DNA of 54,749 nucleotides, taken from contig CAYXNY010000049.1 of assembly GCA_964467175.1 (NCBI GenBank), positions 1-54,749 on the forward strand, read 5' to 3'. The notes below the pieces were generated by a model, which was given only the letters and a program-made list of their open reading frames with translations, was not told where the DNA came from and did not search any database. Positions 1 to 54,749 of the stretch are shown one piece after another. The first letter of the stretch is position 1; each line of letters opens with the position of its first letter. This DNA is from Candidatus Micrarchaeota archaeon. GTDB taxonomy: Archaea > Micrarchaeota > Micrarchaeia > Anstonellales > J096. The position numbers and the translations under genes were made by a program.

Positions 1-462
1 CTAGATTTTTCTATATTTTGCAATTCCCGCAAGCACAAGCAGAATCAGCATGCCGAGCAAAGAACCGCGGCACGGCTCTTCAACTTTTCCGCATTGGAAC
101 GCCACGTTTTTTATGCAGGCATCCGCGGCCGAAAAGCATGAGCGAACAGAACCCTCCCTGCAGTCGGCTTCATCATTTCCAGTAGAGTAACTCGCCTTGC
201 ACGATTCAAGCTGGGAAAGACAGCCGTTGATCTGCTGGCATTCTCCTCGCGCGTACTTTGCGCTGACTATGGGATAGGTTGTGCTTAAACAGCCTATCCC
301 TGAAGCTTTATAGCCTTCGTAGCATGAAGAGTCCATCTTTCCGTATTCATCAAATGGGCAGGAAGCGCATGCCTTTGCGTATGCATCGGAGATGCAACCC
401 GCTGAAAAAGAGCCGGCAAGAACGAAAATCCCGAAGGTGAAGAATAGATTGATTCCTCTCAT
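1..462 (-). CDS. Cys-rich secreted/membrane-anchored hypothetical protein
   Basis: N-terminal signal peptide, 13 Cys, C-terminal Cys + hydrophobic helix + basic tail (CRGSLLGMLILLVLAGIAKYRKI). Confidence 0.75.
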   Translation of the reverse strand: MRGINLFFTFGIFVLAGSFSAGCISDAYAKACASCPFDEYGKMDSSCYEGYKASGIGCLSTTYPIVSAKYARGECQQINGCLSQLESCKASYSTGNDEADCREGSVRSCFSAADACIKNVAFQCGKVEEPCRGSLLGMLILLVLAGIAKYRKI

Positions 463-512
463 GGCAGGATTATGAAAAGCAACTATTAAAAATGTTGTGC
501 GGAAATATTGGC

Positions 513-998
513 ATGAACTGGAATAAAATAAAGGTTCTTGCGGTATGTATTTTTGCCTCTTATTTGGCAGGAATAATAGGAAGCGTATTTACTGCGGAAG
601 GAATACGAAGCGGATGGTATGAAACAATAAAGCCGGATATAGCACCCCCTAATTATGTTTTTCCGATAGCATGGAATATTCTTTATCTTTTAATAGGAAT
701 TTCGCTTTATTATGCGTGGAGTTTGGCTGCGAAGAAGGAAAAAATAAAGGTCGCGGCCTTATATGGAGCAAACCTTTTCCTCAACGCAGCATGGAGCTAC
801 TTCTTTTTCGGCATAAAAGAACTGTTGGGGGCGCTTATAATTTTGGCATTGATATGGGCTTCTATTATCGCAATAATACTCTTTGCTTGGAGGATAAGCA
901 AAAAAGCATCCTTGCTTATGGTTCCCTATTTCCTTTGGGTAAGTTTTGCAGGCATTCTTAACTATTTTGCTTGGAGGATTGCTGCTGGCTATGCATAG
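513..998 (+). CDS. tspO: TspO/MBR family tryptophan-rich sensory protein
   Basis: WYETIKPDIAPPNYVFPIAW, LNAAWSYFFFG, LMVPYFLWVSFA motifs; start moved to ATG 513. Confidence 0.92.
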   Translation: MNWNKIKVLAVCIFASYLAGIIGSVFTAEGIRSGWYETIKPDIAPPNYVFPIAWNILYLLIGISLYYAWSLAAKKEKIKVAALYGANLFLNAAWSYFFFGIKELLGALIILALIWASIIAIILFAWRISKKASLLMVPYFLWVSFAGILNYFAWRIAAGYA

Positions 999-1065
999 TT
1001 TTTGTTAAGCGGAGAGGATTGTGGAATAGTTTAACTTTATAAACTCTTTTATTTTATTTTTTCAT

Positions 1066-2508
1066 ATGCGAGGTATTATCATTGTTTCTTTGTTGCTCCT
1101 GCTTTTGGCAGGATGCGTAGGGGAAGGGGTAAAGCCGGTTCCTGAGATAGAGTATTTCAACGCAACACCTGAAGTAATATACAAAGGGGACAGCGCAATT
1201 TTGAGCTGGAAAGTTGTGAATGCAACGAATAAAACAATCGTAGCATTGGATATGGTGCAGGTGGAGCCAGAAGGAAGCATAACGGTGACTCCTGAAGAAA
1301 CTACAAATTATACTCTAAGCGTGGAAGGAAAGAGCAGAACTATTACTGTTTTGGTTCTGCCGGCAGAGGAGGCGGACAGGGACAAAGACGGATATAGGGT
1401 GACCGTGGACTGCGACGACAACAATCCGGCAGTCTACCCCGGCGCAGAGGAGAAATGCAACGGAATAGACGATGACTGCGACGGGCTGGTGGATGAGGAA
1501 AATGCGGCAGGGTGCGTGCTGTATTACTTAGATGTAGACCAAGATAGTTATGGAAGTGTAGAGAAATGCCTGTGCGGTCCTTCCGGCGCTTACACTGCCA
1601 GGAGAGGAGGGGACTGCGACGATAGCGATACAACAGTAAGCCCGCTGGCAATCGAGGTGTGCGATGGGAAGGATAACAACTGCGACGGCAAAATTGATGA
1701 CGGGGAAAACCTTTATGGGTGCGTAAAATTCTACATAGATGAAGATAATGATAAGTATGGAATAGGAATGGGAAAATGCTTGTGTATACCTTTTGATGTT
1801 TACAGAGCAAATGAAAGTGGCGACTGCGACGATACGGATGACGATATAAACCCAGGAGCCAACGAAAAATGCGATGGAAAGGATAATGACTGCGATGGAG
1901 AAATAGATGAGGAGAACGCAGTTGGGTGCAAGTATTACTACAAGGACCAGGATGGCGACGGGTATGGGATAAACAAAAAGAAATGTTTGTGCAAACCAAC
2001 CGGGGAGTACAGGGCAGAAAACGATGGTGACTGCGACGACCTTAATAAGACAATAAATCCTAGACAGAACGAGATATGCAACGGAATAGATGATGACTGC
2101 GACGGGCTGGTGGATGAGGGGATGAATGACGGGTACGAACCCAACAACAACCTAGCAAGCGCAAAGCTTCTCAGCGGCCTGAGCGGAGACTTGGAGGGAA
2201 AGATACTGAAAGGCGATGATGACTACTATAAGGTGCGTGTAGCGAACCTAACAGCAAACATGACAGGAAATGCTGAAATGAGCGTTCCGGAAAGCACGGA
2301 TTTTGATCTGTGCGTGTGCTGGAGCTCAAACCTCACCTCATGCGATTTGGCAGGGTGGGAATGCTCTGAGAACGATAAGGGGATGGCTGAAGAGGCAAGT
2401 GCTTCGGTTGGAGTGGGAGGAATAGAAGGCTACTTTGTAGCTCATGTATTTGCCGTTGGGAATGATTGGAGCTGCAGTAAATACGAGCTTTCGTGGAGCG
2501 TGGGATAG
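1066..2508 (+). CDS. Lipoprotein with four putative metal-binding (MopE-like DCDD...CDGxDNDCDG) repeats and a C-terminal beta-rich domain
   Basis: Lipobox LLAGC; four DCDD-x6-P-x3-E-x-C-[DN]-G-x-D-[DN]-[DN]-C-D-G repeats. Confidence 0.85.
   Translation: MRGIIIVSLLLLLLAGCVGEGVKPVPEIEYFNATPEVIYKGDSAILSWKVVNATNKTIVALDMVQVEPEGSITVTPEETTNYTLSVEGKSRTITVLVLPAEEADRDKDGYRVTVDCDDNNPAVYPGAEEKCNGIDDDCDGLVDEENAAGCVLYYLDVDQDSYGSVEKCLCGPSGAYTARRGGDCDDSDTTVSPLAIEVCDGKDNNCDGKIDDGENLYGCVKFYIDEDNDKYGIGMGKCLCIPFDVYRANESGDCDDTDDDINPGANEKCDGKDNDCDGEIDEENAVGCKYYYKDQDGDGYGINKKKCLCKPTGEYRAENDGDCDDLNKTINPRQNEICNGIDDDCDGLVDEGMNDGYEPNNNLASAKLLSGLSGDLEGKILKGDDDYYKVRVANLTANMTGNAEMSVPESTDFDLCVCWSSNLTSCDLAGWECSENDKGMAEEASASVGVGGIEGYFVAHVFAVGNDWSCSKYELSWSVG
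1450..2119 (+). repeat. Intragenic direct repeat, 49 bp, two copies
   Basis: 1450-1498 and 2071-2119 match at 47/49 nt. Confidence 0.85.
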
Positions 2509-2539
2509 GTTTAAATATTTTTCTGAGCAGAAAGACCAA

Positions 2540-2578
2540 ACCACCGTTGGAACCACTCCATAGCAGAGTGGGAGGGGT
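2540..2578 (+). promoter_or_regulatory. Putative uL1-binding autoregulatory leader overlapping the rpl1 RBS
   Basis: CCACTC/GAGTGG stem, GGGAGG on the 3' side and CCGTTGGAAC on the 5' side resemble the 23S L1-stalk site; TATA-like TTTAAATA at 2510-2517. Confidence 0.6.
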
Positions 2579-2581
2579 AGC

Positions 2582-3226
2582 ATGGAAATTACTGAAAAAA
2601 AAATAAAGCACGCGGTTGAAGAGATGCTGAAGGAGAAGGGAAAAAGAAAGTTCAGGCAGAGCGTTGAGCTTATAATAAACTTCAAGGGAGTAGATTTTAC
2701 AAAGGCAGAGAACCGGCTGAATCTAGACATAACAATGCCGAAAGGGATGGGGGGAAAGGAGAACAAGGTTGTTGTGATAGGGGAGGAGACAACAACGCAC
2801 AACGCGAAAAAACTCGGAGCGGACATTACTGTAACGATAAATGAACTTGATGGGTTTGGGAAGGACGTTAAAACCTTGAAAAAAATAGCAAAGAACCATG
2901 TATTCCTAGCAGAGCCGAAAGCCATGGGTGTTGCGGCAAAAAATCTTGCGAAGGTGCTTGGACCAAGAGGGAAGATACCCTCGCCTCTTGTTGGCGACCT
3001 GAAGCAGGCGATAGAGCGGGCGAGGAAAACAGTCAAGCTGCAGACAAAGGGAAAATACCTGCCGACGGTGCAGTGCTTTGTTGGAACTGAGGAGATGGGC
3101 GCAGATGAGCTCAAGGATAACATAGAAGAAGTTTTTGAGAGAATAAAAACAAAGGTTTCCGCCGGGAATATAAAAAGCGCATTCGTCAAGCTTACGATGG
3201 GCAAGCCGGTGAAGATTGCAGGGTGA
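2582..3226 (+). CDS. rpl1: 50S ribosomal protein uL1
   Basis: RKFRQSVELIIN, VLGPRGKIP, VKLTMGKP; first gene of the L1-L10-L12 operon. Confidence 0.97.
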   Translation: MEITEKKIKHAVEEMLKEKGKRKFRQSVELIINFKGVDFTKAENRLNLDITMPKGMGGKENKVVVIGEETTTHNAKKLGADITVTINELDGFGKDVKTLKKIAKNHVFLAEPKAMGVAAKNLAKVLGPRGKIPSPLVGDLKQAIERARKTVKLQTKGKYLPTVQCFVGTEEMGADELKDNIEEVFERIKTKVSAGNIKSAFVKLTMGKPVKIAG

Positions 3227-3230
3227 GGAT

Positions 3231-4109
3231 ATGAGGAAAGACTATAAGCTAAATGAAGAGAAAGCCTCTGTTGTTGGAAAGAAAAAGAAGGTTCAGGAAA
3301 TTGTGGACATGCTAAAAAAACGCAGTGGGATTGTAATAGTGGATTTGAGGAACACGCCGGACAGGCTTTTGCAGAAGATAAAGAAAAGGATTAGGGACGA
3401 GTTTAAGGGGGAAATGAAGGTTGCGAAAAAAACCGTGCTCGCAAGGGCTGTTTTGGAGGCGAAAAGGCCCAAGCAGCTCATTGAAAATGTTGATTTCCCT
3501 GCTGGGATAATAGCGATAGACGAATCGCCCTACAGGGTCGCGGTGTTTTTCAACCAAAATACATTGGAAATGCCAGCGAAGGTGGGGCAGGTTGCGCCTT
3601 ATGAAATAATTGTGCCGGAAGGGGAAACGGACCTGCCGGCAGGACCGGCTCTTTCCGAACTGAAAAGTGCGGGGCTTAATGTCAAGATAGATAAAGGAAA
3701 AATTGTTGTTGCAAAAGACAGCGTAATCGCAAAGGAAGGGGAAACGCTTACAGCAATAAAGGTTAAGGCGCTGCAAACGCTGGGAATAAGGCCGTTCAGG
3801 GCCAAGGTGGTGTACTACATAGGGTACGACGGGAAAACGGTGTTCAAAAAAGAAGATGTAGGCATAATGCCTGAAGAGGTCGCAGAAAAAATAGAAAAGG
3901 AATTAAGGGACGCGTTCAACCTTAGCGTAAATGCAGCCTATCCTACAAAACAGAATATAGAGATGCTCCTGCGGAACGCATTTTCGCAGGCGAGGAATGT
4001 AGGCATAAACGGTTCGTTGTATTCTGATGCTTCTATAGAGCAGCTTCTCCTGTCTGCTTTAAGGCAGGCAGGTGCTCTGGAAGGGATGAAAAAGGAGGGT
4101 GGCAGTTGA
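3231..4109 (+). CDS. rpl10: 50S ribosomal protein uL10 (aP0)
   Basis: PAKVGQVAP...GETDLPAGPALSELKSAGL...IDKGKI; ATG 3231 after GGGTGAGG. Confidence 0.95.
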   Translation: MRKDYKLNEEKASVVGKKKKVQEIVDMLKKRSGIVIVDLRNTPDRLLQKIKKRIRDEFKGEMKVAKKTVLARAVLEAKRPKQLIENVDFPAGIIAIDESPYRVAVFFNQNTLEMPAKVGQVAPYEIIVPEGETDLPAGPALSELKSAGLNVKIDKGKIVVAKDSVIAKEGETLTAIKVKALQTLGIRPFRAKVVYYIGYDGKTVFKKEDVGIMPEEVAEKIEKELRDAFNLSVNAAYPTKQNIEMLLRNAFSQARNVGINGSLYSDASIEQLLLSALRQAGALEGMKKEGGS

Positions 4110-4126
4110 AAAAATGAGGTGAGAAT

Positions 4127-4432
4127 ATGAAAATTGACCCATACTTGCATGCGGTTTTGCTCCTTCATGGAGCCGGAAAAGAGATAAACGCAGACAGCAT
4201 AGTGGCGGTTGTAAAGGCCGCGGGCGTAGAACCCGACGAAGCAAAGGCAAAGGTTCTTGCTGAAGCTGTGAAAGGCGTGAACTTTGAGGACCTGCTCAAG
4301 AATGTTGCGGTCGCCGCGCCTGTTGCAGCAGCGCCTGTCGCTGGAGCACCGGCTGAAAAGAAGGAGGAGAAGAAAGAGGAGAAGAAAAGTGAAGAGGAAG
4401 CCGCGGCTGGATTGGCGAACCTTTTCGGCTAA
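4127..4432 (+). CDS. rpl12: 50S ribosomal stalk protein aP1/L12
   Basis: YLHAVLLLH, Ala-rich hinge, C-terminal [13 protein letters not shown]. Confidence 0.97.
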
Positions 4433-4460
4433 ATTCTTCCTTTTTTTTTATTTATTTTTC
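4433..4460 (+). terminator. Oligo-U archaeal-type terminator
   Basis: TTCTTCCTTTTTTTTTATTTATTTTT immediately after the rpl12 stop, between convergent genes. Confidence 0.55.
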
Positions 4461-4477
4461 TGACTTGGCGGGCCAAT

Positions 4478-5383
4478 TTAAAATTTCCATTTAAGTTTTT
4501 TTGCCATTTCCATAATCTCAAAAAAAGAAGGGGCGTAGAACCCGTAGTGCATTACCTTAACTGCCGCAGCGAGTTCTGCTAAAAGAAGGGCTTTTTTTAT
4601 TGGATAATTTTTGTCATAGAAAAAGTGGATGAACGCAGCACCTATAACATCCCCAACCGCGGTTGCATCCAACACATCAACCGGCGCTATCCGCTGGGAG
4701 TATATTTTTTTACCATCTGAAAAAATAAGTCCGTTTTCAGCCTTAAATAGAACGTGCTTAACTCCAAAATCTTGGAGAATTTTAACCGCCTTTTCAGGGG
4801 GGGTTTTAGTTCCGGCGATTATTTCCGCCTCTTTTCCTTCAATGAAGATGGTGTGCGCGGAAGAAAGAATGTTTTTGATTTTAGACGCTGGGAGGGAAAG
4901 CCCGTAGCCCGGGTCTATGAAAAGCTTGGTTCCTTTTTTCTTTTTTTCTATTATTTTCTCCGCAATCTCCTTCTCAACATCCGAAATGTGTATGATATCA
5001 AAACGCTCCAAAGGCGAGAAATCCCTGTTTATCAGCGTTTCGTTCGCCCCTCTCCAGAATATCATTCTTTTCTGTCTCCCTTCAGTGACGACTATAACTG
5101 TTCCGTTTTTTTCGTTCAAAGTTGCGATGTGTTCTGTATTTACAGAGTAGGAGGCAAGGTCGCCGAAAACCGCCTGGGAAAAATCCCTTCCGGCGTTTGC
5201 AAAAAGCCATGTTTTGCTTCCGAATTTTGAGAGAGAGCGGGCGTAGTTTGTCGCGCTTCCGCCCACCTTTTCTTCAAAATACTCTGCCTTCGCCCTTTTT
5301 CCTATGTACGCGCCTGCCTTTGCAATAATGTCCCTGTTTATGTTTCCGACAACTGCAATATTGAGTTGAGGCATAAAAATCAT
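4478..5383 (-). CDS. PfkB/ribokinase family kinase
   Basis: VVGNINRD, GGSATNYA, C-terminal DATAVGD; ATGA overlap with the ppsA stop. Confidence 0.85.
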   Translation of the reverse strand: MIFMPQLNIAVVGNINRDIIAKAGAYIGKRAKAEYFEEKVGGSATNYARSLSKFGSKTWLFANAGRDFSQAVFGDLASYSVNTEHIATLNEKNGTVIVVTEGRQKRMIFWRGANETLINRDFSPLERFDIIHISDVEKEIAEKIIEKKKKGTKLFIDPGYGLSLPASKIKNILSSAHTIFIEGKEAEIIAGTKTPPEKAVKILQDFGVKHVLFKAENGLIFSDGKKIYSQRIAPVDVLDATAVGDVIGAAFIHFFYDKNYPIKKALLLAELAAAVKVMHYGFYAPSFFEIMEMAKKLKWKF

Positions 5384-7740
5384 TGAATGCCGTTCTTATC
5401 CTTTATCTTGAGATGCTCGGAGATTTCCGAGAGTTTTTTGAGCATTATCTTCCTTTCTGCTGAAGCGACGATGTTTCTCGTTCTCTCAACCGCATCGGGG
5501 TTTACGCTCATGCTTGTTATTCCAAATTCAACGAGTTTTTCTGCGAATTCCGGGTAGACGCTGGGCGCCTGTCCGCAGAGAGAAACTGTAATGTTGTATT
5601 TCCGGCATGTTTTTATCACATGTTTAAGCGCCCTGAGGACCGCATCGTTCCTTTCATCAAACTCCCTTCCCAGGGTTGCGTTGTCCCGGTCTATTCCAAG
5701 CACAAGCTGAGTGAGGTCGTTTGTACCTATGCTCACACCATCTATCCCTTCCTCGGCAAACTTGTCTATAAGGAAAACTGTGCTCGGAACCTCAACCATT
5801 ATCCAAAGCTTGAAGTCTCTTGTTCTGTAGATTCCAACTTCCTTAAGTATCTCTTTTATCGCCCTTATCTCGCCTATCCTCCTTACAAATGGTATCATGA
5901 GCCAAAGGTTTTTCAGCCCGAACTCATCTCTCACCTTCTTCATTGCCTTAAGCTCCATCTTGAAAAGCTCTGGCTCTTTTATGTAGCGCACCGCCCCCCT
6001 GTAGCCCATCATGGGGTTTGCCTCCTCTGACTCGTACTTTTCTCCTCCTTTTAAATTTCTGTACTCATTTGTTTTGAAGTCTGTTGCGCGGTACACAACA
6101 GGCCTTGGGTAGAACGCCGCGGCAAATTTTCTCATCCCCTCAGCAAGCTTGTCTATAAACTCCTGCTCCCTTCCATCTTCAAGCATCTTTTTAGGATGCT
6201 CTCCTATTCCTGCGATCATGAACTCCGCGCGGAGCAGGCCGACGCCGTCTACTGGAAGTTTGGAAATTTTTTCCGCAAGGTCAGGCTCCGCCAAATTAAC
6301 GTATATTTTTGTAGCGGTGATGACAGGGCCGGCGGCTGAAACTAGCGACGGCTTTTCTTCTGTCGGAACAGCAACCGCAACCTTTCCGGAATAAACTATC
6401 CCCCCGCTTCCATCCACAGTTATTTCCATTCCTTCTTTTAGCACCTCGGTCGCGTTTCCTGTGCCGACTATGCAGGGAATGCCAAGCTCCCTGCTAACTA
6501 TTGCTGCATGAGAGGTCATCCCGCCCTCATCGGTAACTATCGCACTCGCCTTTTTCATGGCAGGAACAAAATCCGGCGTGGTCATTTTTGCAACGAGAAC
6601 ATCGCCGCTCTCTATTTTGCCGATCTCGCTGGAATCTTTAATAATCTTTGCGACTCCCATACCGACCCCGGGCGAAGCTGGAAGCCCCTTTACGATCATT
6701 GTTGCTTCTCCCACCGCTCCTTTCTCACCTTTTTTCTTTTGCATTTTTTCAATCCCCACAATTTCCCTTATTTTTGGTTTTCCTTTCAGCGTTGTGATGG
6801 GCCTTGCCTGTACGATGTATATTTTTCCGTCTTCTATCGCCCATTCAATATCCTGCGGAAAATCGTAATGTTTCTCTATATCTATGCAGTATTTTGCGAG
6901 CATCAGAATCTCATCGTCGCTTATCTTCTGCTTTTTCTGCATGTCCCTTTCAACCGGCACCCGCTCGTTTTTATCACCAACGCGCGCGAGCTTCCAGGTT
7001 TGCGTGCTTATATCCTTGCTCACTATTTCCATGCTATTTTTGTTTATCCGGTAGGTATCGGGCGTTATCTGGCCGGAAACAACCGTCTCCCCAAGCCCGT
7101 ATCCCGCCTCTATGGTTAAAATGTCGTAATCCTCGCTTATCGGGTCGACGGTGAAAGCAACCCCTGCTGTTTTGCTCTCAACCATTTTTTGCACAACCGC
7201 TGCGAGCCCGACTTTCATATGGTCAAACCCCTTCTGCGCCCTGTAAAAAATAACCCTCGGCTCAAAAAGGGATGCCCAGTCCTCTTTAACCGCTTCAACA
7301 ACATCCCCCTCCTCGACTACATTTAGGAGGGTTTTCTGCTGGCCTGCAAAGCTCGCTTCAGGGAGGTCCTCGGCTGTTGCGGAGCTTCTAACCGCAACAT
7401 AAACAGTTTTCCCTTCTCTTTTGCAAAGCTCCCTGTATGCTTCTATTATCTCTTTTTTTACATCGGGCGGAATCTCCCCGCTCATTATGAGCTCTTTGAT
7501 TCTCTGGGAGGCGGATTCGAGCATTTTTGTATTATTAACATCCAGGTCGGTAAGGATGTCTTTTATCAGGTCGCTTAATTCGTTGTGCTCAAGATGTTTG
7601 AAGTATGCGTTCGCCGTAACAACAAAACCGGGAGGCACAGGAAATCCCGAGTTGATCATCTCCCCCAGGTTTGCTCCCTTTCCTCCGGCTATACCTACAT
7701 CTTTTTTTCCCAATTCCTCAAACCATTTTATATATTTCAT
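5380..7740 (-). CDS. ppsA: Phosphoenolpyruvate synthase
   Basis: GGKGANLGEM, AVRSSATAEDLPEASFAGQQ, GGMTSHAAIVSRELG (phospho-His), GVSIGTNDL. Confidence 0.97.
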   Translation of the reverse strand: MKYIKWFEELGKKDVGIAGGKGANLGEMINSGFPVPPGFVVTANAYFKHLEHNELSDLIKDILTDLDVNNTKMLESASQRIKELIMSGEIPPDVKKEIIEAYRELCKREGKTVYVAVRSSATAEDLPEASFAGQQKTLLNVVEEGDVVEAVKEDWASLFEPRVIFYRAQKGFDHMKVGLAAVVQKMVESKTAGVAFTVDPISEDYDILTIEAGYGLGETVVSGQITPDTYRINKNSMEIVSKDISTQTWKLARVGDKNERVPVERDMQKKQKISDDEILMLAKYCIDIEKHYDFPQDIEWAIEDGKIYIVQARPITTLKGKPKIREIVGIEKMQKKKGEKGAVGEATMIVKGLPASPGVGMGVAKIIKDSSEIGKIESGDVLVAKMTTPDFVPAMKKASAIVTDEGGMTSHAAIVSRELGIPCIVGTGNATEVLKEGMEITVDGSGGIVYSGKVAVAVPTEEKPSLVSAAGPVITATKIYVNLAEPDLAEKISKLPVDGVGLLRAEFMIAGIGEHPKKMLEDGREQEFIDKLAEGMRKFAAAFYPRPVVYRATDFKTNEYRNLKGGEKYESEEANPMMGYRGAVRYIKEPELFKMELKAMKKVRDEFGLKNLWLMIPFVRRIGEIRAIKEILKEVGIYRTRDFKLWIMVEVPSTVFLIDKFAEEGIDGVSIGTNDLTQLVLGIDRDNATLGREFDERNDAVLRALKHVIKTCRKYNITVSLCGQAPSVYPEFAEKLVEFGITSMSVNPDAVERTRNIVASAERKIMLKKLSEISEHLKIKDKNGIQ

Positions 7741-7796
7741 AAATTCCACCTTCTATTGCTTAAAAAGTAAAATGGATAGAAAGAAAAAGTTTATAT

Positions 7797-8198
7797 TTAT
7801 TGGGTTTGCATCAAAACCGCAGAAAACTTTCCATTATCAATGCTTGAGTTGTTCGGGAGGGAAAGTTCATCATCACCCGTCAAAAGCTTTGCTGCGTTTC
7901 CACTGAAAACAATCTCGAACTTATCGGCTTTGTCGCCGTTTTTTGCCAAGAAAGAGATTGCAAAACATCCATCTACATGGTAGTAGCAGAACGAACCTTT
8001 ATCTATATCTCCTTTTGCAATCAGCGTCAGGGTTCTCCGGTCTCGAAGGTATATCTCAAGAGTATTTGATTTCACAATAAAAACATCACCCCACATCGAC
8101 CTTGCAGTATCCGCCTTCATTTTTTCTGCCCTTGAGCTTATCTTAGCACTTCCATCTACAACTGCCAGCACTACCAACATTTCAACAAGAGCCATCAT
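7797..8198 (-). CDS. Hypothetical protein with hydrophobic N-terminus
   Basis: 133-aa ORF filling the gap; no recognisable family. Confidence 0.6.
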   Translation of the reverse strand: MMALVEMLVVLAVVDGSAKISSRAEKMKADTARSMWGDVFIVKSNTLEIYLRDRRTLTLIAKGDIDKGSFCYYHVDGCFAISFLAKNGDKADKFEIVFSGNAAKLLTGDDELSLPNNSSIDNGKFSAVLMQTQ

Positions 8199-8248
8199 TT
8201 ATTTTTTTATAGGAAAAGTATTTATATGTTTTTATTCACCTTGGTTTT

Positions 8249-9163
8249 ATGAATTTTGTTTCCATAGGCCCGCCTATGCTGGACATAAGCGCGAGAGACG
8301 GAAAAGCAAGAAAGAGTTTGGGAATGGAGCTTGAGGAATGCATTTTTGTCGGGGAGGAAAGGTTTGAGGAAATTCTTGCAAAAGTGAAAAACAGAATTCT
8401 ATGTAAGTATCCGGGGGGAAATGAGAAAAATTTTTCAGAGGGGTTTGCGAAGCTGGGCGGGCAGGTTAAGTTTTACGGGGCGCTTGGAAAAGATGAGGTG
8501 GGAAGAGTAATAGAGGGGCATTTGAGAAAATGCGGGGTTAAGGTAAGGTTAAGAAAAGTGGTTGGAAGAACCGGAAAGGTTTTGAGTCTTCTGGAGGGAG
8601 GGAAGCAGAGCTATGTTTCTTTCAGAGGGGTTTCCGGAGAAAAATCCGGTGCAAAATTCAAAAACAAAATAATGTATTTCTCAACATATGCAATTGCAGA
8701 ATATGGGAGGATAAGCAATGAGGTGCTGGGGCTGGCGAAAAAAAACAGATATTTTTTTGCCCTCGAGAACGCGGGGATAGTAAAAAAATACAAAGGATTG
8801 CACCTAAAACTTGCGAACAGCAAAAACTGCATCGCGGTTTCTGGAAATGAGAGCGAGATTCCTGCACTCTTTGGAAATTTTGAGAAGGCAAAGGAATGGG
8901 CGAAGAAGAGTAAAAAACAGCTGTTCATAAAGCTTGGAAAAATGGGGAGCATGGGGATTTTTAATGGAAAATTCTACAAGGAAAAGGCTTTTCGGGTAAT
9001 GGTGTTGGACTCAACCGGCGCAGGGGATTATTTCAACGCAGGGGTTGCATATGCCATGGTTAAAGGGATGAAGGAGAGCGAATGGCTGAAGCTTGGGAAT
9101 AGGCTTGGGGCTGAGAGCTGCAAACACTACTGCGCTAAAATTGGCAAAGGTTTTAAAATGTAG
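8249..9163 (+). CDS. PfkB family kinase (candidate adenosine/nucleoside kinase)
   Basis: PGGNEKN, DSTGAGDYFNAG; directly upstream of ahcY. Confidence 0.85.
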   Translation: MNFVSIGPPMLDISARDGKARKSLGMELEECIFVGEERFEEILAKVKNRILCKYPGGNEKNFSEGFAKLGGQVKFYGALGKDEVGRVIEGHLRKCGVKVRLRKVVGRTGKVLSLLEGGKQSYVSFRGVSGEKSGAKFKNKIMYFSTYAIAEYGRISNEVLGLAKKNRYFFALENAGIVKKYKGLHLKLANSKNCIAVSGNESEIPALFGNFEKAKEWAKKSKKQLFIKLGKMGSMGIFNGKFYKEKAFRVMVLDSTGAGDYFNAGVAYAMVKGMKESEWLKLGNRLGAESCKHYCAKIGKGFKM

Positions 9164-9180
9164 AGAGGAGAGAGGGTAGT

Positions 9181-10443
9181 ATGGAAAAAGAAAAAAATTA
9201 TGAAGTTAAGGATTTGAGTCTTGCTGAGCAGGGAAAGAAGAATATCGAGCTGGCAGAGATGAGAATGGGGCCTGTGATGGAGATAAGGAGGAGGTTTGAG
9301 AAAGAAAAACCGCTGAAGGGGATAACCGTCGGAATGGCCCTGCATGTAACGAAAGAAACCGCCGTACTGGTTAGAACGCTTGTAGCAGGAGGGGCGGAGG
9401 TCGCGATAACGAGCTGCAATCCTTTGAGCACGCAGGACGACGCCGCGGCTGCTTTGGCGAAGGAGGGCGTAAATGTTTATGCGTACAAGGGCGAAAGCAG
9501 GGAGGATTATTACAGGTATTTGGAGAAGGTGCTTTCGCACAATCCGAACGTTCTCATAGACGATGGGCTCGACCTTATTACAGAAGTGCATACAAAAAGA
9601 AAAGAGCTAATAAAAAACATTATTGGCGGATGTGAAGAGACTACAACCGGAATAATAAGGGTAAGGGCTATGGAAAGAGAGGGGGTGCTGAGGTTTCCGG
9701 TGATTGCTGTAAACGACAATAAAACAAAGCATCTTTTGGACAACTATTACGGAACCGGCCAGTCAACTTTGGATGGGATAATGCGCGCGACGAACATTCT
9801 TTTTGCGGGAAAAACCGTGGTGGTGGCCGGGTATGGGGACTGCGGAAAAGGGGTTGCGCTTAAAGCAAAAGGGCTGGGCGCTAATGTCATAGTAACAGAA
9901 GTGGATGCATTCAGGGCATTGCAGGCGAAGCTGGATGGGTATAGGGTTATGCCTATGCGGGAAGCGGCAAAAGAAGGGGATATATTCATTACAGTAACCG
10001 GGAACAAGAATGTTATTACTGTTGAGCATGTAAAAAGTATGAAAGATGGCGCGGTTCTTGCAAACTCAGGGCATTTTGATGTTGAGATAGATGTGGCCGG
10101 AATAAAGAAAGCGGCAAAAAGCACAAGAAGGATAAGGCCTTTCATGGATGAATACAGTGTGGATGGAAAAAGAATATACATATTGGGCGAAGGGCGGCTG
10201 ATTAATCTTGCGGCCGCAGAAGGCCATCCATCTGAAGTAATGGCAACTAGTTTTGCAGGCCAGGCGCTGGCTGTGGAGTATCTGGTGAAAAACAAAGGAA
10301 AGCTTCCGGCAAAAGTGCTCGCCCTCCCGGAAAAAATTGACAATGAAATCGCAGAGCTTCAGCTGAAAGCGATGGGAGTGAAAAGGGATGGGCTTACAGG
10401 GGAGCAGAAAAAATATTTAGAAAGCTGGAAGGAAGGAACCTGA
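9181..10443 (+). CDS. ahcY: Adenosylhomocysteinase
   Basis: SCNPLSTQD, EETTTG, KHLLDNYYGTGQS, GRLINLAAAEGHP. Confidence 0.98.
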   Translation: MEKEKNYEVKDLSLAEQGKKNIELAEMRMGPVMEIRRRFEKEKPLKGITVGMALHVTKETAVLVRTLVAGGAEVAITSCNPLSTQDDAAAALAKEGVNVYAYKGESREDYYRYLEKVLSHNPNVLIDDGLDLITEVHTKRKELIKNIIGGCEETTTGIIRVRAMEREGVLRFPVIAVNDNKTKHLLDNYYGTGQSTLDGIMRATNILFAGKTVVVAGYGDCGKGVALKAKGLGANVIVTEVDAFRALQAKLDGYRVMPMREAAKEGDIFITVTGNKNVITVEHVKSMKDGAVLANSGHFDVEIDVAGIKKAAKSTRRIRPFMDEYSVDGKRIYILGEGRLINLAAAEGHPSEVMATSFAGQALAVEYLVKNKGKLPAKVLALPEKIDNEIAELQLKAMGVKRDGLTGEQKKYLESWKEGT

Positions 10444-10497
10444 ATATTTGTTTTTAAATGTTTTCTTCTAAATAGCGAAGAATAGCAAGGAGATAAA

Positions 10498-10902
10498 ATG
10501 GAAGAGTATGAAAAAATGCTGGAAGAGGCATATGCAAAACTGCCTGAAAAGAAGGGCGGCGGAGAGAGGCTGGAGATCCCGAAAGTGGCAAGCTTTACCG
10601 AGGGGAACAAAACAATAGTGAAAAATTTCAGGCAGATATGCGATGTTATAAGGAGGCAGCCGGAAATGCTCTCAAAGTATCTGAGCAGGGAGCTCGCTGC
10701 TCCAGTAGACCTCGGCGGAGATAGGTTAGTAATACAGAGGAAAGTCTTGAATGAGCTCATACAATCAAAAGTTGATTTTTTCATAAAAGAATATGTGATG
10801 TGCAAGGAGTGCGGAAAGCTTGACACGCACATTGAGAGCATTGCTGGAGTTAAAACGCTCATATGCGAGGCATGCGGAGCAAAAAGACCGGTGAGAATAT
10901 GA
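10498..10902 (+). CDS. eif2b: Translation initiation factor 2 beta subunit
   Basis: ERLEIP...EGNKT, CKECGKLDT...CEACGA zinc ribbon. Confidence 0.96.
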   Translation: MEEYEKMLEEAYAKLPEKKGGGERLEIPKVASFTEGNKTIVKNFRQICDVIRRQPEMLSKYLSRELAAPVDLGGDRLVIQRKVLNELIQSKVDFFIKEYVMCKECGKLDTHIESIAGVKTLICEACGAKRPVRI

Positions 10903-11258
10903 CAAGAGAGCAGATACGAAAAAGGCATAAAAAACCGAGAGAGAGCGAAGAACTGCTGGATGCGGAAGGGAAGCCGATTCCAATTGAAAGCAGGATAAAA
11001 TTTCCGAGAGGAAAAGAAATTTTCGGAGTTGTTGTTTCGGCTTTGGGCGGAGCGAGAATGATGTGCATATGCGCGGATGGGAAGGAGAGGGTGTGCAGGG
11101 TGCCGGGAAGGCTGAGAAAGCACATCTGGGTGAAGGAAGGGGATACTGTTCTTGTCGAGCCCTGGCCGGTTGAAGGGGATAAGAAAGGAGATATTGTGTG
11201 GAGATACAAGCCGATTGAGGCAAGATGGCTGAAGGAAAAGGGTTATATAAACTTTTGA
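10899..11258 (+). CDS. eif1a: Translation initiation factor 1A
   Basis: LGGARM..CADGKERVCRVPGRLRK..WVKEGD; ATG overlaps the eif2b stop. Confidence 0.95.
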   Translation: MTREQIRKRHKKPRESEELLDAEGKPIPIESRIKFPRGKEIFGVVVSALGGARMMCICADGKERVCRVPGRLRKHIWVKEGDTVLVEPWPVEGDKKGDIVWRYKPIEARWLKEKGYINF

Positions 11259-11270
11259 CTTTTTATTTTT

Positions 11271-12005
11271 ATGACCAAAAAACCTTTGAAGGAGAAGAAG
11301 CAACTGAAAGAGCATTACGGAATAGAAGAAGGGGTATTCGATAAGAAAACTTTGCTTACGGTTGCGAGGATAATAAAAAAAGGAATTATTGACAGTTTGG
11401 ACTACTGCGTCTCAACAGGGAAGGAGGCGAATGTTTACAGAGCAGGCAAAGGAGAAAATAATCTTGCTGTTAAAATATACAAAATAGAGACAACAGGATT
11501 TGAAAGAAAGAATAGGTATTTAGAGGGCGACTGGCGGTTTAAAAGGATAAGGTGGGATGAAAGGAGCATAACCTATGCTTTTGCAAGGAAGGAATTCAAG
11601 AACCTTGAGATCGCTGAGAAGGTAGGAGTGCATGCGCCGAAACCATACTATGTTGAGAATAATGTTGTGGTGATGGGCTTTATTGGGGAAGGGGGGCTTC
11701 CTTATCAAAAACTGAAGGATGCAAAGATAATAAGGGAAGTGGATTTGGAACTCATACTAAGCGATATAAAGAAAATGTACGGGGCTGGGTTTGTGCATGG
11801 GGATATAAGCGAATATAACGTTCTTCTTGGGGATGTCCCTTATCTGATAGATTTCAGCGAGGGTGTTGTGAAGGGCCATCCGCTTTTTGAAGAGTTGCTC
11901 GAAAGAGATGTTAGAAACATATTAAACTATTATGAAAAAAATGGAGTGAAAAAAGATTTTGAAAAAACACTTAAATGGATAAGAGAAAACAAAAAGAGAG
12001 ATTAG
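11271..12005 (+). CDS. rio1: RIO1 family protein kinase
   Basis: STGKEANVY, AVKIY, VHGDISEYN, IDFS; conserved position after aIF1A. Confidence 0.93.
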   Translation: MTKKPLKEKKQLKEHYGIEEGVFDKKTLLTVARIIKKGIIDSLDYCVSTGKEANVYRAGKGENNLAVKIYKIETTGFERKNRYLEGDWRFKRIRWDERSITYAFARKEFKNLEIAEKVGVHAPKPYYVENNVVVMGFIGEGGLPYQKLKDAKIIREVDLELILSDIKKMYGAGFVHGDISEYNVLLGDVPYLIDFSEGVVKGHPLFEELLERDVRNILNYYEKNGVKKDFEKTLKWIRENKKRD

Positions 12006-12997
12006 AGCACTTCATCCCGCCTATCTATCACATCAAAAACATCCGGACCCGTTCCTATCAGGCCGACCGGAACGCCGACTTTTTTCTCGATGTTTTCTAT
12101 GAATTTTTTCGCCTCTTTTGTGAGCTGCGAATATTTTCTGACTCCCTGATTCCCCGGAAACCTCACATCAACTTTAGTGAGAGCAAGGTAGGTGGCTGAG
12201 TTTATTTCAACAGCAGTTCTAAGGTCATCCCAATGAAGGTCAAGCGAGGTTCTTCTCGGCCTGCCCGTGACCGTTCCGTACTCCTGCATTCCTAATTTTT
12301 CTGCCTCCTGCACGCTCACCTCATTTTTCAAAGGCCCATTACCAACGCGAGTTGTGTAGGATTTTATCACCATTACAACGTTGTCTATAGATTTCGGGCC
12401 GAGGCCGACATCAGCCGCTATGGTGGAAGCGGAAACATCTTTGCTCGTAACAAACGGGTAGGTTCCGTAGAGGACGGAGAGCATAAAACCCTGAGTTCCC
12501 TCTACGAAAACATTTTTTTCTTTGTTCACAGCCTTTGCAACATCGGTCAAAAAAGGCTTGAGTTTTGGCTCGTCTTGAGCTAGCTTTGCAACCCTTCTCA
12601 CCCTGTCGCTCCACGCGGGCCCGCAGCCGGTTTTTGTTGTTCCTATTTTTTGGCCAACCTCGCCGGCATCTTCCTCCCTGTGTTTCTGTTCTATAACAGT
12701 GCATCTGAAATCAACGAACGCCCTGTTTTTTGCGCCCACCATCTCGACTTCTTTAAGAAAAACATCCGGGTCAACAAGGACGCCGGCGCCTATCATCACC
12801 TTTGCTTTTTCATAAACAAAACCGCACGGGAGCTGGCGCATTCCGTATGTTTTTCCCTTGTACTGAACCCTGTGGCCGGCGTTCGGCCCGACGCCGCCGC
12901 GAACAACTATCTTCGGCTTGTCTTTCATAACAATATAGCTTGTTATCTTTCCTTTTCCCTCGTCCCCAAACTGTCCGCCAACTAGAATTGTTTTCAT
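12002..12997 (-). CDS. purA: Adenylosuccinate synthetase (short archaeal type)
   Basis: GGQFGDEGKGK, GPNAGH, EGTQG, EYGTVTGRPRR; true start at ATG 12997. Confidence 0.97.
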   Translation of the reverse strand: MKTILVGGQFGDEGKGKITSYIVMKDKPKIVVRGGVGPNAGHRVQYKGKTYGMRQLPCGFVYEKAKVMIGAGVLVDPDVFLKEVEMVGAKNRAFVDFRCTVIEQKHREEDAGEVGQKIGTTKTGCGPAWSDRVRRVAKLAQDEPKLKPFLTDVAKAVNKEKNVFVEGTQGFMLSVLYGTYPFVTSKDVSASTIAADVGLGPKSIDNVVMVIKSYTTRVGNGPLKNEVSVQEAEKLGMQEYGTVTGRPRRTSLDLHWDDLRTAVEINSATYLALTKVDVRFPGNQGVRKYSQLTKEAKKFIENIEKKVGVPVGLIGTGPDVFDVIDRRDEVL

Positions 12998-13049
12998 AGA
13001 AACACCGGAATAAAAATAGAAGGAAAAGGGTTTAAAAGGTTGGTAGAAG

Positions 13050-13424
13050 CTACTTAACAGGTACAAGTCCTTTATCCGAATTAACGCTGTCTGCGGGCAC
13101 GATTTTAATCTGAGGGATGTCTGTTGTGTTTTTTCCGTATGTTCCCTGCTGTTGATAGTAGTAGCCGCTGAAATCCCAATGCGCCTGGCCGGTTTTTGGG
13201 TCAACATACCTCGTTCCGGCGGAGGGATTTATACTAACCTTTGGTTCAGGCATCGCCCACCAGGTAGGTAGTTGGGATTGAGCTTTTTGGACTTCAACAA
13301 CAAAAAGAGAATCGCCTCTCCTCTGCCATTCCCTTTCCATGTATGCGTTTCCTCCCGGAGGCATTCCTTTTATGCCGGTAGCAAAAACCAGGGATAATAC
13401 GACTCCTACAAAAATTTTTCTCAT
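13050..13424 (-). CDS. Hypothetical secreted protein
   Basis: Signal-peptide-like N-terminus MRKIFVGVVLSLVFATG; GGGTGAG RBS upstream. Confidence 0.7.
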   Translation of the reverse strand: MRKIFVGVVLSLVFATGIKGMPPGGNAYMEREWQRRGDSLFVVEVQKAQSQLPTWWAMPEPKVSINPSAGTRYVDPKTGQAHWDFSGYYYQQQGTYGKNTTDIPQIKIVPADSVNSDKGLVPVK

Positions 13425-13457
13425 ACGCTCACCCGTATTTTTTATGTACCAAAATGT

Positions 13458-14387
13458 TTAAATATATTTTTTCAAAACCTCAACGCATTTTTCGAGCGCC
13501 TCCTTCTCGCTCGCTCTTCCCTGCGCGCCGGCGGCCTTCTCATGCCCCCCGCCATCTCCGCCGAGAGCAACGCCAACCTCTTTCATAACTTCGTTGAGCT
13601 TTACACGCACAATTTTTCTTGCGCGCGCAGAGATTCGCACAATTTTTTCGTTCTCTTTATAGCTTGCAACAAATGCAATATCGGCAATTTCTGAAAGAAG
13701 GGATGCAGCAATGCTCTCCTTCGTTCCAATATGGCTGAACGCAACAACATATCCGCCAAGCTCGAGGAATTCCGCACGCTGGAGCGCGGTGAGGACTGCT
13801 TTCTTTGCTTCGTTCGGTTTTTCCGGCTCGCCTAGGTCATAAACCTCATCGTATGTTTTTCCGCTTCGCTTCAAAAGTTTCGTGAATGTTTCGAAAATTT
13901 CAAAACTTCCGCGCTTAAACCGGGCGGTATCCGAGAGAATGCCGGCGGCTAAAATGAATGCTGATTCCCGGTCTATGACAGGTAAAATCTCCGCGACGAT
14001 CTGAGAGGTTGCGCCGGCATTTTCATCTATTATTTTGTATTCCGCATCAAAATCCGGCTCCCCTCTATGGTGGTCGATTATGAGCAGGATTTTCCATTTT
14101 TCTGCCGGGAGGAGCGCTTTTGAGGAGGTGTCGACTGCAACTAGGCCGTCAAAATTTTTTGGGTCCAGCCTCTCGAACCACTCAAAATTTATACTAAATT
14201 TCTTAACAAAATTTTCGGCATCATAAGCAATTTTTTCTGGAATGGCGATTGTAGAATTCGGAAAATATTTTTTCAAAACATAAGCTGAAGCAATTGCGTC
14301 AACATCAGCGTTCTCATGGGTGGCGATAGCGAGTTTTGAGTTTTTGTGTTTTGAATAGAAAGAAGAAAAAATTTCAGCCGCCTTCAT
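13458..14387 (-). CDS. DHH/DHHA1 family phosphoesterase
   Basis: HENADVD, VDTS, IDHH, GILSDT, GGGHEKAAG. Confidence 0.92.
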   Translation of the reverse strand: MKAAEIFSSFYSKHKNSKLAIATHENADVDAIASAYVLKKYFPNSTIAIPEKIAYDAENFVKKFSINFEWFERLDPKNFDGLVAVDTSSKALLPAEKWKILLIIDHHRGEPDFDAEYKIIDENAGATSQIVAEILPVIDRESAFILAAGILSDTARFKRGSFEIFETFTKLLKRSGKTYDEVYDLGEPEKPNEAKKAVLTALQRAEFLELGGYVVAFSHIGTKESIAASLLSEIADIAFVASYKENEKIVRISARARKIVRVKLNEVMKEVGVALGGDGGGHEKAAGAQGRASEKEALEKCVEVLKKYI

Positions 14388-14709
14388 GTTTGAGCTCTTC
14401 TTGGAGTTTCTTAGTCAGCCGGGAAAGCGAAGCCCTGAGTTTTTCCTCCTGCTGGGAAAGGGTTTTTATGCGCGCATCCAGGAGCGCTTTCCTTCCTTTC
14501 AAGTCATCGCGCGCCTTCTCAACAGTGGTTCGTATGAGTATGCTCCCTATCGCCCTGTATATTTCTGCCTTCTCGTCAACTTTCTCTATCTCTTCAAGGG
14601 CCATGCCTATTTCGTTGAGCTGCATCTCTATCTGGTATTTTTGCAAGAGTATCGTCTGCAGTTCCTTTTCCATTTTCTGGTATTCGGCTATTTCGGTATC
14701 AAGCACCAT
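14374..14709 (-). CDS. pfdB: Prefoldin beta subunit
   Basis: Coiled coil with IYRAIGSILI hairpin; position in the exosome superoperon. Confidence 0.92.
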   Translation of the reverse strand: MVLDTEIAEYQKMEKELQTILLQKYQIEMQLNEIGMALEEIEKVDEKAEIYRAIGSILIRTTVEKARDDLKGRKALLDARIKTLSQQEEKLRASLSRLTKKLQEELKHEGG

Positions 14710-14710
14710 G

Positions 14711-14932
14711 TCATCCACCCTCAATTTCTTCAGCGCTTTGTGCTATGCGCAGATAAGTATTTAAAGTTGCCCTCAAGGAGGTTGCGTCCTCAGCCTCTAT
14801 TCCTATCGCCACAACATTCCCTTGCGCAGAAACAGAAGCCCTCACCCTTTTTGAGTGTTTCTCATGCTCCACTGCTCGGAGAAAGGCCTGCGCATCCTCC
14901 GTATAAAGCTTTATATCCGCTTTGCATTTCAT
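14711..14932 (-). CDS. pcc1: KEOPS complex subunit Pcc1
   Basis: IEAEDATSLRATLNTYLRI motif; start at ATG 14932. Confidence 0.9.
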   Translation of the reverse strand: MKCKADIKLYTEDAQAFLRAVEHEKHSKRVRASVSAQGNVVAIGIEAEDATSLRATLNTYLRIAQSAEEIEGG

Positions 14933-14933
14933 A

Positions 14934-15059
14934 TCAATCAGTTGAGGACTCGAGCGCCACGGAAGGCCTTTTCTTGAAAACAATCTTTCCGCCCGCAAAC
15001 GAAAAATCTTTCTTGCCTTCCATCGGCTTTCCTGATTTGTAATCAACATACTCCGGCAT
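14934..15059 (-). CDS. rpoP: RNA polymerase subunit P (Rpo12), cysteine-free variant
   Basis: 41 aa MPEYVDYKSGK...GGKIVFKKRP; syntenic slot after rpl37ae; GAGGTGA RBS. Confidence 0.75.
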   Translation of the reverse strand: MPEYVDYKSGKPMEGKKDFSFAGGKIVFKKRPSVALESSTD

Positions 15060-15063
15060 AGTA

Positions 15064-15288
15064 TCACCTCTCAGCTCCGGATTCGCCCGCAGCAACACCG
15101 GATGTTTTGAGCGCGTACGCTCCGCCGGCGATCTTGGCTCCACAGCTTTTGCATACCCACACCGCAAACCCCGCCCGCTTCACCTTTTTCTTCCCGCAGA
15201 CAGGGCATTCGTAAAGCTCGCCCTGCCTCTTTTTTACGTTAAGGTAGTTTTTCCTCACCTTTCTTCCGTACCTGCTCGTGTTCAGCAT
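15064..15288 (-). CDS. rpl37ae: 50S ribosomal protein eL43 (L37Ae)
   Basis: RYG..VRK, CPVCG...VWVCKSCG..IAGGAY. Confidence 0.96.
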   Translation of the reverse strand: MLNTSRYGRKVRKNYLNVKKRQGELYECPVCGKKKVKRAGFAVWVCKSCGAKIAGGAYALKTSGVAAGESGAER

Positions 15289-15299
15289 AGTCGCCCACC

Positions 15300-16085
15300 T
15301 TATAAATATTTTCTAAGCTCCTTTGTCTTTTCAAATGCTATATCCACACTATTTAGCACGTCATCTTTTTTAAATCCTCCTGTGCCGAATTTCTGGATTG
15401 CTGCGATGTGCTCTTCGGTTGTCGCGATGGTCAGACCGGCATCCGAAGCGCTTTCCTCTTCTATTGTGGGGTCGGCAAGAACGTAGTGCTCTATTTTTGC
15501 GAAGCTCACCGGAAGAGGATGCTTTTCTATTTTGAGCACGCCCGAGTATTCGCCTCTTACTATCTGAGCATTCTCAACCTTTGGAATTTTTGTGCTCTTG
15601 AGCGCTGCGAGCGCGGCAAGACCTGCCGCATCCACCATATTCCCGCCGTAATCAAGAACGTACAAATCCAAGAACAGACCGAGAGCCTTCCCCTCCTCCA
15701 GGAAAAAGGAGTTCAGATCAATTATTTCCGCGCTCCTTATGGCCCTGTCCACAACCCTCGCGAATTCTATGCTCTCCTCGCGCGGAGGGCCTGGCTCGAA
15801 CCTTGAGCTTGCAAGAGGAAGGAGTTCCGCGTTTGTAACGAAAACGCCCTTGTCCGGGTCGCTTGCAAAAGGCTCAACAACCTCGAATTTTATTCCGGCT
15901 ATGATCTGCGTGCTGCCTATTTTCGCGAGAGCGGAGCCCTCGGCGGTTTCTATCACTCCCTTGTGCAGCTCCACATGCCTGTAGTCGTAAAACCCCCTTC
16001 CGTCAAGCCTTTCTCCGTTCGCCAGCAGAGTAAGCAGGTAGGATTTTCTCATCGCATGCATTATAATATCTTTTTCTTCCCCCAT
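15300..16085 (-). CDS. rrp42: Exosome component Rrp42
   Basis: RLDGR, TAEGSA, PLASSRFEPGPP, ARVVDRAIRS. Confidence 0.96.
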   Translation of the reverse strand: MGEEKDIIMHAMRKSYLLTLLANGERLDGRGFYDYRHVELHKGVIETAEGSALAKIGSTQIIAGIKFEVVEPFASDPDKGVFVTNAELLPLASSRFEPGPPREESIEFARVVDRAIRSAEIIDLNSFFLEEGKALGLFLDLYVLDYGGNMVDAAGLAALAALKSTKIPKVENAQIVRGEYSGVLKIEKHPLPVSFAKIEHYVLADPTIEEESASDAGLTIATTEEHIAAIQKFGTGGFKKDDVLNSVDIAFEKTKELRKYL

Positions 16086-16089
16086 AAAA

Positions 16090-16833
16090 TCACCCTATCC
16101 TCAGCCTTTTGCTTACTGTTTCGCCGTATTTATTTTCTATCGCTTTTCTCTGAAGCTGGTTTATGTCCTCGCCTTTCCTGAACGCGAGGTCTATAATCTT
16201 GCTGAGTTCATCCTTGGTTAGCAATCCATCCATCTGCAGAAGTACAATATCCTTGTCCCGGTTTGTAAAGGCGATGGGCACGTCCGACTGGCCGAAATTG
16301 TCCTCCATTTTGCCGAGGTCAGCGATTAGTTTGTCTCCGGCTTTTCCGACAGAAACGCCGATTACAGTGTCTCTGAGCGGAATGCCTGCATCCATAAGAG
16401 CGGCAACCGCGGCCGTAAGCGCGCTTATCCTTGTGCCTCCATCCGCCTGCAGCACAATCGCATACACCTCTATCTGCGACTTGGGGAACAGCTCCACCAT
16501 GATTACATTCTCGAGCGCCTGCCTTATCACTTTGGAAATTTCCACGCTCCTCCTGTTTGGGCCCATCCTTCCGTGCTCCTCAAGCGAGCAGAATGTAGAC
16601 ATCATGTACTGGCATTTCACTATTGCCTTGTAAGGATTTTCCATGTGCCTTGGGATACACTCTCTTGGCCCGTAGACGCCGGCAACAACCTTGTTTCCCC
16701 CCCACTCCACCGAAGCGGAGCCGTCGGCATCCTCAAGAACGCCGACTTTTATTTTTATGGGCCTCAGGTCGTGAAGCCCTCTTCCATCAAGCCTTTTTCC
16801 GTTCACTATGAGCTCGATTTCCTTGTTTTCCAT
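16090..16833 (-). CDS. rrp41: Exosome exonuclease Rrp41
   Basis: RLDGR..DLRPI, ADGSA, VYGPRE, LQADGGTR, LLQMDG. Confidence 0.96.
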   Translation of the reverse strand: MENKEIELIVNGKRLDGRGLHDLRPIKIKVGVLEDADGSASVEWGGNKVVAGVYGPRECIPRHMENPYKAIVKCQYMMSTFCSLEEHGRMGPNRRSVEISKVIRQALENVIMVELFPKSQIEVYAIVLQADGGTRISALTAAVAALMDAGIPLRDTVIGVSVGKAGDKLIADLGKMEDNFGQSDVPIAFTNRDKDIVLLQMDGLLTKDELSKIIDLAFRKGEDINQLQRKAIENKYGETVSKRLRIG

Positions 16834-16834
16834 T

Positions 16835-17434
16835 TCAACCACTCTCCAGCATTTTCGAAATCTCGTCCGTAAGCCCCGTAAGGTGCGCCTTTGCGACAAT
16901 TGTTTTTATCGCCTTTATCGCCTTTGTCACCTTTCCCCTGTCTCCTATCCATATGTAGCCGTTCGCTCCTACGAACATCTCTACCCCTGTTTTTTCTTTT
17001 AGGAGTGAAAGCATGCTCGCTTTCTTTCCTATTATCCGGGGAACTTTTGAAGTAGGGACATCTATCACCTTCCCGCCTTTCAGAAGCCTCACATCGCCAG
17101 CTATCACCGTTCCGTCGTCCTCTATCCTCCCGACCCGTATCGAAACATAATCGCCCAGCCTGAACCTCATCCTGCCTATGTTTTTTGCAAGAATGAGAAC
17201 CGGAAATGATATGTTTGCATCAACAGTGTAGTTTCCGTGCCTCTCATCTATTATTACACCAACAAGCGGGTCGTCCTGCATCGGAAGATACACTCCTTCT
17301 AAACTTGTGAACCTTCCATCCTCGAGTGTTCCCACAACCGCAGCGTATGTTTTTCCGTCCTTTATATATGCTGTGCCTTTTTTGAAATGCTCGGGCTTTT
17401 CCGATATCATATCTCCGGGTAGTACAAAAACCAA
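16835..17434 (-). CDS. rrp4: Exosome RNA-binding cap Rrp4
   Basis: VLPGD, S1 domain, KH motif KVPRIIGKKASM, VGANGYIWI; TTG start after GAGGTGA. Confidence 0.93.
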   Translation of the reverse strand: MVFVLPGDMISEKPEHFKKGTAYIKDGKTYAAVVGTLEDGRFTSLEGVYLPMQDDPLVGVIIDERHGNYTVDANISFPVLILAKNIGRMRFRLGDYVSIRVGRIEDDGTVIAGDVRLLKGGKVIDVPTSKVPRIIGKKASMLSLLKEKTGVEMFVGANGYIWIGDRGKVTKAIKAIKTIVAKAHLTGLTDEISKMLESG

Positions 17435-17462
17435 TTTCTCACCTCTTTTCTCCGAATTTATT

Positions 17463-18158
17463 TCATTTTTGTAGCATTTTTGTTTCAACATTGCCGTGAG
17501 TTGCTTTGTTTATCCTGTCTATGAAATCCCCCTGCATGCCTCCGGGAATTTCAACAACAGCGATTAAGTCGCCGTTTCCGAGCCACTGCTCCTGAACAAT
17601 TCCAAAACTCTTCAGAGTTCCGTAAGTTCTAACAGCGTACTCAGAAGGAACCTTCACAGCAATCCTTATCTTTTCAAATTTCATGGGCAGAACAATTTTT
17701 AAAGCTTTTATTACCTCCTCTGCCTGCTGTTCAGCCGGCTTGAACGGGTCTATATGCACTTTCACCTGCTCCATCGCCAGCTCCAGCCTCTGCGGAGGGA
17801 TGGGGGCGTTTGTTCTTGGGTCGATCGCATTCTTGAGTATCATGTCCATAACGCGCTTTCGCTTCTCCTCCACCATCTTCCTCCTCTGCTCTGTTGTAAG
17901 CTGAACATTACCTTTTGCAAGTATTATTTCAAGCACTTTTAGGATGTCTGTGGTGCCGAATGCCTTGTTTATTGCGGATACGGTCTGCCTCTCTGCCTTT
18001 TGAGCATTCTTGAAAATCTCTTCAACAACAAGAAGGCCATGCAGGTCAGTTTTCCTCCCGTCCAGATATTCGTATGTTTTGCCTGGGTCTAGGAAAACCT
18101 CGAATTTTTCCCCGTCTTTTTCATATGTGGCAATGATGGCTTTATCCAGAGACACCAT
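17463..18158 (-). CDS. Ribosome maturation protein SBDS/Sdo1
   Basis: GEKFEV, AFGTTD, QLTTEQRR, AIDPRTNAPIPPQR. Confidence 0.96.
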   Translation of the reverse strand: MVSLDKAIIATYEKDGEKFEVFLDPGKTYEYLDGRKTDLHGLLVVEEIFKNAQKAERQTVSAINKAFGTTDILKVLEIILAKGNVQLTTEQRRKMVEEKRKRVMDMILKNAIDPRTNAPIPPQRLELAMEQVKVHIDPFKPAEQQAEEVIKALKIVLPMKFEKIRIAVKVPSEYAVRTYGTLKSFGIVQEQWLGNGDLIAVVEIPGGMQGDFIDRINKATHGNVETKMLQK

Positions 18159-18185
18159 AATATTCAAAATCTATTGAACATAATG

Positions 18186-18193
18186 TTTTAAAA
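18186..18193. promoter_or_regulatory. Palindromic TATA-like element between divergent SBDS and purC genes
   Basis: TTTTAAAA lies 27 nt from the SBDS ATG and 25 nt from the purC ATG. Confidence 0.5.
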
Positions 18194-18218
18194 ATTAAAT
18201 CCTGTTATACTCGGTTTC

Positions 18219-19103
18219 ATGGAAACAATTTATACGGTTGGGGATATTGGGCTGAAGCTCTTTAAAAAGGGGAAGGTGAGGGAAACATTCTTTTTTGACG
18301 GAAATCTGCTGATGGTTGCTACGGACCGGATAAGCGCTTTTGATGTTGTTTTTCCGACGCCGATTCCTTACAAGGGAATAGTGCTGAACATGCTCTCGGA
18401 ATTTTGGTTCAAAAAAACAAAAAAAATTGTAAAAAACCATTTCATAACAACAGACATCCCAAAAGGATTGCCTGAATTCTTGAAAAACCGGAGCATGGTT
18501 GTTAAATCCGCAAGGCCTATCGAGTTGGAGTGCGTGGTGCGGGGGTATCTAACGGGCAGTGCATTTAAAGAGTATAAAAAGAACAACGGAATGGTTTGGG
18601 GGTATGAACTTGAGAAAGGGCTGGAGGACGGCGCGAAACTAAAAGAGCCCTTGTTCACGCCGGCGATAAAAAAAGTGGACAAGGACATAACCATAAGCGT
18701 GGAGGAAAGCAGGAAAATTTTCGGAGGGGTTGTTGAAGAGCTGCAGGAATATTCGCTCAAACTTTATGAATTTGCAAATAGATACGCGCTTAAAAAAGGC
18801 CTCGTCCTCGCTGATACAAAGTTTGAATTCGGTTATGACGGCAAGGGTATAATGCAGATAGATGAAGCCTTTACTCCGGACTCGAGCAGGTATTGGCTGA
18901 AAGAAGAGTATGAGAAAGGAAATCTAGAAAGCATGGACAAGCAGTTTTTCAGAAACTATCTTTTGGGGATAGAGTGGGATAGAAGCAGTCCGCCGGAAAT
19001 TCCGAAGGAAATTGCGGAAAAAACAAAGGAGAGGTATTTGAAGCTTTATGAAATGATCACGGGGAAAAATCTGCAAAAGGAAATAAAAAATAAAATAAAT
19101 TAA
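18219..19103 (+). CDS. purC: SAICAR synthetase
   Basis: GKVRE, ATDRISAFD, ECVVRGYLTGS, LADTKFEFG, TPDSSRYW, DKQFFR. Confidence 0.97.
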   Translation: METIYTVGDIGLKLFKKGKVRETFFFDGNLLMVATDRISAFDVVFPTPIPYKGIVLNMLSEFWFKKTKKIVKNHFITTDIPKGLPEFLKNRSMVVKSARPIELECVVRGYLTGSAFKEYKKNNGMVWGYELEKGLEDGAKLKEPLFTPAIKKVDKDITISVEESRKIFGGVVEELQEYSLKLYEFANRYALKKGLVLADTKFEFGYDGKGIMQIDEAFTPDSSRYWLKEEYEKGNLESMDKQFFRNYLLGIEWDRSSPPEIPKEIAEKTKERYLKLYEMITGKNLQKEIKNKIN

Positions 19104-19122
19104 ATTAAAATACTATAAAATA

Positions 19123-19656
19123 TTACGACGCTCGTTGTTTTCTCCTGCCCTTTGCAAGAGGCCTTGAGCTTTTGCCAGCGCTCGTTAGTCCTCTGTATGC
19201 CCTTCCTCTCTGCGAAACCATTTTCTGGGTCGAATGGTCAAATTTCATGCTCCTGTCTGCAAGTATAACTTCGAAAAAAGTGCTCTGGCCGTCCTCGCCT
19301 ACCCAGTAGCTGTTCAGGACTTCGCAGTTTCTGTATTTTCTGTTCGCCCTCTGCTCTGCGATCGCCTGATGGCTGAGGGATGTTTGGGTGTAGCGGTAGT
19401 TGTGCTTCGGCTTTCTTCCAGCATGGGGCTGTCTTCTTTTTCTCAGACCCTTGTCAATTCTTACCCGCACAACAATTATTCCCTTTTTTGCTTTGTAGCC
19501 CAAACCCCTTGCTGCGGAGATGTTTGTTGGCTTCTCAACGCGCACTATAGAAGGTCCCTTCCTCCAAGAGATAAGCTTCTGCCTGTAAATTGGATTGGCC
19601 GTGCCCTCCCTGTACTCTTTTTCAAATGTTTTCCTTATATACTTGTATGCTCCCAT
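19123..19656 (-). CDS. rpl15e: 50S ribosomal protein eL15
   Basis: MGAYKY, ARGLGYKAKKG, EVLNSYWVGEDG, GRAYRGLTSAG. Confidence 0.97.
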   Translation of the reverse strand: MGAYKYIRKTFEKEYREGTANPIYRQKLISWRKGPSIVRVEKPTNISAARGLGYKAKKGIIVVRVRIDKGLRKRRQPHAGRKPKHNYRYTQTSLSHQAIAEQRANRKYRNCEVLNSYWVGEDGQSTFFEVILADRSMKFDHSTQKMVSQRGRAYRGLTSAGKSSRPLAKGRRKQRAS

Positions 19657-19740
19657 AAAAATCATCCGTGCTTTCGTTTTGAGAGAACAAATATTTAAAA
19701 AACCTTTCTTACTTTCTTTATTTCTCTTTTCGTGATGCAT

Positions 19741-20067
19741 ATGGGAGAAGAAAAAAGCTTTTCAGAAGTTATGAAAGAGTTGAAAGAAGCCGAAGAAAAG
19801 GCTGATGCCATTCTTGAAGAAGCAAACAAAAAAACCGAGGAAATTTTGAAAAGGGCTGTTGAAAGCATGGGCGGAGTAGAGATGAAATACAAGGAGAGGA
19901 TAGCTGCGAAAAAAGCGAAAAAGCTGGAATCGGCGAGGGCAGAGCTTAATAAGGAGGTTGAAGAAATACTAAAGAAAGCCGAAAGGAAGGCGAGTGAAAT
20001 AAGGAAAACGAATGTGGGCGAAAAAATTGTGGACGGGTGCCTGAAAGTTCTTACAAGCGTAAGCTGA
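19741..20067 (+). CDS. atpH: A-type ATP synthase peripheral stalk subunit H/G
   Basis: Charged coiled coil (LKEAEEKADAILEEA); first gene of the operon. Confidence 0.8.
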   Translation: MGEEKSFSEVMKELKEAEEKADAILEEANKKTEEILKRAVESMGGVEMKYKERIAAKKAKKLESARAELNKEVEEILKKAERKASEIRKTNVGEKIVDGCLKVLTSVS

Positions 20068-20076
20068 GGGGGAAGG

Positions 20077-21936
20077 ATGTTCAAACCAGTAAAAATGCAG
20101 AAGATTAGAATTTTTACAACCTCGAATGCAATCGAGAGGCTGGTTGGGGAACTGCACGAAATGGGGGCAATGGAAATAGAGCAGGTGGAGTACCCGGAGC
20201 TTAAAACCCGCAGGCCCCTAGAAACGCATGCTGTTATTTCCGAGGCCCTCGTAAAGATAAGGGCGATGGAGGCGATGCTTCCAAAAAAATACATCCCTGG
20301 AAAAACCGTCGGCTACAGGGAAGCAATAAAAATGCTTGAAAAGCTTTCGCCGGTTTATGATGAGCTTGCAAAAATGAAAAGCGAGCTCGGGGAGCTGGAA
20401 AAGAGAGAGGAGCTCCTTGAAGAGAAGGAGCATGAGCTTAAGCCATTTTTGAGAGCTGGATTTGAAACAAAAGACCTTCCGCACTCCCTTGATTTTTTCC
20501 TGTTCGCGCTGGATGAAAAAACCGCAAAAAAGTATCTCAAAAAAATGCTGGGCGAGCTGAAAGAATCCTTAGAGAATATAATCGTTGAAACCAAAAAAAG
20601 CGGCCCGAATGTGGTGGGAATAATCGGTGTAGAAAAGGGAGGGTCGCCGGCGATGATTCTCGGAAAATACGGGGTTGGCGTTTACGATGTCCCAAAAATA
20701 GGGATGGAAGAGGAAGGCAGGAGAGTAAGGAGGGAGATTGAGGGAATAAAGGAAAGAAAAACAGAGATAGAAAAAGAGCTCAATAAAATCGCTGCCGAGC
20801 ACTATGATGAGATAGTTACGGCAAAAGAAAGCCTAAAGATTGCTGCTGACAGAGCGGAGATTGCTGCAAGGTTCGGTTTCTCAAAAAAGATCGCTGTGAT
20901 TGAAGGATGGATTGTTGCAAGCAGGTTTGGCGAAATGGAAAAAAAGCTCACCGCCCTATTCGGGGATAGAATATATATAGAAAAAATAGAAGGAAAAAAT
21001 CCGCCGACAGTTCTCGAAAACCCAGAGGTTGTGAAGCCGTTTGAATTCCTTGTGAAATTCTACTCCCTTCCAAAAGGAAATGAGTTTGACCCTTCCATAA
21101 TATTTGCCTTTACAATACCTCTTATTTACGGGATGATAATCGGGGATGTTGGATACTCGCTGGGTTCGATTTTGTTTGCAGGATGGCTTATGAAAAAATG
21201 GCCATCCGGGCCTGTGTACTGGTTTTCAAAAATATGGCAGTTTTCGGCGATAGGGGGGGTAATATGGGGGGTTATATTCGATGAATGGTTTGGAGCAAGC
21301 CATGCATTCTGGCTTGGGCTGGCAGAACCGCTTTATCATGGGTTTCATAGGATGGCGCTCCTTCCATATGTGGTTGTAGCTTCTGTATTGATTGGAATAT
21401 TCCATCTAACAATTGGTTTTGTGCTCGGGGCGATGAAAGAATGGCACCACAGCAAAAAGCATGCGCTTGGAAAAATAAGCTGGGTTCTTACCATGTACGG
21501 CGGGCTGTTTGCGATTACAACGTATCTCTTCCCGCTCCTTCCGCAGTTTTTTGGAGAGATGGGGCTAGCGATGCTTGCGTTGGGGGTTGCAACAACCGCT
21601 GCAGCTGAAGGAGTCGCCGGCCTATTTGAGATCCCAGGCGTTCTTGGAAACATACTCAGCTACGCAAGGATTGCGGCTGTTGGGGTCGCGGGAGTGGTGC
21701 TTGCGGAACTGATAAATGAATTTTTCGTTCCTTCATGGGAAGCAGGATTGCTGAATATAATAATCGTGCCCTTCTTTATAGGCCTGCACTTTGCAAACGC
21801 AGTGCTCGCGATGTTTGAAAGCTTGGTGCAGGGCGGAAGGCTGAACCTGGTTGAGTTCAGCTCAAAGTTCTTTGAGGGTGGGGGGAGGGCATTTAAGCCT
21901 TTCGCATTAGTTTATGCTCAAAAAAACAAAAAATGA
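20077..21936 (+). CDS. atpI: A-type ATP synthase subunit I (a)
   Basis: PVKMQK, PPTVLEN, GMIIGDVGY, NILSYARI, RLNLVEF..KFFEGGG..FKPF. Confidence 0.96.
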   Translation: MFKPVKMQKIRIFTTSNAIERLVGELHEMGAMEIEQVEYPELKTRRPLETHAVISEALVKIRAMEAMLPKKYIPGKTVGYREAIKMLEKLSPVYDELAKMKSELGELEKREELLEEKEHELKPFLRAGFETKDLPHSLDFFLFALDEKTAKKYLKKMLGELKESLENIIVETKKSGPNVVGIIGVEKGGSPAMILGKYGVGVYDVPKIGMEEEGRRVRREIEGIKERKTEIEKELNKIAAEHYDEIVTAKESLKIAADRAEIAARFGFSKKIAVIEGWIVASRFGEMEKKLTALFGDRIYIEKIEGKNPPTVLENPEVVKPFEFLVKFYSLPKGNEFDPSIIFAFTIPLIYGMIIGDVGYSLGSILFAGWLMKKWPSGPVYWFSKIWQFSAIGGVIWGVIFDEWFGASHAFWLGLAEPLYHGFHRMALLPYVVVASVLIGIFHLTIGFVLGAMKEWHHSKKHALGKISWVLTMYGGLFAITTYLFPLLPQFFGEMGLAMLALGVATTAAAEGVAGLFEIPGVLGNILSYARIAAVGVAGVVLAELINEFFVPSWEAGLLNIIIVPFFIGLHFANAVLAMFESLVQGGRLNLVEFSSKFFEGGGRAFKPFALVYAQKNKK

Positions 21937-21947
21937 GGTGAGAATGT

Positions 21948-22199
21948 ATGGCGGATGTAGCAACTATGGCAACAGGAATACCGGCGAGCGGGTTGATCGC
22001 AATCGGCGCCGGGTTGGCAATTGGGTTGGGGTGTCTGGCGACAGCATGGAGCCAGGCGAGCATCGGCGCAGCGGCAATGGGAACGATAGCTGAGAGGCCT
22101 GAGTTCAGCGGAAACGTGCTTATTTGGATCGCGCTTCCGGAAACCATGGCTGTTCTGAGCTTTGTGATTGCAATAATGATGGTGCTGAACATAGGTTAA
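21948..22199 (+). CDS. atpK: A-type ATP synthase subunit K (c)
   Basis: Single hairpin; AWSQASIGAAAMG.IAERPE, ALPET. Confidence 0.95.
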   Translation: MADVATMATGIPASGLIAIGAGLAIGLGCLATAWSQASIGAAAMGTIAERPEFSGNVLIWIALPETMAVLSFVIAIMMVLNIG

Positions 22200-22220
22200 G
22201 TGGAGCAACCGGTGAATTGA

Positions 22221-22790
22221 ATGCCCATAGAAAAACTGGGCTCTTCCCTGCTGGCCGATGCCAGAAAGGAGGCAAATGCCAAAATAAGGAATGCCGAGAA
22301 GCAGGCAGAAGAGCTCCTGTCCCATGCCGAAAAGGAGTGGATGGAAAAAGAAAAGGAAGTGTTAAAACAGGCAGACGAAATGATGAAGGAGGAGAGGAAG
22401 GAAAGGCTTGCGTGGGCAAGGCTTGAGAGCAAAAGAAGGATAGAAGAGGCGAAGGACGAGGTTGTAAAAAAGGTGATGGATGCGCTGGCCAATAAATTTA
22501 AGAAATACAGAAAGAGCGCAGGGTACGGAAGTTTTCTTAAGGGGCTTGTGAAAAAAGCTGGCGAGGAGATGGGAAAAAAGAGCATGGTGCTCCATGTCGC
22601 GCCTGGGGACGGAAAGATCGTGAAGGGGATGGGAAGCGTAAAGGAAGACCTTGACTCGCTCGGCGGCGTTGTTGCGGAAAGCAGGGATGGAAGCGTTAGG
22701 GCGGATTATTCTTTTGAAACTTTGATGGAGATGAAAAAGGAGGAGATAAGGAGGATGGTGTATGAGGGAGTTTTTAGGGGAAGGAAGTAG
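22221..22790 (+). CDS. atpE: A-type ATP synthase subunit E
   Basis: N-terminal coiled coil, GGVVAESRDGSVRADYSFE. Confidence 0.92.
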   Translation: MPIEKLGSSLLADARKEANAKIRNAEKQAEELLSHAEKEWMEKEKEVLKQADEMMKEERKERLAWARLESKRRIEEAKDEVVKKVMDALANKFKKYRKSAGYGSFLKGLVKKAGEEMGKKSMVLHVAPGDGKIVKGMGSVKEDLDSLGGVVAESRDGSVRADYSFETLMEMKKEEIRRMVYEGVFRGRK

Positions 22791-23853
22791 AATATCCTCT
22801 TTAATTGAAACCGCGCTTGCGCCGATAAATAAGCCGCTCAAGTACGGCTATTCAAACGCAAGGGTTTCTGGAATGAAAGGGTATCTCATAAAGCCGGAAT
22901 TCTACGATGAACTCGTGAACGCCAGCACAGTTGACGGGGTTATAGAGCTCCTCCAGAGAACATACTACAAGGAACACCTTGTCTCTCTTTCTATAACTTA
23001 TAAAGGAAGTGAGCTTATAGAACTTGCAAGCGGAAAGCATTTCGGTGAGATAGCAGGGAAGATAAAAAAAGTTTCGCCAAAATCGGATGCAGAAGTAGTC
23101 GAGGTCTTCCTGAAAAGATGGGAGCTGACAAACTACAAAACAGTTTTCTCGGGAAGGATGACAGGAAAGAGCTGGAAGGAGATTGAGCCGTACATAATTC
23201 CGGTCGGAAGGATCGGGGAGTACAGAAAAGTGGGCGAGAGCTCGGATGCCTATAGCGCATTCAAAACAACTTCAATAGGAAAGGAAATCTTCGCGCTTGG
23301 GATGGGAAAGCTTGGAAAGGAGAAAGAAAAAATAGTGTCTGAGGCCGTCAAAAAAGGGGATGTGCTGCTCCAGGTGTTTGTGCTCATGGACCTTTATTAT
23401 TACAGGTATGTTCAGGAGATTGCGTCAAAAATGCTTCCGGCCGAGGCGTACAGCATCCTCCTCTTCCTTAGAAAAGAGATAGATGCAAAAAACATATCCA
23501 CCGTAATGCGTCTTAGGGAAAAGAAAAATGAAAATGTTGTTGAATATCTTGTGCCCGGAGGCACGGTGCGTGCAAACGACCTAGCAGATGCCTACAAAAA
23601 CGACAGAACACTGCTTAGGTTGCTGAGCAGATTTGATCTAAAAGAAATAAACAAGCCTGAACAGGCGGAGATGGATATGGAAAGCTGGCTTGCGAAAAGA
23701 AAATCAATTATATTCCACAAATCCATGCTCAACATAGGAAAGGTCCTGGGCTTTCTGCTATTAAAGGAAGAGGAGGCGAACAACCTGAGGAAGATAGCGA
23801 GAGCGCATGAGTTCGGGCTGACGAAAGAAGAAATAAGGAAGATGGTGGTGTAG
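22762..23853 (+). CDS. atpC: A-type ATP synthase subunit C (start uncertain)
   Basis: YGYSNARV.GMK, EIDAKNI, KEEEANNLRKIA. Confidence 0.9.
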   Translation: MREFLGEGSRISSLIETALAPINKPLKYGYSNARVSGMKGYLIKPEFYDELVNASTVDGVIELLQRTYYKEHLVSLSITYKGSELIELASGKHFGEIAGKIKKVSPKSDAEVVEVFLKRWELTNYKTVFSGRMTGKSWKEIEPYIIPVGRIGEYRKVGESSDAYSAFKTTSIGKEIFALGMGKLGKEKEKIVSEAVKKGDVLLQVFVLMDLYYYRYVQEIASKMLPAEAYSILLFLRKEIDAKNISTVMRLREKKNENVVEYLVPGGTVRANDLADAYKNDRTLLRLLSRFDLKEINKPEQAEMDMESWLAKRKSIIFHKSMLNIGKVLGFLLLKEEEANNLRKIARAHEFGLTKEEIRKMVV

Positions 23854-24170
23854 TGCAAAAGATAGTTGTGTATGGACATGGGCCGACTGTGCTCGGGTTT
23901 AGGTTGATGGGCATAGAAGGTGAAGTGGTGGAGCAAGCGAAGGAGATTGAAAAAAAAATTGAAGACGCGATTTCAAACGGGAACATAGGAATAGTGCTTG
24001 TGGAGCAAAGCTTGTTTAATAAAGTAGATTGGAGGCTGAAAAAAAGGATAGAAAACATAGCCTCGCCGGTAATACTGCCGGTAGCCGGCACAGGAGCCGA
24101 GGAAAAAGAGAAGGAATCGCTCGATGTGCTCATCAAAAGAGCTCTTGGTTTTGAGCTGAAGAAAAAATAA
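23853..24170 (+). CDS. atpF: A-type ATP synthase subunit F
   Basis: KIVVYG..TVLGFRLMGI, IKRALGFEL. Confidence 0.93.
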   Translation: MQKIVVYGHGPTVLGFRLMGIEGEVVEQAKEIEKKIEDAISNGNIGIVLVEQSLFNKVDWRLKKRIENIASPVILPVAGTGAEEKEKESLDVLIKRALGFELKKK

Positions 24171-24185
24171 CTATGAGGTGAAAGG

Positions 24186-25949
24186 ATGGCAAAGGGAAAA
24201 CTTGTTAAAATAAGCGGTCCGGTCGTTGTCGCGAGGGGCATAGACTCAAAACTGTATGATGTGGTTAAGGTTGGGGAGGAGAAGCTTATCGGGGAAGTGA
24301 TCAAGATTGTTGGAGATGACTATGTTGTGCAGGTGTATGAAGACACATCCGGGTTGAAGCCGGGCGAGCCGGTTGAGGGGACGGGCATGCCCCTGAGCGT
24401 TGAGCTCGGTCCCGGGCTGCTGAAAAGCATATACGACGGAATACAGAGGCCTCTTGCGCTAATTGCAGAAGAAACAGGAACATATATAAAGAGGGGGGTT
24501 TCTGTTCCTCCTCTTGACAAGAAAAAGAAGTGGAAGTTTGAGCCAAAAGCAAAGAAGGGCGATAGGGTTTCTGTTGGAGACATCCTTGGAACAGTGAAAG
24601 AAAGCGAACTTATAGAGCACCGGATTCTCTCACAATTCGACGGAGTTGTTAGGGAAATAAGGGCAGGGGAGTACAGGCTAGAAGACCCTGTGGGAAGCAT
24701 AGAACACATGGGAAAAAAGAGAGATGTTTTTATTTATCATAAGTGGCCGGTTAGGAAGCCGAGGGGGTATAGGGAAAAATACCCTCCGGAGATTCCCCTG
24801 CTGACCGGGATGAGGATAGTGGATACTTTTTCGCCGATTGCAAAAGGAGGAACCGCATGCATCCCGGGTCCATTCGGTTCAGGCAAGACGGTAACACAGC
24901 AAAGTTTGGCGAAATGGAGCGACACCGAGATTGTTGTATACATTGGATGCGGAGAAAGGGGAAATGAAATGACCGAGGTGCTTACAGAATTTCCTCACCT
25001 AAAAGACCCGAAGAGCGGAAAGCCGCTCATGGAAAGAACAGTTTTAATCGCCAACACCTCAAACATGCCGGTTGCAGCAAGGGAGGCGAGCATATACACT
25101 GGCGTTACCATTGCCGAATATTACAGGGACATGGGATATAATGTTTCTTTGATGGCTGATTCTACCAGCAGATGGGCAGAGGCAATGAGGGAGATCGGAG
25201 GAAGGCTGGAGGAGATGCCGGGCGAAGAGGGATATCCTGCCTACCTCGCGAGAAGGCTCGCAGAGTTTTACGAAAGGTCTGGGAGGGTGAAAACGCTCGG
25301 AAGCGATGAGAGATACGGAAGCGTCACGATAATAGGGGCTGTTTCCCCGCCGGGAGGGGACATCTCAGAACCGGTAAGCCAGAACACCCTGCGCGTAACG
25401 AAAGTGTTCCTTGCGCTGGACGCATCGCTTGCTCACAGAAGGCATTTCCCGGCTTTGCACTGGCTGAGGAGCTATTCCCTTTATACTGAAAGATTGGATG
25501 AGTGGTACGCGAAAAATGTCGCAGAGGACTGGGCGTTTCTGAGAGATGAGGCAATGGCACTGCTGCAAAAAGAAGCTGAGCTTGAGGAGGTTGTGCAGCT
25601 CGTAGGCCCAGACGCCCTTCCCGAAAAGGAACAGGCGATTCTTACAGTAACGAAAATGCTCAGAGAGGATTATCTACAGCAGAACGCCTACCATGAAGTG
25701 GACATGTACTGCAGCTTGAAGAAGCAGTACGCGATGCTGAAAAACATAATGCACTTTTACAAGAGAGCGATGGAAGGGATAGAAAAGGGGATGCAGGCGA
25801 AAAGCATAGGAGGAATGAAGGTTGTGGAAAGGATCGCGAGGATGAAGGAGATCCCGGAAAGCAGGATGAATGAGGTCCAGGGGATAATAAAGGAGATTGA
25901 CGCGGAGTTTAACAGCGCTTTAAAAAAGATTGGGTCTTCTGAGGGGTGA
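24186..25949 (+). CDS. atpA: A-type ATP synthase subunit A
   Basis: Walker [29 protein letters not shown]. Confidence 0.98.
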
Positions 25950-25953
25950 GAAA

Positions 25954-27336
25954 ATGAAAGAATACAAAACAGTTACTCAGATTGCAGGCCCGCTTGTTTT
26001 TGTTGAGAATGTAAGCGGGGTCGGGTATAGTGAAATAGTAGAGATTACGCTGCCGGATGGGGAAAAGAAAAAGGGGCAGGTTCTTGAAATAAGCGAAAAG
26101 GTCGCGGTTGTCCAAATTTTCGGAACAACAACCGGCCTGGATACCAGAAAGACAAGCGTTAAATTTCTCGGAGAAACAATGAAGCTGGGCGTGAGCGATG
26201 AAATGCTGGGAAGGGTTTTCTCAGGACTTGGCGAACCTTTGGACAAAGCTCCAAAGCCGGTTGCAGAGGAGAGAGTGGAGATAATCGGAAACGCGATAAA
26301 TCCGTACTCAAGGGAACCGCCGGCGGAATTCATCCAAACCGGAATATCAACAATAGATGGAATGAACACGCTCGTAAGGGGGCAGAAGCTCCCGATTTTC
26401 TCAGCAGCAGGGCTTCCGCACAACCACCTCGCTGTGCAGATCGCGAGGCAGGCGAAAGTAAGAGGGGAAGGGGAGGAGTTTGCGGTTGTTTTCGCAGCTG
26501 TTGGGATTACGAACGAAGAGGCGAACTTTTTCATGAAGGATTTTGAAAGAACCGGCGCTCTCGAAAGGGCGGTTTTGTTTTTGAACCTGGCGGACGACCC
26601 GAGCGCAGAGAGGCTCATCACTCCGAGGCTTGCGCTAACAACGGCAGAATATTTGGCTTTCGAGAAAGACATGCATGTTCTTGTAATAATTACGGATATG
26701 ACAAACTACTGCGAAGCGCTCAGGGAAATTTCCGCGGCAAGGCAGGAGGTTCCGGGAAGGAGAGGGTACCCGGGGTACATGTACACAGACCTTTCTACGA
26801 TCTATGAGAGGGCTGGGAAGGTGAAGGGAAAAAAGGGTTCTGTAACGCAGTTCCCGATTTTGACAATGCCCGGCGATGATATCACCCATCCGATTCCGGA
26901 TTTGACCGGGTATATTACAGAGGGGCAGATCGTTCTCAGCAGAGACCTGCACAGAAAAGGAATCTACCCGCCGGTTGACCCGCTTCCGAGCTTGAGCAGG
27001 CTGATGAACGCGGGTATAGGCGGAAAGAAAACAAGGGATGACCACAAGGGAGTGAGCGACCAGTTGTATGCAGGATATGCCACCGGAAGGGACTTGAGGG
27101 CTTTGAGCGCGGTTGTGGGTGAAGAGGCGCTGAGCGAAACTGACAGAAAATACTTGAAGTTCGCGGATGCGTTTGAACAGAGGTTCATAAAACAGGATTA
27201 CCATGAGGACAGGACGATTGAGCAGACGCTTGATTTGGGATGGGAGCTGATGGCAACGCTTCCGGAATCTGAGTTGAAGAGGGTGAAGCTTGAGTTCATA
27301 GAAAAATACGGAAAGAGATTTAGGAAGAAAGAGTAA
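25954..27336 (+). CDS. atpB: A-type ATP synthase subunit B
   Basis: [44 protein letters not shown]. Confidence 0.98.
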
Positions 27337-27365
27337 AACAAAAAGGAAATAAAGGGTGCTGAGGG

Positions 27366-27992
27366 ATGGAAGAGAAGCCGAACCCTACAAGGATGGAGCT
27401 GCTCAAGATAAAGGCAAGAATAAAGCTCGCGAGAAAGGGCCACAAGCTCCTAAAGCAGAAAAGGGATGCACTTATAATGGAATTCTTTAAAATACTCGGC
27501 CAGGCGCGGGATTTGAGAGGCCAGCTCAACCAGGAGCTGGAAGAGGGGTACAAATACCTGGCGATGGCTTCCTTTTCCCACAGTATTTTTGATTTGGACA
27601 ACATGGCAAGGATGGTTAAGGCGGACTACGGGCTGGATGTGGAGGAAAGAAATGTAATGGGCGTGAAAATTCCAAAGATAAAAATAGAGATGAAGGAGTT
27701 CAAAAACTATCCGGTATTCATGAGCAGTGCTAAAGTTGACAAATCGGTTGAGCATTTCAGGAATTCGCTGAAATTGGTCCTGCAGTTGGCTGAAACTGAA
27801 ACCGCGATAAAGAGGATAATAAAAGAGATTGAGAAAACAAAGAGGAGGGTGAACGCGCTGGAGTTTGTCGTTCTTCCGAGGTTGGAGGAGCAGGAGCGCG
27901 AAATAAAAATGCGGCTTGAGGAGATGGAAAGAGATATGTTCGTGAGTTTAAAAGTGATCAAGAGAAGGCTGGAGAAGGAAGCGTCTTCCTAG
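27366..27992 (+). CDS. atpD: A-type ATP synthase subunit D
   Basis: NPTRMEL, GHKLLKQKRDAL, EIEKTKRRVNALE. Confidence 0.97.
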   Translation: MEEKPNPTRMELLKIKARIKLARKGHKLLKQKRDALIMEFFKILGQARDLRGQLNQELEEGYKYLAMASFSHSIFDLDNMARMVKADYGLDVEERNVMGVKIPKIKIEMKEFKNYPVFMSSAKVDKSVEHFRNSLKLVLQLAETETAIKRIIKEIEKTKRRVNALEFVVLPRLEEQEREIKMRLEEMERDMFVSLKVIKRRLEKEASS

Positions 27993-27995
27993 GTT

Positions 27996-29873
27996 TCAGC
28001 GCTGAAACTGCATTTTATCGCATCGCTCAACCGGAACAAAAGTCGGGTCGCCATAAAAAGTGAATTCCATAGCCATTTTCTTTTTTATGTCGTTTCTTCT
28101 TTTTATAGCCTCATCAAAAAGCCCTGAAGTTTCATACTTCAGATATTCAAAAATAGTTTCATTATGTTCGAGCATACTCTTCTTTGATTTTCTTAGGGAG
28201 GAGCCAACTGATTCACCATTTAGTAGTTGGTTTGTAAGCTCATACGCCAAAAAAGTACTGCCAAACAACTCGTTCCTTATATTCCACACAAGACCATAAG
28301 AACCAATCACAAAAGGGAGCGCTGTACCTTCTCTGCTCATGGCAAAGATCAACTCCACATGCGAAGGCTCGCCGTAATAACCTTGAACAAGCCCCCGGCT
28401 GAAAAAGATATGTGCTCCTCCAAAACATGGATGTAAATAAATTATGTTTTTGTTGTAGATGAGTTGAGTTGGTTCTACAGCCTTACCTTCACCTTTTTTT
28501 GTATCGGAAAAATAATAATAATAGATAGAATCTGAGTCTGAATGCAAAAAAATGTTTGAATAAGCAAGTGTAAGATCATCAAGTTTATCATTCGATAAAA
28601 CCTGTAAAACTTCTGGGTCAGGTGCCGACGCCAGGTAGCTACGCATATTTCTCAGACCAAAATCTTCTTTAAATCGCATGAATAATGGATTGTATACAGA
28701 ATGAAGATCATTAGAATACACAAAATGTACGTATCCCTCGGAATATAGATCTGGCTTATGCAGAAATAACACCTTTTCTTGCTCAGCTACTTTACACACC
28801 TCTTCAGATGTCTTACCAGCTATTCTATACATGTAGCTGAACCTGTTTCTGTTCATATGTAGTTTATAAAGCAATTTGAGGTTATCAACTAAAGTGTTTC
28901 CATCGGGCCATTTGTCAGCATTCCTTCTTCCAGGAATCCTACCAAAATTCATCTCTTGTGTGGTAAAGTCGCCATCAACATCTGCATAAGGAACATCACT
29001 AAGCAAATATTGTCCCTCTCCACGTATACCATAGGCTGGGTTATCCAGAGCAACAGGAAAAATATCGCCAATAAACAAGATATATATGTTTTCATAAGGA
29101 ATTCCTTTTGAATGCATTTCCAAAGCAACTTCATCAATTTTGTTTTTTATTGGTATTACAAACTTATTGAAATGTTCACATGGTACTTGGGTATTTTTAC
29201 CATTAATTTGGCAACTACGCAACGAAGAAAAATTTTCATCCGTTAACAGAACCACATCATAGCCTTCAAGTTCCATTGCTCCTTTAGTCTTCGCTAAATA
29301 TTCATCTAGTTGCCCAAGCATAAAATCTTCATTACCTTCGTAGTTAAAGGTTTTAAGAAAGTTTTTACTGTAAACAATTATCACTCCGCTATTATTTTTA
29401 TCACCGCTCCCATAAGCTAAACCAGGAACAGTAATCTTATCCTTATACTCATCAAAGTATATGTAAATGTCATCCTTAGAACTAAAAAAGTCGAGATTAA
29501 ATGAAGATTCAAACCTAATTTTTATCAATAAGGAGTCGCAATCGGAGAAAATACGCCATGTGTAGCCTGAATAAGCCTTGTAATCCCTGTCGATATCTAG
29601 CGTATTGGGGCTAGAGCAACCGATAGCCTCAACGGTTTTCATGGTGTAAACACTATTACCTCCAGAGATAGTAAATACAAATGCTTTTTCAGAGTTTTTA
29701 GTAAACTTAAGATATAAATCAATAGAAGAGTAATCTTCACTCGCCGTATAGTTTACGATATCAACATAGGTAGTTACACCACGAACGTTATCAAAAAACA
29801 CATAATCCGCCGAATAGAATAAGGTACTGAGAAATGCTAAAATAACAAAAAGTATTATTTTAATTTGACCCAT
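27996..29873 (-). CDS. Secreted peptidase C25 (gingipain-like, clan CD) domain protein
   Basis: Signal peptide; YILFIGD, SDVPYADVDGD, FGRIPG, FLHS (His), HPCFGG (Cys), FYGDP; AT-rich. Confidence 0.8.
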   Translation of the reverse strand: MGQIKIILFVILAFLSTLFYSADYVFFDNVRGVTTYVDIVNYTASEDYSSIDLYLKFTKNSEKAFVFTISGGNSVYTMKTVEAIGCSSPNTLDIDRDYKAYSGYTWRIFSDCDSLLIKIRFESSFNLDFFSSKDDIYIYFDEYKDKITVPGLAYGSGDKNNSGVIIVYSKNFLKTFNYEGNEDFMLGQLDEYLAKTKGAMELEGYDVVLLTDENFSSLRSCQINGKNTQVPCEHFNKFVIPIKNKIDEVALEMHSKGIPYENIYILFIGDIFPVALDNPAYGIRGEGQYLLSDVPYADVDGDFTTQEMNFGRIPGRRNADKWPDGNTLVDNLKLLYKLHMNRNRFSYMYRIAGKTSEEVCKVAEQEKVLFLHKPDLYSEGYVHFVYSNDLHSVYNPLFMRFKEDFGLRNMRSYLASAPDPEVLQVLSNDKLDDLTLAYSNIFLHSDSDSIYYYYFSDTKKGEGKAVEPTQLIYNKNIIYLHPCFGGAHIFFSRGLVQGYYGEPSHVELIFAMSREGTALPFVIGSYGLVWNIRNELFGSTFLAYELTNQLLNGESVGSSLRKSKKSMLEHNETIFEYLKYETSGLFDEAIKRRNDIKKKMAMEFTFYGDPTFVPVERCDKMQFQR

Positions 29874-30399
29874 TACCGACACACTCCGGCCCTAGGACGT
29901 CGCAACTGATTTCCAGGATCTTTGTCTTTTTTTCAATATCGCAAAGGGTCGCGGTATACATGCTTTCTAGATACCATACGCCCTTTATCATAGTTAAGGT
30001 ATAGTATCTGCATAGCCCAGTATAGCGTATTGATTCTTCTGGGTAAACAACCGCTGTTGCACTTACTGCAATCGGAGTATCCTTCAAGATTTCTATGATG
30101 ATGTTTCTGCTCTCGTTTATACCTTCGTTTTCGATAAATTTTTGCAAAAGTATTTGTTTTGTTTCTTGATCAATCTCAATCCCGGTCCATGTTACATTTG
30201 AGTACTCTTTATTAGAAGTTTCTTGATCTTGGCTATGACCATCTTGAACTTGCTGCGAATAATTATGGCTGGTAATAGGAATTTCTTTTTTTATAGCAAA
30301 ACCTGACAAAAAAATCAACAGAGCACCTGAAAGAAAAAACATAAAGAAGAATAAGATAATAATCAAAGCAACAATTAGTATCAGATATTTCTTTTCCAT
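29860..30399 (-). CDS. Membrane-anchored hypothetical protein
   Basis: Long N-terminal hydrophobic helix, polar linker, four C-terminal Cys; overlaps the C25 gene start. Confidence 0.7.
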   Translation of the reverse strand: MEKKYLILIVALIIILFFFMFFLSGALLIFLSGFAIKKEIPITSHNYSQQVQDGHSQDQETSNKEYSNVTWTGIEIDQETKQILLQKFIENEGINESRNIIIEILKDTPIAVSATAVVYPEESIRYTGLCRYYTLTMIKGVWYLESMYTATLCDIEKKTKILEISCDVLGPECVGNGSN

Positions 30400-30460
30400 A
30401 AAGATTAAAACAAACAGGTAAGTAGTTAAAAACCTATCGAAAACAGGACGAAAGTAAAAA

Positions 30461-30745
30461 TCACCATAAACCCTCAACCCTTCTTCTTTTTTCATCAAAA
30501 ACCTTCGGTGGTTGTTTTTTTATCTCGTGCTTTACCAAAAGCTCCTTTCCGCTTGCCGTTTTTATAAACATAAATTCTTCATATCCTTCTTCTGTTCTTA
30601 GGATGATGGTGTATTTGTTCGGCACCTCTTCCCCGGTTTCTTTTTTATACTTGTATTTCAGGTATTCGCCCTTTGAAACGAGAACACGGGCCTCTCTTTC
30701 GCCCTTCTTGCTTACAGCAATAACCTCGTCTGGGTATTTCCCCAT
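30461..30745 (-). CDS. Hypothetical protein
   Basis: 94 aa, GAGGTG RBS, 2 nt after the dph5 stop. Confidence 0.75.
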   Translation of the reverse strand: MGKYPDEVIAVSKKGEREARVLVSKGEYLKYKYKKETGEEVPNKYTIILRTEEGYEEFMFIKTASGKELLVKHEIKKQPPKVFDEKRRRVEGLW

Positions 30746-30747
30746 TT

Positions 30748-31479
30748 TTACACCTCAAAAAATTTTAGGTACTCCTCTTCCAGCGGATGAAGATTTGCGG
30801 GAACGATTAATGAGAACGGTGGTTTTCCCAAATCTTTTTTGAGAAGTTTCTCTGCGCGGCCGTAGGTAATCTTCTCATCGCTGAAGCCCAACCGGCTTAG
30901 AACAACAACATCCTTTATTATCTTTTTCTTTTCTACTTTCTCCATCTCAAATAACTGTTTTATCCCTTCCTTTGCATCCATTGGCTCTGGCTGGACATCG
31001 AGAAGAACTAGGGTGTGTAAGCCGATGGAAAGGTTTTTTTCAATGAGCAGGAGGGGTGAGGTTGGCTTGTAGTTTTCTGACCATTTTGCTATCGTAACTG
31101 TTCTTCCAAACTTATACGCCTGCAGGCCGGTTCTAGCAACCGCCGTTAGTATAGAAGAATTATGAACTATTTTCGTCTCTATGTTTCTTTTTCTGCATTC
31201 GGCGAGAAGAGAGAGGTGGGTGGTTGCAACGAGAGGGTCGCCCACAACGAACAGGCAGACATTTTTGCTTCCTGCTTTTTCAATGAGAAAATCGCTCTCG
31301 ACCTCCTCCCTATCTATCACTGTTATTTCTTTTTTTATTAACTTTTTGAGTTCCTTTTGAATATCTGCGGGAAGCGGTGAGGTGTACTTTTCCAGAAAAA
31401 TCTCGTCGCATTTTTTTGCGGTTTCAATTCCGTTCAGGGTGGGGTCAAAATTTATTCCCAAACCAACGAGAGCGAGCAT
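30748..31479 (-). CDS. dph5: Diphthine synthase
   Basis: LVGLG, LEKYTS, GDPLVATTH, GLQAYKFGRTVT, GLHTLVLLD. Confidence 0.96.
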   Translation of the reverse strand: MLALVGLGINFDPTLNGIETAKKCDEIFLEKYTSPLPADIQKELKKLIKKEITVIDREEVESDFLIEKAGSKNVCLFVVGDPLVATTHLSLLAECRKRNIETKIVHNSSILTAVARTGLQAYKFGRTVTIAKWSENYKPTSPLLLIEKNLSIGLHTLVLLDVQPEPMDAKEGIKQLFEMEKVEKKKIIKDVVVLSRLGFSDEKITYGRAEKLLKKDLGKPPFSLIVPANLHPLEEEYLKFFEV

Positions 31480-31480
31480 T

Positions 31481-32719
31481 CTAAAAAACCTCCCTTTCAA
31501 AATATTTTTTATACTGTAATGGCAAAGTGGCTATGAATATTTGCAGATGTTCTTTTTTGATATAAAATATCCTATCTTCTAGACGTCCTTTCTCTTTGAT
31601 TTCTGGATTTAGTAAAGTATAAGTTATTCCAAGCTCTTCGGATTTGCATTCATATTTATTATAGATTTTGCCACCTACTTGGACTTGAGCAATCGGCTCT
31701 TGTCCAGTTTCTATCTTAAAATTTTTCTCTATAAATGTTCTAAATTGCTTACTTACGAGAACATAACCACTATGATCACCGGATTCTTCTAACGAATTTA
31801 TAGTCTCTTTAGATCTGTTAACGTAGAGCATATTTTCTTTCGAACCAACAAAATGTAGAGTCCATTTTTCAGGACGCATCTTGAGAAAGTCTTCGTGTTT
31901 AGCAAATAGAGTGTCTAAAGGTTGGATTTCTATATCCACTTCGGGCATTGGAAACGAAAATGATGGTTGCTGTGGTAATTGCACAGGAATTAATGCCAAC
32001 CCTCCTCTTAGAACATATTCTTTTATAGGTAGCCCTATTCTTACGGTATCACGTGCAAACGAAGAAACTAGTAGGAGTGAAGAACTAAATTCAAAAGGAA
32101 ATTTTTCTGCATCTATTCTTTCTGCTTTGTTCTTTGCTCCTAAATAAACACTCCAGAATTCTATTCCTTCTTCCCTAACAACCATAACATCATAAACTTT
32201 TATTTCACTTTTTAAACTCCCTTCAAGCCGATACTGAGGAACGTAAAACAGTTGTTTTTCATTTTCAATTTTTAAAACATCCATTAATGCATTTCTTTGT
32301 ATTTCACTTATTCCAGAAATCATCCCCTGAATTAGACCAAACTCTTCCTTTCCCTTTTTTGGCGTCGCCACAATTTCACAACGTTGACCCTCTAATTCAA
32401 CAAAAAATCTTTTCTCTTCTACTTGCTTATATTCTGGGCAATCTTCCTTTATTGAAATTAATTTTTTATTTTTTATTTTTAATTCGTAGATGGCTGTATT
32501 TTTTGTTTCTTTTGGTTTTGTTTTGCTTAGCTTTATTTTCTCTACTGTCCGGGATTTCAATTTTTTAAAATGAAGTTTCTTTTTTTGTATAAAATTGAGA
32601 ATTTTATGAATAGAAATAGAGGTTAGGTACGGTCTGAGAATTTTGGTGAGAGATTGTATTTTCTTTTCGTCTAATTTTTTAAAAAAAATTTTGGGAATTT
32701 TTAAGTAAATTATTTTCAT
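31481..32719 (-). CDS. Hypothetical protein, Lys-rich N-terminus, AT-rich
   Basis: 412-aa ORF with no recognised motif. Confidence 0.7.
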   Translation of the reverse strand: MKIIYLKIPKIFFKKLDEKKIQSLTKILRPYLTSISIHKILNFIQKKKLHFKKLKSRTVEKIKLSKTKPKETKNTAIYELKIKNKKLISIKEDCPEYKQVEEKRFFVELEGQRCEIVATPKKGKEEFGLIQGMISGISEIQRNALMDVLKIENEKQLFYVPQYRLEGSLKSEIKVYDVMVVREEGIEFWSVYLGAKNKAERIDAEKFPFEFSSSLLLVSSFARDTVRIGLPIKEYVLRGGLALIPVQLPQQPSFSFPMPEVDIEIQPLDTLFAKHEDFLKMRPEKWTLHFVGSKENMLYVNRSKETINSLEESGDHSGYVLVSKQFRTFIEKNFKIETGQEPIAQVQVGGKIYNKYECKSEELGITYTLLNPEIKEKGRLEDRIFYIKKEHLQIFIATLPLQYKKYFEREVF

Positions 32720-32727
32720 AGTTCTCC

Positions 32728-33795
32728 CTACTTACTTTCTTTTTCAAAATAATAAAATTTTCCATCATTTGCAAATTCTTCCAACCCTTTTATAGTGACT
32801 GGAATTGCAACACCACCTATAGAAAAGAGTTTCTCACCATCTTTAATAAATAATACGGTTTTATCGTACCATACACCATCAGTTCCTTTACTAAGAGTCC
32901 CAACTGCGCTCCAATTATCATGATTTCTGTTAGGGTCAAGATTGTACCTTTTCGCCACAGTATCCAAAAATTTATTATAGTTATACGCACATAGCCGTAC
33001 CTCTCGCGTGTTGACATCTATTGCTAGCAATATTACAGTTTCACCATCACCATTAAAGACCCATGCTTCTTTCCCGCCATTAAATATGTTAGGATGTTGC
33101 ATGTTGATTAATTTCAAAAATTCATTTTCAAAATTAATGTGTTTTACTGGTTTTCTATCTTCGAACAGTATTATTTCCCCTAGGCCCTTTTCTTTATCTA
33201 TCAAAATAACTATATCCTCACCACTTACCATTACTCCATTTTTTAAATTAACATTTGTTCTTATTGCCCCGCTGTTTACATCCAGTTTTCCAGTTTCATT
33301 TACTAAATAATAATAAACCCAATAAAACCACCCTCCCTTATCAAGGATCGCAAAACCCATCTCCCAATCTTTCTCTGTTGATAGAGCCTTTATGCTTGTA
33401 AGTTTGGCATCCTTTGATGGTTTTATTCCAATTGCTGAAAGATTATATTCAAAGCTAAATTTCTCCCTTTCCTCAGTGAGTATGTTGAGGTTGTCCAACG
33501 TTGGTAGGTCAAAACAACCAACAACTATCTTTCCATCTTCCAACCAGCATTTATATAATGCTGCGTCAAGCCCTTGAAGCCATGTTTTTTGTCCTTCTGG
33601 CCTACCAGGAGGGGAGCATATCTCTGGCAAGAGTGGCACATTTGTATTTAGTACGTTTGTTTTTTGTATATTCTGAGTTGTTATAGAATCTACTAAAGGA
33701 AGCGAGAGGGGTTGGGCCTTTGCAGAAGAAATGATAAGAGATGTTCCAATTGCTAAACCTGTTAAGAATGTATTTAGTTTTCTCTTGAAACCCAT
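32728..33795 (-). CDS. Hypothetical secreted protein, AT-rich
   Basis: Signal peptide ending SAKA-Q; beta-rich body. Confidence 0.75.
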   Translation of the reverse strand: MGFKRKLNTFLTGLAIGTSLIISSAKAQPLSLPLVDSITTQNIQKTNVLNTNVPLLPEICSPPGRPEGQKTWLQGLDAALYKCWLEDGKIVVGCFDLPTLDNLNILTEEREKFSFEYNLSAIGIKPSKDAKLTSIKALSTEKDWEMGFAILDKGGWFYWVYYYLVNETGKLDVNSGAIRTNVNLKNGVMVSGEDIVILIDKEKGLGEIILFEDRKPVKHINFENEFLKLINMQHPNIFNGGKEAWVFNGDGETVILLAIDVNTREVRLCAYNYNKFLDTVAKRYNLDPNRNHDNWSAVGTLSKGTDGVWYDKTVLFIKDGEKLFSIGGVAIPVTIKGLEEFANDGKFYYFEKESK

Positions 33796-33848
33796 ATTAG
33801 ATAGTTATACAAATAAGGTTTTATATCTGTATCGTTTCGACTCTGAAA

Positions 33849-34024
33849 GAGCCTGTTGCAAATTAAAAAACCGCCCTCGCAAAAAACAAAAAATAAAATA
33901 AATAAAAACAAAACTCGCTTCCCTCCGAACCGCAAAAGTTTTAGGCTACTCTCGAAGCGAATAATTTTTTGTTTTTTATTTAAGCGAATAGCGGTTCAAA
34001 ATGTTTTAAATTTGCAACACCCTA
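33849..34024. mobile_element. 176-bp non-autonomous MITE-like element
   Basis: Imperfect TIRs GAGCCTGTTGCAAATTAAAAA / TAGGGTGTTGCAAATTTAAAA (17/21); flanking direct repeat TCTGAAA at 33842-33848 and 34025-34031; nested internal inverted repeats. Confidence 0.75.
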
Positions 34025-34032
34025 TCTGAAAT

Positions 34033-34833
34033 TTAAACACCCGCCGCAACCCTGAGCATATCCCGAATACCGGGCGCAAGCCCGATTACGATAAGCACAG
34101 TGGCGATGAAATTTTTCTCGTTCTCTTCTTCATTTTTTATGAGATAGGCTGCGAGGAAGGCGATGAGCACTTTTATAACATAGAATGCAATGTAGCCGTG
34201 CGCATCCCCTATCATCGTGGGGAAAACGTGCTGTTCAAAGTAGGATTTTGAAACGTCTATGGCGTAAAAAGTTGCCGCGCCATCGAGAGCGTGCGAAAAA
34301 ACAATGAGCGAAAGCAGAGGCTCTTTGAGAAACCGCTGCGAGATGTAGAACGGAACTGCCGCGAGAACCAATATGAAAAAAATCGCGAAAAAATCGCTGA
34401 GCAATGGAAGGATGAGCGCAAGATGGAAAACTGCGAGCGAGAATGCAACCGGCATGGCTATCCTTCTTTTCGCGAAATGCTCTGCAAGGAAAAGAAAAAC
34501 TGCAAGAATGCCCGTGAATATGTATACGCCCGGCGAGATGTTGAAAAAATTGTACGCATAGAGGTCTTTTATTATCGGAATTTGCAGGGCACCGAAATCA
34601 ACAGCATCCGTGACTACCCTTTTCGCGGAGCCGAAGAGGACAAGGAAGAATATTGTTTTCATGAAATAGTCATCCGCGCGGATTTTCAGACGCTTGAAAA
34701 CAATGTAGATTACATAAACGGCAGCGATTGCTATAAGGGCGTAGGCGAGGGTGTTTACCAAGTTATAGCCTGTCTTGTCGGCCATTGGAGAGAGGAAGAA
34801 TTCATTCAGCGCATTCTCAAACGAAAAAAGCAT
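34033..34833 (-). CDS. DUF63 family membrane protein
   Basis: GYNLVNTLAYA, HALDGAAT, YFEQHV, IGLAPGIRDMLR. Confidence 0.88.
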   Translation of the reverse strand: MLFSFENALNEFFLSPMADKTGYNLVNTLAYALIAIAAVYVIYIVFKRLKIRADDYFMKTIFFLVLFGSAKRVVTDAVDFGALQIPIIKDLYAYNFFNISPGVYIFTGILAVFLFLAEHFAKRRIAMPVAFSLAVFHLALILPLLSDFFAIFFILVLAAVPFYISQRFLKEPLLSLIVFSHALDGAATFYAIDVSKSYFEQHVFPTMIGDAHGYIAFYVIKVLIAFLAAYLIKNEEENEKNFIATVLIVIGLAPGIRDMLRVAAGV

Positions 34834-34883
34834 GATAGATTTTCAGCAAGGGTTTTAAAAATATTGCAGGTTTTAAGTAAAGC

Positions 34884-35858
34884 ATGGAATTTGCCGAGGA
34901 ATTCTCAAAGGAGATAGATGACACAGAGAAGGAGATAAAAAAAATAATGCCTCACAGGCCGGCTGAAGTTTATGGGATGCTGGAAGAGTTCATATCGCGG
35001 GGAGGAAAAAGGGTAAGGCCGATTCTTACTTTGGTTTTTACAAAGGCGTATGGAGGAAGCTATAAGGAAGCGCTCAGGCCTGCAGCCCTGATGGAGATAT
35101 TCCACAACTTCACCCTCGTACATGACGATATAGAAGACGATTCGCCACTAAGGAGGGGGAAGCCGACGCTCCATAGAATGCATGGTGTTGCGATAGCGCT
35201 TAATTCCGGCGATGCTCTCTACACCGCTGTTTGGAATGAAATTTTGAAACTTAAGAATGAGGAAGTAAAGGCGGTGCTTGGGGATGCATTCAGAAGAGTA
35301 GTGGAGGGCCAGGGAAAAGAGCTCTACTGGGAAAGGCATAAGATTTTTGATGTAGGCGAAAAAGAATACATGGAAATGGTTGGTGGAAAGACCGGTGCAC
35401 TCATAGGTGCGGCATGCGAAATTGGCGCAATAATAGCAAAAAAAAGGAAGAAGGAGAGGGAAGCAACAAGGTTTTTTGGAGAGAACATAGGCATTGCATT
35501 TCAGATTCAAGACGATGTACTAAACCTGATCGGAGAGGTAGGGCAGTATAAAAAGAAAATTGGGGACGATATAACCGAAGGAAAGAGAACCCTCATGGTG
35601 ATAAAAGCGCTGGAGAGAGCAGAACCCGGGGATAAGAGGAGGCTTGTGGAAATTCTTTCTTCACACACCGAAGATGAAATAGAAATAAGCGAAGCGATAA
35701 GGATAATAAAAAAGTATGGGGGGATAGAGTACGCAAGGAAAAGGGCGGAGGAGCTTGTGAGAAAAGGAATTTCAAAAATAGATGGTGTTTTGCCTGAAAA
35801 TAGGGAAAAAGGCAGAATACTTGAGATAGCGAAGTATTTCACGACTAGAAAAGGATAG
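34884..35858 (+). CDS. idsA: Polyprenyl (GGPP-type) diphosphate synthase
   Basis: GGKRVRP, HNFTLVHDDIEDDSPLRRG, KTG, FQIQDD. Confidence 0.93.
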   Translation: MEFAEEFSKEIDDTEKEIKKIMPHRPAEVYGMLEEFISRGGKRVRPILTLVFTKAYGGSYKEALRPAALMEIFHNFTLVHDDIEDDSPLRRGKPTLHRMHGVAIALNSGDALYTAVWNEILKLKNEEVKAVLGDAFRRVVEGQGKELYWERHKIFDVGEKEYMEMVGGKTGALIGAACEIGAIIAKKRKKEREATRFFGENIGIAFQIQDDVLNLIGEVGQYKKKIGDDITEGKRTLMVIKALERAEPGDKRRLVEILSSHTEDEIEISEAIRIIKKYGGIEYARKRAEELVRKGISKIDGVLPENREKGRILEIAKYFTTRKG

Positions 35859-35912
35859 CAGAAAGACGATAAAAACAGCAACCTTAATAAAGGTTTATGA
35901 ATATATTTCAGC

Positions 35913-37988
35913 ATGAAAAAATTCACAGCAGTATTATTTTTTACTATGCTGATGGTTCAAAATATAGCGATAAACCTCCAGGATTATCTTTATCCAAACG
36001 AAAATGTAAATGATGTGAGATATGAGGCATTTTCGATAAGCGGAGTAAAGTATGAGATTGTCTTCATAAAAAACAAGGAAACTTTTCTTCTTAAGGAAGG
36101 AAGCATAGTGAACAACAGCCAGGAAATAGAAACAGCGCTTAAAGAGTACTACATTTCAAAGTACTATCTTACCCCTTCCCAAATAGGCAACCTTACTGCA
36201 TATTTTGTTGAGCTAAATGAAAGCAGGAACAACGGAGAAGGGAGGTTCCAAAGAGTAGGTGAAGAGCAGACATGCCGGGACAGGATTGGAGAAAAACTTC
36301 CAAAACCACCAGCAAACTACAAGGAAATGTACGGGGACGAGTACATGTACTGGGCAACGCTCATGTGCTCGCTATGGGGCCATGAGATAAACTGCAACGA
36401 CCCGGATATGCTCTATGGTTTGATAAAGGAATTTTGGAGCGCAACAAGAGCAGTGGACGAAAGGATGAACGGCACATTTAACTATCTTAATGAGCTTTCT
36501 CCGGATAATGTTTACGAAGGCCTTTTGTACATGAGCTCCAGCATGCCTATAATAGAAGAAAATTATGCGATAATGAAAAACAGCGAGCTTAGGTTTCCGC
36601 TTGGAGGGGTTTCGGAGTGCAAAAAGTGCTTTGGGATATGCCCGCCGATAGTATACAATGAAACAGCTATCGCTGAGATAAAGCTTTTGCTGCCGCAGCT
36701 TATCGCGCAAACAAAGCCACTAGGGACTTACACCGATATAACAACTTCTATTGCGAGCAGCACCCAACAAAGGATCAACTACAAGACGAATCAAGACCTT
36801 ACAGAATACTATCTCAATATCCTCAATCCGATAAACGCATCGGCAGAAGATATAATCAGCAGGTCAGAAGAATCGCTGAGTTTTGTGATGAACACCACTT
36901 TTGCGAGCAAGGTTGATGCAACAAAAGCGCTCAAGAGCGAGATAGAGAACGATATAGCGGTGAAGAAGTTTGACGGGATGGACGAAAAAATAGACCGGTT
37001 TATTGAACTGCTCAAGGAGGCAAACGAAACGATAGAGCCGAATAAAAAATGGTACTATGACGCCGAGCGGGAGAAGGACAGGGCAACCGGAATGATATTT
37101 TTGCTCGAAACAAAAGACCTCAGCACGGAAGAGGTGGCACAGCTCTCGCAGTATAAGGTTGAGAAAAACGGGCTTGATGGAGGTTTTGTGAAAGGGCTTA
37201 GCCCTGACATCTATGCTGAATACGCAGCAAGGTACATAGCTCTTCAGGAAAAGCTTCAGCCATTGATGGAGGCAAAGAAGGAATTTGCGGTTGTGAGTAG
37301 CGCGAAGGCGTTTGCAAAAAATGCAGGAGAAACAACATCCAACCTCATACTCGCAGTGAAGGATATGCCGACAAGCGAGAGGGCGGATGTTCTTGAAATC
37401 CTGCCTTTGTCGCTTTCTCTTTTTTCCTACCTTTCGTTAACCTCGCTTCTTGTTCTGGCATCTTCCATACTGTACCTGAGAATTAGGGGAAGGTTCACAA
37501 GCGCGAATCAAAAAACTTACTACTGGATAGGGGCGGGGGCGGTTGCGATAATTCTTCTTCTGCTGAATGTCGCATTTTATGTTCTCCTGGACAGGTCCCT
37601 GCTCCATGCAAGCTTTGAGGATTTCTCGGGCGTCATCGCGGAAAACGACCATGTCGCGGTGGTTGTTGATTATGCGGGCGCTCCGGAAACAGCCGCAGAG
37701 CCCATGAGCACATGCGCGGAGAAAATAATAAACAATCTTGCGGCGCAGAACAAAACAGTTGCGTTCTATGTATACACCGACAGATGCATAATAAACGGCG
37801 TTGAAACGAATAAAAACAAGAAACAGTGCGAGGACGAAATCTCAATGCCTAGAATAGTGTTGAAATATTCAAATGTTGCGCAGAACCCAAGCTTTTCTAC
37901 AACGATGGATATAAAAGGGAAAATTTCGGGTGATGAGGCATACTTCAACCTCTGCCCGATCTCGGCGGTTATGGGGGAGGTGCAGTGA
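35913..37988 (+). CDS. Large membrane-anchored hypothetical (glyco)protein
   Basis: Signal peptide, Cys-containing helical ectodomain, two TM helices, C-terminal 4-Cys domain, many NxS/T sequons. Confidence 0.8.
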   Translation: MKKFTAVLFFTMLMVQNIAINLQDYLYPNENVNDVRYEAFSISGVKYEIVFIKNKETFLLKEGSIVNNSQEIETALKEYYISKYYLTPSQIGNLTAYFVELNESRNNGEGRFQRVGEEQTCRDRIGEKLPKPPANYKEMYGDEYMYWATLMCSLWGHEINCNDPDMLYGLIKEFWSATRAVDERMNGTFNYLNELSPDNVYEGLLYMSSSMPIIEENYAIMKNSELRFPLGGVSECKKCFGICPPIVYNETAIAEIKLLLPQLIAQTKPLGTYTDITTSIASSTQQRINYKTNQDLTEYYLNILNPINASAEDIISRSEESLSFVMNTTFASKVDATKALKSEIENDIAVKKFDGMDEKIDRFIELLKEANETIEPNKKWYYDAEREKDRATGMIFLLETKDLSTEEVAQLSQYKVEKNGLDGGFVKGLSPDIYAEYAARYIALQEKLQPLMEAKKEFAVVSSAKAFAKNAGETTSNLILAVKDMPTSERADVLEILPLSLSLFSYLSLTSLLVLASSILYLRIRGRFTSANQKTYYWIGAGAVAIILLLLNVAFYVLLDRSLLHASFEDFSGVIAENDHVAVVVDYAGAPETAAEPMSTCAEKIINNLAAQNKTVAFYVYTDRCIINGVETNKNKKQCEDEISMPRIVLKYSNVAQNPSFSTTMDIKGKISGDEAYFNLCPISAVMGEVQ

Positions 37989-38473
37989 ATATGGATAAAA
38001 AAACGGTTATTGTGGTCATTCTTGGAATTGCTGCTGTTGCACTTTCTTATTATGTTTATATGAACTCAGATGTAAGGTATATTCTCGTTGATGGAAGGCA
38101 GGAGCTAAACTCTTCAAAATTTGCTGATGATTTTTTGCAGTATAACTGCACATACATAATAATGGATATAAGAGGAATTGAAGACCCATTCAGAAGGAAT
38201 ATACTGCAATGCGGAGTGGACCTTGCCGGCAGCCAGGGCCTTGTGGGGATGGACATGCGTATAATGGGTTTTGATGAAAATGGATGCGTCGATGAAAGTG
38301 GAAACAAAACAATGAGAGAATGCCTGGAAGCAGTAAGCGATGAATGCTATATTTTTTACATAACGAAAGGCCAGAATAAAAGCACTGTTTACGCGGGGCT
38401 GCTTGTGATAGAAGAAGGGGATGTGTATTTTCCTTGCATGATTTCATACTCTGTATCTCAGAAAAGCACCTAA
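37985..38473 (+). CDS. Membrane-anchored hypothetical protein paralogous to the C-terminal domain of the upstream gene
   Basis: N-terminal TM; GTGA overlap with the upstream stop; shared Cys spacing. Confidence 0.75.
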   Translation: MNMDKKTVIVVILGIAAVALSYYVYMNSDVRYILVDGRQELNSSKFADDFLQYNCTYIIMDIRGIEDPFRRNILQCGVDLAGSQGLVGMDMRIMGFDENGCVDESGNKTMRECLEAVSDECYIFYITKGQNKSTVYAGLLVIEEGDVYFPCMISYSVSQKST

Positions 38474-39649
38474 ACCAGCAAAACCCTGAAGGAACTGCAT
38501 TCCTTCAGAAGTGTTTGTTGAGATAACCTCGACCTTTACCTGGTTCTCATTTGCTAGGTCTATTATATATTCGACCAGCGGCTCTGTTTCCTCCTCAAAC
38601 ATGCTTGCTCCGCATTTTTGGCATTTGAAGGGTTCTTTTGGTTTTTCTCTCAGCACCTTTGCTTCCTCGGTTCCGCATGAGCCGCATTTTAGTTTTATAT
38701 GAGAGTATTCCAAGCCTTCCGAAACGAGCACGAGTTCCGCCTGCCTTGTTACTATCGCCTCTTCAACCTGCTTCAAGCCGTATGTCGCAAGCCCTCCCTT
38801 TACAACCTCTTTTATGAACCTTTCAACAAGAGCCTTTTCCTTTATCGCTTCCTGCTCAGCCAAAATCTCTCCGGATTTTGAAACGACATCGTTCACCCCG
38901 TGTTCATCGGCGTAGCCGGTGTCAACGACACCAAGAATTTTATGCTGATAGTTGAAGGGCTTTTCTTTCAGGAAATTTTCTTTCGCAGGCCCAGGTCCGC
39001 CAACAATTATTCCTTTCACCTTTCCCAAAAAAACCTCATCCATCGCTTCTCCTATTCTTCCGTAATAATGCTGGGTTCCTTCTTCTACAATGCGCTGGTA
39101 TCTTCTTGCGCTCTGCCCGCCGACTTTTACCTTTGAGGGGGTTGGGTTGTGCAGCTTTCGCATGATGATCGTTTCTGTTCCCTTCAGGAGCGCAAGGGTT
39201 GCATCCCTTCCGTCCATGACAACTATTCCGTAGACATCCGTGGCTTCAAGCATTCTTTCCAAAGGTTCGAGGAAGAAAGAGGAATCGCATCTGTATATGC
39301 TCACGTTCAGCTTGTACGGTGGCTCGATGGCGAATGTTTTTATATCTGTTTTAGACGGGTCTTCGCTTATGTTTCCGGAGAATATCGCAAGGCCATTGTC
39401 CGGAGTTTTTTTGTATCCCTTCAAAGTTGTTATTATTCTTTCAAGAGCGCCTATAACGTTGTTTCTCGTCTGCTTGCTCTTTATGTTTTCCGCCTGGCTC
39501 ATCTCGCCTCTGAGCTTTGCTGAAACCTCGTTTATGGGATAGCCGACTGGGATATAAACTGAAACGAGCTGGGTTCCGCTCCCTCTGAACTCTTTAAGCA
39601 TGCGGATCTGTTTTTTGAACTCATAAAGTTTTTCGCTTTCTATTTGCAT
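38444..39649 (-). CDS. prf1: Peptide chain release factor aRF1
   Basis: NIKS, YRCDS, GGQSARR motifs. Confidence 0.98.
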   Translation of the reverse strand: MQIESEKLYEFKKQIRMLKEFRGSGTQLVSVYIPVGYPINEVSAKLRGEMSQAENIKSKQTRNNVIGALERIITTLKGYKKTPDNGLAIFSGNISEDPSKTDIKTFAIEPPYKLNVSIYRCDSSFFLEPLERMLEATDVYGIVVMDGRDATLALLKGTETIIMRKLHNPTPSKVKVGGQSARRYQRIVEEGTQHYYGRIGEAMDEVFLGKVKGIIVGGPGPAKENFLKEKPFNYQHKILGVVDTGYADEHGVNDVVSKSGEILAEQEAIKEKALVERFIKEVVKGGLATYGLKQVEEAIVTRQAELVLVSEGLEYSHIKLKCGSCGTEEAKVLREKPKEPFKCQKCGASMFEEETEPLVEYIIDLANENQVKVEVISTNTSEGMQFLQGFAGLGAFLRYRV

Positions 39650-40223
39650 GTTCCTTCGCCCACCTTACTATAAGAGCATGGTATTCGTTAAAAATGTATT
39701 GGTCGCGTGGGAGGTTTTTTTCAAAGAACCGCTGGTAATCCTGGTAGGTTTTTCCAGTGAAAAGCTTGAAATGCTCGCAGAACCTTTTCGTGTACGCATC
39801 CACAACGAATACAGGCCGGTTGAACGCATACAGCAGAATGCTGTCTGCGGTCTCGTTTCCAACACCTTTTACTGAGAGAAGCTCTTTTCTTAACTCTTCC
39901 ACTGAGAGGAAGCGGAGTTTGGGTTTAAGTTCAAGATATTTTTTTGTAATTAATTTTAGGCGCTTTGCCTTCTGATTGTAGAAGCCTGCGGGCTTTAAGA
40001 GTTGTTTTAGTTTTTTCATCGGAAGCGAAAGAATTTTTTCAGGAGAGAGAACGCGCGCATGTTTCAAATTTTTTATTGCTTTCTCAACATTCTTCCACGC
40101 GCAGTTCTGCGTTAGTATTGCGCCGACAATTACCTCATACTGCGTTTCTGCGGGCCACCATTTCTGCGGGCCGTATTTTTTGAGGAGTTTTTTGAAAAGC
40201 GAATGGGGTTTTGTTTTCTTAAT
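39621..40223 (-). CDS. HhH-GPD endonuclease III-related glycosylase, probable ATT start
   Basis: Frame extends upstream of the ORF track to include YGPQKWWPAETQYEVIVGAILTQN; GVGNETADSILLYA, VVDAY. Confidence 0.88.
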   Translation of the reverse strand: MKKTKPHSLFKKLLKKYGPQKWWPAETQYEVIVGAILTQNCAWKNVEKAIKNLKHARVLSPEKILSLPMKKLKQLLKPAGFYNQKAKRLKLITKKYLELKPKLRFLSVEELRKELLSVKGVGNETADSILLYAFNRPVFVVDAYTKRFCEHFKLFTGKTYQDYQRFFEKNLPRDQYIFNEYHALIVRWAKEHANRKRKTL

Positions 40224-40776
40224 AAAAAACCACCTCTCCCGTCGAGAGCATGTACTTTGCCTTTTTTATTTTCAACTCGCCTTTTTCCACAAGCCCTTTA
40301 ACTATCTCGCTTTTTTTCAGGATGTTTTTTTCTACTAGGTCCAGATTGAGCTCGATTGCCTTCTCCACCTCTCCCCCGGCCTTTTTGCACGCCGGCTTTA
40401 TTTTCTTCACTATGTTTTTTATTTTCCCGTGCGCCTCACCGCCTGAGCAGGTTGCTGTAACAGCGCCACATTTCTCGTGCCCAAGAATGAGAAGGAGAGG
40501 TGTTTTGAGATGCTCAACGCCGTATTCTATGCTTCCGAGCGAAACATCATCAACGATGTTGCCGGCAGTCCTTATAACAAAAAGCTCGCCTATGTTTGAA
40601 TCAAATATAAATTCAGGGACGACGCGGCTGTCGCTGCATGTAACTATGGTTACAAACGGCTTCTGACCTGCCAAAACCTCTTTTCTTCGCTCGACAAAAT
40701 TGTACGCCCTCCTTTCTCCTTTAACAAATTTTGCATTTCCTTCCCTTAATTTTGCTACTGCCTCTTCTGCATTCAT
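40219..40776 (-). CDS. Beta-class carbonic anhydrase
   Basis: CSDSRV, RTAGN, GHEKCGAV. Confidence 0.95.
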   Translation of the reverse strand: MNAEEAVAKLREGNAKFVKGERRAYNFVERRKEVLAGQKPFVTIVTCSDSRVVPEFIFDSNIGELFVIRTAGNIVDDVSLGSIEYGVEHLKTPLLLILGHEKCGAVTATCSGGEAHGKIKNIVKKIKPACKKAGGEVEKAIELNLDLVEKNILKKSEIVKGLVEKGELKIKKAKYMLSTGEVVFY

Positions 40777-40844
40777 AGAACCACCCGAAGAAATTCCATT
40801 TGTGGTGTTGTGCTTAAAAATCTTTATCCTGCAAAAAAATAACG

Positions 40845-42587
40845 ATGTGCGGCATTATTGGATATATCGGGGACAAAAAAGCATCAGAGGTCATACTGGA
40901 AGGGATAAAAGCGCTGGAATACAGAGGGTATGATTCTGTGGGAATAGCCGTAATAGGCGAGGATGGAAAAATAATAATAAAAAAAGATAGAGGAATGCTT
41001 GACGAGGTCTCAAAAAAGGTTGATTTTCTAGAGATGGATGGAACTTTAGGAATAGGCCATACAAGATGGGCGACGCACGGCCCTCCGAGCTTCGAAAACG
41101 CGCACCCGCATACAGATTGCGAAGGCAAGGTTGTGCTGGTGCATAATGGGGTGATTGAAAACTATCTGGAATTGCGTGAGGAATTGATGGCAAAGGGGCA
41201 TAAATTTTCTTCCGAAACGGACAGCGAAATAGTCGCACATTTTATAGAGGAGTATAGAAAAAATAGCGAAAATTTTGAAGCGTTTAGGAAGGCGATAAAC
41301 CGGCTGAAGGGTTCATATGCCATAGTATGCATAATCGAAGGAGAAAAAAAGCTGTTTTTGGCGAGAAGGAACAGTCCGCTTATAGTCGGGTTCGGAAAGG
41401 GAGAAATGTTCTGTGCATCAGATTTTACTCCTATGCTGAAGTATACAAAAAAATTTGTTCCGATGGACGAGGAGGAAATCGCTGTTGTTGAGAAGGATGG
41501 GGCAAGGTTTTTTAATCTGCGGGGGAACGAGAGAAAGAAAAAAACAATAGAAATAAAATGGAGCGCTGAGGAAGCAGAAAGGGGAGGGTACCCTCATTAT
41601 ATGGCGAAGGAGATCGAAGAGCAGAAGTACTCTATAAAAGAAAGTTTTATGGTTGACGTAAGAAAAGCAGGCGAGCTTGTCAAAAAATATGAAAAAATAG
41701 ATGTTATTGCGGCTGGAACAAGCCACCATGCAGGCCTTATGCTCAAGTACCTATTTCAGAAAGAGCTCAAGAAAAAGGTTGATGTTGTAATTGCGTCGGA
41801 ATACAGATATGTCGCTTTGCCAGACAAGGAAACTCTTGTGATTGCGATAAGCCAGAGCGGAGAAACCGCAGATACTCTGCAGGCGATAAAATTCGCAAAA
41901 AAACATGGTGCAAAAATATTGGCTATAACAAATGTTGTTGGGTCCAGCATCACAAGGATTGCTGATGAAACCCTGTACATGAACGCTGGACCTGAGATAG
42001 GTGTTGCGGCGACAAAAACATTCACATCCCAATTAGCGGTTGTTTACAAACTAGCTTTTCCAGAGAGAGATTTTTCTTATGTTGCGGATGATGTTGCGGG
42101 ATTGATTGAAAAAATAAGAGAAAAAGCAGAGGAAATCTCCAGAAAGCTAAAGTTTGCAAAGAGCGTTTTCTTCATTGGGAGAGGGATATGCATGCCTATT
42201 GCCTATGAAGGTGCCCTTAAATTCAAGGAAATATCTTACATACACGGCGAGGCCTATGCGGGCGGGGAGCTGAAGCACGGGCCCTTGAGCTTGATAGAAA
42301 AGGGTGTTCCGGTGATTGCTCTTGTGCAGAAAGATGAGACATACGAAAAAATGATAGGAAGCATAAAAGAAGTAAAAGCAAGGGGAGCTTATGTTGTCGC
42401 GATTACGGATAGCGAAGAAATAGGAAATATTGTTGATGATGCAATAGTTGTTGAGTGCAAAGAAAAACTTCTATATCCATTTTATTTTATAATCCCGCTT
42501 CAGCTGATCGCGTACTACACAAGCGTGGAGAGGGGAATAAACCCGGACAAGCCAAGGAATTTGGCAAAATCCGTGACTGTGGAGTAG
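40845..42587 (+). CDS. glmS: Glutamine--fructose-6-phosphate transaminase
   Basis: MCGIIG, GHTRWATHG, SQSGETADT, KPRNLAKSVTVE. Confidence 0.98.
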   Translation: MCGIIGYIGDKKASEVILEGIKALEYRGYDSVGIAVIGEDGKIIIKKDRGMLDEVSKKVDFLEMDGTLGIGHTRWATHGPPSFENAHPHTDCEGKVVLVHNGVIENYLELREELMAKGHKFSSETDSEIVAHFIEEYRKNSENFEAFRKAINRLKGSYAIVCIIEGEKKLFLARRNSPLIVGFGKGEMFCASDFTPMLKYTKKFVPMDEEEIAVVEKDGARFFNLRGNERKKKTIEIKWSAEEAERGGYPHYMAKEIEEQKYSIKESFMVDVRKAGELVKKYEKIDVIAAGTSHHAGLMLKYLFQKELKKKVDVVIASEYRYVALPDKETLVIAISQSGETADTLQAIKFAKKHGAKILAITNVVGSSITRIADETLYMNAGPEIGVAATKTFTSQLAVVYKLAFPERDFSYVADDVAGLIEKIREKAEEISRKLKFAKSVFFIGRGICMPIAYEGALKFKEISYIHGEAYAGGELKHGPLSLIEKGVPVIALVQKDETYEKMIGSIKEVKARGAYVVAITDSEEIGNIVDDAIVVECKEKLLYPFYFIIPLQLIAYYTSVERGINPDKPRNLAKSVTVE

Positions 42588-42588
42588 G

Positions 42589-44721
42589 TCATTTTCCGTT
42601 CTTTTTGTTTTCTTGAACCCATCTAGCCATGTTGTTTATCTCAACGCCAAGCCCGCCGTTGTTCTTTCCATTCCATGCGGCTATATAAGCAAGTATTTCT
42701 TCTGCCTCCTGCCTGTTGAATACAGGGTCTTTTACTAATCTCATCGCAATGAGCACCGGAGCTGACATCTTCTCCTCGCAAACTGCTTCTACTATAGTCC
42801 ATATTAATATCTTCCTTTCCACTCCCTTTTTTCCTTCTAGGATCTTGTTTATATCGGATTCAAATGTAGTTATGCTTCCGGCCATTTCTTTGATTGATTT
42901 TTTGACATCGTTCTTCATGGTGTCGTTATCTATTGCATCCAGCTGGGCGAATGTAGTTATCCCAAGTTTTTGGATGTAAGAAGGATACTTATTTATTTTT
43001 TCAGTTGTTTGGGAGCTCGCCTGTTGTGTTTGGGAACCTTTTATCTCCGCATCAAGAGCCTGCAGCGCTCTTCTCGCTTGGTTGTTCGTCCTAGATTCTA
43101 ATTCAATCGCGCTTCGTATTTTATTTTTTTGAGCTTCTGTATATTTATCGCTTTTGAGAATTGCGTTTAATTTATTCGTTGCATCCGTATTACTTCCATA
43201 ATTTTTAACAAGAAACATGAGCGGCCCTTCAAGCGCTACTTCTGTCTTGCTGTTTGGATTTTTAACCCATTCCGCCCAAGCTTTATCAAAGTCTTTCAGC
43301 GCATTTCCAACCATCTTGCTTGCAAAACTTCCGGCCTTTAACAGGTCTATTTTGCTGAGCTCCTCGTATACTTTTCTCGCGAGCTCGTAGTTTCCGTCGA
43401 CTTCATTCGCAACCCTTGCAACAACATTTTCCATTTCATCGGCCCTAGCGAGCGCAATCGCATTGTAATAGAATGAAGCATAAACAGTCGTTTTATTCTC
43501 AATTTTGCTTTTTACGAACGCATCAAAAACATCAAGGATAGGGAAATGCGAATACAGAGACGCCGAAAGAGCAGCAGGATCGCCGGCAAAAAACTTATAT
43601 CCCTCTATGAATTTTATGCACCTCTCAAGCGCAACTTTCTGTCCTGTCTTCGCCATGTATTTTACTGCTATCTCAGGCGCGCAATATGTAAACTCAGCGC
43701 ACTTCTGCACAAGCTCTAAATATCTTTCAAGCCCAACCCTTCCGCCCGCATACTCTTTGAAATAATTCTGCAAAACATTTTCTGGGTTTGAACCGGAGTT
43801 TTTTGCCAAACCAACTACAGTGTCCGCGCTCGGATAAAAGCCCGCGCCATAGAGCAAAAAGCATTTTGATGCATACTGGTCTGCCGCGCCGTTTGAGTTC
43901 CCAAACTGGGAAATTATAAACCATCTCGCAAGGTCTTTTGTCATTCCTCCGCTAACCTTTTGATAAACAGCCTCCCCAACCCTTTCCATGTTCGCTGGCT
44001 TTTCGTTTTGGTTTGATACCTTGACCAACCCATCGAGCAACCCAACCATGTAAGGAAGGTTTTTCCAAAGGTTTTCATTCGCAACAAGCTCGCTCATGAC
44101 CATTACTCTATTTCCGCAGAGAGAAAGCGCATCCACAACTTCTCCTGGCTCCCCCACTGCCTGCTGGCCAAGAGAAACAAGCTCCACTGCTTTACTCAAA
44201 CCATAAGAGGTTCTTGTTCCAGCCATTCGCCCCACTGCTTTTAGAGGGTCTATTTTCTTATACAAAGCAAAATTAAATACCGTATTTACCCAACCCTCCT
44301 CGCCAGTTTTTCTTTTAACAAAAGAAAGCGCAGTATCAACAGGGCAGCCGATCCCGCCCCAAACGGCAACTGCGGTATCTATAGGAACTATTCCCAAACC
44401 TATCATCGCCGCAAGATATCCTCCTGCCTCCCATTCCATCTTTTCATGGTAGTTTTTATAGCTCACGAGCGCCATAAAATATCTCGCTTCTTCCCTATTC
44501 TGAGTTTGCATAATCCATTCTCCATAGTCTACGAGTGCCTTCTTTTTTTCGGTAGTTTTTTTTGCGCCCATAAACGCTGTTCTCAACTTGAGCCCGGTGC
44601 TGTCGACCTGGGCGACTTGCTCGCTTGGCTGAGGCTCTTGAGCATGCAAAAACTTAGGTATCCCTATACACGCAGACCCAAGAATAATTCCTCCGGCGAT
44701 TAGCATGTTCCTTATTTTCAT
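42589..44721 (-). CDS. Large secreted alpha-helical hypothetical protein
   Basis: Signal peptide ending LHA-QE; 710 aa; no recognised family. Confidence 0.75.
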   Translation of the reverse strand: MKIRNMLIAGGIILGSACIGIPKFLHAQEPQPSEQVAQVDSTGLKLRTAFMGAKKTTEKKKALVDYGEWIMQTQNREEARYFMALVSYKNYHEKMEWEAGGYLAAMIGLGIVPIDTAVAVWGGIGCPVDTALSFVKRKTGEEGWVNTVFNFALYKKIDPLKAVGRMAGTRTSYGLSKAVELVSLGQQAVGEPGEVVDALSLCGNRVMVMSELVANENLWKNLPYMVGLLDGLVKVSNQNEKPANMERVGEAVYQKVSGGMTKDLARWFIISQFGNSNGAADQYASKCFLLYGAGFYPSADTVVGLAKNSGSNPENVLQNYFKEYAGGRVGLERYLELVQKCAEFTYCAPEIAVKYMAKTGQKVALERCIKFIEGYKFFAGDPAALSASLYSHFPILDVFDAFVKSKIENKTTVYASFYYNAIALARADEMENVVARVANEVDGNYELARKVYEELSKIDLLKAGSFASKMVGNALKDFDKAWAEWVKNPNSKTEVALEGPLMFLVKNYGSNTDATNKLNAILKSDKYTEAQKNKIRSAIELESRTNNQARRALQALDAEIKGSQTQQASSQTTEKINKYPSYIQKLGITTFAQLDAIDNDTMKNDVKKSIKEMAGSITTFESDINKILEGKKGVERKILIWTIVEAVCEEKMSAPVLIAMRLVKDPVFNRQEAEEILAYIAAWNGKNNGGLGVEINNMARWVQENKKNGK

Positions 44722-44748
44722 AGTTATAGTTTATGAATAATAATGTTT

Positions 44749-45846
44749 TTAAACATATCTGCTCTGGGAGAGTATTTCTCTTATGCTCGCATCTGTTTTG
44801 AAGCCCGTAGGAGAAAAATGCGTCCTGCTTGCCTCAAAACCTTTCTTTTTCAGAGTTTTAATAATATCGTCAGTCCTGCTGGGTGCTATTCCATAAACTT
44901 TTGCGATTCCATGCGTATCGAAAAAGTAGGGAATATCAAGCTCTTCATACAATAAATTTAGAAATTTTTCTGGCATTTCTTTGCCTTTATACTCTCTTTT
45001 TTTGTTTAAAGCAAGCATTTTTTTTATTGTTTTTTTGTCGTTTATTTCCCCCAGCCAAAGTTCTCCTCCATAATCGCTCATCTTTCCGCATAAACTGCAT
45101 GTTTTTTCCATGGTTTTTCCGCAGGTTGTATTCAAGCACGCCGAGCAGAAGCTTACATAACCCATCTGCCCTAGGTTTTCATCTGCTTTTTTTGCCCCCT
45201 TTTCCAATTTTATTATTGTTTTCATTTGATGGCGGTAATAGAAGGAGAGCAAGGGCCTTATACCGAAATTAAACTCATGCGATATTCTTGCAACAAAGTT
45301 TATGAGAATGCGCAGGCCTGTCTCGTGGCAGAAGTAATTTCGCATAGGTTTTGAGTGGTAATTCTTTAAGCACGCCTTTTTATTCGCACCGCACAAAACA
45401 GCCGTATCCGTCGCGGTTATTGAAAGATAGCCGGACTTTAGGTTTCTCAGCGCGCGCACGGCAAAATAAACATACGGTGTTGGGGTTCCAAAAGGGTCTA
45501 ACTCTATAAAATTATATTCGTTCGTCGCATTGAAAAGAAACCTGTTTATGTCTTCCCTGAAAACCCCTGCCTTTATTCCATTTTTATTTAGTCCTTTTTT
45601 GATGCATTCTACTGCCGCCTCATAAACATCAACAAACGAAACCTTTTCCACATTCTTATTTTCCATTTTATACCTCATGCCACGGATGCCAGAAGCAGCC
45701 ATGCCATCAAGAACGAATAGTTTTTCATTCAGAACCCCCACCAATAAAGAAGAAAGTGTCCTGCTCAGCTCCATGTGCGGATTGTAGAAAACGTCTTCTG
45801 CAAGGAAAAATTTTGTTCCTTGTTCATTTAAAATTTTAAATTCCAT
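44749..45846 (-). CDS. trm1: tRNA (guanine26-N2)-dimethyltransferase
   Basis: VFYNP.M...R, DGMAASGIRG.RY, LDPFGTP, TATDTAVLCG, RTHFSPTGFKTDA. Confidence 0.95.
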   Translation of the reverse strand: MEFKILNEQGTKFFLAEDVFYNPHMELSRTLSSLLVGVLNEKLFVLDGMAASGIRGMRYKMENKNVEKVSFVDVYEAAVECIKKGLNKNGIKAGVFREDINRFLFNATNEYNFIELDPFGTPTPYVYFAVRALRNLKSGYLSITATDTAVLCGANKKACLKNYHSKPMRNYFCHETGLRILINFVARISHEFNFGIRPLLSFYYRHQMKTIIKLEKGAKKADENLGQMGYVSFCSACLNTTCGKTMEKTCSLCGKMSDYGGELWLGEINDKKTIKKMLALNKKREYKGKEMPEKFLNLLYEELDIPYFFDTHGIAKVYGIAPSRTDDIIKTLKKKGFEASRTHFSPTGFKTDASIREILSQSRYV

Positions 45847-45921
45847 ATGGATAAAGGAAATGACGATTTTTAAAAGATTTGGGCATTGCTTTTTAAATAT
45901 TGTGTATAATAATATACCAAT

Positions 45922-46833
45922 ATGTATAAAAGATTTGGAGGAGGACGAGGACACAATCCCGGAGGCCGCAACTATTTTCCGCGAAAAGACCCTCTCCCTG
46001 ATAGGAACGACCCAAAGGAAATAATCATGAATGAACCGAAAGGAGCTTTCAAAAAAGGCGAGTATGAAACTGCTCTTGCATCAGTTGATAAAATTTTAAA
46101 AAAAAATCCAAATGACATTTTTGCCATTTCTTTCAAAATAAAAATATTGGGATCAATGGGTAGGGTTGAAGAAGCTAGGAAGATATTTGATGAGGCTGTT
46201 AGAGAGGGGATAGTGGATGTTGTGACTTATAATTCTATGATAGATGCTTATGGGAAGAAGGGTTTAGTTGAAGAAGCAAGAGAGATATTCAATAAGGCCG
46301 TTGAAAAAAGGATAGTGGATGTTGTGACTTATACTTCTATGATGGACATCTACTACAAAAGCAAGTTTTATGATGAGATAGAGAAATTACTGCAAGCAGC
46401 GCCAGAAAACATAAGAAATTCTCCTCTTATATTTTTGATGAAGCAAGATGCTATGAGGAAGCAGGGAAAAAGAGATGATGTGATTAAAAATATTGAGCAG
46501 TTCCTTAAAGAAAATTACCGCACCCAAAATTATGGAGATGATGTGTACGTGTTGGCGAAGGTTATTCTAGCTTACTCGCTGAAAGATAGCAGAAGAGGGG
46601 ATGAAGCGGTTGAAATTTTTGAAGAACTAAAAAGAAATACGCCTATAAGTAACAAAAGCTATATCAGGATACTTTGCGGGTATGTTTTTGCTAAGAACGG
46701 AGATATCGAAGAGGAAGAAAAGAATAGAATAGTTAAGTTATTGACTATTGCGCTTATAGAAGGAAACGGGAATGAGGCAGATATACAAAATGCTCTTGAT
46801 ATTCTCAACAAAAGGGTCAATAACTCTTCATAA
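45922..46833 (+). CDS. TPR/pentatricopeptide-repeat-like protein
   Basis: DVVTYNSMIDAYGKKGLVEEAREIF and DVVTYTSMMDIYYK match the PPR consensus; preceded by a TPR-like unit and a Gly/Arg-rich N-tail. Confidence 0.85.
   Translation: MYKRFGGGRGHNPGGRNYFPRKDPLPDRNDPKEIIMNEPKGAFKKGEYETALASVDKILKKNPNDIFAISFKIKILGSMGRVEEARKIFDEAVREGIVDVVTYNSMIDAYGKKGLVEEAREIFNKAVEKRIVDVVTYTSMMDIYYKSKFYDEIEKLLQAAPENIRNSPLIFLMKQDAMRKQGKRDDVIKNIEQFLKENYRTQNYGDDVYVLAKVILAYSLKDSRRGDEAVEIFEELKRNTPISNKSYIRILCGYVFAKNGDIEEEEKNRIVKLLTIALIEGNGNEADIQNALDILNKRVNNSS
46114..46419 (+). repeat. Three tandem 102-bp (34-aa) PPR-like units
   Basis: Unit starts at 46114, 46216 and 46318; 46208-46241 and 46310-46343 match at 33/34 nt. 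Confidence 0.85.
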
Positions 46834-48007
46834 ACTCTCTTAAGGCAGAAGTAGCATAGCTTCCTTTTGCGAGGGAGAACCTAAAAACAGAACCGGAGAA
46901 GGAAAAATCCTTAAACGGAGAGAAAGCTGTCCTGCGGCCTCCTTTTGAAGAAATTTCCGGAAAAGAGCGAACGGAAAAAGCTTCCTTTGTTATCCCAAAT
47001 TTTTCGAGCAATTCCTCTTCGTATTTATTCAGCTCGGTTTCATAACCGACAACGTTCATCACAAGCCAACCGTTTTCCTGCTTTTTCTCTAGGTCTGGAA
47101 ATCCGTAGAAATTTTCCCCGCAATAATATTCGTTTTCCTTTGCATCCAGATCTTTGTTTTTTATCCTTTCGGAAAGTTCCAAATTGAACAGGTAGCTCTG
47201 GAATGCATGGATGAAAAGAAGGAGGGTGAAGCGGGGAATTTTTCTGAATGCATTCACAAAATCGTTTGGGTTTTTTGCAAGATGTTCGAGAACTTTTCTC
47301 TCCAAATGGAGGTGCTTAGGAAAATACTGGAGGGCTCTCGAAAAATTCTGCTCCTCTTTTAACCTCATTCTCGCTTCTCTTGCCTTTTCGTTATCCTCTC
47401 CTTCAACGTCGGTCAGGAATATTTCGGCTGCCTCTTCAAACCTGTTTCTCAAAATTGCCAGGCCAACCTTGTGCGTATTCTTCCTGTTGCTGCCGAACCT
47501 CTGTTCTCCAAAATAGTTTGGAAACTTCCCGCCAAGCTCAGAGTAGATTTTCTTGGCATTTTCTATGTTTTTTGCATCATCTATCTTTATTGAAAACCTA
47601 TTGCCGAGCAAACTTCCTAACCTGACCTTTTCTTCTTCATACCACGCGCCGTTTATCTTTATCTCGGGGAAATTTTTTGAAAGAAGCTCTTCTTTTTTCA
47701 AAGCGAACGCAGAAACCCTCTGCGTTGTTATCGCAACCTTATCTTTATTCCCCGCGTAGTTGAAGCGCTTGTGGGAGAGCCTAAGCCTTGAGGCTATGAT
47801 CCTTATGGCCTTTTCGGTCGTCCAGTTTTTTTTCTGAAGGACAAAATGCAAAAATTTTTCTCCTCTGTCCGGGAAAGTAATTTTCTTATCCAACTCCAAA
47901 ACCGTTCCATCCGGCAAAATCTCCTCAACTATAAAATTTTCAGGATAGGATTTTATTTTTCCGCCTATTCCAGGTGTTTTAGAAAAGTGGGAAAGACTCT
48001 CCAGCAT
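46817..48007 (-). CDS. truD: tRNA pseudouridine(13) synthase
   Basis: GKIK..PENFIVEE, YAGNKDKVAITTQ, GNRF, PNYFGEQRFG, FSLAKGSYAT. Confidence 0.96.
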   Translation of the reverse strand: MLESLSHFSKTPGIGGKIKSYPENFIVEEILPDGTVLELDKKITFPDRGEKFLHFVLQKKNWTTEKAIRIIASRLRLSHKRFNYAGNKDKVAITTQRVSAFALKKEELLSKNFPEIKINGAWYEEEKVRLGSLLGNRFSIKIDDAKNIENAKKIYSELGGKFPNYFGEQRFGSNRKNTHKVGLAILRNRFEEAAEIFLTDVEGEDNEKAREARMRLKEEQNFSRALQYFPKHLHLERKVLEHLAKNPNDFVNAFRKIPRFTLLLFIHAFQSYLFNLELSERIKNKDLDAKENEYYCGENFYGFPDLEKKQENGWLVMNVVGYETELNKYEEELLEKFGITKEAFSVRSFPEISSKGGRRTAFSPFKDFSFSGSVFRFSLAKGSYATSALREFMKSY

Positions 48008-48010
48008 GCT

Positions 48011-48481
48011 TCAACCCGTTATCAGAGAATTCACAAAACTTCCGAGGAAATACGCAAGAATCCCGCCGAAAAGCCCCATGAGAGTGTATTCAACAGAAAC
48101 GCGGATGTCTTTTGAACTTGCATACCCAAGAATTGCAAGCAGGCCAAGGCCTATTCCTGCTCCTGCATACACACCTATATCAAGCGGAAGGAGCAACAAT
48201 GGCAGGGCTTGGATGAGACCTGTCAAGAATGTAGCAAGAAAACCGTAGAACATAACCCAGAATATTTTTCCATGGTCTGTGAGCCCGTCAGCCTCTTTTG
48301 AAACATGGAGACCTGCTGCGTTTGCAATTCCGTTAGCAACTCCGCCCGCCACAACAGCGGCGACAACCGCAAGCGTACTGTGGGTGGCTGCATAAACGCC
48401 TAGCAGGATGCCGAGAACATTTATCACTCCATCCATCGTTCCGAATGCGACCGCGGACAAATTATGCTTTGAGGGCCTCAT
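48011..48481 (-). CDS. VIT1/CCC1 family membrane transporter
   Basis: AFGTMDGVI..LG and GVANGIANAAG.HVS motifs; hydrophobic. Confidence 0.8.
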   Translation of the reverse strand: MRPSKHNLSAVAFGTMDGVINVLGILLGVYAATHSTLAVVAAVVAGGVANGIANAAGLHVSKEADGLTDHGKIFWVMFYGFLATFLTGLIQALPLLLLPLDIGVYAGAGIGLGLLAILGYASSKDIRVSVEYTLMGLFGGILAYFLGSFVNSLITG

Positions 48482-48535
48482 GAGAGTATTCAAAAACCGA
48501 CCATTTTAAAAAACCTTAATAAAAACAGAAAAACA

Positions 48536-50611
48536 ATGATTCTTATAATCGCAGAAAAACCAAAGGTTGCAGGGAAGATTGCATCGGCCATAGGAAACGC
48601 AAAATTTGTGAGGGTGGGAAAGGCAGGGTACTATGCTGTTGGCGAGAACATCGCGGTCGCGCCGGCAGTTGGGCACATATTCACGCTCGCCGAGAAAAAA
48701 AGGGGCTTCGATTACCCTGTTTTTGATATTGAATGGGTTCCGTCATACAAAGTAAGCAAAAGCGCATATTACACAAAAAACTACCTTGATGTTTTCCAAA
48801 TGCTTGGAAAAAAAGCTGATGAGGTTGTCGTTGCATGCGACTATGACATAGAAGGAACGCTCATAGGATATAATGTTTACAGGTTTGCGGTGGGGGAAGG
48901 AAAAAAACTGAAAAGAATGAAATTCTCCACCCTCACTCCCTATGAACTGAAAGAAGCGTTTGAAAGTTTACAAGAGATGGACTATGAGAACGCTTATGCC
49001 GGGGAAGCGAGGCATGTGCTAGACTGGTACTACGGTATAAACCTGAGCAGGGCATTGATGAGGGCGATAAGCTCTGCCGGCGGAAATAGAATAACCATGA
49101 GCATAGGAAGGGTGCAGGGTCCAACATTGGGGATTCTTGTAAAGCGGGAGAAGGAGATAAGGAGCTTCAAGCCCGTACCCTACTGGGAAATATACGCGAG
49201 GATAAAGGGCGTGCAATTCATACATGAAAAGGAGAGGTTTTCTGACGAAAAGGAAGCGGATTTGGCGAGAGAGAGGACAAAAAAGGAAGGGGTTGTGGAG
49301 GAGATAAAGAAGGAAGAAAAGAAGATACCTCCAAACCCTCCATTTGACCTAACCTCCCTCCAGCTGGAGGCGAGCAGGGTTTTTGGGTTCTCTCCAAGCC
49401 AGACATTGCAGATCGCGCAGTCTTTGTACGAAGCATCCCTCATCTCCTATCCGAGAACATCAAGCCAAAAGCTCCCTGCGAGGTTGGGCTTGCAAAAAAT
49501 AATAGAAAGGATGAAGGAGCAAGAAGAGTACAGAAATGATGCTGAAAAGCTGATTGAAAACAAATGGTTCAGGCCAAGAGAAGGTGCAAAGGACGACCCG
49601 GCACATCCAGCCATCCATCCGACGGGCATAAAAGGAAGGGTTGAGGGAAACGAGAAGAAGCTCTATGATTTGATCGTAAGGAGGTTCTTCGCGTGCTTTG
49701 CTCCGCCTGCAGTAAGAGAATTTGTAAGCGTGAGGGTGGATGCAAACGAGAAGTACAAGGCAGTGGGCGCGAAAACAAAGGAAAATGGGTGGATAGAGTT
49801 TTACCCGTACGCGAATTTCAAAGACGAGGAGCTTCCGGAATTCAAAACTGGAGAGCTAGTCAATATTGAAAAGATAGAGAAAAACAGAAAGGAGACAAAA
49901 CCCCCAGCGCGCTTCACGCCGGCAACGCTCGTGAAGGAGCTGGAAAAACTCCATCTTGGAACAAAGGCAACCCGCTCCGTCATCGTGGATACGCTTTACG
50001 ACAGGCAGTATATTAAAGGCAAAAGCATAGAAGTTACGGAGTTCGGAATGGTGGTTGAGAGCGTACTTGGAAAGCATTCGCCCCAGATACTTGACGCAGA
50101 GCTTACAAGAAGGATAGAAGAAGATATGGAAAAAATACAAGAAGGGAAGATGATGAAAGAGGCAGTAATCGAAGAAGGGAAGGTTGTGCTTACTGAAATC
50201 TTGAGCAGGTTCAAGCACGAGGAAATGGAAATAGGAAAAGAGCTTTTGGGGTCGTGGAAGATAATGGACGCTGAGAAGAACATTGTCGGCAAATGCCCGA
50301 AATGCGGTTCTGATTTGAGAATAATAAGGATGAACGGAGGAAAGCAGTTTGTGGGATGTTCAAACTACCCCAACTGCAGAATGGCGTACCCGCTTCCGCG
50401 CAACGCCTATGTTCTGCCTACGGGCAAAACATGTAATGCGTGCGGCGCTCCTGTTGTAAAGGTTAAGATGGGAAAAAAGAGAATGTTTGAGATGTGCTTG
50501 AATTTTGAATGCCCTTCAAAGAAAAAAATAAAAAAGGATAATGAGAAATCTGCAAAGAAAACATCAAAAGGAAAAAAGAAATCTGATCGCAAAAAGAGGG
50601 TGGTGGAATGA
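48536..50611 (+). CDS. topA: DNA topoisomerase IA
   Basis: IIAEKP, ACDYDIEG, SIGRVQGPTL, ISYPRT (catalytic Tyr), C-terminal Zn ribbons. Confidence 0.97.
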   Translation: MILIIAEKPKVAGKIASAIGNAKFVRVGKAGYYAVGENIAVAPAVGHIFTLAEKKRGFDYPVFDIEWVPSYKVSKSAYYTKNYLDVFQMLGKKADEVVVACDYDIEGTLIGYNVYRFAVGEGKKLKRMKFSTLTPYELKEAFESLQEMDYENAYAGEARHVLDWYYGINLSRALMRAISSAGGNRITMSIGRVQGPTLGILVKREKEIRSFKPVPYWEIYARIKGVQFIHEKERFSDEKEADLARERTKKEGVVEEIKKEEKKIPPNPPFDLTSLQLEASRVFGFSPSQTLQIAQSLYEASLISYPRTSSQKLPARLGLQKIIERMKEQEEYRNDAEKLIENKWFRPREGAKDDPAHPAIHPTGIKGRVEGNEKKLYDLIVRRFFACFAPPAVREFVSVRVDANEKYKAVGAKTKENGWIEFYPYANFKDEELPEFKTGELVNIEKIEKNRKETKPPARFTPATLVKELEKLHLGTKATRSVIVDTLYDRQYIKGKSIEVTEFGMVVESVLGKHSPQILDAELTRRIEEDMEKIQEGKMMKEAVIEEGKVVLTEILSRFKHEEMEIGKELLGSWKIMDAEKNIVGKCPKCGSDLRIIRMNGGKQFVGCSNYPNCRMAYPLPRNAYVLPTGKTCNACGAPVVKVKMGKKRMFEMCLNFECPSKKKIKKDNEKSAKKTSKGKKKSDRKKRVVE

Positions 50612-51786
50612 AAACCGTATACGATGTAAACCTTAGGGGAAAGGTTGTTCTGAAAAGGATTGACCTGAATTCGCCCGTAAGCAACGGCAAGGTCATCCCA
50701 AATCCGAGGATAAGGGAGCATGCAAAAAGCGTAAGAGATCTTTCGGAAATGGGGGCGAAGGTTGTTCTTCTTTCCCATCAGGGAAGCCCTGGGGATGAGG
50801 ATTTTTTGAGTTTGGAGCAGCATGCCCTTCTTCTTGCAGAGGAAGTTGGAAAACCGATTAGGTTCGTGCCGGATGTTTGCGGAGAAGAGGCAAAATCCGC
50901 CATAAAGCAACTGAAGGACGGCGAGGTTGTTTTGCTTGAGAATGTGAGGTTCATGGAGGACGAAACGAAGGAGGAAACTGTGGATGAAGCGAAAATCGTA
51001 AAGGAGCTTTCCCCGCTCGCGGATTATTTCATACTCGATGCGCTGAGCGTCAGCCACCGGAAGCACGCGTCCGTTGTTGGGTTTGGGGGAAAACTCCCGG
51101 TTCTTGCAGGAAGAACGCTTGTGAAAGAAGTAGAGGCGCTTGACAAGGTGAGCAAAGGGGGGAATGTTGTATTCGTAATGGGCGGAAGCAAGGTAAAAGA
51201 TTCGCTGAAAATAATGAAAAACCAGCTGAACGGAAAGAACAAATTTTTGCTTGGTGGAGTGATTGCAAACCTTTTCCTGCATGCAGAAGGAAAAGATATA
51301 GGAGCTTCCATGAGCTACCTTATCACAAACGATATGCTGAAGCATACTGATGAAGTGAAAGAAATGCTGGCAAAGCACAGAAAAGAGATAGTTCTTCCCG
51401 TTGATTTGGGGGCAAAGATGGATGGGAAAAGAAAAAATGTAAGAGTAGGAGAAAAAATAAAAGGAGAGATTCTTGATATAGGGCCTGAAACAGCGAAAGA
51501 ATATGCTGAGGCCATAAAGAAGGCAAAGAATGTAGTTATGAACGGACCGATGGGGATGTACGAAATACCCGAGTTCTCTTATGGAACAAAGGAAGTGTTG
51601 AAAGCGATTACAGAAAGCAAAGCGTTTTCTCTAATTGGAGGGGGGCACACAACCAACGCGCTGGAAGAGCTCGGAATAGATGATAAAAAGATTGGCTATA
51701 TTAGTTTAAGCGGAAAGGCGTTTTTGAGGTATTTGGGCGGAGAAGAGCTGGTTGGAGTGGAGATGCTCAGGAAAAAAACCAAATAG
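50608..51786 (+). CDS. pgk: Phosphoglycerate kinase
   Basis: RIDLNSP, SHQG, LLENVRF, GGSKV, DIGPET, NGPMG, GGGHT. Confidence 0.96.
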   Translation: MKTVYDVNLRGKVVLKRIDLNSPVSNGKVIPNPRIREHAKSVRDLSEMGAKVVLLSHQGSPGDEDFLSLEQHALLLAEEVGKPIRFVPDVCGEEAKSAIKQLKDGEVVLLENVRFMEDETKEETVDEAKIVKELSPLADYFILDALSVSHRKHASVVGFGGKLPVLAGRTLVKEVEALDKVSKGGNVVFVMGGSKVKDSLKIMKNQLNGKNKFLLGGVIANLFLHAEGKDIGASMSYLITNDMLKHTDEVKEMLAKHRKEIVLPVDLGAKMDGKRKNVRVGEKIKGEILDIGPETAKEYAEAIKKAKNVVMNGPMGMYEIPEFSYGTKEVLKAITESKAFSLIGGGHTTNALEELGIDDKKIGYISLSGKAFLRYLGGEELVGVEMLRKKTK

Positions 51787-51826
51787 CTCAGAAAACTTTT
51801 TAAATGGTTTATTGGAAGGTTGATGC

Positions 51827-52108
51827 ATGTATACAGAAAAAGAACCCGGAGAAGAGATGGGAAAAGAAAGGAAAGCAAGGAGTTTCCAGGACTTCATGAA
51901 AAAAAATAAGGATGGAATAAAAAAGCTCAGAAAAGAATTTGAGGAGGCGACGGAAGCAGGCATTCAGGATTTGCTGTTTTTAATATGGCTTATAGAGGAT
52001 GACGAAAAAAAAGTTATCTCAAAGGCAAAAAGGCTCCTTTCTGAACTGTTCCATTCCGGCTGGATAAGCAGCCTGCTCTCGTTTAAGCTAAAAAGCGAGG
52101 GTGAATAA
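51827..52108 (+). CDS. Hypothetical protein
   Basis: 93 aa; TATA-like TTTTAAAT upstream; genome-typical composition. Confidence 0.65.
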
Positions 52109-52109
52109 G

Positions 52110-52244
52110 TTGGCTGTCAAAAACAATAACGACATCAAAAAAATAAAAAAAGGGGTCTGCCCGGTCTGCGGAAGCAAGCTTGTGCATGAAGAGGGTTGCG
52201 TTGAATGTCCTAGTTGCGGGTGGAGCGAGTGCGAAGTTGCTTAG
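52110..52244 (+). CDS. 44-aa zinc-ribbon microprotein
   Basis: [44 protein letters not shown]; TTG start 5 nt after GAGGGTGA. Confidence 0.8.
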
Positions 52245-53358
52245 ACCTTATCAGCTTATAAACAACAATTGCAAATGCGATGAACATAAGAAATGAAATC
52301 AGAAAAACCGGAAAGAAACCGAATGTTTGCGCAAGAAAACCCCCACCGACGAGGACCAAGGTCTGAGCGATTCTGGTTGGAATGTGAAGGACTCCTATAT
52401 CAGTTGAAACCATGTCGCTGTTTTTTGTTTCTTTTGCGATTATAAACTCATGAAAGGCGAACAGCACTCCGAACGAAAAAGAAAACAGAAAAAAGAGAAG
52501 AACAAACAAACCCCCGGAGGACATCGGGATTAAGACCAGCGAGATGCTGAGAACGCACATCAAAAAAAGCATGCGCTCGAACATGTTTATTTTCAGAGAG
52601 GTTATGTACGATGCCAACGCGCTAAGCATGTAGAAAATGGTTAAAAAAAGGCCTATCTCCTGATAAGAAAATTGAAGCTGCCCGACCATGAATATGGGAA
52701 AGACAAACATTATCAAAAGGGTAAGGAGAGAAACTGAAAAAACCATCGCGAGGGCAGTCAGCCAGAAAGTCGGCTTTCTCTTTTTAAAAACTGCCCTGGG
52801 CAGATTTTTCAGGTTTATTTTTTTATGCTCGTTTCTTTCTTCAAGCGTGTAGGCAACGACGGCAAGAGCCAGAGAAACAAAGGCAAGGAATATGAATGTG
52901 TTGCCAAAGGATATGCTCGCGATAAGAAAACCGCTTAAAAAAGTGCCGGAGGCGATGGCGACCCTTCTGACAACATCCATAAAAACCGCGTCTTTTTCTT
53001 CATTTTTGTTGGAGGAAGAGTATATCGCCGTCCGATTAACCGCCCAGAACGACTGGGTGGATACCGCCTCGCTGACCTTTGCAACAGCAAAGTGCAATGG
53101 GGCAACAGCAAAGCAGTATATCGCATTCATGAGCGTTGCGGCCACACCATCCGCTATGAAAAATATTCTATAGCCTATGTGGTCTGCTACATAAGCAAAC
53201 AAGATTCTGAAAAACATGCTTACAAAGGGCATTACAGAAAGCAGGATCCCTATCTCAGACAAAGAAAAATTTTTGTATGCGAGATAGAGGGGGAGAATAA
53301 CGCTTACGGAGTAGAATATGAAATGGTCTAAGAAATTTATTGTTGCAATTTTTTTCAT
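52210..53358 (-). CDS. MFS transporter
   Basis: About 12 hydrophobic segments; motif A-like [11 protein letters not shown]. Confidence 0.88.
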
Positions 53359-53426
53359 AGATGCAGGTGCTATCAATTATTTTTTAAACACTTCCATTAT
53401 GAAGAAAACATCTCTTGCAAAAGCAA

Positions 53427-53498
53427 GCCTCGGTAGCTCAGCGGTAGAGCGTCCGGCTGTTAACCGGAAGGCCGTCGGTTCGATCCCGACCCGGGGCG
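53427..53498 (+). tRNA. tRNA-Asn(GTT), no intron, CCA not encoded
   Basis: Acceptor GCCTCGG/CCGGGGC, D arm GCTC-GAGC, anticodon arm TCCGG-CTGTTAA-CCGGA, T arm GTCGG-TTCGATC-CCGAC. Confidence 0.97.
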
Positions 53499-53508
53499 TT
53501 TAAATTTT

Positions 53509-54360
53509 TTATTTTTCAATCCCAAGAATGCTCAGATATTTGAAGCCCGCATCTGGCACGATAAAAACAGGATATTTCGCTTTATTTAAATACTCCAAAA
53601 CAACCTTATAGATTGCGCCGGAGCTCTGCCCTCCAAAAACCCCCTCCTCCATAATAATTTTTTTCTGGTAGGCGATGGCGTCTTTTAAGGAAACCTCAAC
53701 AAACTCATCCAAAAGTTCCGGCTCCAAAATCTTTGCATACTTTTCCCTGAACGCAAAATTCATAAGCCCTTGGATTATCTCATTCTTCTTTGGCTCGACC
53801 GCAACTATCTTGATATTCGGGTTCTTCTTCTTTAAGTATTTAGCAACACCGGTGATCGTTCCGCCGGTCCCCAACCCGGCGAAAAAATGCGTTATTCTTC
53901 CTTTTGTTTGTCTCCATATTTCCTCGCCGGTTTTTAGGTGCGCCTTTACATTGCTCTCATTTGCAAACTGGTTTGCAAAGAAATAAATGTTTGGTTTTTC
54001 TTCCGCATATTTTTCAGCCTTGTTTATGGCATCTATGGGATCGTCTGCAAGCTCAAGCTCTGCTCCAAAACCGGTTATCATCGCTCTCCTTTCCATGGTC
54101 ATACAGCACGGCATTATTATCTTTACCTTATATCCCTTCACAGCCCCGACAAAAGCCATGGAGATTCCGGTATTTCCCGAGGTCGCTTCAAGGATGGTCA
54201 TTCCTTTTCTCAAACTACCGCTTTTCTCTGCGTCCTCAACAATCTGCTTTGCGATCCTGTCCTTCACAGAACCCGTAGGATTGTAGTATTCGAGCTTCGC
54301 GTACGCTCCGCATTTCAACTTAACCAAGGGCGTGTTGCCTATTGCTGAAAGGATATCCAT
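53509..54360 (-). CDS. Cysteine synthase family PLP enzyme (CysK/CysM)
   Basis: IGNTPLV, KLEYYNPTGSVKDR, EATSGNTG, GLGTGGT. Confidence 0.93.
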   Translation of the reverse strand: MDILSAIGNTPLVKLKCGAYAKLEYYNPTGSVKDRIAKQIVEDAEKSGSLRKGMTILEATSGNTGISMAFVGAVKGYKVKIIMPCCMTMERRAMITGFGAELELADDPIDAINKAEKYAEEKPNIYFFANQFANESNVKAHLKTGEEIWRQTKGRITHFFAGLGTGGTITGVAKYLKKKNPNIKIVAVEPKKNEIIQGLMNFAFREKYAKILEPELLDEFVEVSLKDAIAYQKKIIMEEGVFGGQSSGAIYKVVLEYLNKAKYPVFIVPDAGFKYLSILGIEK

Positions 54361-54423
54361 AGCAAAAAGATCAAAAGAAATGTTTAAAAACTCTCTTGGG
54401 CGAATAGGAGAACGGTGAGAAAT

Positions 54424-54720
54424 ATGAAGCAGAATGTGGGGATACTTGACCAAACCCTTAGGCTTGTGGTCGGCATTTTCTTGATAGTGCTTGGATTTTA
54501 TTACAGCAACAACTGGATATTGTACATAGTCGGCACGGTTGTCTTGCTCACGGGAATAATTGGCTACTGCCCGGTTTATGAGATGCTCAATATGAGCACT
54601 GTGCAGAAGGGCGAACTGCTTGCGAAGCCCGAAGTAAGGGTCAGCATGGGCCAGAAAACTAAGGCAAAGAAACCTGCCGGAAGAGCCAGAAGAAAGCCTA
54701 TGGGCAGAAGAAAAAGATAA
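54424..54720 (+). CDS. DUF2892 (YgaP-like) membrane protein with basic tail
   Basis: MKQNVG..D..LR, LLTGIIGYCPVY. Confidence 0.9.
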   Translation: MKQNVGILDQTLRLVVGIFLIVLGFYYSNNWILYIVGTVVLLTGIIGYCPVYEMLNMSTVQKGELLAKPEVRVSMGQKTKAKKPAGRARRKPMGRRKR

Positions 54721-54727
54721 AAATAAT

Positions 54728-54749
54728 TGCTCCGGCCGGGATTTCCGCA
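54728..54749 (-). tRNA. 3' end of a tRNA-Glu-like gene, interrupted in the T-loop and truncated by the window edge
   Basis: Minus strand reads TGCGG-AAATCCCGGCCGGAGCA; the last 17 nt look like an archaeal tRNA-Glu 3' end. Confidence 0.55.

Follow-up and report, generated by a model that had tools for sequence, protein, structure and literature searches.

A pentatricopeptide-type repeat protein with 34-residue units in a Micrarchaeota archaeon, and a near-identical DNA block at the junction of two of its units

Introduction

Two short blocks of DNA within one open reading frame of an archaeal contig are nearly identical, and the single nucleotide by which they differ falls on a codon that, in pentatricopeptide repeat (PPR) proteins, has a part in choosing the RNA base to be bound. 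The stretch, positions 1 to 54,749 of contig CAYXNY010000049.1 from a Candidatus Micrarchaeota archaeon, is referred to here as the window. According to the PPR code, the residue at position 5 of a unit together with its last residue specifies the base, with N/D reading U, T/D reading G, T/N reading A, and S/D reading G. A sequence-only reading of the window had proposed that the two blocks reflect a recent duplication or gene conversion with variation at the code position, as expected for a reprogrammable RNA reader, raising the questions as to whether the protein is of the PPR type at all, how the two blocks came to be so alike, and whether the one change between them carries any meaning.

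PPR proteins are usually regarded as eukaryotic organelle factors. They are described as not typically possessed by prokaryotes (PMC4029402), and the bacterial cases, which are symbionts or pathogens of eukaryotes, are attributed to gene transfer (PMC8190603). Our searches, with subscription journals outside their coverage, found no paper on pentatricopeptide repeats in DPANN or Micrarchaeota, and searches for prokaryotic, bacterial or archaeal PPR proteins listed none that concerns the proteins described here. By its nearest named relatives the host is placed in the order Anstonellales of the Micrarchaeota, among the DPANN archaea.

Results

A PPR-type protein with 34-residue units

The gene occupies positions 45922..46833 of the forward strand, stop codon included, and all features described below lie on the same strand. 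Its open reading frame predicts a helical-repeat protein of 303 amino acids that passes the cut-offs of four Pfam PPR models: PF01535 at 81 bits against a cut-off of 25, in three separate stretches, PF13041 at 66.7 against 30, PF12854 at 49.1 against 23.8, and PF13812 at 30.7 against 25. Two TPR models pass as well, TPR_1 at 29.2 bits against 27.8 and TPR_2 at 28.3 against 27, both of them on residues 42–65; the repeated units score as PPR with a period of 34, and the TPR cut-offs are passed by the N-terminal cap alone. The top match among solved structures is a designer PPR, dPPR-U8G2 (5i9h), aligned in nine stretches with an E-value of 1.7e-89, and together with the PF01535 score this supports the PPR identity given in the sequence-only reading. 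Each unit is nonetheless one residue shorter than the 35-residue unit of dPPR-U8G2, the residue being missing from the loop that precedes the next unit, and the unit spacing of 102 nt, or 34 residues, departs from the PPR-standard length of 35.

The predicted protein begins with a basic tail rich in Gly, Arg and Pro (residues 1–30; 45922..46011) that is expected to be disordered, pLDDT being below 50 at residues 1–27. A TPR-like capping hairpin follows (46012..46116), with helices at residues 31–44 and 48–61 recognized both by the TPR_1 and TPR_2 matches and in an AlphaFold2 model. Three units come next, of which unit 1 (residues 66–99; 46117..46218) is a degenerate PPR-type unit, unit 2 (residues 100–133; 46219..46320) is a canonical 'middle' unit of the form VVTYN...IVD with a unit-profile score of 79.5, and unit 3 (residues 134–167; 46321..46422) is a 'terminal' unit of the form VVTYT...YY. 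The remainder, residues 168–303 (46423..46830), forms a C-terminal helical module of three hairpins and a capping helix, as delimited by alignment A2 and the AlphaFold2 model. The start at 45922 is supported by the retention of the basic N-terminal tail in three relatives (P0002, P0005 and L001). Some 26 nt before the ATG the sequence shows a TATA-like box, TTTAAATA (45892..45899), which by the usual spacing in archaeal promoters suggests a leaderless mRNA.

The AlphaFold2 model, for which a 16-sequence alignment was the input, has a mean pLDDT of 88.3 and a pTM of 0.81, and its 16 helices are paired in hairpins to give an alpha-solenoid of tandem helix-turn-helix units. From the N-terminus it shows the disordered tail (1–27), the cap hairpin, the units at 66–99, 100–133 and 134–167, three degenerate hairpins, and the capping helix. 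Foldseek matched it best to designed PPRs and to consensus TPRs with comparable E-values of 1e-6 to 1e-5, and because the two are matched equally well the fold alone cannot tell them apart.

Position 5 is S, N and T in units 1, 2 and 3, and the last residue is D in the first two, as originally read, such that the pairs of position 5 and last residue are S/D, N/D, and T with either S or N. Among 46 units of the archaeal family, position 5 is N in 21, S in eight and T in eight, and position 34 is D in 19 and N in 11. The sequences of dPPR-U8G2 and dPPR-U8A2 are consistent with the PPR code as given above.

A protein of the TPR kind could nevertheless be imagined, a scaffold for binding protein whose concave-face residues tune its grip on a peptide or protein, for example of host or viral origin, with the likeness to the PPR code either inherited or coincidental. 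Such a scaffold would have the 34-residue period and an N-terminal hairpin of the sort that passes TPR_1 and TPR_2, consensus TPR structures are indeed among the best Foldseek matches (E 1.8e-6), and concave-face variation is expected for any ligand. We consider it improbable nonetheless, given that the PPR models score far above the TPR models (81 versus 29 bits), that the likeness of each unit to designer PPRs is very high, that in the strict set of arrays described below 109 of 123 units have N, S or T at position 5 and 101 have N or D at position 34, the alphabet of the PPR code, and that a basic disordered tail suits the binding of nucleic acid. We take the gene to encode a genuine PPR-type protein, belonging to an archaeal family with 34-residue units.

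A family spread through the Micrarchaeota

The setting is not that of a eukaryotic organelle-targeted factor, as the neighbouring genes are archaeal Trm1 and TruD and the closest relatives that have a name come from MAGs of Candidatus Anstonellales and Bilamarchaeaceae, both within the class Micrarchaeia. The window's genome, 944 kb in 50 contigs and 88.8% complete, holds a single copy of the gene. A word-seeded search returned eight matches among 5251 candidates, consisting of the protein itself, four archaeal-type relatives (P0002 to P0005), and three plant PPRs with E-values of 3.5e-12 or weaker; an exhaustive search returned 11285 proteins at E ≤ 0.001 and 108 at E ≤ 1e-30. Identity of the relatives to the window's protein ranges from 38 to 70% by BLASTP and from 41 to 81% in alignment A1, with the proteins of loci L001 and L002 at 47% and 44%. 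Two relatives carry the NCBI name 'pentatricopeptide repeat-containing protein [Candidatus Anstonellales archaeon]', and the PPR label was thus already in place among database annotators; the archaeal family itself is undescribed.

Aside from its units, the family is recognizable by its C-terminal module. The motif R-[IVL]-[ILV]-C-G occurs in 20 of the 155 proteins collected, with variants found by eye in four more, and none of the 16 sequences of alignment A2 departs from R179, R249, C252, G253, F256 and A291. The window's protein has the R-x-x-C-G-x-x-F form of this module after its terminal 'YY' unit. A named family for the module was sought and rejected, the Pfam matches being weak TPR- or ARM-like ones under the cut-offs and the ESM Atlas clusters being unnamed at 0.93 and of the HAT/TPR kind at 0.86 or less. 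In a profile search of 301 sampled genomes of the phylum, 55 match at E ≤ 1e-5, and by a hand count from the resulting table the match extends into the C-terminal module in 20 of the 301, the window's genome included, within open frames of 72 to 895 aa. Judged by these profile matches, the PPR-type family is spread patchily across the Micrarchaeota phylum, and its layout, as seen in the alignments, is that of a basic tail, a TPR-like cap, a variable count of PPR-type units, and a constant C-terminal helical module.

The flanking genes Trm1 (PF02005) and TruD (PF01142) both encode tRNA-modification enzymes. When 26 loci were searched with these by tblastn, in flanks of 6 kb for L001 and L002 and of 1.5 kb for most others, matches were found only in L006 and L011, both of which are cut from the window itself. 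Conserved synteny with tRNA-modification genes is accordingly rejected, Trm1 and TruD standing beside no other examined homologue, and for this reason we draw no functional link from the neighbourhood.

The repeated block lies across a unit junction

Direct comparison of the two blocks, 46208..46241 and 46310..46343, confirms that they are identical at 33 of 34 nt. The mismatch is A at 46232 against C at 46334, and it makes the fifth codon of the motif AAT (Asn; 46231–46233) in VVTYN of unit 2 and ACT (Thr; 46333–46335) in VVTYT of unit 3. The block joins the final three residues of a unit to the opening eight of its neighbour, and takes in no whole unit. It sits within a longer direct repeat, detected by a repeat search, of 87 nt with 80% identity and a spacing of 102 nt (34 codons); copy A (46158..46244) covers helix b of unit 1 and the first nine codons of unit 2, and copy B (46260..46346) covers helix b of unit 2 and the first nine codons of unit 3. 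The statement that the repeated blocks differ only at the specificity codon is therefore correct for the 34-nt block but does not extend to the units as a whole, for over their full lengths units 2 and 3 have 12 of 34 residues in common, with seven codons identical, five synonymous and 22 non-synonymous.

Within the block, all eight degenerate codons that encode the same residue in both copies also agree in sequence, for which the probability is 1.9e-4 on the codon usage of the window's 24 long ORFs. The likeness of the block at the DNA level therefore exceeds what is expected from protein conservation. The position of the one difference is a weaker observation, because two of the approximately 11 codons of the block are code positions, and a substitution landing on one of them is insignificant when taken alone.

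Old unit types in arrays that evolve in concert

Comparison with relatives shows that units 2 and 3 represent two types, a middle type (…IDAYGK.G…) and a terminal type (…YY…), that are present in all of the lineages compared. L001 and L002 have both types as well, which makes the separation of units 2 and 3 an ancient one, and a plain recent tandem duplication giving rise to the two is rejected, the types being common to distant orthologues.

The number of units varies. There is a single VVTY-type unit in P0002, a close relative of the window's protein (70% identical by BLASTP and 81% in alignment A1), and likewise in P0005; there are two in the window, at least three in both P0003 and L002, which end at contig ends, and eight in L001, a locus of the same genus, where seven near-identical middle units are followed by one terminal unit. 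The arrays of P0003, P0004 and L002 are all interrupted by contig ends. P0002 lacks exactly the 34 residues of the window's unit 2, plus one residue of the tail. The one-unit proteins are hybrid-like, starting as a middle unit and ending as a terminal unit, and in sequence they look like the products expected from recombinational deletion between units, or from assembly collapse.

In L001 the middle units are pairwise identical at 25–34 of 34 codons with 0–3 synonymous differences, and the two middle units of L002 differ at one of 102 nt, which produces the change D34N. Corresponding middle units taken from different genomes (the window, L001, L002 and L007) are identical at 8–13 of 34 codons and have 10–15 synonymous differences. 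Synonymous codons are thus shared within a genome but different between genomes, and the arrays therefore evolve in concert. On this codon evidence, the unit DNA is homogenised or re-amplified within each lineage. In L001, the terminal unit opens with the same five codons as the T-type middle units, and the 33/34 block of the window is best read in similar terms, as a homogenised tract that extends into the first codons of the terminal unit. As regards the proposal of recent duplication or gene conversion, the contrast in synonymous differences argues for homogenisation within the genome; a fresh duplication is not compatible with the age of the unit types.

The N and T that distinguish the two blocks could still be a chance or neutral substitution within a recently converted tract, with no functional meaning. 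There is only one change in 34 nt and, as noted, code positions make up two of the approximately 11 codons; moreover, P0002, P0005 and P0015 have N at position 5 of their terminal unit, and others have S. However, L001, L002, P0003 and P0004 have T there, and the pairing of a middle N with a terminal T recurs in L001, P0003 and P0004 (in L002 the terminal T is accompanied by S in the middle units), an arrangement that has been kept in spite of saturated synonymous divergence between the genomes. The code positions are also the most variable ones across 16 arrays, as described below. A meaningless substitution is thus a possible explanation but a doubtful one, and we favour the view that the N and T are an old difference between middle and terminal units.

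The assembled unit number is unreliable

The caution that the array may be collapsed in the assembly is supported by public metagenome contigs, which form a tangle at the array and include forms that have fewer and more units. Two hot-spring runs contain the window's DNA, X1 with 0.91 of sampled words and X2 with 0.12; no RNA run is among those listed with it, which speaks neither for nor against expression. In X1, Logan contigs are continuous through both flanks at depths of 98.5 and 152.8; the segment 46165–46393 is spanned by no contig and is covered by pieces of 64–108 nt, whose summed word depths in three bins are 478, 4332 and 539, values that do not represent copy number. One X1 contig joins 46164 to 46267 and skips exactly 102 nt, corresponding to one unit fewer, and in two contigs position 46165 is preceded by a middle unit's end. 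A contig of X2 jumps back by 179 nt with 25 other letters between, a total of 204 nt or two more units. The majority letters in X1 at 46214 and 46316 are unlike the window's (changing V33 to A), and in four X1 contigs unit 1 has the change D34N (46216 G>A). The window's two copies have no 31-mer in common, and one genome with exactly the window's sequence would therefore not break a k=31 graph. The sample contains more unit variants than the window does, whether these sit in longer arrays or belong to several strains. The excess depth is not explained by a paralogue elsewhere in the window's genome, which, at 88.8% completeness, has a single copy.

Because the contigs break into short pieces of high depth and other unit numbers are seen, the window's unit count is unreliable. 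We would give roughly even odds to the arrangement of two VVTY-type units being a product of assembly, with the true population array longer or polymorphic and the window representing one collapsed or arbitrary path through it. The interruption at 46165–46393, the depths there in comparison with those of the flanks, the contigs with one unit skipped, two units added, or a middle-unit end further upstream, and the arrays of relatives that are cut by contig ends all point in this direction, as does the lack of a second genomic copy to account for the depth. Against it, the window's copies contain no exact stretch of 31 nt or longer and could be assembled without collapse, the summed contig depth may include related strains, and the 33/34 block is itself present at 99% or more in public contigs.

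Variation between strains is not confined to the units. The X1 contig of the left flank has 15 substitutions and three indels within 45931–46036, in the N-terminal tail, compared with one difference in the Trm1 part from 45000 to 45846, and the gene is therefore a hot spot of strain variation.

Variability is greatest at the code positions in related arrays

A tabulation of the code residues across homologues, as the sequence-only reading had proposed, was carried out with a 34-position profile built from the L001 units and the window's unit 2, by which 1536 units were cut from 155 proteins. Variability was scored as the per-protein frequency of difference at each position between units at least 70% identical. 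The strict set, in which units are exactly 34 residues apart, contains 16 prokaryotic proteins in five consensus clusters at 60% identity, and in these arrays, which come from short-read metagenome assemblies (poor on such repeats) and are mutually related rather than independent lineages, positions 5, 2 and 34 rank first, second and third of the 34, their mean differences being 0.49, 0.48 and 0.45. Three positions picked at random attain the value of the code positions in 0.00016 of 100000 draws.

Averaged by cluster, positions 5, 2 and 34 rank 1, 2 and 4; with an identity threshold of 80% (nine proteins) they rank 1, 2 and 3; and with the archaeal array removed the ranks 1, 2 and 3 go to positions 2, 5 and 34. 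In a looser set of 24 proteins, positions 2, 5 and 34 rank 1, 2 and 5, position 34 being out of register because periods of 31, 33 or 35 residues are included. The named members of the arrays other than the archaeal one are bacterial, namely Burkholderiaceae and Polyangia MAGs. Transfer from plants and a prokaryotic lineage of 34-residue units are both candidate origins; among the 45 most self-similar proteins, the period is 34 in 27 and 35 in 10.

The seven middle units of L001 differ at positions 5, 6, 14, 16, 30, 31 and 34, with synonymous differences at 3, 4, 5 and 18, and the two middle units of L007 differ at positions 1, 26, 27, 29, 30, 31 and 34. The L001 differences, with their linked synonymous changes at codons 3, 4 and 5, are explained by a mosaic built from a few old unit types no less well than by selection on the code. 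Helices, moreover, commonly have D, N, S or T as their N-cap, and variation at the last position may be structurally neutral. Positions 2 and 5 face the concave side, where ligands of any kind would be bound, as they are in TPRs.

The window's own single change does not establish variation at a code position; that variation is found in the relatives, in the first three ranks held by the code positions in the 16 arrays and in the D34N difference of L002. Three or more near-identical units that differ mostly at specificity positions, the pattern of a TALE-like array, are likewise present in arrays of the relatives; the window has one middle unit.

Discussion

The reading that we prefer, and to which we assign a probability of about 0.6, is that the 34-nt block is the homogenised junction region between two neighbouring 34-residue PPR-type units, in an array subject to unequal recombination and gene conversion, and that the protein binds RNA. 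These processes would reshape the array such that even closely related strains differ by units acquired or lost, and the unit DNA would stay near-identical within a genome while the specificity residues (2, 5 and last) remain different or diversify. The N and T of the window would then be the old difference between middle and terminal units, retained within an otherwise homogenised tract. The function is most likely the binding of single-stranded RNA, in which each base would be recognized by a middle unit according to the PPR code and a fixed function or a general affinity would come from the constant C-terminal module and basic tail.

What the window's protein might read is limited by its size. 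With two or three code-bearing units, the assembled protein could specify only two or three bases; as assembled it has one canonical middle unit, and its code-bearing units are too few for a specific target. Application of the code by hand to the units of L001 gives roughly A-U-U-G-U-G-A-U, and a word of 8–9 bases is too short for a meaningful search of a 1-Mb genome.

A broader proposition would be that natural 34-residue PPR arrays of archaea and bacteria act for RNA somewhat as TAL effectors do for DNA, as near-identical modules that recombination shuffles, multiplies and homogenises, with residues 2, 5 and last diversified by selection, that lineages and even strains living side by side thereby retarget the protein to new RNAs, perhaps in conflicts of symbiont and host or of virus and host, and that the window's gene is one short allele of such a locus. 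We view this suggestion as tentative and on balance unlikely to hold.

The PPR-type units of this hot-spring DPANN archaeon are very near the plant consensus, though one residue shorter. If these units do read RNA by the code, then archaea and bacteria would enter its known range, new material would bear on the origin of PPR proteins, and programmable RNA binding could draw on compact natural scaffolds, some of them from a hot-spring community. The locus also shows clearly that some genes escape reliable resolution by short-read metagenome assembly.

Among known systems, the protein is close to the P-class PPRs and to the designer dPPR and cPPR proteins (5i9h, 5i9d, 5i9f, 5orq, 4pjr and 6een; maize PPR10, 4m59), with which it shares the hairpin solenoid, the VVTYN/T that starts helix a, the G-K-x-G turn, the E-E-A in helix b, and the same residues at position 5 (N, T or S) and at the last position (D or N). 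It departs from them in its units of 34 rather than 35 residues, its archaeal host with no organelle, its small number of units, and its basic N-terminal tail and family-specific C-terminal module. The other Micrarchaeota PPR-type proteins, annotated as PPR by NCBI, have the same tail, 34-residue units and C-terminal module; the window's member differs in having one middle unit as against seven in L001 and in a Trm1/TruD neighbourhood present at no other examined locus.

The bacterial 34-residue arrays of Burkholderiaceae and Polyangia MAGs, for which IMG uses the name 'pentatricopeptide repeat protein' and NCBI uses 'tetratricopeptide repeat protein', have the same unit length, near-identical tandem copies, and the same three most variable positions, but they are without the archaeal C-terminal module, are much longer (546–1798 aa), and reside in bacterial hosts. 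TPRs (consensus CTPR; 8chy, 9qhc) have in common with the window's protein the 34-residue period, the solenoid, and an N-terminal cap that passes TPR_1 and TPR_2; they differ in that the repeated units here score far better as PPR, and in that TPRs, whose ligands are peptides, lack a code for reading bases. The repeats of TAL effectors, finally, are near-identical tandem modules that read DNA, differ mostly at the repeat-variable diresidues, and are reshaped as arrays by recombination. The logic of the 34-residue PPR arrays is the same, although fold and sequence are unrelated and the nucleic acid would be RNA rather than DNA, and in the window itself the TAL-like pattern rests on one pair of units.

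Strain-level variation in the N-terminal tail

The coding part for the basic N-terminal tail of the PPR gene (45931-46036) can be compared directly with the left-flank contig from X1, a hot-spring metagenome run with contigs matching the window. Across these ∼105 nt the two sequences differ by 15 substitutions and three indels, whereas the covered part of the flanking tRNA-modification gene Trm1 (45000-45846) contains only a single difference between X1 and the window. The comparison points to hypervariability at the strain level in both the tail and the repeat array.

Genomic context

Counting upstream from the PPR gene, Trm1 comes first and a 710-aa ORF on the reverse strand (42589-44721) second; the predicted product of this ORF has a hydrophobic N-terminus. 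We find no Pfam family for this ORF, the top match having an E-value of 0.47, and it encodes a large uncharacterised protein that is possibly secreted or located at the surface. Elsewhere in the window, G+C content falls to 0.33-0.38 at 28001-34000, compared with 0.41-0.49 in the remainder, and this stretch may be an island or a foreign segment.

The eight-unit homologue from a genome of the same genus (locus L001, 5608-7182) has gene neighbours entirely different from those of the PPR gene in the window. It adjoins a 718-aa ORF and a 607-aa ORF, which by eye read as a putative FlaI-like secretion or pilus ATPase and a putative membrane protein, respectively.

Relationship to other repeat arrays

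The family member P0019 contains five near-identical units (…VVSH[S/N]AMLDAYAKAG…) in which N and S alternate at position 5, again a varying position. These units are 33 rather than 34 residues long, and unit length too is variable inside the PPR-type family.

Many near-identical 34-residue PPR-type units also make up a set of long bacterial proteins of 546-1798 aa (P0010, P0011, P0013, P0045, P0055 and others), the named members being from Burkholderiaceae and Polyangia MAGs. These bacterial arrays lack the C-terminal module of the archaeal family. They share their three most variable unit positions with the other 34-residue arrays.
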